The notes: generated by a model not told the origin, from the sequence alone. Shown: positions 1 through 64,000, counted from the first letter of the stretch. The stretch: 64,000 nt of DNA from a bacterium (GCA_963662285.2 CAXXMV010000002.1:64001-128000), one strand, 5' to 3'. A program made the numbers and translations.

Positions 1-1004
1 ACTTTAGTCGGCAGCATAAAAAAGGCCAAAGCAATATGCATGGCCGCCACCCAGCCGGAAACTGAGTCCCTTTGTCTCCAGTAGCCATGCAGACTTAATA
101 GGAACGCCGCCCCGAAAAGCCCCAAACCAAGGTTTTTATAAGTTAGAAGGTTAAGGATCGCATTGGTCTGCAACATCCCGTCTGAGCCGAATAACACCCC
201 CCAGATGCGCTCATCAAAGGTTGATGGATCAGCATGTAAGTACCATAAATTAAACGCCCCTACGCTTACGAAACGCCCCCATTTGAAACTATTCAAGACG
301 CATTGCTGGAAAAGTTCATCGATCTGACCATACGCGATATACGGGGCGACGCCTAAAATGCTCCCGCATATCAATCCCAGAGCCATTAATGCAAACATCC
401 GGTAGGCGCCGCGCAGCAGGGGGAAACAAAAAAATAACGGCAAAAATGGCAGAGTTTGTAGTTTCATCAACAAAGCTAAAGACAAAGCGGCGCCGCACCA
501 GAAAGCCCGGTCCATCGAAAAAGCAATTAAGGCCGCCAGCAAAAACATGGCGAAGATGGCGTCTAATTGACCATAGTAGGCGCTTACATATAAAATAGCG
601 GGATTAAGAAAATACAGTCCGGCCGCCCAAAGGCCTTTTTGGCTGTCGTATTTTTTTTCTACCCAGAAGTAGAGCAGGAATGCCGTCAATATTTCAAATA
701 AAACGGTGACCGACTTGATGAGAAATAAAAACTTGGCATTAAAGAATGGATCGCCGAACAACCCATGATAAACTCGAGCCAATCCTGTTAGTATATAAAG
801 ATACAATGGCGGGTAATTGACAAATTTGATATCACCGAGTTGCATATAGTCTCGATATATCGTAATCGGGCTATGATCGACCAGATAATCGGCCCAGGAA
901 ACTAAAAATAAGAAATCCTGCTTAAATCCGATAAATGGCATAAAGGGCAGGCGCAGTAATACGCCGCCCAGGATTAAGAACCAGAACATTCGAGGTAGTT
1001 GCAT
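1..1004 (-). CDS. GT-C fold membrane glycosyltransferase (PIG-M/GT87-like mannosyltransferase), 3' end runs off the window
   Basis: Manual minus-strand translation (absent from the ORF track): MQLPRMFWFLILGGVLLRLPF...NYPPLYLYIL...YFLNPAILYVSAYYGQLDAI...LLMKLQ. Multi-TM with NYPP, LNP and GQxD motifs. Alternative start at 989. Confidence 0.75.
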   Translation of the reverse strand, partial: MQLPRMFWFLILGGVLLRLPFMPFIGFKQDFLFLVSWADYLVDHSPITIYRDYMQLGDIKFVNYPPLYLYILTGLARVYHGLFGDPFFNAKFLFLIKSVTVLFEILTAFLLYFWVEKKYDSQKGLWAAGLYFLNPAILYVSAYYGQLDAIFAMFLLAALIAFSMDRAFWCGAALSLALLMKLQTLPFLPLFFCFPLLRGAYRMFALMALGLICGSILGVAPYIAYGQIDELFQQCVLNSFKWGRFVSVGAFNLWYLHADPSTFDERIWGVLFGSDGMLQTNAILNLLTYKNLGLGLFGAAFLLSLHGYWRQRDSVSGWVAAMHIALAFFMLPTK

Positions 1005-1488
1005 GAATGAACGCATAACAACCGCTTTCCCAATCAGATCGTACCCTTATCGAGTTTACTACGCCGATACCGACGCAGGGGGCGTAGTTTATTATGCTCA
1101 ATATCTTCGCATGTTTGAACAGACGCGTACCCTTTATTTAGAGGATTGTGGAATTTCTCTTACAGAATTAGCTGATATTAACTGTTTATTCGTCTGCCGA
1201 CGGGCTGAAGTCGACTATATTTCCTCCGCTAAATTGGGCGACCACTTGGATATTGAGACTAAAATATCAGAGTTGGGGAAGACGCATGTCACTTTCTCTT
1301 ATACAATCACTTGTCCGATGAGGAAGAATCAAGATGGCGCCGCGACGCTTATTGCTGAGGGAATCACTAAACTGGTCTCAATCAGAGAAAAAGAGGGGCA
1401 TGTACGGCCTATCCGCATCCCCAAGACTGTTTTAGACGCTTTATCAACTAACAAGTCCCCTCTCCCCGTTGGTGTACAGACCGGGTAG
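1003..1488 (+). CDS. YbgC/FadM family acyl-CoA thioesterase (hot-dog fold)
   Basis: RVYYADTDAGGVVYYAQYLRMFEQTR signature. The last codons are supplied by a REP palindrome and the IS end. Confidence 0.9.
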   Translation: MNERITTAFPIRSYPYRVYYADTDAGGVVYYAQYLRMFEQTRTLYLEDCGISLTELADINCLFVCRRAEVDYISSAKLGDHLDIETKISELGKTHVTFSYTITCPMRKNQDGAATLIAEGITKLVSIREKEGHVRPIRIPKTVLDALSTNKSPLPVGVQTG

Positions 1489-1561
1489 ATGGGTAACACA
1501 TGTTCGGGGACATGGGTTACAGTTTTTTATCAAAACCGGGATTTATCCCAGGTTATTGTTT

Positions 1562-1720
1562 GAGTTTTTTTTTAGGCATCTAGAGATGCTCAGGATAATT
1601 GGTTGGCTTAGAGGGAGGAGGTGAATATTTCACCTCCTGCATTATCCCTCGCACCTCGGATCGGCTATCCCTGGCGGGTTGCACTCCTGCAGCGCCCGCT
1701 TCCGTTTCGCCCAACCAATT
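1562..1720. ncRNA. Putative structured non-coding module in the 3' region of IS481-A
   Basis: Nested stems (AATTGGTTGG/CCAACCAATT; AGGAGGTGAA/TTCACCTCCT) and a 43-nt core homologous to 13302-13345, with compensatory changes. Confidence 0.55.
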
Positions 1721-1721
1721 T

Positions 1722-2888
1722 CTATTGTGACGCCTTTTTCTGGATTGCCAAGTTATCTTCTTTGATTTCATTCAAACGCAGATCGAGCGTCTTGATTTTT
1801 TGTCGGCAAAAATATACGTCCATCATCCCATCGGTCATAGCGGGTTTCAAGGCAACCGGGCATCCTACCAGGGCGCGGCTCACCCGGTAATCTTCACCAC
1901 GGTACGCCACCCGACCTCCTTGTTGCACCTTCCTGATAATGCTGCCCGGCGCGTACTCGATATCCGGCAAACTTCCCGGATAAACAAAAGGACTGGACGT
2001 ATAATGGTTAGCCGGGACATCCATATCCAGGGCTTCGTGAGGACGCTCAAAATTGTATTCATAACGCCACTCATCAAACCGCCTTTGGCAATATTCCAAA
2101 TCCACAAACGATTCCCTTATCAGCAATTCTTGCTTAAAGGTCCGGTGAAATCGCTCGACCTTGCCTTGGGTTTGCGGATGGTAGGGGCGACCGTGATACA
2201 CGCGAATACCCAATCGTATCAGCCATATTGTCAATCTGGTGTATTCGCAGGTTTTGCATCCTCCCCACGGACTTCCGTTATCCATCAACATCGCCCGAGG
2301 CATACCATACATCCTGAACACGCTTTCCAGGGAGTCTTGCACGGTTTCCCTTTGCTGATTGGCGCACGAAAATAATCCGGGAACAAAGCGCGTGCAATCA
2401 TCCAGAATGCTGAGCGGATAACAGCGTGCTTTGAGCGTGGGAAAATCTCCTTTGAAATCCATTTGCCACAATTCGTTGGGCGTATCTTTTTCAAAACGCT
2501 TATAGGCTTTGTGCTTGTGACTTTCCTTTTCATCCAGCAATCCCAGTCGGCGTAACACGGCAGTAATAGTGCTGGCGCTAGGAACATTTTCGTATCCCAA
2601 TTGAATCAGACGAGAGCGAATTTTGCGTCCTCCCCATCCTTTTTCGCGATTTTCTGTAATGGCTTGCTCGATAGACTTATCTGTTTGATGAGGGCAAGTA
2701 TTGGGTTTTTTGGAACGGTCTTGGAGATTTTCGACTCCTCCTTCTTTGTACCGTTTGATCCATTTGTAACCCGTCTTACGGCTGATATCAAACCGTTTAC
2801 ATAATTGGCTGATGTTGCTTTCTTCTTGCTGGCTCAACAATACGAATTCTTTTCTCAGAGACATAAGGTCCACCTCGTTCCAGGGCAT
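1722..2888 (-). CDS. IS481-family DDE transposase
   Basis: N-terminal HTH (ISRKTGYKWIKRY), WQMDFKG, LMDNGSPW, HPQTQGKVERFHRT and NFERPHEAL. Confidence 0.95.
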   Translation of the reverse strand: MPWNEVDLMSLRKEFVLLSQQEESNISQLCKRFDISRKTGYKWIKRYKEGGVENLQDRSKKPNTCPHQTDKSIEQAITENREKGWGGRKIRSRLIQLGYENVPSASTITAVLRRLGLLDEKESHKHKAYKRFEKDTPNELWQMDFKGDFPTLKARCYPLSILDDCTRFVPGLFSCANQQRETVQDSLESVFRMYGMPRAMLMDNGSPWGGCKTCEYTRLTIWLIRLGIRVYHGRPYHPQTQGKVERFHRTFKQELLIRESFVDLEYCQRRFDEWRYEYNFERPHEALDMDVPANHYTSSPFVYPGSLPDIEYAPGSIIRKVQQGGRVAYRGEDYRVSRALVGCPVALKPAMTDGMMDVYFCRQKIKTLDLRLNEIKEDNLAIQKKASQ

Positions 2889-3072
2889 ATTCTTCGCCTC
2901 CTTTCAAGGCTAGAATACACTCAGAAAATGTGTTACCTATGTCCCCGAACACCTGTTACCCATGTCCCAGGCCTTTACAGTTGGGAGAGGGTTAGGGTGA
3001 GGGGTAAAATTAAACCACTTCAGACAAAACGAATTGGTCATACTACTAGAGCGTTAATAAGCATAGACCTTC

Positions 3073-5424
3073 ATGAAGGTCTATGTAAAAATATCTTTTG
3101 GTGAAATGATGCGTAAATCAATCGAATTTCTACTATTTCTGTTTATCCTGGCATCCACGGTATGGGCGCAAAACCCGCCTGTTGCAAGTGAGAATAATAT
3201 TCCGGTCGACATTATCGGGGGCGAGTTATCTTTTGATAATGAAACGCAGAATATGCACTCGAAATCAAACGCCAATGGCGACCCTACCGTCATCTTCGAG
3301 ATGCAGTCTATTACCGCCCATCATATTCATTACAACCAGGCGTCTAAAATCATTTACGCCACTGGCGCGGTCCGTTTATGGGATGAAGGAAATATTCTGC
3401 GCGGCGACTATCTGGAATTTTACATTGACAGCAAAGAAGGCGTCCTGCAAAATCTGAAATCATCCGAAATTCTTGACGGCGTCTATTTTGCCGGAGAAAC
3501 CCTGGTTTTAGGACACCGGCCAGCCAAAGTTATTAAAGACGCCACACAACCGGAGATGGTCAGGGAATTTACCCTTTTCAACGGTACAGTCACGCCAAAC
3601 GACCTTCCCGTTCCTCATTACCACATTAAATACAATAAGATCGTTTTCGCTCCCAAAGTTAGAGCCACTATAACAAATATGTTTTTCCATGTCGGCGATT
3701 GGCCGATTGCCTACGCTCCGGTCTTCTCCAGATCACTGGCCGATCATGAACTAACCTATTTTATCGACGTCGATAGTTATTCCGACCTGGGCGTGGCATT
3801 CATGAACCGTTTGTTATGGAAACCCAATGACCAATGGGAACTAAACCTCTATGGCGATTACTTCACCAAAGCGGGCATCGGCAAAGGCGCCAAAGTGGAA
3901 ATGGACATCCCCGGTCAATATGGCCCCAAAGGTATGATCTACGCCAATCATATTAAGCAGGAAGAACCCGACAATGACCGCATTTACGATGGCGCGGATC
4001 GCTATAACCTGGCTTTGGAATACCAGCAGGACCTGCCCTACGATATGCGCTTATCCGCTAAAGGCCATCGCATCTCCGACTCAGAATACCGCTGGGATTA
4101 TCGCGGCCCGGAATCAGCCCATAGAATTGATTTAATTGAGATGCAGGAAGATTCGGTTTCACATGTTAATCTAACCAAATTGTGGGATGATCAAAGTCTG
4201 CGGGCGACCTTCGCCTCGCGGCTTGATCCCTTCTACTACAACGGCCTGCCCTTTATCGAACGGAAGCCGCAAATTCATTTTGAGCAATATCCATATTCAA
4301 TCTATGATTCTAATATTTTCGCCGATTTCCGGCTGGATTATGGAAGATACCGCCGCGAAGAAGGCGTAACGTTCCCCTTAGATGTAAGAAACCTCTACAG
4401 CCGGACCACTTTTTATGACGAGGTAGACCGGCTGGACGCCGAACTGCGCGTCTCTTATCCGATTCATCTTCCCGAACGCTTTACCCTGCAACCCTGGGTA
4501 GGCTATCGCGGAACCAATTACTCCGACCCCATGCGCGCTGAAGGAACTCCCTTCACAGAGTATAACTTCGACGACGAAACCCGCCTGATGCTTGAGGGAG
4601 GCGTTGATCTATCCACCCGCACCGTTTATGAGTTCAAACCATTTTTGGATAAATACGCTAAAATGCGCGCCGTCGTGGAACCTATCTTGCAATATGGATA
4701 TTATCACCCCGACACAGACTTGGAAGAAATCACAACCGGAACCAATATCCGCTTTCCATATATCGATCCGGTTGACGAATTCCGCTTCAAGATGCACCGT
4801 TTCTCAGCTATGGTGCGCACCAAAATTCAAGGCAAAACCGCTGAAGGATTTACCAGCGATTTCATGCGTCTATCAGCAGGAGCGGTATACGACATAATCC
4901 CCGACGAAAACCTGCGCTATGATAGTTTTGAATTGTTCGACGATTTCGCCAATCATGATGATTATAGATTTTCCGACCTGGTCGAAGATTTCAGCATCTA
5001 CCCGTTTGACTGGCTCACCTTCGGCAATTCGCTGCAATTCGATATCGAAGACAGCCAGTTGCGCTCTTCATACACTTACACCACAGTTCAACCGATTGAT
5101 CCGGTTCATGTAACTACCGGATACCTGACCTACAAACATCCACTGCTGGATAACGAAGAGCAGCGCGACGTCACGCTTAATGTAAACTGGAAATTATCCA
5201 ACAAGTGGCAAGCCTATTACACCAGCTGGTATGATATTGATGATGAAGTTTTCCGCAGAAACCATGTCGGCCTGGTGCGGGACATGTACGACTTCTACGG
5301 CATTATCCAGGTAGGCCAGCGCAGACACCCCACCCTGGGAACCGATTTCAAAATATCCTTCGGCCTACAATTCTGGGGCATCAACAAAGGACAAACCCAG
5401 GAAGCCCCGACTCTGTTCTATTAG
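3073..5424 (+). CDS. lptD: LPS-assembly protein LptD-like outer-membrane beta-barrel
   Basis: Signal peptide, OstA-like N-terminal beta-jellyroll (IYATGAVRL..LRGDYLEF), PIAYAPVF motif and aromatic-rich beta strands. True start probably slightly downstream (MMRKS). Confidence 0.75.
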   Translation: MKVYVKISFGEMMRKSIEFLLFLFILASTVWAQNPPVASENNIPVDIIGGELSFDNETQNMHSKSNANGDPTVIFEMQSITAHHIHYNQASKIIYATGAVRLWDEGNILRGDYLEFYIDSKEGVLQNLKSSEILDGVYFAGETLVLGHRPAKVIKDATQPEMVREFTLFNGTVTPNDLPVPHYHIKYNKIVFAPKVRATITNMFFHVGDWPIAYAPVFSRSLADHELTYFIDVDSYSDLGVAFMNRLLWKPNDQWELNLYGDYFTKAGIGKGAKVEMDIPGQYGPKGMIYANHIKQEEPDNDRIYDGADRYNLALEYQQDLPYDMRLSAKGHRISDSEYRWDYRGPESAHRIDLIEMQEDSVSHVNLTKLWDDQSLRATFASRLDPFYYNGLPFIERKPQIHFEQYPYSIYDSNIFADFRLDYGRYRREEGVTFPLDVRNLYSRTTFYDEVDRLDAELRVSYPIHLPERFTLQPWVGYRGTNYSDPMRAEGTPFTEYNFDDETRLMLEGGVDLSTRTVYEFKPFLDKYAKMRAVVEPILQYGYYHPDTDLEEITTGTNIRFPYIDPVDEFRFKMHRFSAMVRTKIQGKTAEGFTSDFMRLSAGAVYDIIPDENLRYDSFELFDDFANHDDYRFSDLVEDFSIYPFDWLTFGNSLQFDIEDSQLRSSYTYTTVQPIDPVHVTTGYLTYKHPLLDNEEQRDVTLNVNWKLSNKWQAYYTSWYDIDDEVFRRNHVGLVRDMYDFYGIIQVGQRRHPTLGTDFKISFGLQFWGINKGQTQEAPTLFY

Positions 5425-5491
5425 CATTATTTCTTGATATGATCGTGTAGAGTATGGTAGCAAGAAAACTACTCTTTTCCAGAAGAAAAAA

Positions 5492-5516
5492 GGCGCAGCC
5501 TATTCCGGGCTGCGCC
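5492..5516. terminator. Intrinsic terminator between convergent genes
   Basis: GGCGCAGCC-tattccg-GGCTGCGCC preceded by an A-run (U-tail on the minus strand). Confidence 0.7.
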
Positions 5517-5542
5517 AGTAAATATCATCTAGATAACATATT

Positions 5543-8488
5543 CTATTCTTTGGGGAGGAAATTCGCGATCGTCCAGAAATGGAAATTGTTTTGATCTTGG
5601 GCTCGCGTGAAAATCAGTTGTTTGGTTATAGGATTGAAATCAAATTCACTGAACGTAAAAGGATACGACCATGTTTTTACGATCTTATCCTCATGAATCG
5701 AAATCAAGTAGACGTCGCAAGAATTAAATGACGTGTTTTTAACGGCTATAAGTGTGCTGTCGTCATACCAATCCACATTGCCATTCATCCCGATGACAGG
5801 CAATCGGTAATCTAAACATGTCAATGGGGATGATGTTGCTCCATCAGTCGAGAGAATCCATAAATTGTAATGATGTTTCTGACCGTTTGGATCGTCGGGA
5901 ACTTGTTTCCAAATTGCAACCAGGATTTTTTCTCCATTCGGAGAAAGAGGCAATATATGATGCAAAAGTCCGTCCTTTGCCTCCATCAACACCTTTTCTT
6001 CGTCGGTTTCGATATTGCGTCGAACCAGATCTTTGAATGCAACAACCCGGCCCTGCATTCCTCGTAGATAGTATATGATCGATTCGTCTTTCGATGGCGT
6101 AAACATGAACAAGGGTTGTGCGTTGAGTTTATCGTGGATTTCAACCTTCCCGGTTTCTATATTGACTCGAAATATTGCGCCGCTAGGATATTTTGGCTCT
6201 TTGGGAAGATAGGAATGGCATAAAAATTCTTTCCCCGATTGCAGAAAAGCGAGGCTGGTTAAGCGGAAAAATGGAAAATCACGATTGAAATCAGATACGA
6301 TTTCAGTAGTTTCTTGGGTGGCTATTGTTTGAATGTAGTAAAGATAATTGTTGCTTTTACCGTCGTGTTTTTGAAAAATAAAACGATCCCCCTCCGGGCT
6401 CCAAAAGGGTTTTTTTCCAGAAGCGTATGGGACGTAATTCATTTGCAATCCCTCTTCACGGTCGAGGGTCGATATGTAGATGATATCCGAATCGTAGTCC
6501 GTCATGTGATAGTAAAGAAACGTCCCATCCTTGGCGCTGCCCAGTGGATAAATCGTTCCAACTTTTCCGCGCACGAGAGTAGGTAGCCCGGTGAGTTTCC
6601 CTTCGGAAAAGGGAACGTAAAATAAATCCGTTCGTTCGTTTCTCCGGCTGGTATATACAACCTGACAGCCATCGGGCGACCATCCTAAAATGCATTCTTC
6701 AGCAGGACTATTGAACAAGGGAATCTCTATTTTGTTCGCGATATCGTAAATGTAAATATCACGATGGTTTTTTTTCCCTTGCGGAACGTTCATATTGTAT
6801 TTATCGAATAACAGATAACGTCCATCCGGCGAGAGTTCGCATTCCTTCACATCCTTCACCGATCCTACGGTTTGCTTTGAACCCGTGTCGACGTTATAAA
6901 ATGCAAACTCGTTTTTGTCCTTGTTATCTTTGAAACAGAATTCAATCAGAATCCGCTTTCCATCGTTCGTCCATTGTTTTAATTTATACCATCTATCATC
7001 CACGCCTTTGAGCAATACTTTCTGCTTACCGGTCTCGGTATCGGCCATATATATAGTTTTATAATCATCATCGCTTAAATACACCATACGATCAGCGTTT
7101 GGTGAAAGAATGGGAGTGGCTGGTATAATCTCCTGATCTTCTGGAAAAACGTATTTCTTATCTCCCGTTTTAACGTCGATCAGGACGGTTCTCGGCTTTT
7201 TGTTGAATCGCTCCAAAAACACAGCGTACTGTCCGTTCCAGGAAAGGCGCCCGCATGCCGCATCACTGTAGTTGTATTTGATATCACGATATTGGTTGAT
7301 TTTACGCAAAGTTATCGCTTGTTTATTATCTTGACCAGTTATGGTTGGAATTGATTCATTCTTTTCTCCAGCCCTAACCGTCGGCAGCACCAAACAAGCC
7401 ACGAATAACAAAACGATGGTCATAGTGATAGAAAGTCTTGCGTTTAATTTTCTGTCCATATCAAGTATTCTCATCATTCTTCTCCTTACCAACGATCCTT
7501 TGTTTGAAAATCCGGAATGAGCCATCATGTAGGACGGCGCTCCGTTGACCTGCTTGGCTATGCTTAAAAGGCCTTCTCCACATTCAACGCGGGGAGCGTC
7601 GCAAACAGACAGCGCCATATCATCGCAGGCGTATTCCCTTTGTTGATCAATCATACGATTGGCCAGCCACACACCGGGGTGAAAGAAAAACAATATCTGT
7701 ATAACCCCCTGAAACATGCTCGCGATATTGTCAAACCTGCGGACGTGAGCGAGTTCATGCAATAAAATCCATTCGATCTGTTTTATCCTGAAATCCCTGA
7801 ATAGTTCAGCAGGTACGATAATCCTTGGTTTAAGAAATCCCCACACGACAGGAGTTTTGGTCCAGGAGCACTGTAGCCATACAATCCGCCGATTGGTTTT
7901 TGATTTTTTCTGTAATTGAATTAAATCAACCGGTATTGAGTTAGAATCAATATGCTGCGCATTTCGTAATTTTCGATGTATCATCCACTGAAATCCTAAA
8001 AACCGAAACAGCAATAACGATACGATAATTCCCCAGGTAATCATCAACCAACTTGCCGAGGTAAATGATGATTTGGCGATAGTGGGCTTACTTACTATGC
8101 TAGAAAGAGTAACGCCCGATAATGCCTCATCCTGTTTCTGACTGGTAATCGAGGAAATATTTTCCTGGCCAGCCGCTGAAGACGCGGTCTCTTGTGCGAT
8201 ATCTTTTTTTTGAGTGATATCATTCTCTACGCTGGTAGGTATAAAAGCCGCCTCCTGCCTCACAGGAAAAGAGGGAAACGTCGTGGATATTGAAATCGGG
8301 CTTGGAATTATCAATTTGAAGAGAATGAGAAGAAACAAGACATAGCCCAGTTGCGGCGAAACTTTTTTCCTGACCAATAACCACAAGCCTCCGATAAGCA
8401 ACAAAACGAGAATGGAATCAAGTACTCGATATTGCATAAACTCGAACCAATCCAAAGACCATTGATTGATTGTATCGGCTAGATTCAT
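5543..8488 (-). CDS. BlaR1/M56-family peptidase sensor with C-terminal TolB-like (PD40) beta-propellers
   Basis: N-terminal TMs, HELAHVRRFD zinc motif, NRMIDQQREYACDD, then repeated WSPDG/LSPNG propeller blades. Confidence 0.9.
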   Translation of the reverse strand: MNLADTINQWSLDWFEFMQYRVLDSILVLLLIGGLWLLVRKKVSPQLGYVLFLLILFKLIIPSPISISTTFPSFPVRQEAAFIPTSVENDITQKKDIAQETASSAAGQENISSITSQKQDEALSGVTLSSIVSKPTIAKSSFTSASWLMITWGIIVSLLLFRFLGFQWMIHRKLRNAQHIDSNSIPVDLIQLQKKSKTNRRIVWLQCSWTKTPVVWGFLKPRIIVPAELFRDFRIKQIEWILLHELAHVRRFDNIASMFQGVIQILFFFHPGVWLANRMIDQQREYACDDMALSVCDAPRVECGEGLLSIAKQVNGAPSYMMAHSGFSNKGSLVRRRMMRILDMDRKLNARLSITMTIVLLFVACLVLPTVRAGEKNESIPTITGQDNKQAITLRKINQYRDIKYNYSDAACGRLSWNGQYAVFLERFNKKPRTVLIDVKTGDKKYVFPEDQEIIPATPILSPNADRMVYLSDDDYKTIYMADTETGKQKVLLKGVDDRWYKLKQWTNDGKRILIEFCFKDNKDKNEFAFYNVDTGSKQTVGSVKDVKECELSPDGRYLLFDKYNMNVPQGKKNHRDIYIYDIANKIEIPLFNSPAEECILGWSPDGCQVVYTSRRNERTDLFYVPFSEGKLTGLPTLVRGKVGTIYPLGSAKDGTFLYYHMTDYDSDIIYISTLDREEGLQMNYVPYASGKKPFWSPEGDRFIFQKHDGKSNNYLYYIQTIATQETTEIVSDFNRDFPFFRLTSLAFLQSGKEFLCHSYLPKEPKYPSGAIFRVNIETGKVEIHDKLNAQPLFMFTPSKDESIIYYLRGMQGRVVAFKDLVRRNIETDEEKVLMEAKDGLLHHILPLSPNGEKILVAIWKQVPDDPNGQKHHYNLWILSTDGATSSPLTCLDYRLPVIGMNGNVDWYDDSTLIAVKNTSFNSCDVYLISIHEDKIVKTWSYPFTFSEFDFNPITKQLIFTRAQDQNNFHFWTIANFLPKE

Positions 8489-8877
8489 GATTCATCCTCC
8501 TTCGCCCGTTGATCCAGCAAAACGCGTAACTCATTAATTTCATCTTGCGAAAGTTCGCTATTCTTGACCATGTAAGAGAGCAGCGGACCAGCTTTCCCCG
8601 CCAACGTTTTATCCAATAAATCGTCAGCCGCATTACAGATAGACCGTATAAAAGGTCGTGCGGGGCGATACACCAGGCAATTCCCGACTTGCTTGGTTTT
8701 CACAAAACCCTTATCAACCAGCCGGTTCAAAAACGCGCGTACTGTATTCTGGTTCCAATCAAACTCTTTGGATAATTCACCGTAAACATCACGAACTGCG
8801 CAGGACTTAAAATTCCAGACAATCTTCATGACCTGCCACTCACTGTCTGACAGTGGATCTGAGGAACGCCGTACCAT
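8485..8877 (-). CDS. BlaI/MecI/CopY family transcriptional repressor
   Basis: LSDSEWQVMKIVW...WNQNTVRAFLNRLVDKGFV. True start is ATG 8877 with a GGAGGTG RBS. ATGA overlap with the M56 gene. Confidence 0.92.
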   Translation of the reverse strand: MVRRSSDPLSDSEWQVMKIVWNFKSCAVRDVYGELSKEFDWNQNTVRAFLNRLVDKGFVKTKQVGNCLVYRPARPFIRSICNAADDLLDKTLAGKAGPLLSYMVKNSELSQDEINELRVLLDQRAKEDES

Positions 8878-8903
8878 CGCTTTCACCTCCATCATAGGAA
8901 TAA

Positions 8904-8939
8904 CTGTAACAATTGTTACAGATATGTAGCAAATGTCAA
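8904..8939 (-). promoter_or_regulatory. Promoter (-35 TTGACA) and palindromic operator of blaI-M56 operon
   Basis: TTGACA at 8939-8934 (minus strand). Perfect 18-bp palindrome CTGTAACAATTGTTACAG at 8904-8921 covers the expected -10 region. Confidence 0.65.
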
Positions 8940-9020
8940 GAGAAGAATTAAAAAATGCCGGGGGAAAGTTTGGCATTAAAATTTCTACATAGCCGGTTCG
9001 CCCGCTTCGCGTACAAACAT

Positions 9021-9052
9021 AAAAAAAGGCGCCTCGAAAGCGCCTTTTTTTT
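9021..9052 (-). terminator. Intrinsic terminator after sucD
   Basis: AAAAAAAGGCGC-ctcgaaa-GCGCCTTTTTTTT. Confidence 0.8.
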
Positions 9053-9074
9053 AATATATTAACAATATGAACTT

Positions 9075-9944
9075 CTATTTTAATGCTTCCACCATACGCT
9101 CGCCGATTTCCGCTGGACTCTCGCAAACGCTGACCCCGGCTTCTTGCAAAGCGGTTTCTTTTTCTACGGCGGTTCCTTTGCCTCCGGCGATGATGGCGCC
9201 GGCATGGCCCATGCGCTTCCCTGGAGGAGCGGTTTTACCGGCGATGAAAGCAACCACCGGTTTTTTGAATTCCGCTTTGATATATTCAGCGGCGTCTTCT
9301 TCCGCATTGCCGCCAATCTCTCCAATCAGCACTACGCCTTTGGTTTGATCATCATCATTAAAGGCTTTTAAGCAATCGACGAAAGTCGTTCCAATAATTG
9401 GATCGCCGCCGATGCCGATGCAGGTGGATTGCCCCAATTTAGCGTCAGTGATCTGTTGAACCGCTTCATAGGTCAACGTCCCGCTACGCGACACGACGCC
9501 AACGCAGCCCTCCAAATGAACGAATCCGGGCATAATGCCCAGTTTGCATTTGCCAGGGGAAATCACGCCAGGGCAATTAGGTCCGATCAAACGGGAATTT
9601 TTCGTTCTAAGCAATTCCTTAACTTTAACCATGTCCAAAGTGGGTATGCCTTCAGTGATGCATACAATCAATTCGATACCAGCATCAGCGGCTTCCATAA
9701 TAGCGTCGGCGGCGAATGGAGGAGGCACGAAAATCACTGTAGCATTCGCATTGGTAACTTCCTTAGCTTCCGCCATAGTATCGAATATTGGAATATTGAG
9801 ATGCTTGGTCCCCCCTTTTCCAGGGGTTACTCCCCCGACCACATTAGTTCCATATTGAATACATTGCTCAGTATGAAAAGTACCCTCTTGTCCGGTTATG
9901 CCTTGAACCAGAACGCGTGTTTTTTTATCCACAAAGATAGACAT
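9075..9944 (-). CDS. sucD: Succinyl-CoA synthetase alpha subunit
   Basis: [32 protein letters not shown] and MGHAGAI (phospho-His). Confidence 0.97.
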
Positions 9945-11676
9945 ATCCCTCTCCTGTTGATTGGGTTTTTGATGTCAAGAAGTGCTGCATTCTATCATGG
10001 TAGCCGCAAGACGCAAGCGCACTTCTTCTTCCGTGCATAGCTATTTCTTCTCTTTTTTTCGGATGTTCGAGATAATAATTCGCCAGATCAACCAATTCTT
10101 CCGGCGTACGGAAGACTACGAAATCCTTGCCCGGCTCAAATTCGTCAGCCAGACCCGGAGCGTCAGTGGTCATCAAAAATCCACCACTGGCCAGTACGTC
10201 ATACACCCGTGGATTCGGCGCCGTCACGCATTGAACATGAAATATATTAATATTTATTTTTACCGAAGCATACAGAGACGGTAGTTCAGTATAGTAATTG
10301 ATTCGCTTTCCACCATAACAGCCCCGAAGCCGACCCGCAGCCGGATCGTTTTTCCATTCCTCGCCGCCAAAAACCACCAATCCCAAATCAGGCAAAGCAT
10401 CAAGATATATTCGGCGGCGTAACGCAGCTGCTTTATTTTCTAGCAATTCCACTAATGGTCCTCGATATGTCCACCCATGACGGCCAAAAACCTCCGCCGC
10501 CATTGGCGCCAGATTCAGTGGATTTAAGATATCCATGTTCTTCAATATTTCATTAACTGAATCCACCAAGGCGGAATCTAATTGAGCGAATCCCTTTTCC
10601 AAAACAGAAAAACTACTTGATCCCAACTCCCCCACGAAAGCCATATCAATATCCGAGAATTCATCATTGCGCCGGGACAGCGATGGATCAATTCCATAAC
10701 CGGTGCGCACTTCCAGAATTTCCGCATTGCAACGTTCTTCTAGAAATGGAATATATGTTTTATCAAACACGCCGATCACGTCACATCCATCAAAATCTGC
10801 TTTATCAAAAGCATAGCGCCGTGGATTATCGACGAACCAGGAAATTTTTCTACATGGCGCCTCCGCCAGCGTCTTATGAGAACTGAACTTACCCGGCGTC
10901 GAATTCAAAAAGAACGCCGTATCAAATGGATGTTTATTGTATTCCTCAATCCACGCTGTTGACCGGACAAAACGATAAAGTGGATTCTTCCACTGCAAAC
11001 GGTCTGCGTTATAACCCAACCGGCGAAAAGCCTGCACGCTGGCGTCTTGCAAATAATTATGCCCGGCTTCAAAAAAACGAATGGCCTGCGCATAAGGCGG
11101 TCGGGGAGTTTTTGCATGACGCGCCAGCATCTTTTGCATGTATTGATCAAGTCGTTCCCGGTAATGCGAGAAAAACTTTTCAATAATATCCCGGCGCTCT
11201 TTTTGATCTTGCGTATCACCCGAATAAACAATCAGATCGGCGTCAGCAATACCTGGATATCTATGCAACAATTTTTTCAAGTCATCATTCAGACATTGGC
11301 CAAAAACTATTATGCAGCGCTCAGACTCAATAATCATACGCCAGTCTTCTTGCTCAAATGCTGTTCGCACTGCATCTAGCCGGTCTTCAATCAAGAGCAG
11401 TCGGCCATTGCATTCATGCCTTAAACTCTCCAATTGGATATGATCAAAGAGCCGACGGGCCAAAACGCCGCTGGTGAACCGGTCAACCACATGCAGTTCA
11501 ACCGCAGCATTCCAGCAGCGTTTAATTTCATCTTCAGCGTATTGTTCTATAGTTTCTTTAGAATCCAGAGAGGATACTGATACAGATTCCGCAATAGCGC
11601 ATCGCAGCTGCTCCGCCTGTTCAGGATAAATCGCCGCTAATGAATTAAGATTATTGTCAAATATCGATCCGCACAT
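9925..11676 (-). CDS. CgeB-like glycosyltransferase (Glyco_trans_1_2)
   Basis: [34 protein letters not shown] and [24 protein letters not shown]. Confidence 0.82.
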
Positions 11677-11831
11677 AAAAATATCTTGTAATTGTTCAGC
11701 CTATTATTCCTCCCCCAAGCCTGGGGGAGGTTAGGTGTGTATGAACCGGGCACATCCTTTACAGAATAAACCGGGCACATGGTTTACACAAGTCGATACT
11801 AAGAACCGACCAGAAGAAAGGAGTCGGTTCG

Positions 11832-13043
11832 ATGACTTGGAAGGAAAACAGTGCCATGGATGCAAGAATGAAATTTATTGCGGATGTCCTCCGCAAAGAA
11901 GACACACTAAGCGCCTTATGCCAAGCATATGGCATTAGTAGACCAACCGGATATAAATGGATCAAGCGCTATCAGGAAGACGGTCCTGGTGGATTGGAGG
12001 AGCGATCCCGGGCGCCCCATACCCAAGCACTAGCCGTTTCTAAAGAGACCGAAAAAGAAGTGAAGGCTATGCGAAAAAAGTTTCCGCACTACGGTCCTAA
12101 AAAATTACGGGTGGAACTGAAAAAAAAGGATGCGACGAAGCACTGGCCGGCAATCAGTACGATTGGCGAGATACTAAAACGCAAAAATCTGATTGTCAGC
12201 CGCAAGCAAAAAGATCGCGCCAAACCAAGTGGTGAAGCGTTAACCGAATTCGACCAAGTGAACCGCGTATGGTGCGCGGATTTCAAAGGAGATTTTCTAA
12301 CGGGAGACGAACATCGATGTTTCCCTTTAACCGTATCGGAAGGGGCTAGCCGCTATTTACTCTGCTGCCAAGGCATGCAAGAAACCAATGGCGCATTGGT
12401 ACGCGTAATTTTCGAGCAGATTTTTCGCGAGTATGGTTTACCAGAAGTCATTCGAACGGATAACGGGGCGCCCTTTGCGTCGACCGGAATCGGAGGGTTA
12501 ACCAAATTATCCGTGTGGTGGATAAAACTGAGAATTTATCCAGAACGAATCCAGCCGGGTCGGCCTCAACAAAATGGCCGTCATGAGCGAATTCACCGGA
12601 CCTTGAAAGCAGAGGCCATTTCTCCACCAGCGCCAACGCTGCGTGAACAACAAAAACGTTTTGATCAATTTCAAAAAGTGTACAACGAAGAGCGGCCTCA
12701 TGAGAGTTTGGGACAACGACCTCCCGCGCAGTTGTATCAACCCTCGCCGCGCGTCTATTCAGGTAAAGCGCCGAATTGGGAGTATCCAGAGACCATGCAG
12801 GTGCGCCAAGTGAAAACCCATGGTGAAATCAGTTGGCGAAGCAAGCATTGGTATTTGGGGGAAGCTTTGGGAGGTGAATTGGTGGGACTAGAGGAATTGG
12901 AATAGAATAATTGGCGCATTAGTTTGGGTAACGTGATTCTCGGTTGGTTGAATATGTCAAAAGGTGAGGTGGTGCGTGAATTGTCTTTGAGACGCATCAA
13001 TCATCCAAAAGCAATCAGTCACCCGGCAGTATGTCCCAGGTAA
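11832..13043 (+). pseudogene. IS481-family transposase with in-frame TAG at 12903-12905
   Basis: WCADFKG, IRTDNGAPF and QQNGRHERIHRTLK. The frame continues after the TAG as NNWRISLGNVILGWLN... to TAA at 13043. Confidence 0.75.
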
Positions 13044-13168
13044 AAAATGAGCTAGGGAAGTATCAAGATGATGAATAATTCAGGTATTAATTTTCCTGAG
13101 ATTGAATCCAGATCGTCTCTTTTTCGAGAAAATCAAAGAGCGCACGGGTGAAAAAAAAGGTGGCAATA

Positions 13169-13365
13169 TCGGGGGCGCCGCCCCCGTACCCCCGGAGTTT
13201 TTTTAGGCATTAGCACAAACTCCAGATAGTATGCAAAAAAAAGCAAAGGGACGGTTCTAAATCCGTCCCTTTAGCGACTATCCGTCGCCCGTGCACCAGG
13301 ATATCCCTTGACAGGTTGCTCTCCAGCAGAGCCTGTCTCCGTTTCTCCTGGTGATAATAACTATC
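13169..13365. ncRNA. Putative structured non-coding module in the 3' region of IS481-B
   Basis: Stems GGAGTTT/AAACTCC, GATAGT/ACTATC, AAAGGGACGG/CCGTCCCTTT and CACCAGGA/TCCTGGTG. Core 13302-13345 is homologous to 1666-1708. Confidence 0.55.
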
Positions 13366-13673
13366 GGATAGCTCGAAATAATCTGTAGAAAAAGAAGTAA
13401 AAAAACAGTTCTAGCAAGTAAGCAATTCAGAATACGTTGATATACCTGAAAACGGATTATCTCTTTAAAAAAACAGATAAGTTGCCATAATTTGCGAGAC
13501 AAAAGTGTAAACCATGTGCCCGGTCTAAAGTGTAAACTATGTGCCCGGTCATTCAGGTGGGGGTTGATCCGTCAAAGCGCAACCCCTCTCTAACTCCCCC
13601 CAAACTTGGGAGGAGAATTTGAGTCTTAATATTATTAAGCAAGCATGTTTTTGTATCTTACCAGCCAACAGCC

Positions 13674-15038
13674 TCAGCCCTCAGCAATAGGAACGATTCC
13701 CAAACCAACGCCATTTAAGCAGCCCGTTTGAATGTTGCCATTTTTGGGTTTGAACGAACCGGGAAAACGATCCTGCCAGCCCTGATTAGCGATAGGACAA
13801 TATTGACGCCCATTACCCTCAATGGCGGCGATAGTTGGTATATGCGACGCCAGACCCGCTGAATGAAGAAATGACGCACCAGGACAGGTTAAATCCTGCA
13901 CGCAGAGAAACAGCCCGTATTTCTGCGCCGCAGCACCCATCAAAAGAGCCTGGCTCTGCCCTTTACACGCCTTGAGCGCCACTCCGGTGTAACCCAGTTC
14001 ACGCGATAGCAGCAGACTTTCAAAATCCACCAAAGATTCGTCGATTACCACTGGTTTTATCTCCGCCGCGCGATGCATTTTATTATCGGGAAATGCCTTC
14101 AAATCACGCGCTGTTGGTTGTTCGATATATTGTACGCGATCCATGGCGCGGGGCGCTTTTTCCGCAACCCGTTTCAGAAAGTCCAGCAGATACTCAACGC
14201 TGGCGCAGCGCTCATTAAAATCAAGCGAATAACACCACTGGTCATTCCCCCGTTTTTGCTGCGCTTCTTCGGTAATTTTATCTATGCGTGATACCCGCTC
14301 AACATCCCAATCTATATTGTCGCCATTCAGTTTAATCTTCAGGTGAGTCAGTTCATCAGCAGCTATCCACTCGGGCAGCGTTTCCGGCATTCCATCATTC
14401 AAACGTTTTTCAATATCTTCTTCCAGCAATGGATCAACGGCGCCAATCAGGTGATACAACGGCATACTAGGTTTCGGCTCAAGAGTAACATACTGATCCA
14501 GATATTCACCCGCAAACTCTGCGTTCAAATAATGAGACAAATCATGATTCATATATTCACGGCCATAAGTGTAATAGCAGTGCAATCCCTGTAATTTACC
14601 AAACGCATCATGAATCGCTGCGTCAAATGGACTGGCTACGACCAGCATACACAACACCGGGATGGACTCTTCCAACCCGCATCCCGCCTTAACTTTTGGC
14701 AGCGCCTGCCGGTATAGAGGCTCCAAAACCGCATTTATACCCACGGGATGATCATAATCATCATAACTTTCCGTAATATCCCGGATTTCCGCAGCCAACG
14801 CTTTCATGGCCGCCAGGGTTTCATCATAACTATGCTTCCGGCTGGGAAACGACCACACATTGCCCAAAGGCATAGAACCGAAGCCTTCCATCTCCCGCCC
14901 GTTACGATCCTTCACTCGAACGTAAACGTTCAATAAAGTAACTTTATCGGTGATGATTCCCCCGAATTTTAATGGAGACCGGTAAGCGTGATCTTCATAT
15001 TCGATTCTAACTTTTTGGATTGTTATATCTGTCTGCAT
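13674..15038 (-). CDS. Mandelate racemase/muconate lactonizing enzyme (enolase superfamily) protein
   Basis: HLKIKL (KxK), SLDFNE, YIEQP and VIDES metal ligands, ALKACKG. Confidence 0.85.
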   Translation of the reverse strand: MQTDITIQKVRIEYEDHAYRSPLKFGGIITDKVTLLNVYVRVKDRNGREMEGFGSMPLGNVWSFPSRKHSYDETLAAMKALAAEIRDITESYDDYDHPVGINAVLEPLYRQALPKVKAGCGLEESIPVLCMLVVASPFDAAIHDAFGKLQGLHCYYTYGREYMNHDLSHYLNAEFAGEYLDQYVTLEPKPSMPLYHLIGAVDPLLEEDIEKRLNDGMPETLPEWIAADELTHLKIKLNGDNIDWDVERVSRIDKITEEAQQKRGNDQWCYSLDFNERCASVEYLLDFLKRVAEKAPRAMDRVQYIEQPTARDLKAFPDNKMHRAAEIKPVVIDESLVDFESLLLSRELGYTGVALKACKGQSQALLMGAAAQKYGLFLCVQDLTCPGASFLHSAGLASHIPTIAAIEGNGRQYCPIANQGWQDRFPGSFKPKNGNIQTGCLNGVGLGIVPIAEG

Positions 15039-15105
15039 AGCGACCTCATCAGGAAAATTTTTTCATACGTATCCATTATGCTACAACAAAAGCGCAGCTA
15101 AGGGC

Positions 15106-15219
15106 TATAGCGGTTAACAAAAATATATTCGTATTGAAAACTTTGGATTTGTTAAAAGTCCCATCTTTTGGGGACTTTTAACAATCGCATTAACGCATGA
15201 TATATTGAGAATCGCTCTA
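15106..15219. repeat. TA(G/T)AGCG...CGCTCTA MITE-like element with internal palindrome
   Basis: Ends TATAGCGGTT / AATCGCTCTA and an internal TTGTTAAAAGTCCC..GGGACTTTTAACAA hairpin. Confidence 0.5.
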
Positions 15220-15236
15220 GTTCTCACGCAGGTTAT

Positions 15237-16049
15237 TTATAACACGCCCAGTTCACGCAGACGTTCCCGCGCCATGGGGGCTTCTTGGGAGAGTGGATGA
15301 TTTTCTAAAAGAATAAAGAGCGCTTCTTTACCCTCGGTTATCTTTCCACTATTTATATAGGCGCAGCCTTTTTGCAAGATTGCTTTTGGCGCCATTGAGT
15401 GATCGGGGTATGCGTTCTCAAACCGGGAAAAGCATTGTATTGCTTTTTGCCATTCGCGATTTTGATAATGGCACTCACCGGCCCAATAAAGGCTTATGGC
15501 TTTCAGTTTTACATCATGCGCGTATGAATAAGCAAATATAAAATCTTCTGCGGCTAATTCGAATTGTTTATTGTTATATTTCTCACAGGCTTTCTTAAAT
15601 AGGGTGACTGATTCCTGCTGGTTTGCATCTATCCCGGATGATTCAATATTTTCAGTAACATATTTTGGTTCTACAGCAACAGATGCTGTATTTTTTTCTT
15701 CTGAAATATCACTGGGAGAATTAAAAACCATTTCTCGTGTTTTAATTCCGGGATTTGCCTGCTCTATCATATCACGAATCTGCATTAGCGCCTTCTGTTG
15801 CCGTTCCCGCGCTTGAGATTGATTCTCCTGATAGACAATCATTCGATTTGAGATAGAACCGAAATCTTGATTAATTTCTGTTATTGAACTTTTGGTGGTT
15901 GTGCATGAAGTAAGCAAGAACAATCCAAATAGAGCTGATGATAGTATTAACAGGGATTTCAGAGGCATGGATATACCAGATTTCCCTGATAATATTTGGA
16001 GCAAACCGCTGCTATAACTATGCTTAGATAGATTCAGTCCTCGCCGCAT
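15237..16049 (-). CDS. CpoB/YbgF-like TPR lipoprotein
   Basis: Lipobox-like LLTSC, a coiled coil, then TPRs (SLYWAGECHY..YPDHSMAPKAILQKG..HPLSQEAPMARERL). Confidence 0.75.
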   Translation of the reverse strand: MRRGLNLSKHSYSSGLLQILSGKSGISMPLKSLLILSSALFGLFLLTSCTTTKSSITEINQDFGSISNRMIVYQENQSQARERQQKALMQIRDMIEQANPGIKTREMVFNSPSDISEEKNTASVAVEPKYVTENIESSGIDANQQESVTLFKKACEKYNNKQFELAAEDFIFAYSYAHDVKLKAISLYWAGECHYQNREWQKAIQCFSRFENAYPDHSMAPKAILQKGCAYINSGKITEGKEALFILLENHPLSQEAPMARERLRELGVL

Positions 16050-16552
16050 TTTTTCTCGTCCCAGATCAACAAATTAAAAATAACACAAAATAAAGAAAAT
16101 ATTCAGCCGCCATGTTTATCTTATTAAATCAAAGCAACCGAAATAAATACATTTCTCTAAATATTATTACCAAAAAAACAATTTCTTGAGAACTGGAAGA
16201 GATCATTATTTGAAAAGAAAATACTATTAATTATATTTCTCCTGATTTACATCTACTATGACGAAACGGTAAAAAGTCAAAAACTGCTTATAAAACCACA
16301 ATATTTAGTGGAAATTCATGATACTTGTATACAAGATACAGTTTGAGTTTCGTCTTTCATCCACTTTTTTCCGACTCGTCATACTGCGAGCCACAACTTC
16401 CATATCCAATAATCATCCTATTTATTCAATTCCCCATTAATCCAATAATCCAAACATCTTGGAAAAATCGTGTTTGAGGCTATTATATTAACCAAATCTT
16501 AATTATTGATATACTTGCGTGTTTTTCTGAGATGCGCTTTAGGAGGAAGATA

Positions 16553-16642
16553 ATGGCAAAAGGCAAGAATAAGAAAGCTCACAAACTACGCTGGAGATCA
16601 AAAAAAGCCCAGCACGGGAACCGACCAAACAAAGGTCGTTAA
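16553..16642 (+). CDS. Small basic protein, bL37-like 50S ribosomal protein
   Basis: AGGAGG RBS, then MAKGKNKKAHKLRWRSKKAQHGNRPNKGR (29 aa). The KAxHGxRPN motif resembles bL37. Below the ORF-track length cutoff. Confidence 0.75.
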   Translation: MAKGKNKKAHKLRWRSKKAQHGNRPNKGR

Positions 16643-16800
16643 TCAATAAGGCTTTTAATTTCAAAAAGTTACGAAAGAGGAAGATTGTTTTAGAGCAATC
16701 TTCCATTTCATTTTAAAACGCTGTTTTTATAGAAATAGACATTTTAGTTACATCTAATCCCCCTCTTTTCCCCTATTAGTAGAAACGCCTGTCAAAAATT

Positions 16801-17931
16801 ATGCGCTCAATAGGGAGAAAAAGTATGTCCACTAATCAAGACATAAATATTTTATTTTTAGATAACAATGACCAACCCTACGCTTCCACCACAAAACCAA
16901 GAAAATTTATAGTGAAATCTGGCTTCGGCGCCATGTCCCGGCGCTGTTGGCTCGAATTATTCAACGAAGACCTGCATATTAACGCCCAACTGGGAACCAT
17001 TATCGAGATTTACTTAAATGGGCAACGCCGTTTTCGAGGCCGCATCCAGGAGCGGCGCATAGACTCCATCGACGACTATATCTCTTTCTACGCCCAAAAT
17101 AATCCCGCACTTGAATATAACCGCCTGATTTATAATGGATTCGAAAACATGACGGTTACCGAAATGCTTGATAGTTTATTATCTTCCAGCGAACTAAGCA
17201 GGATAGACTCATTCAACCATATCACCCGCTTCAGCCGAATGGAATTCTCCGGCGAAAACCTTTTTTCAGTCATTGATCTATTGGCGAAATTGGCAGGAAA
17301 CTGGTATTGGGACATTTCAGAAGAAGGTCAAATTTCCTTTCGCCCCCAAAAACTATATCCCGACCATCAAATAACCCTGCAAAAAGATCAAGATACTATT
17401 AATATCCGTGAAACCGCCAAAGACGCCTACCCATATATCGAACTCTATGGCGGAGTTTATGGTGGCGGCGCCTATGACCAATTGATAGAAATCCCCTCAT
17501 GTTTAAATGCATCCTTAAAAAACAGAACGCGCATTTATGTCCGTTCTATTGCCAGCTTAGATGCATACTCCGCTCTGCGCCGCGCCATAGAACAACAAAT
17601 GTCTATGCCCCATTACGAACATTATGTCGATTTCGCCGGTGACAATGTTTCTGTCTCTACTGGAAATACCGTTCAATTCAATATTCAATACCTTCCCGTA
17701 TTTCCCCGGCGGCAAATCTTCCGCATAAAAATACACGAGATCACCTACGCCCATGAAATTATCCGCACCCGTTTACACCTGACATCCGGCGCCGAATCTT
17801 CCACTCCGTATTTTGATTATTTCCGCATCGACAGACCAACTTTCCCATTGAACATGCAAGGCCAAACAGGAGAATTTCGCTTGGATATATCCGCGCTGGA
17901 TTCTCTATCTCATCTGGATTCAACTACATAA
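16801..17931 (+). CDS. Phage tail/baseplate-hub (gpD/gp44-like) protein, orphan
   Basis: YLNGQRRFRGRI, FENMTVTEMLDSLL and GENLFSVIDLLAKLAGNWYWDISEEGQISFRP follow the pattern of tail-hub proteins. Start probably 16824. Confidence 0.5.
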   Translation: MRSIGRKSMSTNQDINILFLDNNDQPYASTTKPRKFIVKSGFGAMSRRCWLELFNEDLHINAQLGTIIEIYLNGQRRFRGRIQERRIDSIDDYISFYAQNNPALEYNRLIYNGFENMTVTEMLDSLLSSSELSRIDSFNHITRFSRMEFSGENLFSVIDLLAKLAGNWYWDISEEGQISFRPQKLYPDHQITLQKDQDTINIRETAKDAYPYIELYGGVYGGGAYDQLIEIPSCLNASLKNRTRIYVRSIASLDAYSALRRAIEQQMSMPHYEHYVDFAGDNVSVSTGNTVQFNIQYLPVFPRRQIFRIKIHEITYAHEIIRTRLHLTSGAESSTPYFDYFRIDRPTFPLNMQGQTGEFRLDISALDSLSHLDSTT

Positions 17932-17949
17932 AAAATGTCTCACTGGATT

Positions 17950-17985
17950 CCTCTCCCAATCTTGGGAGAGGCTATGAGAGGATTG
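17950..17985. repeat. CCTCTCCC-type REP palindrome
   Basis: CCTCTCCCAA-tc-TTGGGAGAGG followed by a degenerate CTATGAGAGG tail. Confidence 0.65.
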
Positions 17986-18190
17986 ATAATAATAATCCAA
18001 TAATTCCCGGCAAATATTCAACATTATTCAGCAGATTTTCATGAAATTGATGTCTATTATTCACCAGAATTAAAATAACTTGAATTGGATATTTCATCAA
18101 CAACAACCGTTTTCAGTATTATTCAGGCCTTTTGCTTCATCTATCCCTCCTGTAATCTATGAGAAATAGAATTATTTATAGATATAAATT

Positions 18191-19270
18191 TTGATGCATA
18201 TCAATCTTTTTTTAAGGAGTAATGAAATGAAGCGAATGACAGGATTATGGCTATTAGCGTTTACGCTGGTTACCGGTATTGCCTCGGCTCAGCCGGTTAT
18301 GGGAAACTGGCAGGGAGAATTCACTAGCGAGAGTTGGCAAAACTGCACCCTTCGGGCGCAAATTGTTGGAGAAAGCCGCTCTGATTACCGGGCATACTTC
18401 TATGTAGCAGAAAAAGACGAACAAGAACAACAAGCCATCATCAAAGGAAAAACACTTAATAGTAAAACTACGTTCCTCGGCGACATCCAACTTAGCGATA
18501 AACGAGGCGGTGTTTACACCCTGAATGCGGAAGTTATTAAAGGAGTTTTCACCGGAACCCTTAAAAGCAAAAGCGGCGATTCCATCGCATCATTCAAAAT
18601 GACTCGGGTTTATTTAAAGTCTCCTACCCTCGGCATGAAACCGCCTGCCGACGCTCTAGTCTTAATGATGGATCAAGGTCAGAATCCAGAAGAACAAAAA
18701 GCATTGTATGCGAAACAGAAAGAATTATTTTTTGATAATTGGGAAATTCAACCTCACTGGGATGTGATGTCTGACGGTTCTATCCGCATGAAAGGCAGTT
18801 CCATTATTTCTAAAGAAGAATTTGGAAGCTTTTTTATGCATTTAGAATTTAAAACGCCCTATATGCCAGACGCCCGTGGCCAGGCTCGTGGAAATTCCGG
18901 GTTTTACGTGCAGGGCCGTTATGAAGTTCAGATTTTAGATAACTTCACCGATCCAACCAGAGATAACCACTGCGGCGGCATCTACCAACAGGCTGTTCCT
19001 CTTCTAAATGCCTGCCTCCCGCCAGAAGAATGGCAGACCTACGACATCGAATTCACCGCTCCCAAATTTGACGCCGACGGCAAAAAAATCAAAAACGCCA
19101 GGCTTACCGTTAAGCATAATGGCAAGGTTATCCACGATGACATCGAATTACGCCATTGCACCCCGGGCGGTTTGTATGGCGGCAAAGAAGCTCCTACTGG
19201 CAAAATATTCATCCAGGATCATGGCGATTACCCAAGTTTCAAAAACGCCTGGATAAAACCCTTAAACTAA
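18191..19270 (+). CDS. DUF1080 (3-keto-disaccharide hydrolase) domain secreted protein
   Basis: Signal peptide, FGSFFMHLEF, RGNSGFYVQGRYEVQILD, WQTYDIEF and IQDHG. Confidence 0.88.
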   Translation: MMHINLFLRSNEMKRMTGLWLLAFTLVTGIASAQPVMGNWQGEFTSESWQNCTLRAQIVGESRSDYRAYFYVAEKDEQEQQAIIKGKTLNSKTTFLGDIQLSDKRGGVYTLNAEVIKGVFTGTLKSKSGDSIASFKMTRVYLKSPTLGMKPPADALVLMMDQGQNPEEQKALYAKQKELFFDNWEIQPHWDVMSDGSIRMKGSSIISKEEFGSFFMHLEFKTPYMPDARGQARGNSGFYVQGRYEVQILDNFTDPTRDNHCGGIYQQAVPLLNACLPPEEWQTYDIEFTAPKFDADGKKIKNARLTVKHNGKVIHDDIELRHCTPGGLYGGKEAPTGKIFIQDHGDYPSFKNAWIKPLN

Positions 19271-19400
19271 TCTGGAAGAGTTCAAAACCGATAGCATCAC
19301 CTATAGCATAAAAAATTAGAGCGGAGCAGGTCGTTGACTTGCTCCGCTTTTGATATACTTATACAAAACGCTATAGTAACTAAATCCCTCTCCCAACGGG

Positions 19401-19709
19401 CTGATCTTTACCTACAAGTTTTGTCAGAATTCATTGCTATGAATAGATCAATAAGGGTGCCAAGGGCAGCGTCCTTTCTGCCCTTGACTGGAAACCTTGG
19501 AAAAACAAAATGACTCTTGATTCTTTATAATCCAATTACAAGCACAAAAAATTGAATTTTATTCTACCTTCAACGTGGATTGTTGATAGAAAATATGGAA
19601 ATAAATGAGGTAAACTCAATCAAGGGTAGAAAATACACTACCCTTGCCACCCAGTATTCTCTAATCCTCAACTCATAAAATATTATTAATATTTGTGGGT
19701 AAAGATCAG
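19401..19709. mobile_element. IS4-type MITE-like element inserted in a CCCTCTCCC REP and carrying an inverted REP pair
   Basis: TIRs CTGATCTTTACCTACAA / TTGTGGGTAAAGATCAG. Imperfect 9-bp flanking repeat CCCAACGGG / CACCACGGG. Internal inverted GGGTG(C/G)CAAGGG..CCCTTGA motifs at 19455-19487 and 19620-19652. Confidence 0.65.
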
Positions 19710-19762
19710 CACCACGGGAGGACTAGGGTGAGAACACATCTATCAAAGATCTAGGAATCCGT

Positions 19763-20503
19763 ATGCTGCACATCAAGAACCCTTTACCCGATCCTGATTC
19801 AAAAGCGCAATTCGTCCGCAATGGCTTCAATGCAATATCACGCCATTACGACCGGCTCAACGATCTGATGACCGCCGGAATGCACCGATCCTGGAAAAAT
19901 GAAGCAACCGCAATACTCGGTCTGCAACCGGGAATGAATGTCCTCGACCTCTGCTCCGGCACTGGCGACCTCGCCAAGAGAGCGTCTAAAATAACGACTC
20001 TTGATGGTTTAACCGTCGCCCTCGATTTCGCTCCGCAAATGATGCAAACGGGGCGACTCCGTTCAGAAGCCAAGGCGCATGATATAATCATTAATTGGAT
20101 CTGCGCGGATGCAGGTTTGCTGCCTTTTGCCGATAATAGTTTTGATGGCGCCCTGGTCGGCTTCGGGCTGAGAAACGTGACCTCCATAGAAACCGTACTA
20201 CACGAGGTCAAGCGGGTGCTGCGCCCTGGCGCCAAATTTGTCAGCCTCGACACTGCTGAAACCGAATGGCAAGCGCTTATGCCGCTATATCGCTTTTACA
20301 TGCGCTATATTGTTCCTATGATGGGACGACTCATCGGATCAAAAGATATGTACGCCTATCTGACTTCATCGGCGGAAGCCTTTGATTCACCCAATGTACT
20401 ATGCCTGAAAATGCAACGTTGCGGTTTTACAAAAACCAGCTTCACTTACCGACCGCGCATCCTAGGCGGAGCCGCGCTGGTCTGGGGTCAAAAGCCGGTT
20501 TAG
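19763..20503 (+). CDS. ubiE: UbiE/MenG family quinone C-methyltransferase
   Basis: FNAISRHYDRLNDLMTAGMHRSW, VLDLCSGTGD, LPFADNSFD, GFGLRNV and YAYLTSS. Confidence 0.9.
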   Translation: MLHIKNPLPDPDSKAQFVRNGFNAISRHYDRLNDLMTAGMHRSWKNEATAILGLQPGMNVLDLCSGTGDLAKRASKITTLDGLTVALDFAPQMMQTGRLRSEAKAHDIIINWICADAGLLPFADNSFDGALVGFGLRNVTSIETVLHEVKRVLRPGAKFVSLDTAETEWQALMPLYRFYMRYIVPMMGRLIGSKDMYAYLTSSAEAFDSPNVLCLKMQRCGFTKTSFTYRPRILGGAALVWGQKPV

Positions 20504-20510
20504 CCAGGAT

Positions 20511-20549
20511 GGCTGACAAAGGCAAGACTGCATTGCCGGCAGCCCTTGA
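20511..20549. repeat. CAAGGGCA...GCCCTTGA type REP copy
   Basis: Similar to copies at 19455, 19620, 24736 and 25282. Confidence 0.55.
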
Positions 20550-20597
20550 TCAAACCACTCAGTATAAATTGTGTAATTAAGTTATGGATAACTATTA

Positions 20598-22469
20598 ATG
20601 AATATATATCAAAAAAATTTGCAATCTCTTCAATCTTCCAATCCCGAACTCGCATCATTGATTGAATCAACCAATATCGATCCTGATCGATACTCCATAG
20701 ACAATGCCAAAAGCGGAGTTATAACACTGCAATACATCTCCACAGACGGAAAGCCGGTTCTATGGCACAGCCGGTACGATCCCCTCAAAGAGGTGGAACG
20801 CGAAATCAACTCCATTGATCGCAGTAAAATTATTCTTCCCCTATTGGTCGGCATCGGATTAGGTTATACCCTGCGCACCCTTTGGGATCATTGTAGAGAT
20901 GATTTTTTTGATATAATCGTCATCGAAAAAGACCCCTCCATCTTCCGCATGGCGCTTCATATCACCCGCTTGGATGATATCCTGGCCGACCCGCGCGTCC
21001 ATATACACGTTGGCGGCCAGATGAGCAATTGGGTGAACATGGTAGATAAACTCACTCCGCTTATTCTTAGTTGCACCCTTGAAAAGTTGCCTCATCCTCC
21101 CTCGCTGATCTGCCATCTGGATTATTATCAATCCGCATTAAATGATCTGGAACATCGTCTCCATCTAAGAAAAACCGAATTCGAATTCACCAGCGCCCAG
21201 GGGACCAAGATTCAACAAAACATGTGGAACAACATCCCATCAATAGTGGCGTCATCCGGAATTAACAGCCTTCGAGGCAAATTCAAAGGAAAACCGGCTA
21301 TCGTCATCGCTGCCGGACCCTCGCTCGATAAAAACGTTCATCTCTTAAAAGGCATCGAAAAGAATTTTCTCTTAATCGCGGTTGATACCGCCTACCGCAC
21401 ATTACAGAACCACGGCATCGAACCGCATATAGTCGTTTCGACCGATCCAACCGAACTGAACCTGAAACATTTCGATGGCCTCACGCCCTCACCCGAAACA
21501 ATTCTGGCCTTCGATCCAGAGGTTTATCACGCTATACCCTCTCAGTGGACAGGACCTCGGCGCTTCCTCAATTTGGAAAAAACCATCCTAGCCCGTTGGC
21601 TTGAGATATCCGCCGGACCGTTCGGATTTCTACCCAAAGGCAGTTCCGTCGGCCATACCGCGTTTTTCCTGGCGCGTGAAATGGGCGCCGATCCCATAAT
21701 TTTCATCGGGCTGGATCTAGCCTTCAACCAGGACGGCGGCGCAACCCATACCGCCGGATCCGCGCTTCATAGAAAGCATTCTTCTATTGAGAATAATACC
21801 AATACCGCACTCCTCGGTCCCCGTCACGGCTCGCAAACTATGAATGAATCCATCGCCTGGGTTGCCGGAACCCACCATGAGGTTGTACCGACATCTAAAG
21901 TGATGGCGCTGTACATCAACCAGTTCGCGGATGCCATCTCCGAAACTTCCGCCAAAATCATCGATGCAACAGAAGGCGGCGCACGCATACCCGGCGCCGA
22001 AGTTGCATCTCTGCAAGAAGTATTATCCAAATATAAACAATACGCTGATAATATTGCCGATGATCTGCAATCACTCCCGTCTTTCGAGCGTAATACGGCA
22101 AGATTACTGGTTGATATTGAGCGCATCCTCAACAACCTTGATTCCGCCATCCAGACAGCTCAGCATGGACAAGCGCTTACCGCATCTCTATTACCCGGAA
22201 TTTCAGAAGGCGCCAATCTTCGTAATTGCGCCGAATGGATTGAAATGGAATCCTGCTTTTCGCAGATATATCAATCCGAAGATATCAAAATCGCAATAGA
22301 GCAGGCCATGTTTTCCGCTGTCTACTCTTTCCTATTCAAGGAAAAACCACATCAAGTTGAGCTGCGCATCGAGAAATACCGCAAATTCTTTGAAACGATT
22401 TCTTCGCTTGCTCCACATTTCATAAAACAGATAAACCATATAAAATCACTTATCCAAACATCAATCTAA
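20598..22469 (+). CDS. Maf-like (DUF115/MptE-like) motility-associated glycosyltransferase
   Basis: HSRYDPLKE, AIVIAAGPSLDKN, GIEPHIVVSTDP, IIFIGLDLAF and DATEGGARIPG. Confidence 0.85.
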   Translation: MNIYQKNLQSLQSSNPELASLIESTNIDPDRYSIDNAKSGVITLQYISTDGKPVLWHSRYDPLKEVEREINSIDRSKIILPLLVGIGLGYTLRTLWDHCRDDFFDIIVIEKDPSIFRMALHITRLDDILADPRVHIHVGGQMSNWVNMVDKLTPLILSCTLEKLPHPPSLICHLDYYQSALNDLEHRLHLRKTEFEFTSAQGTKIQQNMWNNIPSIVASSGINSLRGKFKGKPAIVIAAGPSLDKNVHLLKGIEKNFLLIAVDTAYRTLQNHGIEPHIVVSTDPTELNLKHFDGLTPSPETILAFDPEVYHAIPSQWTGPRRFLNLEKTILARWLEISAGPFGFLPKGSSVGHTAFFLAREMGADPIIFIGLDLAFNQDGGATHTAGSALHRKHSSIENNTNTALLGPRHGSQTMNESIAWVAGTHHEVVPTSKVMALYINQFADAISETSAKIIDATEGGARIPGAEVASLQEVLSKYKQYADNIADDLQSLPSFERNTARLLVDIERILNNLDSAIQTAQHGQALTASLLPGISEGANLRNCAEWIEMESCFSQIYQSEDIKIAIEQAMFSAVYSFLFKEKPHQVELRIEKYRKFFETISSLAPHFIKQINHIKSLIQTSI

Positions 22470-22497
22470 AGAACCATATCACACAAAGGATTTTCTT

Positions 22498-23199
22498 GTG
22501 AAAACTTCAACAACTCGTTTTTCATTCACCCTGGCAGCTCTCGTTCTACTTTTGCTTGCCGCCGCTTTTCATCTTCAGGCAACAGAGAAAAAGGAATTTG
22601 ACCCGGCCCGCTGGGAGAAAGACATTCAAGCCTTCGAGAAACAAGATCAAAAAGCGTTCCCCCCAAAAGGTTCAATTTTATTCCTCGGCAGTTCCAGCAT
22701 CCGTAAGTGGGATTTGAACAAATACTTCCCCGACCTGAAAACCATTAATCGCGGTTTCGGCGGATCTCAAATGGAAGATCCGGTCTATTATGCTGATCGC
22801 ATTGTTTTTCCATATAATCCCAAAATAATCGTCCTATATGAGGGCGATAATGACATCAATAACGGCAAGACGCCGGAAACCATTTTTACAGATTATAAGG
22901 ATTTCGTCAAAATAGTGCATGACAAGCTGCCCAAAACCAGAATCCTCTATATCTGCATCAAACCCAGTATGAGCCGCTGGCCTGTAATAGATAAGTTACG
23001 CCAAACCAATGAGTTAATACGTAAGTTCACCCAAAAAGATAAAAGACTGCAATATCTGGATGTAGACGCACCAATGACTGGCAACGATGGGAAGCCCCGG
23101 CCAGAATTATTCGAAAAAGACAACCTGCACCTTAACCACGAAGGCTACGTCCTCTGGAGCGCCATAGTCCGCAGACACCTAAACAACCCCGATTTCTAA
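22498..23199 (+). CDS. SGNH/GDSL hydrolase (secreted)
   Basis: FLGSSSIRKW, INRGFGGS, YEGDND and DNLHLNHEGY. Confidence 0.9.
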   Translation: MKTSTTRFSFTLAALVLLLLAAAFHLQATEKKEFDPARWEKDIQAFEKQDQKAFPPKGSILFLGSSSIRKWDLNKYFPDLKTINRGFGGSQMEDPVYYADRIVFPYNPKIIVLYEGDNDINNGKTPETIFTDYKDFVKIVHDKLPKTRILYICIKPSMSRWPVIDKLRQTNELIRKFTQKDKRLQYLDVDAPMTGNDGKPRPELFEKDNLHLNHEGYVLWSAIVRRHLNNPDF

Positions 23200-23207
23200 A
23201 GCAAAAG

Positions 23208-23233
23208 GTAGGGCGCGCCCCTTGTGGGCGCCC
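23208..23233 (+). repeat. GTAG-type REP
   Basis: GTAGGGCGCGCCCCTTGTGGGCGCCC, with a near-identical copy at 24684-24709. Confidence 0.75.
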
Positions 23234-23241
23234 GAATTTAA

Positions 23242-24533
23242 GGAATTGTCCATAATTAAGTTGAACATTTAGGGGTTATATAATAGTTCCATTCCCCATG
23301 AAAATCATTTGTGAATAAATTTATATTTTGTAGTTCTTCATCCGTAATTTTAATACCTTTTTCGTATTTATTAGTATCAAGTTCGACCATAATATTTAAA
23401 CCGTTTTTTGTAGTCGTGCTACCAATGAGATTTACAATTACCTCATGGCTAATCAAAGGTTTTCCTCTCCAATTCATACTTATGTGAGAAAACATGCGGT
23501 GTTCAATCTTATTCCATTTGCTGGTTCCTGGAGGGAAATGACACACGGATATTTTTAAGCCCGTTTCAGTCGATAAATTCTGCAAGGCGATTTTCCACAA
23601 ACGAACACGGTAGCCATTGCTCCCTCCACAATCGGCTGTTATCAAAAGTTCTTTTGCTTTTGGATAAGCATTCCTGCCCATTTTATTCCACCAACGGCGA
23701 ATCGTTTCGACTGCAAATTCAGCTGTATCGTGATCCGTGCCGACGCTCACCCAACCTTTATCTGCCGTTTGGTCATAGACGCCATAGGGATTTACTTTGC
23801 CTTTTTCTTTATCTACAAAATCATACACGCGAACCGATTCAGGCTTACCCTTTGGACACCATTCACGCCCTTTGTTTATGAAGTCTCCGACGAGTTCTTT
23901 TTTCTTGGTATCCACAGAAATAACAGGTTGCTTTCGACGCTGCAACTGAGCAACTCGCGCACAAATAAAATGGAATTGTGCGTCTCGATCAGGATGTTGT
24001 TTTCCCTCTTTCGTCTTGTTGTTCGCTTGTAAACTGTAGCCTAATTCAGCCAGAAGATGTGCAACTTTTTGGCGTTCAATTGCATGACCTTGCTCTTGCA
24101 GGGCCGCCGCAAGTTGGCGAACACTTTTACATGTCCAACGTAGCGGGGACTCGGGGTCGCCACGTGTTGATGGCTCTACTAATTGTTCAAGGTCATTCAA
24201 TACCGTTGAGTCGGTTTCAGTAATTGGTTTTCGACCCCCTCCAGAAGAACGTATTCGACCAACTTTTTCGGGAGAAAGATAGTCCGATTCAAAAAGATTT
24301 TTAATCCCCTGGTGAATGGTTGTACGTGATAGTCCTGTAACTCTGGACACAACGGAAATCCCGCCATGACCTAGCGATTTTGCTTCCGTCGCCGCCCAAA
24401 GTCGTCGCGATTGTTCATCCAATATTGGCTTGAGCAACATGTATTTTTCTTGTATAGTAATTTCCGCATCTTTATACATGTAGTAATTATAGCATGGGTA
24501 ATATATATGTTCAAGTTATTTATGGACAAATCC
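23242..24533 (-). mobile_element. ISAzo13-family insertion sequence (1292 bp)
   Basis: TIRs GGAATTGTCCATAATTAAGTTGAACAT / ATGTTCAAGTTATTTATGGACAAATCC and a 3-bp TAA duplication (23239-23241, 24534-24536). Confidence 0.92.
23256..24479 (-). CDS. ISAzo13-family (Rhodopirellula-type DDE) transposase
   Basis: GDPESPLRWTCKS, HPDRDAQF, ISVDTKKKELVG, TADCGGSNG and PPGTSKWNKIEHR. Confidence 0.95.
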   Translation of the reverse strand: MYKDAEITIQEKYMLLKPILDEQSRRLWAATEAKSLGHGGISVVSRVTGLSRTTIHQGIKNLFESDYLSPEKVGRIRSSGGGRKPITETDSTVLNDLEQLVEPSTRGDPESPLRWTCKSVRQLAAALQEQGHAIERQKVAHLLAELGYSLQANNKTKEGKQHPDRDAQFHFICARVAQLQRRKQPVISVDTKKKELVGDFINKGREWCPKGKPESVRVYDFVDKEKGKVNPYGVYDQTADKGWVSVGTDHDTAEFAVETIRRWWNKMGRNAYPKAKELLITADCGGSNGYRVRLWKIALQNLSTETGLKISVCHFPPGTSKWNKIEHRMFSHISMNWRGKPLISHEVIVNLIGSTTTKNGLNIMVELDTNKYEKGIKITDEELQNINLFTNDFHGEWNYYITPKCST

Positions 24534-24580
24534 TAACACCCATCTCGCCCAAACCACCCAAAAAGTCCGCCCTACAAAGT

Positions 24581-24640
24581 CCCCTCTCCCGCCGGGAGTG
24601 TAAAGGCCTGGGACATGGGAGAGGGCCAGGGTGAGGGGGA
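24581..24640. repeat. CCCCTCTCCC REP containing an 18-21 bp IS481-A end fragment
   Basis: TGTAAAGGCCTGGGACATGGG (24599-24619) is the exact reverse complement of 2959-2979, flanked by GGGAG direct repeats. Confidence 0.8.
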
Positions 24641-24683
24641 ATAATCAAAAACCTAGGTTCTATAATAATCCCTCTCCCCACAT

Positions 24684-24774
24684 GTAGGGTGCGCCCCTCG
24701 TGGGCGCCCGAATCTTCAAACGCCTTATTCTGGTCGGGCGCCAAGGGCAAGACCGCCATGTGGTCAGCCCTTGA
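24684..24774. repeat. GTAG-type REP plus GGGCGCCAAGGGCA-type REP
   Basis: GTAGGGTGCGCCCCTCGTGGGCGCCC (24684-24709) and GGGCGCCAAGGGC..GCCCTTGA (24736-24774). Confidence 0.7.
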
Positions 24775-24819
24775 TGCGATCACCGCCGTATCTCAAAACC
24801 ACCCCATAATAAAAAACTA

Positions 24820-24863
24820 TTGACAAATTACTTTGCTAACTCTATATTGCTACTTAAGTAGCA
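24820..24863 (+). promoter_or_regulatory. Sigma70 promoter with BlaI-type palindromic operator
   Basis: TTGACA (24820-24825), 17-bp spacer, TATATT (24843-24848). Perfect palindrome TGCTACTTAAGTAGCA at 24848-24863. Confidence 0.75.
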
Positions 24864-24881
24864 TATATAAAGGAGCAAACC

Positions 24882-25265
24882 ATGCCGCGCCCTAAAAAAC
24901 CAATTTTAACAGAATGGGAAACCACCTTAATCCAGATTATCTGGGATAACCCCTCGATCTGCGCCAGCGAAATCCGCGAAACCCTGCGTGAACGCGACAT
25001 CAAACGCAGCGACCCCGCCATCCGCAAAACCCTGGGAGTCATGGAAGAAAAAGGCGCCATCACGCATCACGTGGAAAACCGCACCTTCCATTACAGAGCG
25101 CTAATTCATCAAGAAGAGGCCGAACGCACCGGAATCGAATACATCAGCAACCTCCTCTTCGGCGGCTCCGTAGGATCATTGGTAATGAGAGCCATAGATG
25201 AAGCCGATTTAACCCCCCAAATGATCAAAAAAATTAAAAAACGCCTCAAGGAGAAAAAGAAATGA
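24882..25265 (+). CDS. BlaI/MecI/CopY family transcriptional repressor (orphan)
   Basis: AAGGAG RBS, LTEWETTLIQIIWD..MEEKGAITH..LFGGSVGSLV. Confidence 0.88.
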   Translation: MPRPKKPILTEWETTLIQIIWDNPSICASEIRETLRERDIKRSDPAIRKTLGVMEEKGAITHHVENRTFHYRALIHQEEAERTGIEYISNLLFGGSVGSLVMRAIDEADLTPQMIKKIKKRLKEKKK

Positions 25266-25281
25266 ATTCTCAATCGCCGAC

Positions 25282-25314
25282 GGGCGCCAAGGGCAGTGTA
25301 TTTTTTGCCCTTGA
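25282..25314. repeat. GGGCGCCAAGGGCA-type REP copy
   Basis: GGGCGCCAAGGGCA-gtgtattttt-TGCCCTTGA hairpin. Confidence 0.7.
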
Positions 25315-25443
25315 ATCAGTTCCCCTCATTTATCTCCATATCTTTGCCCAACTATCCACTTTGAAGACAAAATAAAAGAGGGAATCAAATCAACAACTGA
25401 TCTGATTCCCTCATATTGTTTATATCAACTAGAATTCAAGATA

Positions 25444-27243
25444 CTAGCTGAGGCGTTCTTTTAATTTCTGCAATTGAGCTGTAATTCTTGGTGGAACTTT
25501 ATCCCCGTATTTGAGGAAATATTCTTCAACTTCAGGAATTTCTGCTAACATGGCCGCTTTATCAACGCTGAGCAGCAGTTTCATATCTTCCGCCGCAATA
25601 TCCAGACCTTCAGTATCAATGCCGCCTTCAACCGGCATCATACCCAGTGGAGTCTCAACCACATCGGCTTTGCCTTCGATGCGCTCGCACATCCATTTCA
25701 ATACGCGGCTGTTCTCGCCGAATCCAGGCCATAACCAACGGCCGTCTTCGGTCTTTCGGAACCAGTTGACATAGAAGATAGCCGGAGCTTTATCGCCCAG
25801 TTTGTCACCCATATCCATCCAATGCTGCCAGTAGTCGCCCATGTGGTAGCCGCAGAACGGCAGCATGGCGAACGGATCGCGGCGCAATTTGGCTTTGACG
25901 TCGATAGCGGCGGCGGTTGGTTCTGATGAAGCCGTCGCGCCCATGTATACCCCGTGATCCCAATCAAAGGCCTGGGAAACCAAAGGCACTACACCGGTTC
26001 TGCGACCGCCGAAGATTAATATATCAATCGGGACGCCCGCAGGATTTTCCCAATCAGGACAAATTACAGGGCACTGGCTGGCCAAGGCCGTAAACCGCGC
26101 ATTGGGATGAGCGCCCTTTTCACCAGATTCGGGAGTCCACTCACGGTTCTTCCAATCAATGCCGTGTTTGCATTCAACGCCCATCTCTTCCCACCAGACG
26201 TCTTTATCATCCGTTACCACGCAGTTGGTAAAGATTGCGTTTTCTCTGATGGAATCCATCGCCATCGGGTTAGTATCATAACTGGTTCCCGGCGCAACGC
26301 CGAAGAAACCCGCTTCAGGATTAATGGCGTAAAGACGGCCATCAGGGCCTTGCTTCATCCAGGCGATATCATCACCGATGCATTCGCACTTCCAACCAGG
26401 GATAGTCGGCTGCAACATGGCCATGTTGGTTTTGCCGCAAGCAGAGGGGAAAGCGGCGCAAATATGGAACTGCTTGCCCTCAGGATTAGTCAAACGCAGG
26501 ATCAGCATATGTTCAGCCATCCAGCCTTCACGACGTGCGATAACCGAAGCGATGCGCAATGCCAGACATTTCTTACCCAATAAGGCGTTGCCGCCATAAC
26601 CGGAACCATAACTCCAGATCAGGTTCTCATCGGGGAAATGCGATATGTATTTCTCTTCAATCGGCGCGCAGGGCCAGGGAACGTCTTTCTGACCTTCGGC
26701 CAGCGGCGCTCCAATGGAATGCAGGCAAGGGATAAATTCACCATCTTCGCCAAGAGTTTCAATAACTTTGTCGCCCACGCGGGTCATCATGTGCATATTG
26801 ACCACAACATAAGCGCTATCGGTGATTTCAATGCCAATCTTAGAGATGGGAGAACCAATAGGACCCATGCTGAAGGGAATGACGTACATTACCCGGCCCT
26901 TCATGCATCCATCATAGGATTCCCTCATTTTTGCTTTCAATTCATCAGGCGCCATCCAGTTATTAGTCGGTCCGGCGTCGGCTTCATCTTTACAGGATAT
27001 ATATGTCCGGTCTTCTACTCGCGCCACATCAGAAGGATCTGAACGGAAATGATAGCTGTTAGGGCGCTTGGTTTCATTTAATTTTTCAGTTTGTCCGTTG
27101 TCGACCATTAATTTCATTAGGCGGTCGTATTCTTCTTTAGTGCCATCGCACCAGCATACGGAATCCGGCTTACACATGGCTTCGATTTCATTTACCCATT
27201 TGATCAGTTTTTGGTTGGCTGTTTTAATCATATTAATCTCCAA
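25444..27243 (-). CDS. pckG: Phosphoenolpyruvate carboxykinase (GTP)
   Basis: [53 protein letters not shown] and [11 protein letters not shown]. Confidence 0.97.
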
Positions 27244-27764
27244 AAATGAGAATATGTTTCATTTATTTTACTTTTAGAAAATATTATAAGTAAAATTAAC
27301 TATATCAATTGTTGATTTCTTAAACATAAAATAATACAGAATTAATAAACTTCTTCTTATTCAAGTAGTTATTATATTCCTTTCTATATCTGTTCTCCAT
27401 TCAACAAGACCAACATTTCATATAAGCATATCATCTTGGTTATAAAATTATACAGCAAAATTAAAATTAAAATAGATGACGGCATCAAGTAAAAACATCT
27501 GTGATTATAATTTTTTTTATTACCCTATATTTGTATCCAATAATTTCTAATAAAAAAGAGTTATTAGCCAAAATAAATTATTGTTTTAATGAAATGGGAA
27601 GAGAGCGCCGGAGAATATTCAGCGCATACTATCCATAAAATTCTTTTCTGCATCATTTCCTTAAAACGATTAAGATATATTTTTCGCTATCCATGTAGCA
27701 ATATTTTATTGCAATTAGTTGATAAATCCTACACATATAATTTTTCAGGTTTGTACTAATAATG

Positions 27765-28712
27765 TCACTCGGGGCGCTTAAAAATCTCGTTACGAATCAT
27801 GTCGCCCTGGATATCTTTTATACTCCCGCCCAAAGCAGACCTCATAAACGGAATCCCCATCACCGCCAACAGCCAGTAACCGAATAACGAGTATAAAATC
27901 CCCACCGCCAGGTTTGTTTCATAAGGGGCGAATCCGCTGAAAAGGTAGATCATAGCGGAATCTCTGGTACCCATACCGGAAACCGTAACCGGGATAAGAC
28001 CAACAAAAATGGCTATGGGTAATGAGGCCGCGATATAAAACAGAGGCACCTCAGCATGAAATGCGCTAAAGCAACACCAGGTCTGTAAAAAAGAGCAAAA
28101 CCAGTTGATCAACGTTATCAAGAGCAAGCCGATGAAGGTGCCCAGGTGGAGATATATTTGTTTCGATGCCTCAAGGATTTCCAATATAAAGTCCCGAAAC
28201 TTCTCTGGAATAAGATTAACTGCTGGAGAAGCAGCCAGAACAAAGAATATAATCACTCCCGCCAATATCGCGCCGGTAATTAAACTAAAGAAATAATTCC
28301 CCAGAAAAATCCCACCGATCATGCCATATAGGCTCAGCGCGATAAGGTCCATCATTCGTTCAGCGATAATAACTCCCGTGGTTTTGGTATAAGGCATAAC
28401 ATTCTTCAGGAACAACACCTTGATAAGATCACCTGATTTTGCTGGAGTTATTGCGCCCACCGGCCAGGCGGCCATGATGATGACGAAACTTTGCCAGACC
28501 CCCAGTTTGGCGCCCATTCTCTTAACGATAATATTCCACCGGATTGCGCACCAAAGCGGGAAAGTGCACATAATAAAAAAAGAACATAATAAATATAAAG
28601 GATTAGCCTGCTTTACCGTTTCAATGGCCGAAGAGAAGTCGACGCTGTAAAACAGTGCGCCGAAAATTATTACGGTCAGTAATAATAATATTGATCTTTG
28701 TTTTAGTCGCAT
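27765..28712 (-). CDS. Lysylphosphatidylglycerol synthase TM-region / flippase-like membrane protein (UPF0104)
   Basis: AIRWNII, TPAKSGDLIK, AERMMD and IPVTVSGMGTRD. Multi-TM. Confidence 0.85.
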   Translation of the reverse strand: MRLKQRSILLLLTVIIFGALFYSVDFSSAIETVKQANPLYLLCSFFIMCTFPLWCAIRWNIIVKRMGAKLGVWQSFVIIMAAWPVGAITPAKSGDLIKVLFLKNVMPYTKTTGVIIAERMMDLIALSLYGMIGGIFLGNYFFSLITGAILAGVIIFFVLAASPAVNLIPEKFRDFILEILEASKQIYLHLGTFIGLLLITLINWFCSFLQTWCCFSAFHAEVPLFYIAASLPIAIFVGLIPVTVSGMGTRDSAMIYLFSGFAPYETNLAVGILYSLFGYWLLAVMGIPFMRSALGGSIKDIQGDMIRNEIFKRPE

Positions 28713-29333
28713 ATTTATATGGTGTAGAACCAGAATCTCCAGTACATGCCAAAAACAAATTACATATACCTGGTGAGAAGGAATTTGCAGAGAATCATAC
28801 AGGAGAGAAGGCCTTGACGCAATTGGTTCAATAGAATTTGCCTGAGGATCAGTACGGTTCTAAAAAATTAAATCAACCTAGTAGTTAAAATCACTGCAAG
28901 AGGCGGTTTTGAATATAACCGTTGATTTCAATAGAGATTTACCGATTTTGTGCACAATTTAGCAGCCTTTAAACTTCCAAATATTTTAATAACGTTAAAT
29001 ATTTAAACTATTTGCCTATTTTCCATTGACTCGTATAATATAACAAATACAATTATTACTACAAACTTTTCGTAGAAACCGCGAAAAGTATATATTTTTG
29101 TGCTTATACATTTTTATATCAGAACAAGGGTAAAAGGCCAAATCAACTTTTCCGCATTCGGCTATCCTTCTTTGATTGATTCCTTCTAAATATTAGTAAT
29201 AAATGGGCAAAATTTGGGGATAGAGTGCGAAGTATGACGATGTTTTGTTATACCTGAAAGATATTTATGCGTATTTAACATAGGCATTTATTGTACATAA
29301 TATAAAAGGATTAAGAGACGAGGATTAAGTAAA

Positions 29334-31415
29334 ATGAAGCGACAGGTTCCACTATCAAGAGTCCGAAATATCGGGATTATGGCGCATATCGACGCCGGCA
29401 AAACCACTGTAACCGAGAGAATTTTGTTTTTTACAGGAGTATCGCATAAGATCGGTGAGGTGCATGACGGCGAAGCGATAATGGACTGGATGGAACAAGA
29501 ACGCGAGCGCGGCATCACTATTACTTCCGCCGCGACCACCTGCTTCTGGAAAGATAACAAAATCAATATCATCGATACACCTGGTCATGTTGATTTTACC
29601 GTAGAAGTGGAAAGATCGCTCCGGGTATTGGATGGAGCAATCGCGCTATTCTGCGCTGTTGCTGGTGTTGAGCCGCAAAGTGAAACCGTTTGGCGCCAAG
29701 CGGAAAAATACGATGTACCAGTCATTGCTTTCATAAATAAAATGGATCGCGCAGGCGCTGATTTTTATCGGGTTCTCGAATCGATGAACAATCAGCTCAA
29801 CGCTAATCCTGTTCCAATAATCATTCCTATGATAGAGAATGAGTTATTAATCGGCGTTATCGATTTGGTCTACAACGTAGCTCATATATACGACGATATT
29901 ACCGGAGAAAAGCGCCATGATCTGCCCATTCCTGAGGAATATCAAGCCGCACGGGACAAATGGTTCAAGTTCCTGGTTGAAAAAGTCAGTGAAGTAGATG
30001 ATCACCTGATGGAGAAATTCTGTAACGGAGAAACAATCACCACAGAAGAACTCATGGACGGAATCCGCCGCGCCACTCTAGCGAGAACAATTACGCCTAC
30101 CCTTTGCGGAACCGCTTTCAAAAATAAAGGCGTTAAGCGCTTATTAGACGCAGTGGTCGATTTTCTTCCTGCTCCAAATGATCTGCCTCCCACTATCGGC
30201 ACCAATGCTGAAGATGAAGAAATTGTACGTAAACCATCCGATGAGTCTCATTTAGCCGCTCTGGCTTTTAAGGTTGTTGCCGATAAACACATGGGTAAAT
30301 TGATTTATTTCCGCGTTTATTCGGGTACAATGAAGTCGGGCAGTTATGTCCTTAATTCAACCAAGGGTAATAAACAGAGAATTGGTCGACTTCTGCAAAT
30401 GCACGCTAACAAGCAAGAGCAGCGCGATGCTATTTTCTGTGGAGATATTGGAGTTGCAATCGGATTAAGCGATACCGTAACCGGCGACACATTGTGTGAT
30501 ATTGAACACCCGATTCTACTGGAAGCCATTGAATTTCCTGCACCGGTTATTTCAGTCAGCATTAAACCGAATACTAAATCGGATAGCGACAAACTGGGTA
30601 TGGGCCTGGGACGTCTGGCTGAAGAAGATCCCACCTTTATCGTTTCATCCGGAGAGGTTGATAATGAAACTATTATTTCCGGCATGGGCGAGTTGCATCT
30701 TGAAATTATCGTCGACCGCTTAAAACGTGAATTTGGCGTTCAAGCCACTGTCGGTCGACCTGAAGTCGCATATCGTGAAACCATCACCCAAGATTTTGAG
30801 ATGGTTCACCGTTATTCCAAACAGAGCGGCGGCAAGGGAGATTTTGCTCACATAGAATTTAAGATGGAACCAAATCCCCCGGGAGTCGGGTTTGAATTTG
30901 AGAATAAAATCGTGGGCGGCGCTATCCCGCGCGAATATATTCCAGCCGTGGAAAAAGGCATGGTCGACGCTATGAAGAAAGGCGTTTTCGCTGATTATCC
31001 GGTTGTGGATATTAAAATCACTCTGCATGATGGTTCATACCACGATGTCGATTCATCTGAACGCGCCTTCCGTATTTGCGCAAGCCAGGCGTTCAAAATG
31101 GCCTTCATGAGATGTAAACCTCAATTACTTGAACCAGTTATGAGCGTCCATGTAACAACCCCGCCCGAATTTGCCGGGCCAGTTAATGGAAACCTGAATG
31201 GAAAACGCGGCCGCATCACTGGAATGGATACTTTAACCAGTAGCAATATCATAAAGTCTATGGTTCCATTGGCGGAAATGTTCGGCTATGCAACAGAAAT
31301 TCGCACCATCTCATCTGGTCGCGCTTCTTTCTCCATGCAGTTCGAACATTATGAAGCGGTTCCTAACAGCTTAGCTGAAGAGATCGTTGCCGAGAGAAAA
31401 AAGAAAGATAAATAA
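29334..31415 (+). CDS. fusA: Elongation factor G (stand-alone copy)
   Basis: [38 protein letters not shown] and YHDVDSSE. Confidence 0.96.
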
Positions 31416-31453
31416 TATCTACCTCAGCAATCTTTCTAAATTCATCTATACGC

Positions 31454-31487
31454 AAGAAGGCCGATCAATTTGATCGGCCTTCTTTTT
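31454..31487 (+). terminator. Intrinsic terminator after fusA
   Basis: AAGAAGGCCGATCA-att-TGATCGGCCTTCTTTTT. Confidence 0.85.
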
Positions 31488-31516
31488 CGTCCTATGTTCT
31501 TATGCCGTTCACACAA

Positions 31517-31630
31517 TAGAGCGATTATCAAAATTTTGTTTGCTTATTATCACCTTTGGTCTTCGAAAAAGCCAATCTTTTCTGACTTTTTCGAATCGTC
31601 AATCAGATCATCATTATGAAAACTACTCTA
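31517..31630. repeat. 114-bp dispersed repeat (MITE-like), copy 1
   Basis: TAGAGCGATTATCAAAATT...GAAAACTACTCTA. Highly similar to 46657-46770. Confidence 0.8.
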
Positions 31631-31633
31631 GTC

Positions 31634-33097
31634 CTATTGAGAAACACTTTCCGCCTGGATGGGAATCATGCCGATTGGTGAATCCTCAGGCGGTAATTCG
31701 AGTTGACCCGCTAAACCGGAAATCTGTTTCTGGATATTTTCGACCTGGTTGCAAGTTGATTCAATCAACTTGGTGAATTCCATTATTTCTGCTTGAAAAG
31801 CGTCGCGCGCTTCTTGAGATTCGGGTGCGTCTATCCACTTTGACGCCTTAGTTTGCGCTGATTCAATCCTGGTTTGGACACTTTGCTGAAGGTTCTGAAT
31901 ATTTTGCCCAAGATTTTTCAGATGCGCCGCCGTTTGCTGAAGTTTTACATCTTGACTCGATAGGTTGGCAGCTCGAATGGCATCGGAGAGTTGATTGCCT
32001 AAATCAGACCGGAGAAGTTGAAAATTACCGGACAGCGAGTTCAGGCGGCCTTCTATTCCGGCCAGATTCTCCAGCGTCAATGAGTTTTCATTGTTTCCCG
32101 AATCAGCCAAACCTACCAGAAGATCATCCATACGCCCATCGAGATTGTAACTCATTTCAGAGACATCCGATTGCAGCGCCTCAAGTTCACCTTCTCCTTC
32201 AGCAAAACTTACCTGCATATCTTCAGCAAGTATTTCTAATTGTTTAGATATTCCTGAAACAGTTTGGCTTATCTGTTCTGTGTTAGACATACTGCTTTGA
32301 ATGGATGATGCGGTATTTCTTTGATCAGTAAATCCGGCATTCATAACATCTACCGCCGCATCAATATGACGCGCCAGACTATCGCGGGATGAAGTATCCT
32401 GGATGCTATTATCTATGTCAATTAATTTTTGTTCGACGGATTCTAAACTCTGCTGCGATGCATTTCGTAAATCCATCAGTTGGCCGTTCAACGCCCTGGT
32501 CTTTTCATCCAAACTTACGGCGACTACCTGGCTCATTTTCTCACTCAATTGCGTAAGTGTGGTGAATCCCGATGCTAAATCACCGGATACCTCCTGCAAT
32601 TGGCCGCTCAGCGCAACTAACTGTTTTTCTATTGAGTCGGTCTTTGTTTTAGCCTCTAAGGCCGCCTGGCGAGTTGATGTCATCTCTTTCGAAATATCCG
32701 CCATAGCTGTTTGCAAGTATTCTGCTTGGTTTTTATCTTTTTTCTCAATGGCTTTGGTTAACTGCAGAGTCTGCTCTGAAAAGGCATTTACTGTCTGGGT
32801 CAAAAGCGCTGAAACGTCTTTTAATGTATCGGAGAACTTCTGCGCGAAAGCTGCTGATTCCCGCCGGTTTCCCAAAACCTCTTTGCGCGTTTCTTGCAGA
32901 GCAATCAAAGTGGATTCGGTAGTTTGAGTCAGCACTTTCTCTTCAAAAGAAGCCAGGCGCAAATCTAAATAATAACCCGTGCCGGCTAATCCGATTAACA
33001 TGAAAAAGATCAGCCAGAACACCATCCAGCCTTTAGAACTGTTCGCCGTTGATCGCTTTGAGGCGGATTGTTGGGATATTGCTACTTTCTCTTCCAT
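31634..33097 (-). CDS. Membrane-anchored long coiled-coil hypothetical protein
   Basis: One TM (WMVFWLIFFMLIGLAG) followed by about 430 aa of heptad-rich helix. GGAG RBS. Confidence 0.75.
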   Translation of the reverse strand: MEEKVAISQQSASKRSTANSSKGWMVFWLIFFMLIGLAGTGYYLDLRLASFEEKVLTQTTESTLIALQETRKEVLGNRRESAAFAQKFSDTLKDVSALLTQTVNAFSEQTLQLTKAIEKKDKNQAEYLQTAMADISKEMTSTRQAALEAKTKTDSIEKQLVALSGQLQEVSGDLASGFTTLTQLSEKMSQVVAVSLDEKTRALNGQLMDLRNASQQSLESVEQKLIDIDNSIQDTSSRDSLARHIDAAVDVMNAGFTDQRNTASSIQSSMSNTEQISQTVSGISKQLEILAEDMQVSFAEGEGELEALQSDVSEMSYNLDGRMDDLLVGLADSGNNENSLTLENLAGIEGRLNSLSGNFQLLRSDLGNQLSDAIRAANLSSQDVKLQQTAAHLKNLGQNIQNLQQSVQTRIESAQTKASKWIDAPESQEARDAFQAEIMEFTKLIESTCNQVENIQKQISGLAGQLELPPEDSPIGMIPIQAESVSQ

Positions 33098-33142
33098 AAT
33101 TCAAATCTCCTCATTCAAAAACCGTTGCCTGTTTTGGATTAT

Positions 33143-33193
33143 TAGAGCGGTTCTCAAAAAATGCGGGTCAACGCATTTTTGAAAACTACTCTA
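33143..33193. repeat. Short TAGAGCG...CTACTCTA palindromic element
   Basis: TAGAGCGGTTCTCAAAAAATGCG..CGCATTTTTGAAAACTACTCTA has the same ends as the 114-bp repeats. Confidence 0.55.
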
Positions 33194-33419
33194 TGCATGA
33201 AAATAGGTCAAAAAACTGCAACTCAATTAATTCGAGGGAATTATGGTAAGAGGATAGAATTTGATAAGTAGAGAATGGATGATAAAAGTTATCCACAACA
33301 GATAATAATATACGAACTTATACCAATCTCCCTCAACCCTATGGATTTAGATAAGTTCATATTGCACCTTCTTAAACATCTTGTCAACAGGTTTTTTGGG
33401 GAAAGATCGATTTAATTTT

Positions 33420-33845
33420 TTACGGTAATTTCGAGCCGGTTGATGTTATTACCAATTGCCCATGCTTGACGCCGCGGGTTCCAATCAACCGGTCAGCGAA
33501 AAAGCGCAGAGTTTTGCCCTGCCCCCGCGCCACAATTACTTCAAGACAATTATGATGATCCAAATGGACATGCATACTTGAAATAACTTCCGCTTCGCTG
33601 CCATGCTGTTGTTCGATCAGCTTTTCGGTCAATTCCCGCACATGATGATCGTATACCAGAGAAACAACGCCAACCACTTCAGCGTTTTCTTCCACTTCCT
33701 GTTGAACCAGAAAATCGCGTATCAGGTCTCTGATGCCTTCCGAGCGGTTCGAATAACCTTTTTCATCAAGCAATATATCGTACTTTTTGAGCAGCTCTTC
33801 TGAGAGAGAAACACTAAAACGTATCGCGCCAGCCATTTTTTTCAT
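33420..33845 (-). CDS. nikR: Nickel-responsive regulator NikR
   Basis: RFSVSL (RHH), GYSNRSEGIRDLIR, YDHH, SSMHVHLDHHNCLEV and GVKHG. Confidence 0.95.
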   Translation of the reverse strand: MKKMAGAIRFSVSLSEELLKKYDILLDEKGYSNRSEGIRDLIRDFLVQQEVEENAEVVGVVSLVYDHHVRELTEKLIEQQHGSEAEVISSMHVHLDHHNCLEVIVARGQGKTLRFFADRLIGTRGVKHGQLVITSTGSKLP

Positions 33846-35761
33846 CCTAAGAAATTTATTGTTATTATACCGCCAGAATGCAATCCTCTTAATAAGATAA
33901 CAAAACCTAACAGCGTAACCAATATTGGAGAAGCGATTTGAAGCCAGGTAAATGATTGATCGCCCTTAAAATATTTATCCAGCAAATGTTTTGCGCTAAC
34001 CATAGTAATACCTATTGCAATTAAGACGGATGATAGGCCAAGGCTGAAAAATAGAATCAATAGCATCCCGAATATAGGACGATGCAAGCCTATGGCGCCC
34101 AGCAGGACAACCAATGCTGTCGGGCAAGGCACAATTCCCCCGGTTACGCCTAATATCAGCAGGTCTCTCCAATTGGCGTCTGCGGGGATTTCGTGAGTAT
34201 GGGTATGAGGACCATGCCCGTGTCCCGCATGGCTATGGTGGTCATGGTTATGATGTTCATGGGCGTGGTGATCATGATCGTGGCTATTGTGTTCATGGCT
34301 GTGGTGTTCATGGCTGTGATTTTCATGACTATGGTGCTCATGGTTCTCATGCTCATGGTGATGGTCATGGTCATGAGAATGATCGTGATCATCTGGTTTA
34401 TTTAAACTTAGCAGAACTTTTTTTGCTTGGTAGGCGCCATATCTTCTGAAAAATATCATCCCGCCTATGAAGATAATAAGCGCGCCGGATAAAGCTTCTA
34501 TAATTGGATAAAGCGTCTCTGGAAGGATATATTGAGAGAAAAACAGCGTTATAGCGCCCAAAGCCAAGACGCTTGAAACATGAGTCAATGTCACAACAAT
34601 ACCTAAAAAAATTGCATGGAGCACGGTTCCCCTGGAACCAACCAGGTATGCTGCGACAACCGTTTTACCATGACCCGGTGAAAGAGCATGAGATGCGCCA
34701 GCGATGAGAGAGACGAAAATGGCGAAGAATACTATTGTCGGACTAAGAGTGTCCACCCCGATCAAATTAGCCCATTGAGCATCATACCCGCCCGGTTTGG
34801 TCGCAAGAGTAGTCTGATTTTTATCCAAAGAGGAATCCTCAGTGATTGTTGTCGTAGAATCGGTTAGAGCATTTGGTTCTACCAGACCAGCCAACACCCC
34901 TGAAGCGCTGATTATATTCCGGGGCTGCAACATCTCGACTTTCTTTTGCACCTCCGGGCTGGGGCCGACGGGCGATTTTAATATCTCGTAATTACCTTCA
35001 GAATCTGGATTTAATGGGTATATAGGTATCGAAGCGGGAGCGATGAAAGAGAAGAATTCGATTTCATCCTTTGTAGAAGAAGGTTTCTCTATATCCTTAA
35101 TCTCGTAAGAAATCACTGCATCCATTCCCGAAAGGATGAAGGTCGTATTATCCAATGGAATCGGTGCGGATATCTTGCTTGAGGTAATATTTTCCTGAAG
35201 AAGTTCCACTCCAGCAGCGGTTTTAACGCGTATTTCTTTAACACCCTGCCTACGCGGCAAATAAGCGTCATTAAAAGAAAAGTTTTTGGCGCCTTTTGGG
35301 ATTAATAATTCATGCCGCATTTCACATGCGATTTTTACCTGGAGACATGTCAGAGAGCCTTGGCCTCGTGAAAGCACCACTTCATGATGAAATATTTCTG
35401 GTTTTAAATATATCGGTTTATTATCTTTACCGACCAACGAAAAAGTGAAATGTTTTAAGTAGAGTTCGTAGAGATTATCTTCAAATGATCTCATTTCACG
35501 GCTGGAAATAATGTTATCATCATCTATATCAAGAGAGGAAAGTTCCTTGTAAGATGGAAATTCTGCAAAATCAAGGATATGCTGAGTGATGATGCGGTCT
35601 GATTTTAACTCAATTAAAGTATAATGGTTAAGCGAGAAATTACCCAAAGGATGAGCGGAACATATCGCAGCGATATTCAAAAGTAAACATATTAGACCAA
35701 GTTGTATGTAGATTTTGTTCGTCATTTTTATTGTCGCATTCTGATTATGATAATATTTCAA
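33842..35761 (-). CDS. RcnA/NiCoT-type nickel/cobalt transporter with periplasmic N-domain and His-rich loop
   Basis: Signal peptide with AHPLGNFS, HALSPGHGKT, a His-rich tract of about 60 aa, and GGIVPCPTA. Confidence 0.88.
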   Translation of the reverse strand: MKYYHNQNATIKMTNKIYIQLGLICLLLNIAAICSAHPLGNFSLNHYTLIELKSDRIITQHILDFAEFPSYKELSSLDIDDDNIISSREMRSFEDNLYELYLKHFTFSLVGKDNKPIYLKPEIFHHEVVLSRGQGSLTCLQVKIACEMRHELLIPKGAKNFSFNDAYLPRRQGVKEIRVKTAAGVELLQENITSSKISAPIPLDNTTFILSGMDAVISYEIKDIEKPSSTKDEIEFFSFIAPASIPIYPLNPDSEGNYEILKSPVGPSPEVQKKVEMLQPRNIISASGVLAGLVEPNALTDSTTTITEDSSLDKNQTTLATKPGGYDAQWANLIGVDTLSPTIVFFAIFVSLIAGASHALSPGHGKTVVAAYLVGSRGTVLHAIFLGIVVTLTHVSSVLALGAITLFFSQYILPETLYPIIEALSGALIIFIGGMIFFRRYGAYQAKKVLLSLNKPDDHDHSHDHDHHHEHENHEHHSHENHSHEHHSHEHNSHDHDHHAHEHHNHDHHSHAGHGHGPHTHTHEIPADANWRDLLILGVTGGIVPCPTALVVLLGAIGLHRPIFGMLLILFFSLGLSSVLIAIGITMVSAKHLLDKYFKGDQSFTWLQIASPILVTLLGFVILLRGLHSGGIITINFLG

Positions 35762-36078
35762 AGGAGATTTATGTAAACCCGGTATAACTGAACACGTTAA
35801 AACTATGAAAGTACATCAATAACGATACCCAGACATACGCATGAATAGAAGATGCAATAAATAAGTATCCAGTAAAAATATTTTGATATAGTCGCCAGAC
35901 TATTGAGTATATCAATTTTTTAACTGATAATAATAGGCTTATTTCGTATGTTTTTTTTTGTAAGAAGTTGTCTAGAAATCAGATAACGACTTGACAGAAA
36001 GCGCATCGTTCATAAAATCAAAAATGAGTGAATCCACCGATACCAAGTAAATAAATGATCGGCGGAGGAGAGAGATAA

Positions 36079-37005
36079 ATGTCGATCCTTCGGATAGAAA
36101 ATCTGACAAAAGAGTATTCCACGGGGTTTTTCGGCCGCAAATTCAGAGCTTTAAACAAATTGAATTTGGAAGTGGAAGAAGGGGAAATCTTCGGATTTCT
36201 TGGCCCCAATGGCGCAGGGAAAACGACCACAATAAAAATTTTATTGCAGATTATTTTTCCCTCGGACGGAACAGCCTGGCTGCTGAATAAAAAACTGGGC
36301 GACTCGCCGGAACTGCATAAAATCGGTTATATGCCGGAAAATCCATACTTTTACCGATTTTTAACCGGCAACGAGTTCCTCATGTTTTACGCCAGACTAA
36401 TTGGTCTGTCATACGAAGAAGGACAAAAGAAGACTGACCGTTTATTGGATGTCGTCGGGCTGGCTACCGCCAAGAAGACCCGTTTAAGCGATTATTCCAA
36501 AGGCATGGTGACCCGCGTAGGTTTGGCGCAATCACTGATTACTGATCCAACCCTATTATTGCTGGATGAGCCGATGTCAGGCCTGGATCCAATTGGTCGA
36601 CGGGAAATACGCGACCTTATTGCTGAATTAAAAGAGCAAAAAAAGACTATTTTCTTCTGCTCGCATATCCTGGCGGACGTTGAGATGCTTTGCGACCGGG
36701 TTGCGATACTCAATAAAGGCAACCTGATTAAATTAGGCGCCGTTCAGGATCTGCTCGATTCGGGTACCAAACATTATACCCTGTCACTGGATGGACTTAG
36801 TCAGGAAAAAATCGATCAAATAAGTTCAACAGCCATCAAGCATGAGGATATCGGCGGAATACATCATTTCACCGTTGCCAATCATGAAGACGCTCAAAAT
36901 ATCGCCCAGAACGCTATAGCAGATAATGCGCGTATAATTGAACTGCGGCCTGAACGTGGGACTCTGGAAGATTACTTCGTTCGGGAGGTGAGTACCCATG
37001 AATAA
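36079..37005 (+). CDS. ABC transporter ATP-binding protein (PilH-like)
   Basis: GFLGPNGAGKTT, YSKGM, LDEPMSGLDPIGR and SHILADVE. Confidence 0.92.
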   Translation: MSILRIENLTKEYSTGFFGRKFRALNKLNLEVEEGEIFGFLGPNGAGKTTTIKILLQIIFPSDGTAWLLNKKLGDSPELHKIGYMPENPYFYRFLTGNEFLMFYARLIGLSYEEGQKKTDRLLDVVGLATAKKTRLSDYSKGMVTRVGLAQSLITDPTLLLLDEPMSGLDPIGRREIRDLIAELKEQKKTIFFCSHILADVEMLCDRVAILNKGNLIKLGAVQDLLDSGTKHYTLSLDGLSQEKIDQISSTAIKHEDIGGIHHFTVANHEDAQNIAQNAIADNARIIELRPERGTLEDYFVREVSTHE

Positions 37006-37783
37006 AATTCTTACCATCGCATTTAATACATATCGGGAATCCATACGCAACAAGGTTTTTTATATCATCATCGTTTTCGCTATGTTTTTGCTGAGTTGTT
37101 CGTTAATATTGGCGACCCTGGCTCTGGGTGAAGATGACCGGATAATTAAACATGTTGGTTTGTCGGCCATCAACATTTTTGGCCTATTAATGGCGATATT
37201 CGTCGGCGTTAATCTGGTTTACGATGAATTGGAAAAACGTACAGTCTATACCATAATCGCCTCAGGCGTTAAACGTTATGAGTTTTTGTTTGGAAAATTC
37301 CTCGGATTGTTCTTCACCGTTGGAGTGAATATTCTGATAATGGGATTTATGCTTTGCCTCTTAGTTATTGCATGGCCGGATTGCTCTTTATCTGCAACAT
37401 TAGTATTGGCCATATTGCTGTTCTTGCTGGAAATGCTGGTTATAAGCGCAATCGCCATTCTTTTTTCGTCATTCTCCACCCCGATTCTTTCAGCTGTATT
37501 AACCTTTATGTGCTGCGTGATCGGACACATGTCAGAAGACCTTCTGGAATGGAGCAAGCGCCTTTCCGAACAGGGATCAGCCGTATTCGCCAAGGTTCTT
37601 ACGGTCATATATTACATACTTCCCAATTTGGAAATATTTAACTTGAAAAATCAGGTTATTTACAGCGAAGACATCGGTTCAATCGGACATCATTTCATAA
37701 CGTACCCGATATACGCTATTGTATATTCAGGTATTTTGATGCTAATCGCAATACTTTCCTTTTCCCGGCGGGATTTCAAATGA
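36998..37783 (+). CDS. ABC-2 type permease (PilI-like)
   Basis: IAFNTYRESIRNK, ELEKRTVYTI, FLFGKFLG and YYILPNL. Six TMs. Confidence 0.88.
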   Translation: MNKILTIAFNTYRESIRNKVFYIIIVFAMFLLSCSLILATLALGEDDRIIKHVGLSAINIFGLLMAIFVGVNLVYDELEKRTVYTIIASGVKRYEFLFGKFLGLFFTVGVNILIMGFMLCLLVIAWPDCSLSATLVLAILLFLLEMLVISAIAILFSSFSTPILSAVLTFMCCVIGHMSEDLLEWSKRLSEQGSAVFAKVLTVIYYILPNLEIFNLKNQVIYSEDIGSIGHHFITYPIYAIVYSGILMLIAILSFSRRDFK

Positions 37784-39351
37784 GAAAACACACTTGGATT
37801 TCCGTAATATTATTAGTCGTCTTTTCTATTGGCGTAGTAAAACTACAGTCCTCAATTATTGATGAACGTCAATCCAGGCGTATGGAAGAGAAGATTTTGA
37901 TGCTCTCCAATCGCCCGGAAGTCACCAAAATACTAGCTCTTGGTCACGACTCCACTCTAGCCGACCTTTTGTGGATTCGAGCTATCCAATATTTTGGCGG
38001 TAACTTCAGCACTCTAGACAATGCCATCAAACGCGAAGGAATGATCAATTTATTCAGGAATATGGTTGCTTTAGACCCCAAATTCCATGCCGCCTTCAAA
38101 TTCGGCGGTTTTGTAATGAATGAATCTATGAAAGATCCTGAACTGGCCATAGATTTTCTATTAGAAGGCGCCGATGAGAATCCCAGTCAATGGCGTTTGC
38201 GTTTCGATGCCGGTTTTATCGCATTTTTTCAGTTGAAGGATTATGATTTTGCAAAAAGATTATTCATCCAAACCGTATATGGAGAAAATTTTTCGCTTAA
38301 CAGTCAGATAAAATCGGAAGGTTTGGTTGATGGTTTTTCAGCTGATGCGCTGATAGATGACGATGCTATAACTGATGTTAAATTTTCACCGCAAACAGGT
38401 TCAATTCTTGTCGACCTGGAAGAAGCTAAGCAAATCGGGCGTATTTATCTTATGCAGGAATCACAGGATAAACAGTCTTTTCGCCTCTCTTTTGCCAACG
38501 CTTCAAAGACTGAAGCAGAACCTGCCTTTACCGAGTTCCCCCAAATTACTTCGAGCGGGATACACTCAGTTACACCGGCTATTACGGCTCAGATGATCCG
38601 CATCGATAATATGACAACCGAAGCTGCGGATGGGTTTTTCGCGCTTAATGAAATTCAGGTGCAAGGCCCTCGAAATGTTGAAGTTCCGTCTTATGTAGAA
38701 CGAATGGCTTATGAGATGGACCGTGCAGCAGGCCGGTTTAGAGCTGCATGGAACCAGTACCTGCGCTACTATCAGGAATTCACTACCAAAGGCGACCAGA
38801 TCAATGCAAATCTAGCAAAACAAAAACTAGATTCTATTTTTACCAGCACGGTTACAGATATACTTGGCCAAGCCATTTTATTGTATAAAGAAGCGGAAGG
38901 CAAACTACCATCTCCTCAAATGCAGGAACTGGTTAAAGGTGAATTTGTTCACCAGGTTCTTCGCAAAAAAATGCAGGAAGAAGAACGATTTGCCGAAGAT
39001 GTTCTGCCTATTTTAATAGGACCTAACCTTAACATTTACAACATGCTAACCACATGGGATAACAGCTCGCAATATGTTTTGGTAACTTATCCCGTGAAAG
39101 ACGGGAACGATGAATGGGTAATTGCCATCCGCAGCGACCTGGAAGCGATGCAGAAATCCTCTATCGAGGCTCTTCAAAAGCTGGTTAATCAATATAAACA
39201 GGAAACCGGGCATTTCCCCCAAAAAATTGAAGACCTCAAAAAGGGCCGCTTATTTACCGCACCGGAAAACATATTTGAAGATCCACTCGGAGGAGACCTG
39301 ATTATTAATCAGGAAACAGGGGAAGTTGAATCAATTAATCCTAAATATTAG
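37780..39351 (+). CDS. PilG-like membrane-anchored protein with inserted discoidin-like domain
   Basis: ADLLWIRAIQYFG, LDPKF and DAGF motifs, and C-terminal YKQETGHFPQKIEDL..DPLGG pseudopilin-like motif. Confidence 0.6.
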   Translation: MRKHTWISVILLVVFSIGVVKLQSSIIDERQSRRMEEKILMLSNRPEVTKILALGHDSTLADLLWIRAIQYFGGNFSTLDNAIKREGMINLFRNMVALDPKFHAAFKFGGFVMNESMKDPELAIDFLLEGADENPSQWRLRFDAGFIAFFQLKDYDFAKRLFIQTVYGENFSLNSQIKSEGLVDGFSADALIDDDAITDVKFSPQTGSILVDLEEAKQIGRIYLMQESQDKQSFRLSFANASKTEAEPAFTEFPQITSSGIHSVTPAITAQMIRIDNMTTEAADGFFALNEIQVQGPRNVEVPSYVERMAYEMDRAAGRFRAAWNQYLRYYQEFTTKGDQINANLAKQKLDSIFTSTVTDILGQAILLYKEAEGKLPSPQMQELVKGEFVHQVLRKKMQEEERFAEDVLPILIGPNLNIYNMLTTWDNSSQYVLVTYPVKDGNDEWVIAIRSDLEAMQKSSIEALQKLVNQYKQETGHFPQKIEDLKKGRLFTAPENIFEDPLGGDLIINQETGEVESINPKY

Positions 39352-39385
39352 GTAATATGCGTAAATAGTTCTTTATCAAGATTCG

Positions 39386-39412
39386 AAAAGCCCGTTATAC
39401 GGGCTTTTTTTT
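39386..39412 (+). terminator. Intrinsic terminator
   Basis: AAAAGCCCGT-tat-ACGGGCTTTTTTTT. Confidence 0.85.
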
Positions 39413-39634
39413 ATTGATTATCACTCAAGTTATTCGTCTAACCCGTTTTGCCGGGGGATGTCTTAAGATTCACCCTCACCCTAACCCGGCATAGAAGGAG
39501 AGGAGATTTGCTTACACATAATTTACGGTTGGTAAGAAGATCAGCCTTTCTTTTTACTTGGCTGTAAATAAATTTTAGTATATACTTTAATGAATTATGG
39601 TTTTTGCTCAAATATTTTCATGGGAGAATTTTAA

Positions 39635-39994
39635 ATAAATAATAAATTATTATCAGTTGAGCATCTTGCCCGTAGTGCAGCCGAGGCATTGGCTGAAGTA
39701 AAAGGCAAAGATATTCTTCTGCTTGATTTGACGCATCTTTCAACTTTCACTGATTATTTCGTTATAGCTACGGCTGAAAGCCATGTTCAGATGAAAGCAT
39801 TGGCGGATAGCGTACGAAGCAATATGGCTTTAGAAGGATCAAAGATACATAATGCTGAAGGACAAGATAGCAAAACCTGGATATTGCTTGATTATAGCCA
39901 TGTTATTGTTCACATCTTCAGTCCGGCGGCTAGGGATTATTATGGCTTGGAACATTTATGGGGAGATGCAAAAGAAACTCCTTATATCTCGTAA
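39635..39994 (+). CDS. rsfS: Ribosome silencing factor RsfS (iojap)
   Basis: KGKDILLLDL..TDYFVIAT, WILLDYSHVIVHIF..RDYYGLEHLW. Homologous helix extends upstream of TTG 39689 to ATA 39635, behind a GGGAG RBS. Confidence 0.93.
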   Translation: MNNKLLSVEHLARSAAEALAEVKGKDILLLDLTHLSTFTDYFVIATAESHVQMKALADSVRSNMALEGSKIHNAEGQDSKTWILLDYSHVIVHIFSPAARDYYGLEHLWGDAKETPYIS

Positions 39995-40025
39995 GTTTAA
40001 TTTCCTCAAATAAGGAGAATACCTC

Positions 40026-40442
40026 GTGGCATTAGCAAATTGTCCCCGGTGTGGGGCATTATTTAATAAAATTACAACCGATTACTGTAAAAAATGTTAT
40101 GAAGAAGAAGAAAACCTTCTTAGACAAACACAAGATTTTCTACGCAAGAACCGGGCTGCAGCAGTGTTTGAGATTTTAGAAGAAGTTGAGCTTGAACAAT
40201 GGATGCTTGAAAAATGGGTAGCTGAACAGCGGATAACCTTGAGCAATCCATCTGATCTTCAAGCAATCCCGCGGTGCTCATCATGCGGCAGAGAAATAAA
40301 GATTGGTCAGAATATGTGCTCTACATGCAAGTTTAAAAAACTTGCAGCAAAAAAACCCTCCTCCACTCAAAAAGATAAACCAGCTGAAGAGGAAAAAGAA
40401 AAAACAACGCGATCAGGAATGCATTTTAAAACCCGAACATAA
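40026..40442 (+). CDS. YvyF-like (TIGR03826-type) zinc-ribbon protein
   Basis: LANCPRCGALF..CKKC..LRKN, second CSSCG..CSTC and C-terminal SGMHF. Confidence 0.75.
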   Translation: MALANCPRCGALFNKITTDYCKKCYEEEENLLRQTQDFLRKNRAAAVFEILEEVELEQWMLEKWVAEQRITLSNPSDLQAIPRCSSCGREIKIGQNMCSTCKFKKLAAKKPSSTQKDKPAEEEKEKTTRSGMHFKTRT

Positions 40443-40531
40443 AACGCTTCTCGAAAATTCATTACCAAAAAAATACTCTACATCCATTCAATGTAGAGTA
40501 TTTTTTAAATAATGCTCTGATTAAAATCCAC

Positions 40532-41899
40532 CTATAAAAACCGCAGTAACGATTCAATTCGTTGTTTGGCTGCGTCTGATTCAATCAAACCATTCTCTGA
40601 TAACATAGATAGGGTTCTGGCCGAGGTTTGAAACGCTCTGGCTCTATCATAAGAATCAATGTGATGATGCGGCGCGAATTGGTGAATGATCGCAAGAGGA
40701 TTGCCATGCAGAACCAGTTCCAGATTGCGCAACCAATCAATCAGTCGTTTGGCGCCTTCCTGTACGGTCCGGGCATTGTTGGTCAGCAACATATATTGCG
40801 CGGAACCCCATGATTGAGTCGTGCCCCAATTGCGCCCGATCATGAAAGGCGCCAGGTGCAAAGCGGAGATAACCTGTTCACCGATGGCCTGAATACTCTC
40901 TGACCATTGTTGAAGACTGCCATTGGGGCCGATATATTGAACTTCCACATTATCAAATGTTACCAGGTTGCTATCTGTTTTTTTATCCTCAAGCTCTTGA
41001 TTGACCGCGCTGAGTTCCTGCTGCATGCGCACATTGTAACTGCTTAAGCTTTCTCGCGTTTCACGTTCAGGGACGGTAAGTTTGAAATGAATAGTCGGGT
41101 AACCGGCATTATGCTGAGCTCGAGCCATATCGTTAATCAGTTGCTGTTGCAGTTTAACAACCAGAGGAAGAGACAACAGAGGCGACCGTCCGTATGGAGA
41201 CAACCCATCCGTATCCAAACCAAAATAGAAGAAAGATGCTGAATTGAGCGCGACAAGACTGCCATCAGACTGAATTTGGAATGGAGTATATTTGCGGGTG
41301 ATTGGATTCATCTTAAAGCGTATGGTTGCTGGATCGATAATGATAAAGCTTTCTATTCTTCGGTGTAAATCATCTAGAACCACTTCACCGCAAAACGCCC
41401 CATAAGTGAAAACGGAGAGGAAAAAACATTGCGTCAATGCTTCTACGCCTTTTTCCCGCTCGTTCTGAAAGCCATATATTCGCCTATCTAAACTCTGGAG
41501 AATTGTTTTGGCTTCCTGTTGACTAACCGCACTGCCCTCTTCAAACGAATATGAAAGCGGCGTAGTACAAAGCCTGACCCATGCCCAAACTCCGGCTGAT
41601 ACATCAGGAATATAATCTCGAAGCCGCCGAAGAATCGGGAAAAGAATGCGTGGATCCAAACCGGAGGGTAATAAATAACTGGATTCTGAATCTAGCAGCA
41701 TGCGCGGCTCACTGGGAAAGGGAAGTGAGAACGGCTTACTCGGCATAGTGGATTGTGGAATCCAGGCTACAGATCGTTTGTGATGCGGTGAAGATACAGT
41801 ATCTCGATTAAACCATTTACGAAGCGTATGTAACATTTTTTCCTCCCGAAATGTATTTAGGATTATTGGTTGGAACAAATAGAATGATTTGTCTGACAA
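40532..41899 (-). CDS. Phage portal-like protein, orphan
   Basis: PDVSAGV, FTYGAFCGEVV, IDPATIRF, SPYGRSPL and ISALHLAPFMIG follow the layout of portal proteins. Start probably 41836 (MLHTL). Confidence 0.6.
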   Translation of the reverse strand: MSDKSFYLFQPIILNTFREEKMLHTLRKWFNRDTVSSPHHKRSVAWIPQSTMPSKPFSLPFPSEPRMLLDSESSYLLPSGLDPRILFPILRRLRDYIPDVSAGVWAWVRLCTTPLSYSFEEGSAVSQQEAKTILQSLDRRIYGFQNEREKGVEALTQCFFLSVFTYGAFCGEVVLDDLHRRIESFIIIDPATIRFKMNPITRKYTPFQIQSDGSLVALNSASFFYFGLDTDGLSPYGRSPLLSLPLVVKLQQQLINDMARAQHNAGYPTIHFKLTVPERETRESLSSYNVRMQQELSAVNQELEDKKTDSNLVTFDNVEVQYIGPNGSLQQWSESIQAIGEQVISALHLAPFMIGRNWGTTQSWGSAQYMLLTNNARTVQEGAKRLIDWLRNLELVLHGNPLAIIHQFAPHHHIDSYDRARAFQTSARTLSMLSENGLIESDAAKQRIESLLRFL

Positions 41900-42215
41900 A
41901 CTCTATTCCAGAAACCGCTCTAATTTTTCCGTAATTCTAAAATAGATCCCTCTACTAATAGGAGAAAAACCGCAAAAAACGACCTCTAAAATGCATTTTG
42001 GTAAGGAAATGACCTAATATCAAATAGTTATAAGTCTTATTTCTAACCTTAAAAAAATCCCAAAATCATTCATAATTGACATCGCGGCAAATAATACAAC
42101 TCGTCAAAAAGACAAAATGTTGATATCGTGTATTTTACTTAGGCGTTATACAAAAGAAATAAACAACACAAAAATTCATTATTACGAATAAAAAAGAGAT
42201 AGGACGGTCAAAAGC

Positions 42216-45200
42216 ATGTCTTCCTCGTCAAATGACGCTATAAAAATATCAAATTTCGCTTTAGTAGTGATTGCTATTGTGATTCTCGGTTCGGTATTGC
42301 GATTAGTTTATTTAGATAACATGGCGTTTCATCATGATGAATCGATACATGCGTATTATTCGCATGATATGTATAAGGGAAACCTTGGCAACCATACCTA
42401 TGATCCAACCTATCACGGCCAGTTTCTTTATCATTATGGCGCTTTATTTTTTCTTCTTTTTGGAGACACCGATACAGTAGCCCGTCTGCCTTATGTAAGT
42501 TTCGGGATTTTGATGTTTTATTTCGTGTGGCGCCTACGTTCATATATTGGTTCAACCGGAGTTATTGCCGGATTATTATTTATTGCGTTTTCGCCGACCT
42601 TAACCTATTTTTCCCGCTTCGCCCGGAACGATATTTATATGGCGACCATGGCTTTGGGAATTTTGCTGTTCTCGCTGGATTATTTAAAAACCTTAAAAGG
42701 ACAATATTTGGTATTAGCGGCCTTTTTTCTCGCGCTGATGTATACCTGTAAAGAAAACTCTTACATGACGGGATTCGTATTCGGCTCGTTCATCGTTTTC
42801 TACGGAATATATTATGTAATAAGTTATCCGCGAGAAGTCCGTAAACTTGCATTGACTGCTATATTCAAAGACCGGGCGCCTTTTACCAAGTTATTGACTT
42901 TATATGGTCTTTTTTCCTGCACGGCTTTTTCCTTAGTGGCATACGTATCTCATACCACAGAGTTCCGCGAAACCGCCCTATTATTCAAGGAACAGCGTAA
43001 TAGAGAAACCTTTGAAATATCCATATTGCGAGACGCATGGACCAGTTTCATGCAGAATCATCCCTGGTTCGCCGGTTGGGGTCAGTTTTTATGGGTATTA
43101 ATACCGGTAATAATCGCCGCCATACTATTTGTTCTCTATGGATATATATCCCGTAAATCTTCTACCAAGCCGGAAGAAGGCAATTGGTTTTCACGGTTCG
43201 CCAAAGAAAATATTGCTCTAGTAGCCAGTCTATTGGTTATCTTTACCGTCTATACCATGATGTTCACCAATATGGGGACGCATACCGCCGGTATGAAATC
43301 CGGCGTAATTGATTACCTGCTCTATTGGATGGGTCAACAGGGAGCGCCGCGCATCGCCGGACCACCGGATTACTACATTCCAAGATTACTTATTTATGAA
43401 CCAGCCTTGATTATATTCGGCCTACTGGCGTTTGTGATATACACCTGGAATGGATTAGGCCTAGTCAATTTTGTCGCCTTCCAAGTATTTTTCGGAGTAT
43501 CCGTTTATGCATATTGGAGCGTCGCCTTAGTGAAAACAGGTTCTCCGAAGTCTGCTCTATTGCTATGGTTGGTAGGAATATGCATTTCTATGGCGATTGT
43601 ATTATCCCAGAAGTTGGCCTCGCTTTTCTCCTTTATTCCTAAAGATTTAGAAAACAATGATAACTCAATTGATCCAAGAAATGATTCTTCCCTGGTTCCA
43701 AACGGCCTGCGCTGTTTCTTGATTTATTGGAGCGTTCTTTCAATATTGATTTATGCGCTGCTGGAAGAGAAAGTACCCTGGTTATTAGTGCATCAAGTGC
43801 TTCCACTGGCGTTACTTACAGGAGTTTTTATCAGTGATGTGTGGAAGAGACTGGGGCCGGGCGCTTTGCGTAACTTCTTCGCCATTGTTGTAGGCTTATT
43901 GGTAGTATACGAAGCCCGGACCGACCTGATATTGAATGTATATCATCCGGATGATCCACGGGAATTAATGATCTATACCCAAACCGATCATAGCGCAATC
44001 AAAGTCGTTGAAGAGATCAAGGAGGGCGCCGCGCAATTAGGAGCGGAATATATGCCCCCCAATCCAACCAAGACTATCGCATTTTTCCAAGGTCATTCGG
44101 TTTGGCCGTATGTTTGGTATTTTCGCAACTATATGACAGCCTCATCAGATAAAGGATTGCCTACGTCCGATATCCCCTTCACTATTGTTAACACAGAACT
44201 TGAAAGGAATATGACGGTTTGGGCTAAAGGCAATTACACCAAGAGGAAGATATTTCACCGCAGCTGGTGGCCTCCAGCGCTGGATACGCCTTTGAGAATA
44301 TCCACGCCCTCCATGCGCCATGAGATGCCATTCGCATACGCCAAAAGTAGAGGCCTAAAACCAATTGATGGATGGCGCATGTTATGGAAATACATCCTTT
44401 ACCGTGAAGTCTGGGGTCACCCAGGCGGTGTAAACGTCACCTTTTATAAACGGTCGCCATTAGTAGAGAATGAAGCCTCGCCAAAGGTTGCTGAAGGTTA
44501 TAACAATCCGGTAAGTCCATTGCGAGTCATTAAGACTATCGGGAAATATGGAAAAGCCGAAGGCGAGTTCATTGAACCAAGGGGCATTGCATTTTCTCCA
44601 GACGAATCCCGTTTATATGTTCTCGACGCCCAAAATGGCCGAATTCAGGTATTTGATAAAGAGCTTAATTTCGTCGGTTGGTTCGGCGGCCCCGGAAAAG
44701 AGCTGGGTCATTTAACCGTTGACGAAGGTGACGGACCCAATGGAGGAATCGCGGTCGGCCCGGATGGAACCATCTATGTCACCGATACCTGGCATGCAGG
44801 AACCGGCAGGATTAATAGATATACCGCCGAAGGAAAAGCCCTTAGCCCGCTTGTTCCAAGCAGGGGTGATTCATTCTACTTCCCCAGAGGATTGGCTATT
44901 GCCAGTAATGGTATGCTCTACGTAGCCGACACTGGGAAGCACAGAATTGTTCAATTTAATCCAGACGGTTCATACGCCGGCGCCTTAATAGAAAATCAAC
45001 TTAAAGAACCCGTCGGCGTCACGGTTGGTTCTAATGGTTGGATATACGTATGCGATGTCGGCATGCACCGTGTGGCGGCATTCAGCCCCCAAGGCAATTT
45101 CATGAGGCAATATTCGATTTTGGGCTGGAATCCGGAGATTGCAGGCGATATGGTTTGGATTGAACCCTATGTCGCCGTAGATCGAGTAGGCAATGTTATT

Positions 45201-45392
45201 GCATCCGATTCAACAACTCATACTATTTACCGCTTCGATCCTCTCGGAAAAAAGGTGACTCAAGCTGGTGGTGAAGGCAGCGGATTGAGTAAACTGCGTA
45301 AACCAAAAGGCATAATTATCGATTCGCATGATTACTTATATATCGCGGATAGCATGAATCATAGGATAATCAAAGCGCAATTCACTCGATAG
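42216..45392 (+). CDS. TIGR03663/Agl23-like GT-C membrane protein fused to C-terminal NHL repeats
   Basis: AFHHDESIHAY, YDPTYHG, FSRFARND, KEN, EKVPWL and YTQT, then EPRGIA/FPRGLA/YIADSMNHRI NHL blades. Confidence 0.85.
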   Translation: MSSSSNDAIKISNFALVVIAIVILGSVLRLVYLDNMAFHHDESIHAYYSHDMYKGNLGNHTYDPTYHGQFLYHYGALFFLLFGDTDTVARLPYVSFGILMFYFVWRLRSYIGSTGVIAGLLFIAFSPTLTYFSRFARNDIYMATMALGILLFSLDYLKTLKGQYLVLAAFFLALMYTCKENSYMTGFVFGSFIVFYGIYYVISYPREVRKLALTAIFKDRAPFTKLLTLYGLFSCTAFSLVAYVSHTTEFRETALLFKEQRNRETFEISILRDAWTSFMQNHPWFAGWGQFLWVLIPVIIAAILFVLYGYISRKSSTKPEEGNWFSRFAKENIALVASLLVIFTVYTMMFTNMGTHTAGMKSGVIDYLLYWMGQQGAPRIAGPPDYYIPRLLIYEPALIIFGLLAFVIYTWNGLGLVNFVAFQVFFGVSVYAYWSVALVKTGSPKSALLLWLVGICISMAIVLSQKLASLFSFIPKDLENNDNSIDPRNDSSLVPNGLRCFLIYWSVLSILIYALLEEKVPWLLVHQVLPLALLTGVFISDVWKRLGPGALRNFFAIVVGLLVVYEARTDLILNVYHPDDPRELMIYTQTDHSAIKVVEEIKEGAAQLGAEYMPPNPTKTIAFFQGHSVWPYVWYFRNYMTASSDKGLPTSDIPFTIVNTELERNMTVWAKGNYTKRKIFHRSWWPPALDTPLRISTPSMRHEMPFAYAKSRGLKPIDGWRMLWKYILYREVWGHPGGVNVTFYKRSPLVENEASPKVAEGYNNPVSPLRVIKTIGKYGKAEGEFIEPRGIAFSPDESRLYVLDAQNGRIQVFDKELNFVGWFGGPGKELGHLTVDEGDGPNGGIAVGPDGTIYVTDTWHAGTGRINRYTAEGKALSPLVPSRGDSFYFPRGLAIASNGMLYVADTGKHRIVQFNPDGSYAGALIENQLKEPVGVTVGSNGWIYVCDVGMHRVAAFSPQGNFMRQYSILGWNPEIAGDMVWIEPYVAVDRVGNVIASDSTTHTIYRFDPLGKKVTQAGGEGSGLSKLRKPKGIIIDSHDYLYIADSMNHRIIKAQFTR

Positions 45393-45653
45393 AAACAATG
45401 CTATGCTGATGTATATGCCGATTGTCAACGCTGCATTTGTTCAAAAGCTCTTATCCCACAGGGAGAGAGGGCAGAGTAAGCGTAAAACAAGTTTGGCGCA
45501 TTATGAAAATTTTTCATGAAAATTATGACAAGGAAATTATTCTTCGATGCAATAATGAAAAATAATTTGCTCCTTTGACAATATAAATGATAAGATAAGA
45601 TATAGTTACTATTTAACATATATGATCCTGATAGTACTAGGAGAGTTGAATCT

Positions 45654-46649
45654 GTGCAGGGCAAATCAACGATATCGTTCGTTAATACCTTGAACTCCTT
45701 GGAAGAACCGCTAACGCTTATCGCAGCAGGCGTATCGGATGCCAACGGAGATTACCTTGTTTTTTTGCGCAAACAAGGTTTTATCATAGAAACATATCCC
45801 ACTATCAAAGGACTCCAGGAACACATCCTTGCTAATATTCCAAATATATTGTTGCTCGATTTAGATGCATTAGGGCAAGATATAATTCAGATTATCGCCC
45901 GCTTAAAAGCAAATCCGATGACCTATACCAAACCGGTCATTATTGTTGTTGGAGAGCGTGATTTAGAGAGCGAAATAAGAACTCTGGAAGCTGGCGCCGA
46001 AGATTTTATCGAGAAGCCTTTTCCCAGCCAATTGCTGTCCGCCCGCATTCAAACCAGCGTTCGACGCAATATCCGTTTGCAGGTATCTAATCCTTTAACC
46101 GGCTTGCCCGGCGCCGTTTATATTGAGGAATTGACCAGCAAGCGCTTGATCGAAAAAGACAAAGTTGCGATGTGCTACACTGATATAAACGATTTTAAGG
46201 CCTTTAACGACAAGTATGGATATAGACGCGGAGACAATGTTCTCCGCATCCTGGCTACCATTCTAAACGAATCGATAGGCATGTTCTCTAATGAGGGCGA
46301 TTTTGTCGGCCATATCGGCGGAGATGATTTTGTATTGATTGTGGATTATGAAAGAATTGACGAATCCTGTGCATATGTAACTCAAAGTTTTGATACATTG
46401 ATACCCTATCAGTATGACCAGAAAGATAGAGAACAAGGATATATAATCTCTAGCAACCGCCAAGGTGAGGAGATGCGCTTTCCTATCATGACCGTATCGA
46501 TAGGCATTGTAACAAATGAAACCAGAGATATTCAAAGTTATTTGCTAATGACAGAGTTAGCTGCTGAAATGAAGACATTCGCCAAAAACCACAGTAAATC
46601 TTCAAATCCCCCCAAGAGCCTTTATAAGATAGACAAACGAGTTGAATAG
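45654..46649 (+). CDS. Response-regulator diguanylate cyclase (REC + GGDEF)
   Basis: LLLDLD, AGAEDFIEKPF, NPLTGLPG, DINDFKAFNDKYG and GHIGGDDF. Confidence 0.9.
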   Translation: MQGKSTISFVNTLNSLEEPLTLIAAGVSDANGDYLVFLRKQGFIIETYPTIKGLQEHILANIPNILLLDLDALGQDIIQIIARLKANPMTYTKPVIIVVGERDLESEIRTLEAGAEDFIEKPFPSQLLSARIQTSVRRNIRLQVSNPLTGLPGAVYIEELTSKRLIEKDKVAMCYTDINDFKAFNDKYGYRRGDNVLRILATILNESIGMFSNEGDFVGHIGGDDFVLIVDYERIDESCAYVTQSFDTLIPYQYDQKDREQGYIISSNRQGEEMRFPIMTVSIGIVTNETRDIQSYLLMTELAAEMKTFAKNHSKSSNPPKSLYKIDKRVE

Positions 46650-46656
46650 AAGAGAT

Positions 46657-46770
46657 TAGAGCAATTATCAAAATTATGTTTGTTTATTATCACCTTTGGT
46701 CTTCGAATAAGCCAATCTTTTCTGTCTTTTCCGAATCGCCAAAAAGAACATTACTATGAAAAATACGCTA
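46657..46770. repeat. 114-bp dispersed repeat (MITE-like), copy 2
   Basis: TAGAGCAATTATCAAAATT...GAAAAATACGCTA. Colinear with 31517-31630. Confidence 0.8.
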
Positions 46771-46816
46771 GTTGAGCTACGGTTAAAGATGTGTTTGTAA
46801 ATTTTCTCTGTGAAGC

Positions 46817-47872
46817 CTATTTTTTCCTTTGATGAAAAGCCATACGCTTATAATCATCATTTCTTTGCGTTGCAACATCCGGAGTAAAATCTTCATATCC
46901 GGTTTCAGAAGGCGGCCGGGTTAACTCCGGATGCACCTGATCCACTTCTTGAAGATGTTCATCCATTTTTTGAATAAATTCACTGTATTTTTTAGTCGGA
47001 GGCGCTTTGCTATCATCTCTGAAAGCAACTCCCATAGTACGGAGAATCTCTTCCATCGTGCCATGCCGCACAGCTTTATCCACTTTGATTATAATCCGCT
47101 CAGCGTCCTCATGAGATAAAGGGCATAGGTCGCCATCGCCTTCTCTCAAAAGAGTAGAAACCACTGGAGGAAGCAGATTATCTTTAATTGCCTTTAACCA
47201 ATATTCAAGATAATGTTGTTGCGCCTCATAAAGCCCATATTCCCAGGGCATTATGTCAAAATCATCCCAGCATTCGATCATCTCTTCTGGCCGGGTAGTA
47301 AAGGTTTCAAAAGTATTAAAAGCGACGCAGACCATCTGAGAGTCTGCATTTTTACGCCAATAATCAATCGCAAGCCTTAAAGAGCGATTCTGGATAAGAC
47401 CGATACATGCATCTGACAATATTTTCCGCTCCCTAAGAGAGGGAATAGTTCCAACAAAACAGATAAAACCTTTATAATAAGATTTTATTTTCGTACTACT
47501 GCAAAAGGAAGAATAAGCTTTATTAAGAGCGGCTTTAATCCGCCCCTGGTCAGCATCATCTGTAAGAATATCAGCGACATGAAGTTGCTTAAAAAGAACC
47601 TGGATTAAGTTCGGCTGCGGTTGCGATAAAATGGGTATAAATTCACACTTCCATTGAAGACGCCCGATCATCTTAAACATTTTATTATCTTTTTCTGCAG
47701 AATCACCGCAACGGAAAAAAATAATATTTGGACGAAAAGAGTGAATTGCGGCGGCTGACTGATTAAGAGAGACCACGCTTTGTACATCCAATGATGGAAT
47801 ATCTTTTACAGTATCGATTACTCTCTCGCTCGTAGCTGTATCATTATCAATAACAAGACATCGAGTACGCAT
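46817..47872 (-). CDS. Hypothetical protein with N-terminal pseudo-receiver domain
   Basis: RCLVIDND..FRPNIIFF REC-like fold lacking the phospho-Asp. Remainder unrecognised. Confidence 0.6.
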   Translation of the reverse strand: MRTRCLVIDNDTATSERVIDTVKDIPSLDVQSVVSLNQSAAAIHSFRPNIIFFRCGDSAEKDNKMFKMIGRLQWKCEFIPILSQPQPNLIQVLFKQLHVADILTDDADQGRIKAALNKAYSSFCSSTKIKSYYKGFICFVGTIPSLRERKILSDACIGLIQNRSLRLAIDYWRKNADSQMVCVAFNTFETFTTRPEEMIECWDDFDIMPWEYGLYEAQQHYLEYWLKAIKDNLLPPVVSTLLREGDGDLCPLSHEDAERIIIKVDKAVRHGTMEEILRTMGVAFRDDSKAPPTKKYSEFIQKMDEHLQEVDQVHPELTRPPSETGYEDFTPDVATQRNDDYKRMAFHQRKK

Positions 47873-48180
47873 TTACTAATTCCCATTCTACGATAGATAA
47901 TAAAAATTTAGACGATTTCATATTTATAAAGATTATACCTGTTCGAAAACGACTTTAAGTCATAATTACTTAAATGATTAGAGGGATTTCGAAAAAAATG
48001 TTATTTTAATTTGGTATTGTCTTTATTAAGCTCTTCTTTACAGGTTTGTTAAACATTGACAAGAACCTTATTATTCAAACATCTCTAATATAAAATCATA
48101 AAAATGATCCTGCTGATACAAGGTTTATGTTTGAGAAAACTTAAAAATCAATCAATTAATTATTAATTAGGGATAATTCC

Positions 48181-49167
48181 ATGCGGCCAAATATATATGT
48201 AACACGCTCTATACCCCAACCGGCGTTAGATAAAATTGCGGATGCGGGATTTGATTTCGACGTTTATCCCGAAGATAGAGTAATTCCCCGTGAAATATTG
48301 CTGAAAAATGTGGGAAATAGAGATGGCATTTTATGCATTCTTACTGATACAATCGATAAGGGCGTTTTCGATAAAGCCCAAAAAGCCAAAATATTCGCAA
48401 ATTATGCTGTCGGTTACAATAACATTGATATTGACGAAGCCTCTAGAAGAGGAATTGCCATAACCAACACTCCCGGAGTATTAACCGATGCAACCGCCGA
48501 CCTGGCCTGGGCGCTTCTTTTTGCCGCCGCCAGAAGAATTCCTGAATCAGACTTATTTTTAAGAGAAGGAAAATTTGAGGGATGGGGTCCAGAGCTGCTT
48601 CTTGGCCAGGAAATAACCGGCAAAACTCTTGGAGTCGTCGGTTTAGGCCGTATAGGACAGGCTTTCGCTGGAAGAGCCGCCGCATTCAGGATGAAGATAC
48701 AATATTTCTCACGCTCGCGAAATGAAAACTTTGAAAAAGCATATCATTATGAGACAAAATTTGTTAATTTAGATAAATTATTAAGTACCAGCGACTTTGT
48801 AAGTCTACACGTTCCCCTGAAACCGGAAACCATCCATCTTATTGGAGAACGTGAATTAAAGCTAATGCAGCCGCACTCTATACTGATAAACACCGCTCGC
48901 GGTCCAATAGTAGATGAACCGGCCTTAGTTAAAGCGCTACGCGAGAAATGGATTTGGAGCGCCGGGTTAGATGTGTTTGAAGAGGAACCAAAAGTTCACC
49001 GGGATTTATTAAAGCTGCCTAACACGGTCTTACTTCCTCATTTAGGCAGCGCAACCATAGACGCAAGAACCAGGATGGGATTAATCGCCGTACAGAATAT
49101 GATAGAATTTTTCAGTGGGATGAGACCGACAAACCTTGTAAATCCAGAGGTTTGGAGTAATAAATAG
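48181..49167 (+). CDS. D-glycerate dehydrogenase/glyoxylate reductase (D-2-hydroxyacid dehydrogenase)
   Basis: AVGYNNID, TNTPGVLT, GVVGLGRIG, INTARGPIVDE, GLDVFEEEP and PHLGSAT. Confidence 0.93.
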   Translation: MRPNIYVTRSIPQPALDKIADAGFDFDVYPEDRVIPREILLKNVGNRDGILCILTDTIDKGVFDKAQKAKIFANYAVGYNNIDIDEASRRGIAITNTPGVLTDATADLAWALLFAAARRIPESDLFLREGKFEGWGPELLLGQEITGKTLGVVGLGRIGQAFAGRAAAFRMKIQYFSRSRNENFEKAYHYETKFVNLDKLLSTSDFVSLHVPLKPETIHLIGERELKLMQPHSILINTARGPIVDEPALVKALREKWIWSAGLDVFEEEPKVHRDLLKLPNTVLLPHLGSATIDARTRMGLIAVQNMIEFFSGMRPTNLVNPEVWSNK

Positions 49168-49243
49168 TATCGGGACGGCATAAAAAAATTGGTCATATTA
49201 CAGTGGTTTTAATAATAACGATAAATTTCACATAAGGTGTTTT

Positions 49244-49771
49244 ATGATGGATATTATAGAAAAAGGCAAAAGACTGGCTCAAGATGGTAAATATGAAGAA
49301 GCTTTGGATACACTGGCAACAGCGCTTAAAAATGATAAAAACAATCCCGATTTACATTTCTATCTTGGTCTTTGTTACAGTTCAATAGAAGAATTCGCAT
49401 ACGCAAAATATCATTACGAGATAGCGCTCACCCTAAAACCCGACCATGACAAAACCAATATGGTTTTCGGTAGTTTAATTGACGTCGATGCCGCAAAACC
49501 ACCTGAGCGGCTTTTGAGTATTCAAACCAAAGAAAATGTCCGACCACCCGAAAACGCAGAATACGCTATTAAAAACAAGGCGAAAGAACCACCACACAAA
49601 AAATTAAACCCTAAATTAAATTTAAGCGAAAAGAAATGGGAAGAAGCATTTCCAGACAATCTTATAATAGCAGAAGAAAAATCCAATTTATTATGGAAGA
49701 TGATCTTCATGGTTATTGGAATCGCAATCGTGGCTTCTATAGTATATTATGGATTAAACTATTTTGCGTGA
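49244..49771 (+). CDS. TPR protein with C-terminal membrane anchor
   Basis: PDLHFYLGLCY..YEIALTLKPD TPR and a C-terminal TM. Confidence 0.75.
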   Translation: MMDIIEKGKRLAQDGKYEEALDTLATALKNDKNNPDLHFYLGLCYSSIEEFAYAKYHYEIALTLKPDHDKTNMVFGSLIDVDAAKPPERLLSIQTKENVRPPENAEYAIKNKAKEPPHKKLNPKLNLSEKKWEEAFPDNLIIAEEKSNLLWKMIFMVIGIAIVASIVYYGLNYFA

Positions 49772-50402
49772 TTTGCATAACAACATTCTTTTAACCTTAA
49801 AAAGTTCTGTTAACCGCTTTATCACAAAAAAAGTCTACTTTTTGATTATTTTATCGATTATCCCGGAATTTTATATGACAATGACGATCAATAATGATAC
49901 CTTCAATAAGTAAGCTTTTTTCGCATTATAAAGAATCAATTCTAGAGCGCCTTTCATCATCACCTCCTGATACAAGATTCCAAATATAAGCCAAAAAAGT
50001 TCGGATTTTTTAAGACCACGCATGATTATAAACCAATATAATTTTGATATTCACTCTGGAGCTTGCCTCTAATATAGAATTGGTTACGATATTTCCAGAG
50101 CAGTTTATAAGCGGAAAACAGGTAACATGCTGAATTATCATGGATTGTACTAATTGGAGAGATAAAATACCCTCGCAAGATCGGTCTTGCCAAGAAATTA
50201 TTTCGAAAAATAAAAAAATCCTAGCCAAATATGTTTTAAATACGATATTAAAAATGTGGTACTCTATCTTTTATGTTTTTACGAATACGTAATACTTTTG
50301 TAGCATTTATAATGAGGTTTTTTTTGATTAAGGCATTAAATTATAATCTTTGATATATATATAGTAAATTTATTTGTTTTAACTATCCTTTGAGGTGATA
50401 AA

Positions 50403-51551
50403 GTGAAGAATTTTGAATCATTACGCGTCCCCAAGTACGTACAACTTATGCTTCGTTTGCGTGACCAAATTGAAAACGGTTCTCTGAAACATGGAGATCC
50501 TCTCCCTACACGGGAGAAATTGATGAAGGAATACGAATTAAGTCTAAGTACCGTTACCAGAGCAATTTCAGAGTTGGAAAGACAGGGCTGGTTAATATCC
50601 CGGCAAGGCAGCGGAACATTTGTGGTTAAAAGAACCGAAACCAGCGATGAGGGAGTATCAGAAGGCACGACAGTCGGACTCCTGGTCCCTATTAACCGAT
50701 CTGATATTCAGCCGTTTGTTTTAGAATTTGTTCATGAATCCATCGAGCAGAATATTAATGTAGTTGTAATGTATGCTCCTGAGGATGAAGAATATGAGTT
50801 AAACCAGGCCAAGTTGCTGCTTGAAAAAGAAGTTAAAGCCTTGGTTTGGTTCCCTATTGAACCCAAAAGACATGTTAGCGTCGCTTCTCTTTTCCGCAAA
50901 AACCAAATTCCTGTAATTATTTGTGAAAAAGTGACGGACAAATTTGAACCTCCCTGGATTTGCGTAAGGAATGATTATTACGGCGGTACCAAAAGCGCTC
51001 TACAGCATTTCCTCGATCAAGGCCATAAGAGAATCGCTTATATTGGCCCAAAAGGTGGAGAGTCCGGTTTTGGTCCCATTATCGAAAGATGGAATGCATA
51101 TAAAGACACTATGAAAGAACACAACCTGTGGAATCCTGAAGAATTGGTGTTTACGCCATCTCTATTTAAGGATTTAACGGTTCATGCTCAGCGGCTGGAA
51201 TCAATCTTCAACCGTCCCAAATCTCCTACTGCAATAATCGCTTATGACGATACTACTGCATTGGATGCCGCCCATGGTCTTAAATCAATTGGATTGCGCG
51301 TTCCTGAAGACATCGCCATAATCGGGCATGGAGATTTCAGCAGCGGCAGATATTGCACTCCCCGCTTATCTACTGTATCGAATAGTTGGTCTGAGTATGT
51401 TGATTGTTTAATGAGATTATTGATGACAAAAGAGAGTAATGACAATAATCAGGAAACTGCTCAAAACGAGTGTGAAATTGTTATTCAACAAAGGTTGCTG
51501 ATTCGAGAATCAACTACTCAATCAACCGATGAAATGATGGCGGCAAGTTAA
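50403..51551 (+). CDS. GntR-HTH / LacI-type sensor transcription regulator (AraR-like)
   Basis: PKYVQL, GDPLPT..LSTVTRAISEL..RQGSGTFV, GHKRIAYI, RVPEDIAIIG and LLIREST. Confidence 0.9.
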   Translation: MKNFESLRVPKYVQLMLRLRDQIENGSLKHGDPLPTREKLMKEYELSLSTVTRAISELERQGWLISRQGSGTFVVKRTETSDEGVSEGTTVGLLVPINRSDIQPFVLEFVHESIEQNINVVVMYAPEDEEYELNQAKLLLEKEVKALVWFPIEPKRHVSVASLFRKNQIPVIICEKVTDKFEPPWICVRNDYYGGTKSALQHFLDQGHKRIAYIGPKGGESGFGPIIERWNAYKDTMKEHNLWNPEELVFTPSLFKDLTVHAQRLESIFNRPKSPTAIIAYDDTTALDAAHGLKSIGLRVPEDIAIIGHGDFSSGRYCTPRLSTVSNSWSEYVDCLMRLLMTKESNDNNQETAQNECEIVIQQRLLIRESTTQSTDEMMAAS

Positions 51552-51592
51552 ACAACGCCATTTGTTTTATTATCATACCCTTTGAAACAAAC

Positions 51593-51620
51593 GAGGCTCC
51601 TGTATACCTACAGGAGCCTC
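51593..51620 (+). terminator. Probable terminator hairpin
   Basis: GAGGCTCCTGTA-tacc-TACAGGAGCCTC. Confidence 0.7.
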
Positions 51621-51762
51621 TTCTATTTATCTAAAAACGGCAGTTAGATAATGATGAAAACGACAGATGCCAAAATCTTCAGGTTTCGAAAACAACCCCC
51701 TTTTGAATTCTCCCCCAACTTGGGGGCTACTCTCCAGACACAAATCAGGAGAGGAGAATGAA

Positions 51763-51842
51763 ACGGAGAACATCATAGAATAGGAAACATCATAGAATGG
51801 GGAGCATCATAGAGTGGGGAGCATCATAGAGTGGGGAGCATC
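51763..51842 (+). repeat. 17-bp tandem repeat (GTGGGGAGCATCATAGA) x4.7
   Basis: Units start at 51763, 51780, 51797, 51814 and 51831, and diverge leftwards. Confidence 0.85.
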
Positions 51843-52075
51843 GGCTTCTAGCCGGTGTGTCAAAGAAACCTATTAACCAGTCAACCAATTCCGAATGTCT
51901 CGTAGAATCCTTCCTCACATGCATGTTTGTGTTGTGATGTCGGATCACGTGCACATCCACCTGACGCCATTGGAAATTTCAAACCTTGGATATCACATTC
52001 GATCACAACAATACTTAATATTTGTATGAAGAGAACCGAAGGTATTGGCGCACCGGCTAGAAGCCGATGCTCCCC
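51833..52075. repeat. Perfect 25-bp inverted REP pair GGGGAGCATCGGCTTCTAGCCGGTG
   Basis: 51833-51857 and its reverse complement 52051-52075. Each copy is itself a hairpin. Confidence 0.88.
51890..52035 (+). pseudogene. Decayed REP-associated tyrosine transposase (RAYT) fragment
   Basis: 51922-51972 translates HVCVVMSDHVHIHLTPL, matching the RAYT/Y1 motif hawvvMPdHvHllltp. No intact ORF. Confidence 0.65.
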
Positions 52076-52255
52076 TTTTTTACGCACCCCTTTTTTATGC
52101 GCCCCTTTTTGATGCCCTCTTGATATTAGTAGAGTGTTTTTTTAGTTTATCAGAGGTAGGTGCATTGCCACTACTTCAATTCCACAACAATGTGTACGGA
52201 GAGTAGACTTGGGGGAGAGGCTGGGAGAGGGTTGATAATAACCACTCTCTCAAAG

Positions 52256-52289
52256 AAAAAACCGCCCTCTATGATGATGAGGGCGGTTT
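52256..52289 (-). terminator. Intrinsic terminator
   Basis: AAAAAACCGCCCTC-tatgatgat-GAGGGCGGTTT. Confidence 0.75.
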
Positions 52290-52319
52290 GTATAATTGTC
52301 TTATACTGTTTACTGCAAC

Positions 52320-54971
52320 TTATGGCGTGAAAGTTACTGTTTTTGTACTTTCAACGAAAAGACCTGAATCAGGATTTGTTACGCGAAGTCTATATTCGCG
52401 CGTTTCACCTTCCGGGATGGAAATATAGCCGCTTGAAATTTCCTGATGGATGATATCTTTATCAACTTCATTATCAACAAAGATTAGCGGCGCAATCTCT
52501 ATATCGAAGGTACTGGTAATTTCAGGAAGCGCAATGGCGTCTCCACCATCGACCGGAAGCAATTCGAGACGTGATATCGATTCTCCTTCGGCGCCGAAGG
52601 TTGAAAGACCACGGAAATTATCTCCATAAACGTCAAATGGATAAATAGTACTCGACAAAGACCATTCTTGAGAACTCCAATCGAGCGCATCCTCATAGAG
52701 TATAGGCGCCTGCGGTTCGTTTAATGCGAAGGTTGAATTAACCGGCTCGCCATTGCTAATACGAATGCCGGCGGTGATGGTTCCCGTAACGCTTAAGATC
52801 ATCGGAGAAAGTTCTAACGTAACTCCAGAGAAACCAACAAATACATTGGCTTTTCCTTCGACGCTTTCATTTACACGGCCAAGTTCGGCAAGTCTTTCAG
52901 CGATGACAATCTGGTTGATTTCTCCATTAACCACAAAGGGGATGCCGGAAATATCGATATTTAGCTGATTCGAAGAAACTCCATTTACCGTCCACAATAA
53001 AGAAAAGGCTTGATCCTGCTGAAGAGGATAATCCTCTGTCGCGGGATTAAACAGATATGCGCCAGCGCCCAGTTCGATATCGAACTGCGAGACATTAAGA
53101 TCACCGGAACCGGTTTGCAGATTCAAGTTATAGACATTGCTGGCATCATTTTCCAAACCGGAATATTCATTCTTAACCGAAATGGTTACCAGACCTGGAG
53201 AGAGCGTCTTTAGCTGTGCAGCGTCAAATACCAATTCATTCTCCGTCCGTTTCAGAAATTCACCCGGGAACTCGAATTTAATAGGATCATCCAGCCCTAT
53301 ATCTATAATCACGCTTGTACCGCCATTATCCGTCGCTCCAGAGAATGCCGGACGGAAGTTCTTGCCTAAAATACGGATAGTGGAATTGCTGGCGTTCAAG
53401 AAAAATGGCGATGGGCTAACCGTATCGATTACAGGCGTCGGCGCAGCGTTCATACGGAAGGTAAATGGCTCAGAAGAGGCTTCATCCGAACGAACAACTT
53501 TCAGTACTGCATTATCTTCTTGCGTCGGATTAGATAACCTGGGCAATGTAACAGAAATGCCATCAGCTGTTTCGCTGAAGCCCAGTTCAACATCAGCGCC
53601 ATCACGGGAGGTGAAGAGCACCTTCTCTATAGGCGTCAATCGGCTTCCCTGAATTATTATGCGGTTCTCGGTATCAACATAAATATCAGAACTATCCTGG
53701 CTGTAAACGCGTCGGATTATCGGCGCTCCACCGGTTCCTGAATCTGCATCGAAGATGCGAATATTATCAATGAAAATGCCTTCTTCATTAATCGACGAGT
53801 CGCTCTCAAACCGGAAAGCAATGCTCAAAGCTGCATCCTTCGGCAAACTGACTTCTATAGGAATAAAATCATCTTTGGTTAAAGGCCCATCTATATTGTC
53901 AGGATTGGAGTAAGCGAATAAACCATCAAATGTATCGGGCAGCAGAGACTGAGGATTATTTTCATCAAAGGCGAGCTTATCTGTGATAATCTTACCGTCG
54001 TTGTTGATATCAAGTATTTCCCAAGTATCTGAACCGGAGCGTTTGACTTCAATCACCATGAAGTCGCTGATATTTATAAATGGTTCTTCAAAGATAAATG
54101 CGGCTTCAAAAGAGAGCATAGGATCACCAGCTTGAGAGGTATCCATAGGCGAGCCGATTTCCATAACTGATGTCTGTCCGTTGTTGTATGAATATCTATT
54201 GGGATGTAGGGCCGCGCTTTTAGGATCGCTTAGCGCGATGCCTCTTTCCAACAATGGATCTAACTGATCTGTATTCAAGACGAACCAGGGTTCAATAAAA
54301 TTGGAATTCGGCATCCGGTCTTCAACAATTAGCTGATCTTCGTATGTGTAATCTAATGTTTTCATCCCGGCGTCTTCTAGTGAATCGGCTGTATCAAAGT
54401 TTGTGTAAAAGAACAAACCAACCGGCGTTGGAGTTGGCGTCCAGCTGGGGTCCACAGTCGGGGTTGGCGTAGGAGTAGCGACATCCGGCGTATAGGTTGG
54501 CGTCGGGGTTGGCGGCGCCTCTATTGTTGGCGTTGGCGTAGCTGTTGCTGTCGGAGTAGGCGTGTCCTCACCCGGTATTGACGTAGGCGTAGGCGGTTCA
54601 ACATCTATTGTTGGCGTCGACGTCGGCGTCGGTTCAACATCCAAGGTTGGCGTAGGCGTCGGTTCAATAATAGAGTTAAACCCATCGAGAAAAAGGAGTA
54701 AATCTTTGGCGCCGACAGTGCCATCGGCATCGAAATCAGCGGCGCTGTCGCTTGCTTTCCATAAGGTCATGAATAAAAATAAATCATGTTTGTCAACAAC
54801 CGAATTATTATTAAGGTCAAAAGTTGCGGTTAAGGGAATTTCCTGGCTATATCCACTTGTAATCCCAACTGTTAACAAAAGTGCGCCAATAAGAAAGTAG
54901 TGCGATAATGAGTCCTTAAATAAGAATGCTTTCCTGGTGTTTTTAGCCATTTGTTTCCCACTCCTCGGCAT
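52320..54971 (-). CDS. Secreted acidic surface protein: dockerin-like EF-hand pair, PT-rich linker, beta-sandwich and IPT/TIG-like domains
   Basis: Signal peptide, DLNNNSVVDKHDL..DFDADGTVGAKDL, about 80 aa of PTPT repeats, FRFESD..EGIFIDNI and PVIDTVSP..ILGKNF. Confidence 0.75.
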   Translation of the reverse strand: MPRSGKQMAKNTRKAFLFKDSLSHYFLIGALLLTVGITSGYSQEIPLTATFDLNNNSVVDKHDLFLFMTLWKASDSAADFDADGTVGAKDLLLFLDGFNSIIEPTPTPTLDVEPTPTSTPTIDVEPPTPTSIPGEDTPTPTATATPTPTIEAPPTPTPTYTPDVATPTPTPTVDPSWTPTPTPVGLFFYTNFDTADSLEDAGMKTLDYTYEDQLIVEDRMPNSNFIEPWFVLNTDQLDPLLERGIALSDPKSAALHPNRYSYNNGQTSVMEIGSPMDTSQAGDPMLSFEAAFIFEEPFINISDFMVIEVKRSGSDTWEILDINNDGKIITDKLAFDENNPQSLLPDTFDGLFAYSNPDNIDGPLTKDDFIPIEVSLPKDAALSIAFRFESDSSINEEGIFIDNIRIFDADSGTGGAPIIRRVYSQDSSDIYVDTENRIIIQGSRLTPIEKVLFTSRDGADVELGFSETADGISVTLPRLSNPTQEDNAVLKVVRSDEASSEPFTFRMNAAPTPVIDTVSPSPFFLNASNSTIRILGKNFRPAFSGATDNGGTSVIIDIGLDDPIKFEFPGEFLKRTENELVFDAAQLKTLSPGLVTISVKNEYSGLENDASNVYNLNLQTGSGDLNVSQFDIELGAGAYLFNPATEDYPLQQDQAFSLLWTVNGVSSNQLNIDISGIPFVVNGEINQIVIAERLAELGRVNESVEGKANVFVGFSGVTLELSPMILSVTGTITAGIRISNGEPVNSTFALNEPQAPILYEDALDWSSQEWSLSSTIYPFDVYGDNFRGLSTFGAEGESISRLELLPVDGGDAIALPEITSTFDIEIAPLIFVDNEVDKDIIHQEISSGYISIPEGETREYRLRVTNPDSGLFVESTKTVTFTP

Positions 54972-55194
54972 TAATTGTGCATCTTCGCCATTTAATTGTT
55001 AAAAAAATTTTGGGGATGGGTGGTTTTTCGGTTCAGATTTCAAGCCTAATACCACCATATTGAGAAACTATAGCAGAGCCAACTCGTTTTGTCATGTTTT
55101 ATGGCAGTCTAACAAAAAAAAGAGCCAAGGCTTTCTTTGTGTGATTGGAAGGGTAGAATCCATTTAGTTGAAGTAATAAGGATTAATTTTATCA

Positions 55195-55698
55195 ATGAAT
55201 GAAAATAAGTCTTTTACCAGAATTGGCGTATTAGCTGATACTCATTTGCCGGAGTGCGGCTACTTATCTCTACAACTTTTAAGCGAATTGGAAAAAGTTG
55301 ATATCATCATCCATGTGGGCGATTTTTGCAATGAGCAGACTCTTAAGGATTTGCAGCAAATCGCTCCAGTCATCGCAGTCTATGGTAATATGGATGATGA
55401 CAATCTTAGAACGCTTCTTCCTGAGAAGAAAGTCATAGAAATAGAAGGCTTTAGCGTCGGGATTATTCATGGTTGGGGGCCGCCGAACGGTATCGAAAGA
55501 AGGATTCTTGGCGTCTTTAAGGATGTTGATATCATAATACATGGTCATTCACATATCCCTTGTTTTCAAAAGATCGAGGGGGTTTATATATTCAATCCAG
55601 GCAGTACTTCCATGAACCGGGATGGAACAGCCACTTTCGGGATTCTTGAACTTGGTGAAACGATCAACCATCAAATTATCCGGTTGGATGTTGTTTAG
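55195..55698 (+). CDS. YfcE/MJ0936-family metallophosphoesterase
   Basis: LADTH, HVGDF, VYGNMD, IHGW, HGHSH and FNPGS. Confidence 0.92.
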   Translation: MNENKSFTRIGVLADTHLPECGYLSLQLLSELEKVDIIIHVGDFCNEQTLKDLQQIAPVIAVYGNMDDDNLRTLLPEKKVIEIEGFSVGIIHGWGPPNGIERRILGVFKDVDIIIHGHSHIPCFQKIEGVYIFNPGSTSMNRDGTATFGILELGETINHQIIRLDVV

Positions 55699-55761
55699 AG
55701 AGTTTAAATCTATAATTTGATTGTTTTCGCATGTTGTCACGAAAAAATCAAGATAATTTCA

Positions 55762-57822
55762 TTATTTGTTTTTTCTGGATATAACCAGAATCGTATCTCC
55801 AATATCTAAACGCATCACTACCGAATCTAAAATAGGCGTAATGGAAAAATCCCTCCAACATTTGAAGGTATGTTGTAATTTATTTGCTTCCAGATAACTC
55901 CGGGTGCCGATTATCTCAAATCCGGCGTCGCTTAAGCCTTCAAGAAGGCTGCGGCGGGTGAAATATAGAAGATGCGTGTCGTTGGATAACCATTGCTGGC
56001 CATATTGATAATGAATAATGCTTTCAGCGCATGGCGTCTTCAGTTTTAACACACCCCCTGGTTTCAATAATCCATACAATTTTCTTAAAACCGGCTTATA
56101 GTTCGCTACATGCTCAATAACATCCATCATAGTTATCAAGTCAAAAGATTCATTTTCATAATCAGCTGCTTCAAGGGTTGTAAGGTAAACATCCAAACCA
56201 ACTGATTTTGCAATGCTTATCGCATTTTCATCCAAATCTATACCACTGACTGACCATTCCCGGCATTGATAATTAATCATAGTGGTTCCCACAGAGCATC
56301 CGACATCCAGCATTCGTCTATTTGAACCACATTGGTTTTCAAAATCCGCCAGTGAATATTCGGGTTCCCACCATTTTTCGTTTCTTTCTAACATAGCAGC
56401 CAGTTCATCCTTGGGTTGCGCAAGCGCTTGATCCAGTGTTTGGCGGAAAAAACGCTGCAATGAGCTGGCTTGAGCGGCGTCATTTGAATAGAGACCGGGA
56501 ATGGTTTCCGGCATGGGCTGTGGGTTGGCGTAATGAAAACCACAGGCAGCGCATTTTACCCGCACCCATTGCGACGCCGAATCAAAATAAACTGGTTCAA
56601 ATCCCTCTGATTGGCAATGAGGACAGGGAATAATGCGGTAACGAGATGTGCTAAGTAATTGATCGGTATGAAATTTCCAGTCAGTTCTTTTTTCCCGGAT
56701 ATTTTGAGAAAATTGTATATCTTCGGCATTCTTTTGCAGTATCTCATCAAGAGTATTTGCGTCTGGCATGCCTTGGGCGGCGCCTTCTTTGATTACCTGG
56801 TGGAAAAAAGCAGCCATTGGTTGAGCAGGATCAATCCTTAAAGCGTCTTCGAAATCAATCAGCGCTTTATCATATTGCTGGTCATGAAGCTGGACAATTC
56901 CGGCATTGGTGAAATGGATCGCATTGTTATTTCCAAGTTTTCGATAAAACAATGCTGCTTCTTGGTTTCTTCCGGTTGCGGCTAATGCATGAGCCAGAAG
57001 CGATTCTCCTTCGACCGGGAGAGAGGTTTCTTTGGATAAAATATCTAGCGCTGTTTTGGCGTGACCTGCATGTAAATGCGCCCTGGCTAATTGTACGGAA
57101 GCATTTTGCCCACCATTTTTTAAGGCAATGTTTCTCCAGATAATTTCTTTGTCGTATTCCGGAAAGAAAAAGTCCCTCTTCCGGTAAAGCGCATCAGCCG
57201 CGTTTGCAGCCCATGTTCCGTTATGGTTATCGATAGCGGCTATGCTGCGAGCCAGGATAAATGCCCATCCCCAGCGATTGTGCAGAGTGAATTTTTTGAA
57301 TAACCATCTTGCCAGAAGATTCCTGATAGATGGAATGAATAGAATATAAGCAAAAACCGTCGTAATAATGCCGGCGATTATTTTCTTGAATAGATTTCCC
57401 GGGATTGGATGCTCTGCAGAACAGGATTTTCTTAAACGAAAATATACTTTAAGCGCGGCGAATGATCGTCCCGCATGCAACAATGCTTCAACGGTCTCGA
57501 TTAAATAATCGCATGGCTCAATAGCAAGATTAACCGCGTTTTCAAAGGATTTAACGGTTTGGTCGATTAATCCTTTTTGAAAACAGATTCGTGCATGTAA
57601 ACGGTGTGCATCGGCGGAATCAGGTAATAGCGTCAACAAATGGTTTGCGGCCTGGTAGGCCTCTTCAATGAAGCCGTTACCATTCAAATTCCATGTGAGA
57701 TGCGCCCAGGCGTGTTCTGATTTCTGATGGTGTTCAGCATACTTGCGTAGTTCATCCAATGCGGTCGGTCCATCTTTTTGCAGCCGGATAAGGATAGCAT
57801 CAAAATTTGAAAGTTTATCCAT
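55762..57822 (-). CDS. TPR-containing class I SAM-dependent methyltransferase
   Basis: N-terminal TPRs, CPHC..CAACG zinc ribbon, MLDVGCSVG, FDLITMMDVIEH and LKPGGVL. Confidence 0.85.
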   Translation of the reverse strand: MDKLSNFDAILIRLQKDGPTALDELRKYAEHHQKSEHAWAHLTWNLNGNGFIEEAYQAANHLLTLLPDSADAHRLHARICFQKGLIDQTVKSFENAVNLAIEPCDYLIETVEALLHAGRSFAALKVYFRLRKSCSAEHPIPGNLFKKIIAGIITTVFAYILFIPSIRNLLARWLFKKFTLHNRWGWAFILARSIAAIDNHNGTWAANAADALYRKRDFFFPEYDKEIIWRNIALKNGGQNASVQLARAHLHAGHAKTALDILSKETSLPVEGESLLAHALAATGRNQEAALFYRKLGNNNAIHFTNAGIVQLHDQQYDKALIDFEDALRIDPAQPMAAFFHQVIKEGAAQGMPDANTLDEILQKNAEDIQFSQNIREKRTDWKFHTDQLLSTSRYRIIPCPHCQSEGFEPVYFDSASQWVRVKCAACGFHYANPQPMPETIPGLYSNDAAQASSLQRFFRQTLDQALAQPKDELAAMLERNEKWWEPEYSLADFENQCGSNRRMLDVGCSVGTTMINYQCREWSVSGIDLDENAISIAKSVGLDVYLTTLEAADYENESFDLITMMDVIEHVANYKPVLRKLYGLLKPGGVLKLKTPCAESIIHYQYGQQWLSNDTHLLYFTRRSLLEGLSDAGFEIIGTRSYLEANKLQHTFKCWRDFSITPILDSVVMRLDIGDTILVISRKNK

Positions 57823-57950
57823 ATTTCTTATTCTTTCAGGTGGAATTTCCGTTGTGAACCAAAAAATAACTAGTCTAGTATCTTAGATTATCTGATATAT
57901 AGTAGTCTTAGGAAGAAAATAAAAAAAAGGCTCTTTGGATAAAAGAAATC

Positions 57951-58985
57951 ATGAGTGACTGGTTTGAAGATTTACCCATCGAAGTAGTTAAAGGTGGAAA
58001 GAAGAAGGAACTTCCCGATTTCAAATTCAATTGGCGCAGCGGCGGCATAATCGGCTTGATTGCTCTTTTTCTACTGGTGCTTATAGTCTTCCAACCCTGG
58101 TTTACGGTTGGTCCGGGAGAGGTCGGCGTGGTGTTGCGCCTGGGGAAAATGAACCGTATTGTTTCTCCGGGATTTCATTTCCGGCTGCCCCGCCCGATAG
58201 AAACAGTCTATACCCCGAATATTAGATTACAAAGACGGGTAGAAATTGGTTTTCGCTCGAATTCCAATAATCCTGGAGCAACTTCTAGAGACGTCGCGGC
58301 TGAGAGCATCATGCTGACCGGGGATGAGAATATCATTGTAGCCAAGATGATTATTCAATACAAAATCGCCGATCCGGCAAAATACCTTTTCAATATTTAT
58401 GATGTAGAAAATACTCTGACCGATATCTCTGAAGCAGCTTTGCGCCAGGTAATAGGCGACTATCCCATTGAATCGGCGCTTACCGGCCAGCGCGATCAGC
58501 TGCAAATTGAAATCCAAAAAATTATTGAAGAAATCTCAGACCAATATGAAATTGGATTGTTAATTGATCAGGTGCAATTGCAAGAGACTCATGCTCCTGA
58601 TCCGGTTGAACCTGCTTTTGCGGATGTGTTCAACGCCCGTGAGGATCAAGCCCGAATAGAACGTGAAGCCGAGGCCTACCAGAATAAAGAAATGCCAAAG
58701 GCGGAAGGCGCTGTCAGAAAAATTCTTCAGGAAGCAGCATCCTATAGCGCTGAGCGGATCGCCAAATCAAAAGGTGAAGTCGAACGGTTCTCTGCAATCC
58801 TGAAAGAGTATGAGAATGCGCCTCAGGTGACCCGGCAAAGGCTTTATCTGGAAACTATGGAGAAAGTTCTGGCGAATAAATCGAAAGTCATTGTCGATTC
58901 CGATGACGGGCTGCTTAAATTGCTGAATGTGACTCCGAACGACCTGGGTTTACCTACGTCGTTGGATAGAAAGGAGTCAAACTGA
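57951..58985 (+). CDS. hflK: FtsH modulator HflK
   Basis: GVVLRLGK, MLTGDENII, EAEAYQN..PKAEG and RQRLYLETMEKVL. Confidence 0.95.
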   Translation: MSDWFEDLPIEVVKGGKKKELPDFKFNWRSGGIIGLIALFLLVLIVFQPWFTVGPGEVGVVLRLGKMNRIVSPGFHFRLPRPIETVYTPNIRLQRRVEIGFRSNSNNPGATSRDVAAESIMLTGDENIIVAKMIIQYKIADPAKYLFNIYDVENTLTDISEAALRQVIGDYPIESALTGQRDQLQIEIQKIIEEISDQYEIGLLIDQVQLQETHAPDPVEPAFADVFNAREDQARIEREAEAYQNKEMPKAEGAVRKILQEAASYSAERIAKSKGEVERFSAILKEYENAPQVTRQRLYLETMEKVLANKSKVIVDSDDGLLKLLNVTPNDLGLPTSLDRKESN

Positions 58986-60061
58986 TGAAATCACAAATTG
59001 GTTTAATTATCGCGGGAGTTGTTGCTCTCTTTATATTTATTGTCATCATCTCTTCAGCCTTTATTATCACTGAGGTCGATCAAGCCATTATTATTCAATT
59101 GGGTAGACCGGTTCGGGTTATAGCTGGAGATTCAGCCTTTACCGATAAGGTTGAATTGAAAAAAAGCGTTGAAGAATATTCCAGCCAAAGCAATTCAAAT
59201 GTTAAACTGAGTTTTGGCGCCGGGCTTTATTTCAAAATTCCCTTTTTGCAGCAAATAGAATATTTCGAGGATCGCATCCTCGAGTCAGACGCAGATCCGG
59301 CCCGCATTACAACAGGCGACCAGAAGAGAATTGTGGTCGATAGCTTTGCGCGTTGGCATATTGCCAATCCGCTTAAGTTCAGGCAGACGCTGGTTAACAT
59401 GCCGACCGCCTTGAACCGTCTGGATAATATTATCCGATCCGAACTGCGTAACCGTTTGGGTGAATGCAATTTCATTGAAATTATTCGCAGCACCAATCAA
59501 TTGCTGGATACGAAAATTGAAATTCCCGAACAAAAGAAGGTCTCAATTAAAATCGGGCGCAGCAAGATCATGGAAGATGTGACCAAGGTGTGCCGGAAAA
59601 CCGCCAAAGACTTCGGCATCTATATAATCGATGTTCGCATCAAGCGGGCTGATCCCCCTGAACAGAATATGAATGCCATTTATGAAAATATGAAAGCGGA
59701 GCGCGACAGGATCGCGGAAAAATACCGTGCGGAAGGGGCGCGCCAGGCGACATTTATTACGGCTAATACGGATCGTCAGGTTAAAATCATGCGCGCCGAA
59801 GCTGAAAGAGACGCCCAGATCATTATGGGGCAGGCGGATGCTGAAGCAGCCCGCATTTATGCCAGAGGATTCATCAAAGACGTCACGGGACAACCACCAA
59901 TTCAAATTCATGGTTTTGAAAGCGACCCTGAATTTTTCCGGTTTACCCGGTCCCTGGAAGCGCTTGAAAAATCGATTGATAACAATACTTCGCTGATTCT
60001 TAATACTAATAGCGATCTTTTACAGTTTATGAAAAGCCCGATGAGCGGGATCAACAATTAA
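58985..60061 (+). CDS. hflC: FtsH modulator HflC
   Basis: GLYFKIPF, DVRIKRAD, MKAERDRIA..RAEG and DPEFFRFTRSLEA. Confidence 0.95.
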   Translation: MKSQIGLIIAGVVALFIFIVIISSAFIITEVDQAIIIQLGRPVRVIAGDSAFTDKVELKKSVEEYSSQSNSNVKLSFGAGLYFKIPFLQQIEYFEDRILESDADPARITTGDQKRIVVDSFARWHIANPLKFRQTLVNMPTALNRLDNIIRSELRNRLGECNFIEIIRSTNQLLDTKIEIPEQKKVSIKIGRSKIMEDVTKVCRKTAKDFGIYIIDVRIKRADPPEQNMNAIYENMKAERDRIAEKYRAEGARQATFITANTDRQVKIMRAEAERDAQIIMGQADAEAARIYARGFIKDVTGQPPIQIHGFESDPEFFRFTRSLEALEKSIDNNTSLILNTNSDLLQFMKSPMSGINN

Positions 60062-60097
60062 TTCGTTTTTGTAATAATTTTGCAATAAAAGAGTTGA

Positions 60098-60454
60098 TTA
60101 TGCAGGCGGTTGAATTTTTTCAACCGCCTCTTTTATTGTTTTATAAACCGGCGCCAGTTCTATAGCGCAGGTTAATTCCAGTAGATACCGGATTCTATCT
60201 GAAGGATTTACAAAGGCGAACGCGTTTTTGTCCTTTTTGCTGATATTCTGAATGTGTTTGATGATAACGCCAATATCATGGCTGTTTAGTAGACGGGTTT
60301 CAGATAAATCAAGCAAGCAATAGTAGTTTTTCTTCTTTGCCATCTTGCCAAAAAGCTTTTCCAGCTTATTAATATCATTTGGATTCGATGAACCTTTGAT
60401 TTTTATAACCGTTACATTCCCAAGTTCTTCAGTTTCGAGCAGAAATCCTTCCAT
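60098..60454 (-). CDS. STAS domain (anti-anti-sigma-like) protein
   Basis: VTVIKIKG, LLDLSETRLLNSHDIGVI and NPSDRIRYLLELT..VYKTIKEAV. Confidence 0.85.
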   Translation of the reverse strand: MEGFLLETEELGNVTVIKIKGSSNPNDINKLEKLFGKMAKKKNYYCLLDLSETRLLNSHDIGVIIKHIQNISKKDKNAFAFVNPSDRIRYLLELTCAIELAPVYKTIKEAVEKIQPPA

Positions 60455-60632
60455 AATAACTAAATCCTAGTTTGATTAATTCGTAATATGGCCGATAATA
60501 AAAAATATTGTTTACTGGCCGTTACCTACATTCGTATTACTATAGCGGAAGTCTATTATATTTCTTATTGTTATTGAAAAGAAATTTTATTCCCGTTTAT
60601 TATACATTAAATATTACTATGAGGGACAATTA

Positions 60633-61823
60633 ATGAATAGCACTTTATGGAGAAGCCTCTTTGTTGGATATATATGCGTGATCTGCTCAGCGCAAATATC
60701 TATTGCCGCTGAGAGAGGGATATGGGTAACGCGCTACGATTTTAAGACCGCCTCAGATATTACCAAAATAGCTGAAAATGTGCGTTATCTGGGAGCGACG
60801 CAGGTCTTTTTTCAAGTTCGGGGCAACGCAACAGTATGTTATCCCTCAAACATCGAGCCTTGGGCATGGGAAATGACCGGTGATTCTCCAAAAACCATTG
60901 GCAATGATCCCGGTTGGGATCCTCTTGCAACTGCATTGGAAGAAATACAAAAAAACGGCATGGAATTACATGCCTGGTTAAATGTCTTTCCCGGTTGGAG
61001 AGGCGCCATCCCCGCCCCTCGTGGAACCAGTCATCCCTGGGTTAATCATCGGTCATGGTTTATGATCGATCATCGCGGCGTTCTGCTTAGACCCTCTAGC
61101 GCTTTCTATTCCTTTATGTCTCCCGGTCATCCTCAGGTTAGAACTTATATAGCCTCAGTTTTTGGAGAAATCGCGAAAAAGTATCCTAAACTTGATGGAA
61201 TTCACATGGATTATGTACGTTATCCGGGGCGTAATGAGGTGGGACGCCTTAGAGACTTCTCTTACGATACAGAAAGCGTTAAGGCTTTTCAGCGCCAATA
61301 TGGCAAGAAGCCCCATTTTGATCAACCTGAATGGCAAAGGTTCAAGTGTGAACAAGTAAACGCCACTATAAAATCTATCCGCGAAGCTATTCGCCTCTCT
61401 TCGCCCACAATAGAATTATCCGCAACCTGTTTTGCTAACATCGATTCGGCTACAGAAGAAAAAGGCCAGGATCCAAGGGATTGGTTTGAAAAGGGTCTGG
61501 TCGACTGGGTAATGCCAATGGCGTATGAAAGAGATTCTAAAACACTGGTTTCACGATTAGAGAAATGGAATGAATTTTTTGATCCCAAATGGCGAAAACA
61601 GATGCTTGTAGGCTTAAATGTCGATTTTAATAAGGAATCCGAGATTCGGAGTCAATTGAGTTCTGTTCAGCAACAGAATTATGGAGGAGTGGCGGTTTTT
61701 GCGTATAATTCTTTATTCCCGAATCATAAATCTAATAATAAAGCGATAATGATTCGTGATCTGTGGCATGAAGAACAACTCAAAGATCTATTACGCAAAC
61801 CATCGGCGCCATCAATAGAATAG
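60633..61823 (+). CDS. Glycoside hydrolase-like family 10 (DUF187/YddW-like) protein
   Basis: RGIWV, FFQVRG, WDPL..LHAWLN, DGIHMDYVRYP and DWVMPMAY. Confidence 0.88.
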   Translation: MNSTLWRSLFVGYICVICSAQISIAAERGIWVTRYDFKTASDITKIAENVRYLGATQVFFQVRGNATVCYPSNIEPWAWEMTGDSPKTIGNDPGWDPLATALEEIQKNGMELHAWLNVFPGWRGAIPAPRGTSHPWVNHRSWFMIDHRGVLLRPSSAFYSFMSPGHPQVRTYIASVFGEIAKKYPKLDGIHMDYVRYPGRNEVGRLRDFSYDTESVKAFQRQYGKKPHFDQPEWQRFKCEQVNATIKSIREAIRLSSPTIELSATCFANIDSATEEKGQDPRDWFEKGLVDWVMPMAYERDSKTLVSRLEKWNEFFDPKWRKQMLVGLNVDFNKESEIRSQLSSVQQQNYGGVAVFAYNSLFPNHKSNNKAIMIRDLWHEEQLKDLLRKPSAPSIE

Positions 61824-61929
61824 AGCGAACCTCTATATCAACATCATAATCCGTCTGCTATTTTGACGCACCAGGTTTTATCTATCGATCTAAATAAAAC
61901 CAATTAAAAAGCCTATCCAATAAACTATA

Positions 61930-63474
61930 TTGAAATTTTGTCGATATATATTGTATACAGCGATATATTACAGGGAAAAGTGCGCCCGGATTTCAAATGC
62001 GTATGCTCGGATTATGTTATTTAATAAGAAAATAAACAAAATTGTTTACGCCATATTTCTGTTGGCTGCGGGAATCGCAACCACCGGTTTTGCACTGTCT
62101 CCCAAAACATGGATTCAGGATATATCAAAGTTCTGGTCTCGCACCACGCCGAGCGTCGAAAATGTAACTTTTTGGGATTTTGAAAAAGAGGAAATGCGGG
62201 GTCTGCGCACATTTTTTTACACTATCCCTAAAGAACGGGTAAACCGTATGGTTGATCTGCGCCTGCATAATAAAATGGCGCAGTTTCTTTCTTATATCTG
62301 CCGTGATGTTATAACTTTAGACGATATAGAAGACATCTCCTTAAAAAAAATCGCTGAAGAGAAAATGACGCAGATAATCGATGAATGGAAATTAACCGGC
62401 CAGATTAACCCCAATACTCTTTTTTCTTCTCCTTATGGAAAAGAGGATCCAAGACCATTTATTGATATTGATATTTTAGTTCTTATCGAACGCATTCATT
62501 ACGATCAAGTCTGGCGGGGAGACAACAAACGCCTGGTCGTCGGCATCAGCGCCGTAGCTTTTGAGATGGACTTCGGAACCCCGGTTTATCAAGACAGAGT
62601 AATGGTTGAATCTCCCTGGTTTGGAGAAACAGGAAACTATGACAAAGCCGAACACGCCGCATTACTGCAAGTAGCCGATGCCATGGGGCAGCAGTTACAG
62701 ATTTTAGCTTCGAAGATTAATAGCACGCATGACGAACTGGAGCGGCAAAAAATCGCCGCCCAAAAAGAACAACAGGCTCTGTTTCTCGCTCAAGTTAAAG
62801 AAGAGGCTCTTTCTATTGAACAACTGGTTGAAAAAGCCGAAGAACTTGTCTCACAGGGAGAAGGACCAGAATCCATATTGCAGTCATTGCAAACCAATGC
62901 CAATGAGATTAAACCTTTACTAAAGAAAAAAACCAAACAAGAAGCCTTGTTCCCTTCATCAAAAAAGAAAACCCTTAAAACTGAGCCTAAAGTATCTAAA
63001 AATCTCTCCCCGGAGGATTTAGAAAACCGCAGGTTACTATCTCAATCCTTACAGGATAATCTACAAGCATTAGACGACTGGAAAACAGCAGAGGCGGAAA
63101 GAATTAAACAAGCAGCAATTGCAGCGCAACCATCATTAAAACAAGAGGGCGTAAATATTCCAGGTAAACCACAAGACGCCCAATCACTGGCTCAGAACGC
63201 TATACCTAGTGATCAATTAATCGGCCTCCCCAAAATCGATTATCCCAAAGGTAATTTATTTGACCGGGGCTGGCTGCTTCCATCACAACGCGCTCTGAAA
63301 CCCGGCTCTGTACCCATAATTCCAAACTCCATGACGATTGACCGCCCCGATATAGAGTCAACTGCCATACCACAAAACATCCCGGACTCATTCAAAAAAC
63401 TGCAAACGGGAAAGATGCCTCCTTTACCTACATCGGCTGACATCAAATCGTCCACTTCAGCAAATGCAAACTGA
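61930..63474 (+). CDS. Hypothetical secreted/periplasmic protein with coiled coil and low-complexity C-terminus
   Basis: Long ORF. Probable start about 62014 (MLFNKK) with a signal peptide. Confidence 0.65.
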   Translation: MKFCRYILYTAIYYREKCARISNAYARIMLFNKKINKIVYAIFLLAAGIATTGFALSPKTWIQDISKFWSRTTPSVENVTFWDFEKEEMRGLRTFFYTIPKERVNRMVDLRLHNKMAQFLSYICRDVITLDDIEDISLKKIAEEKMTQIIDEWKLTGQINPNTLFSSPYGKEDPRPFIDIDILVLIERIHYDQVWRGDNKRLVVGISAVAFEMDFGTPVYQDRVMVESPWFGETGNYDKAEHAALLQVADAMGQQLQILASKINSTHDELERQKIAAQKEQQALFLAQVKEEALSIEQLVEKAEELVSQGEGPESILQSLQTNANEIKPLLKKKTKQEALFPSSKKKTLKTEPKVSKNLSPEDLENRRLLSQSLQDNLQALDDWKTAEAERIKQAAIAAQPSLKQEGVNIPGKPQDAQSLAQNAIPSDQLIGLPKIDYPKGNLFDRGWLLPSQRALKPGSVPIIPNSMTIDRPDIESTAIPQNIPDSFKKLQTGKMPPLPTSADIKSSTSANAN

Positions 63475-63609
63475 ACTACGATAAAAAGTCCTTAAACATA
63501 GCTTAGCCAACGGTGTAAATTCCCTTACAACTCAAACTGCGGTAGAATACATTATCCAGCGTTTTAACAAACGCAAAAAAAAACTAACTTCAACTTTGCA
63601 GGTTTTTTA

Positions 63610-64000
63610 ATGCCTATAATTAATATGTACAAATCCACTCCCGGTTCATGTCTGTTATTAGCGATAATTGCATTTCTGGTTTACGCGCCGTCGCTGGGTG
63701 GAGAGTTTGTTTATGACGACAAAGCCATAACCGTCGAAGATAACCCCGCGCTTACCGGAGAAGCATCCATCCTGGAGGTTCTAGCCTGGGACAGGCCATT
63801 GCGTGAATTCACCTACATACTGGATCATGCGATATGGGGATTCAATCCGGTTGGCTACCATCTACAAAACATTGTGTGGCATTGCGCCAACACCATATTG
63901 ATCTTCTTGTTATTAATCCAAATCGGCATTAATCGACAGCAATCATTCTGGTGCGCCCTGATATTTTCCATACATCCCATAACCACCGAGTCAGTGGCAT
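63610..64000 (+). CDS. TMTC-like protein O-mannosyltransferase (GT-C), 5' part only
   Basis: Manual translation: LVYAPSLGGEFVYDD..WDRPLREFTY..NPVGYHLQNIVWH..IFSIHPITTESVA. Runs off the window. Confidence 0.82.
   Translation, partial: MPIINMYKSTPGSCLLLAIIAFLVYAPSLGGEFVYDDKAITVEDNPALTGEASILEVLAWDRPLREFTYILDHAIWGFNPVGYHLQNIVWHCANTILIFLLLIQIGINRQQSFWCALIFSIHPITTESVA

Follow-up and report, generated by a model that had tools for sequence, protein, structure and literature searches.

Two divergent insertion sequences in a 64,000-nucleotide stretch of a bacterial genome (GCA_963662285.2, CAXXMV010000002.1:64001-128000; hereafter the window) carry a similar non-coding segment, which an earlier note, made from the sequence without database searches, described as a structured RNA or ssDNA module of the IS481 family. 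This raises the questions whether the segment is indeed a conserved structured element, which of its strands is functional, which elements carry it and what it could do for them.

The two copies, their fold and the probable functional strand

IS-A (1473..2979, minus strand) is a complete IS481-family element of 1507 bp with TGTA...TACA ends and a 5-bp target duplication, the boundaries and duplications being derived from comparison of its 18 genomic copies. It encodes an IS481-family transposase of 388 aa (1722..2888, minus strand). IS-B (~11738..13555, plus strand; about 1.8 kb, five genomic copies) is a different IS481-family element, and its transposase ORF (11832..12905, plus strand) is shortened in the window copy by a GAG->TAG change at 12903-12905; three of the five copies read through to the equivalent of 13043. 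Each element has a single IS481 transposase ORF and nothing else, and the family assignment of the earlier note held for both carriers (Pfam rve and LZ_Tnp_IS481; NCBIfam NF033577). The genome holds 18 identical IS-A modules and five IS-B modules, as well as two single copies that have diverged, one lying immediately behind istB of an IS21 element. Since the transposase gene (tnp) is on the minus strand in IS-A and on the plus strand in IS-B, the module is inverted relative to the transposase between the two elements, which was absent from the earlier note.

The core of copy A, made up of the helices P1-P3, spans 1655..1722 on the minus strand, where it reads GAAACGGAAG-P2-P3(GGAG loop)-AGGGAUA, and the core of copy B spans 13291..13358 on the same strand. 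The motifs quoted earlier were found at 1666-1708 and 13302-13345, respectively. P1 of copy B is formed by CACCAGGA/TCCTGGTG (13294-13301 with 13346-13353). The closing stem of copy A is short (GGC/GCC), and a longer stem (1598-1608 with 1709-1720) encloses its core and hairpin. The two motifs differ by eight substitutions, as had been claimed, and by one indel (counted by eye). Six of the eight substitutions form three compensatory pairs, again as first described; two are in the GGCGGG/CCCGC versus GACAGG/CCTGT helix and one in TGCA/TGCA versus TGCT/AGCA.

Both copies also have the common layout that was first reported: a box GAG(T)nAGGCAT, a GATA-type outer stem, a strong hairpin and then the core. 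In copy A the box is GAG(T)9AGGCAT (1562..1579; AUGCCU(A)9CUC on the minus strand) and the variable strong hairpin (~1614-1638, region 1593..1647, minus strand) has the enclosing stem GGATAAT/ATTATCC (1593-1599 with 1641-1647). In copy B the box is GAG(T)7AGGCAT (13195..13210), the GATA-type outer stem is formed by 13224-13230 with 13276-13283 and the strong hairpin lies at 13244-13273 (region 13235..13273, minus strand). An equivalent enclosing stem, changed on both sides, was read by eye in IS-B and in other loci.

A covariance model (CM) was built from four genomic variants of the module. Of the 101 related genomes searched with it, 21 had matches; these comprise 13 of the 19 members of the same family and two genomes whose relationship is no closer than the domain. 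For the 32 CM matches, in an alignment that was fitted to the CM itself, pairing cells amounted to 86.2% against 71.9% in column shuffles, double changes occurred in 15 of 19 pairs and the covariation score was 0.36, compared with 0.14 after shuffling and 0.05-0.09 with slid partners. Independently of the CM, MAFFT combined with RNAalifold recovered P1-P3 both in 29 IS256-type and in 29 other sequences, with 10/17 and 13/16 compensated pairs, respectively. P1 takes many unrelated sequences among about 100 distinct copies. The CM, pairing and MAFFT+RNAalifold results thus bear out the claim of a conserved, covarying, structured module carried by insertion sequences, and the P1-P3 fold with its covariation puts the resemblance of the two window copies far beyond chance. 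The loops were mostly, not absolutely, conserved in the 32 CM-retrieved copies; for the loci L096-L175 their constancy is partly by construction, because the pattern with which these were retrieved fixed ATCCC, GTTGCnCTCC and CCGTTT and left the stems free. A short hairpin after P1 ('P4') can be named tentatively, as it was marginal over shuffles (a best stem of 5.07 bp against 4.47 bp, and 59% against 44% with a stem of 5 bp or more).

The strand that was folded in the earlier note is probably the wrong one. The excess of A.C mismatches, the folding energy and the placement of promoter motifs (see next section) speak for its reverse complement, hereafter R, as the functional strand, with the layout 5'-P1-GAAACGGA-P2-P3(GGAG loop)-AGGGAUA-P1'. 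Variable pairs of the earlier note's strand include 103 A.C versus 49 G.U, and A.C prevails in all four larger context classes (16/8, 31/21, 35/17 and 18/2), which cover both orientations relative to tnp; such A.C mismatches become G.U wobbles on R. Folding energy was lower for R in 61 of 77 distinct full modules, by 5.5 kcal/mol on average (Wilcoxon p=6e-9; related copies are not independent and p-values are indicative only). Two observations count against an RNA read from R and in favour of the original strand. Firstly, the pair beside the 2-nt bulge is U.G on the original strand in 98 of 99 sequences and would be A.C on R, the U of this pair being fixed by the search pattern and the G free. 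Secondly, the two strands of IS-A fold equally well (z -4.0 and -4.1). The strand bias fits folded ssDNA as well as RNA.

Carriers and putative transcription signals

A pattern scan of one genome per species gave at least 108 stretches, 80 of which were listed, and these 80 together with the 32 CM matches make up 112 loci; this sample of carriers is biased by the fixed search pattern. The matches listed come from more than ten phyla. Many of them belong to Bacteroidota, and the list further includes Acidobacteriota, Planctomycetota, Verrucomicrobiota and Chlorobiales as well as Cloacimonadota, Nitrospira, Armatimonadota, Zetaproteobacteria, Spirochaetota, Sumerlaeota, Lentisphaerota and others. 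This distribution contradicts the idea of an IS481-specific element: the cassette also occurs in IS3, IS21, a Zn-binding variant of the IS256 family (NF048019; IS256-Zn), IS110, RepL plasmids and microviruses. Its place in insertion sequences is the stretch from the transposase stop to the end of the element. The 16-nt box was found 70-123 nt from the core in 82 of the 112 loci (matches listed plus CM matches), and its orientation relative to the core was reversed in a few (L114, L161, L174, L205). A small ORF starting at the ATG of the box on the reverse strand was considered and rejected, as its frame shifts with the length of the A-run and stops follow immediately.

Searches by tblastn with clusters of flanking ORFs found an adjoining transposase in 71 of the 112 loci. 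IS256-Zn accounts for 31 loci, always on the same strand as the motif of the earlier note. Rve-type IS481/IS3 transposases stand on the same strand in 20 loci and on the opposite strand in 15, and IS21 IstA/IstB adjoins five (four same, one opposite). Many of the 41 loci without a typed transposase are incomplete contigs. Among 20 flanking proteins from these loci that were compared with Pfam, two belong to the IS110 family (L171, opposite strand; L079, same strand) and L098 has a transposon-like arrangement of rve, AAA_22 and AAA_25; the remainder are mostly ordinary host-gene families, and five had no Pfam match. Carriers of the IS4, IS5, IS982, IS630, IS200/605 or Tn3 type were absent from the 71 typed loci and the 20 scanned proteins. 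The cassette converges on tnp in IS-B, IS256-Zn, IS3 and IS21, and follows tnp in tandem in IS-A-type IS481. The earlier picture of a co-transcribed sense 'tail' of the transposase does not apply to IS-B, where the module converges on tnp.

Outside insertion sequences, two small RepL plasmids of Tunicatimonas pelagia carry the core just behind repL, with R on the repL sense strand, and two closely related microviruses carry it at the 3' end of a CDS that adjoins the longest non-coding stretch. The microvirus copies keep P1, P2, the bulge and P3, and R is the coding strand. An Acidisarcina plasmid has the core beside an IS110 gene. Solo copies beside ordinary genes exist as well; those examined are relics, since IS-end sequences are still present. 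E. coli genomes gave no module match, the IS256-Zn-type module (L100) gave none when compared with plasmids, and both the canonical and a looser pattern gave 0 matches in 2.9 million viral contigs, of which three matched a 20-mer of the P2/P3 hairpin, with the flanking loops missing. Cultured carriers are Oligosphaera ethanolica DSM 24202 (L125), Tunicatimonas pelagia NBRC 107804 (plasmids) and Acidisarcina polymorpha SBC82 (pACPOL3).

Promoter-like signals were found on R in both window copies. In IS-A a promoter-like TTGGCA-16-CACAAT (1751-1724, minus strand; 9/12 matches) lies in the 3' end of tnp-A, and the IS-A region contains three promoter-like sites where 0.4 were expected. Transcription from this site would start at about 1717, in the first bases of the module's closing stem on the minus strand. 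IS-B has a weak candidate, TCTACA-18-GATAGT (13389-13360, minus strand; 8/12), which was missed by a stricter scan; the spacing between its -10-like hexamer and P1 is that of most other loci. Bacteroidota promoters have the consensus TAnnTTTG and TTTG. An exact TAnnTTTG occurred upstream in 10 of 26 distinct Bacteroidota IS256-Zn windows, nine of them at one position, compared with 20 of 520 random windows. Counted by eye, 18 of 27 IS256-Zn windows have TTTG at that position and 11 of 27 have another TTTG some 20 nt upstream of it; we take these two sites to be the -7 and -33 elements of Bacteroidota. Of the 61 other loci, 21 have a -35/-10 pair at a fixed place on R (score of at least 8/12; end of the -10 at 12-22 nt ahead of the loop), compared with 3 of 61 in the other reading and 8.9% in shuffles. 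On R, promoter-like motifs appropriate to the lineage thus precede P1 by a fixed distance, and the signals of the cassette are kept in either orientation relative to tnp. In the RepL plasmid L205 and the microvirus, where R stands in tandem behind a gene, no TAnnTTTG-type motif was seen by eye before P1, which fits co-transcription there.

Terminator-like signals differ between the copies. In IS-A a hairpin with a T-run (1536..1551, minus strand) follows the box just inside the IS end and is the putative 3' end of the RNA; the predicted transcription unit runs from about 1717 to 1530 (~185 nt) and includes the box. In IS-B the hairpin 13273-13244 is itself terminator-like, as it is followed by U8 (13235-13242, minus strand), and the predicted unit runs from about 13353 to 13235 (~119 nt) and ends before the box. 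The core has no U-run. On R, the variable hairpin has one in IS-B and in most IS256-Zn copies, and lacks it in IS-A and most other copies. In 5 of 75 loci a GC hairpin with the T-run of the box forms a predicted terminator for plus-strand transcripts before they reach the module.

Candidate functions

We propose, with about even confidence, that the module may be a self-contained small-RNA gene of ~120-190 nt, portable as a cassette in either orientation, whose purine-rich loops would bind a conserved partner. From the promoter motifs we infer that R is transcribed, that is, the strand opposite to that of the earlier note, and the promoter would end ~5-7 nt before P1. The RNA would then fold into P1, an internal loop (5'-GAAACGGA / AGGGAUA-3'), P2, a 2-nt bulge and P3 capped by GGAG. 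After the core a short hairpin and then the variable strong hairpin would follow, in many copies with a U-run that could terminate transcription; in IS-A-like copies the RNA would continue through the A-rich box to the terminator beside the IS end. The purine-rich loop, the bulge and the GGAG loop are near-constant while the stems change, which points to a conserved partner. This partner, conserved across phyla, could be a host protein, an RNA or a small molecule, and the carrier would benefit, most plausibly via tuning of transposase expression or of the copy-out step. Besides the two strand observations mentioned above, this proposal leaves the box unexplained as part of an RNA, the more so as its orientation flips in L114, L161, L174 and L205. 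Moreover, an RNA of general benefit does not predict that its carriers form circles or ssDNA, whereas a DNA priming site does, and sequence alone cannot reliably separate a structured RNA from structured ssDNA.

Several specific roles were tried and dropped. Trans-antisense pairing with the transposase start gave duplex energies of -39.5 kcal/mol for cognate and -38.2 kcal/mol for non-cognate pairs in 40 elements, and the control strand behaved alike; by local alignment cognate pairs scored 13.6 and non-cognate ones 13.75, and for 4 of 40 elements the cognate ranked among the top three. The complementarity seen by eye in IS-A and IS-B is Shine-Dalgarno-like chance. A CsrA sponge via A(N)GGA motifs was dismissed by eye, since these motifs are not kept in Bacteroidota copies.

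An alternative that we regard as unlikely, yet as a serious one, is a signal that acts as ssDNA, at which synthesis of the complementary (lagging) strand is primed, as it is at the single-strand origins of ssDNA phages and rolling-circle plasmids. The displaced R strand would fold as DNA and recruit primase or RNA polymerase, by which a single-stranded circle would be converted to the double-stranded form; in copy-out-paste-in insertion sequences it would serve the copied-out strand. The carriers agree with this: we take all those identified to be of types reported to form circular or single-stranded replicative intermediates, namely IS256-Zn (31 loci), rve-type IS481/IS3 (35), IS21 (5) and IS110 (L171, L079 and the Acidisarcina plasmid), next to the two RepL plasmids with R on the repL sense strand and the microviruses with R on the coding strand, presumably the packaged one, beside the largest non-coding region. 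The absence of IS4, IS5, IS982, IS630, IS200/605 and Tn3-type carriers among the typed loci and scanned proteins points the same way, and the strand bias is compatible with folded ssDNA. The carrier-family pattern is weak statistically, however, because independent acquisitions are few. A priming site would also not need the host-appropriate double-strand promoter motifs on the folding strand, which would drive an R-sense RNA. Both orientations occur within IS481 and within IS110, R is opposite to the tnp strand in most IS carriers, and an origin useful to ssDNA phages should be commoner than 0 canonical matches in 2.9 million viral contigs.

We consider it rather improbable that the module is a riboswitch-like sensor, in which P1-P3 would form an aptamer for a universal metabolite or ion and the hairpin with its U-run the expression platform. 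Read-through would then pass antisense into the transposase 3' end or, in the tandem type, outward, and couple transposition to the state of the cell. The order of elements suits this idea (promoter, conserved core closed by P1, variable terminator-like hairpin), and, as in aptamers, conserved loops go together with covarying stems in more than ten phyla among the matches listed; in this respect the module has a conserved core of the ligand-binding kind, with ligand binding putative. By eye, the stretch that follows the core has two possible pairing partners, a local one and a distal one on the far side of the hairpin. However, the module is not in the 5' UTR of any coding gene, and its IS, plasmid and virus contexts show no coding gene downstream of it, whichever strand is read. 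Most copies outside Bacteroidota were seen by eye to lack the U-run behind the hairpin, support for the local hairpin is weak (5.07 versus 4.47 bp in shuffles), and the gene context suggests no ligand.

The version of the earlier note, a plus-strand, IS481-specific RNA or ssDNA in the tail of the transposase transcript with a role in targeting, regulation or self-cleavage, appears very unlikely. It is favoured by the U.G pair beside the bulge on the plus-reading strand (98/99), by the equal folding of the IS-A strands and by the motif strand being the sense strand of tnp in IS-B, IS256-Zn, IS3 and IS21. Yet in IS-A the motif strand is antisense to tnp, and the element has no IS481 specificity. 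On the motif strand A.C exceeds G.U in all four larger classes and the fold is worse in 61 of 77 modules, promoter-like sites stand at the equivalent place in 3 of 61 loci, plus-strand transcripts are predicted to terminate before the module in 5 of 75 loci, and neither strand has cognate complementarity to the transposase start region. Targeting in the manner of IS110/IS605 guide RNAs is unlikely, since the unpaired loops have the same sequence in elements that differ in ends and targets. Least probable of all is an ordinary module, either a complex bidirectional terminator/insulator or a MITE/REP-like selfish repeat with no dedicated product: the variable hairpin of IS256-Zn, with its A-/U-run flanks, does resemble a bidirectional terminator between convergent units, and solo copies stand beside ordinary genes, but about 25 unpaired nt, a fixed bulge and a fixed tetraloop are kept across phyla while the stems change, unlike in terminators or REP repeats, the examined solo copies are relics with IS-end sequences, and 23 of 25 genomic copies are inside complete IS elements, so that the module does not multiply on its own.

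The module is apparently an undescribed, structurally conserved element carried behind transposase genes. IS-encoded RNAs have recently proved to be functional machines, as in the IS110 bridge RNAs and the IS200/605 omega RNAs, and the large DDE families (IS3, IS481, IS21, IS256) are not known to have any. What is unusual here is the exchange of one structured element between no fewer than five families of transposases and two further types of replicon. That the cassette is exchanged among DDE families and kept across more than ten phyla among the matches listed suggests a function general enough for carriage. If it is an RNA that binds a host factor or ligand, or else a DNA priming signal, it would represent an untouched control layer of the commonest transposons. 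A single-strand origin common to copy-out-paste-in insertion sequences, rolling-circle plasmids and ssDNA phage, to which we give a minor chance, would explain second-strand synthesis on the copied-out IS circle strand and would be the first replication-origin-like module in DDE insertion sequences, exchangeable between IS families. With about 120-190 nt, predicted ends and cultured carriers, the cassette is a clean experimental object.

Comparison with known systems

The earlier note had known of no such RNA for IS481. No Rfam 15 family matches the module, and we found no description in the literature on IS-borne RNAs, copy-out-paste-in transposition and single-strand origins. A scan of 20 loci (130 kb) at Rfam gathering thresholds gave one tRNA and two group II intron matches elsewhere in the loci, and E-value scans of both window copies and seven more loci gave none below E=0.4 and none on the core. 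A weak match to group II intron domain V (E=0.56; 18.7 bits versus a 53-bit threshold) fell on the variable hairpin of IS-A and not on the core. Domain V is a 34-nt hairpin with an AGC triad, a 2-nt bulge and a GNRA loop, whereas the module core has CUCC/GGAG and no intron context. A preprint that surveys prokaryotic non-coding motifs links transposases with IS110 bridge RNAs (10.64898/2026.10.21.760802).

With the IS110 bridge RNA and the IS200/605 omega/reRNA guide RNAs (PMC11208158) the module shares a structured non-coding stretch in the IS end, internal loops and covarying stems. Guide-RNA loops are programmable and vary with target and ends, whereas those of the module are near-constant in the 32 CM-retrieved copies. 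The bridge RNA adjoins a DEDD recombinase; the partners of the module are mostly DDE transposases, of IS481 in the window, and among the loci examined an IS110 gene adjoins it only at L171, L079 and one plasmid locus. No tnpB/iscB was found among 27 flanking proteins scanned against Pfam. An informal look at the IS-A variable hairpin as a guide to a palindromic target ended with the resemblance being put down to low complexity. MITE and REP sequences have many stand-alone copies, in contrast to this genome with 18+5 modules in complete IS and two solo. The module therefore fails the defining features of bridge RNA, omega RNA and MITE.

Single-strand origins are known as the sso of rolling-circle plasmids and as the complementary-strand origins of G4, phiX174 and M13. 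The module is like them in general features, in its strand-specific fold, its conserved unpaired bases, its occurrence in small replicons and, in RepL plasmids and the microvirus, its location on the strand expected to be single-stranded. It differs in the promoter motifs upstream, in having both orientations within one IS family and in its near-absence from viral contigs. Orphan structured RNAs of mobile elements include HEARO (later omega RNA), GOLLD and ROOL, and these too were found by covariation and are tied to mobile DNA; their Rfam models remained unmatched by the module. A 'Transposase-resistance' RNA motif has been reported to be an integron attC, a case in which sequence alone was poor at telling RNA from ssDNA (PMC5737381). 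The module, unlike attC, is not next to an integrase and not in cassette arrays.

IS10 RNA-OUT and IS200 5'tnpA/art200 are IS-encoded regulatory small RNAs. The cassette has in common with such IS-encoded regulators (bioRxiv 10.1101/2024.06.26.600842) that a small RNA, here a predicted one, arises from within an IS by its own promoter or by processing and is a presumed regulator of element or host. The resemblance is of a general kind only. Those RNAs overlap the 5' end of one transposase mRNA and belong to one IS each; the cassette shows no cognate complementarity to the transposase start, stands on the 3' side and is found, in either orientation, with five or more unrelated families of transposases and in two further types of replicon.

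Insertion sites and state of the two IS481-family elements

In most of the 18 genomic copies of IS-A (L001-L018), the insertion point is the loop of a GC-rich palindrome of the CCCTCTCCC-N5-GGGAGAGGG type, and insertion into this loop is accompanied by a 5-bp duplication. In the window, the IS-A flanks with the palindrome lie at 1460-1475 and 2977-3000. Copies of the second element, IS-B, are likewise adjoined by palindromes (CCTCCCCC...GGGGGAGG). The palindromes at the sites of both elements suggest that REP-like repeats are present in this genome and that an IS481 element targets hairpin loops. The right end of one IS-A copy (L016, G000:C1:604786-607956) is interrupted by IS-B, so that the two IS elements are nested.

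The IS-B transposase in the window loses its last ~46 residues through a GAG to TAG change at 12903-12905. Among the five genomic IS-B copies the equivalent codon is TAG in two and GAG in three.

Core and box in a plasmid and in viruses

The 16-nt box (the conserved GAG(T)nAGGCAT motif) is inverted in a few loci (L114, L161, L174 and L205), where it also lies on the opposite side of the core. In the last of these, a RepL plasmid of Tunicatimonas pelagia, it occupies 2585-2600 and still immediately follows the upstream gene's stop codon, as though it were part of the gene end and not of the core.

Two microviruses from rodent faeces carry the core (L206, PQ006214.1, at 2983-3040, and L207, PQ006462.1), where it overlaps the stop codon and the last ~15 codons of a hypothetical protein. 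After the core come a hairpin that has a T-run and a non-coding region of ~410 nt. A 20-mer of the P2/P3 hairpin, GGCTCTGCTGGAGAGCAACC, has exact matches in three IMG/VR viral contigs (L209 10435-10454; L210 1545-1564; L211 3235-3254), and these contigs lack the conserved loops that flank it in the core. The 20-mer may represent a reusable hairpin module there, or a chance match.

Neighbouring genes and introns

In two loci (L127 5532-5675; L140 5404-5556), an Rfam scan placed group II intron RNA domains (RF02003, RF00029) a few kilobases away from the module; these are probably mobile DNA unrelated to the module. Near the module copy of a Terriglobia MAG (L116), a 397-aa ORF (4124-5314) had no Pfam match. 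It contains Cys-rich motifs and the stretch LHAHAVYVG, which by eye resembles the motif of HUH rolling-circle initiators.
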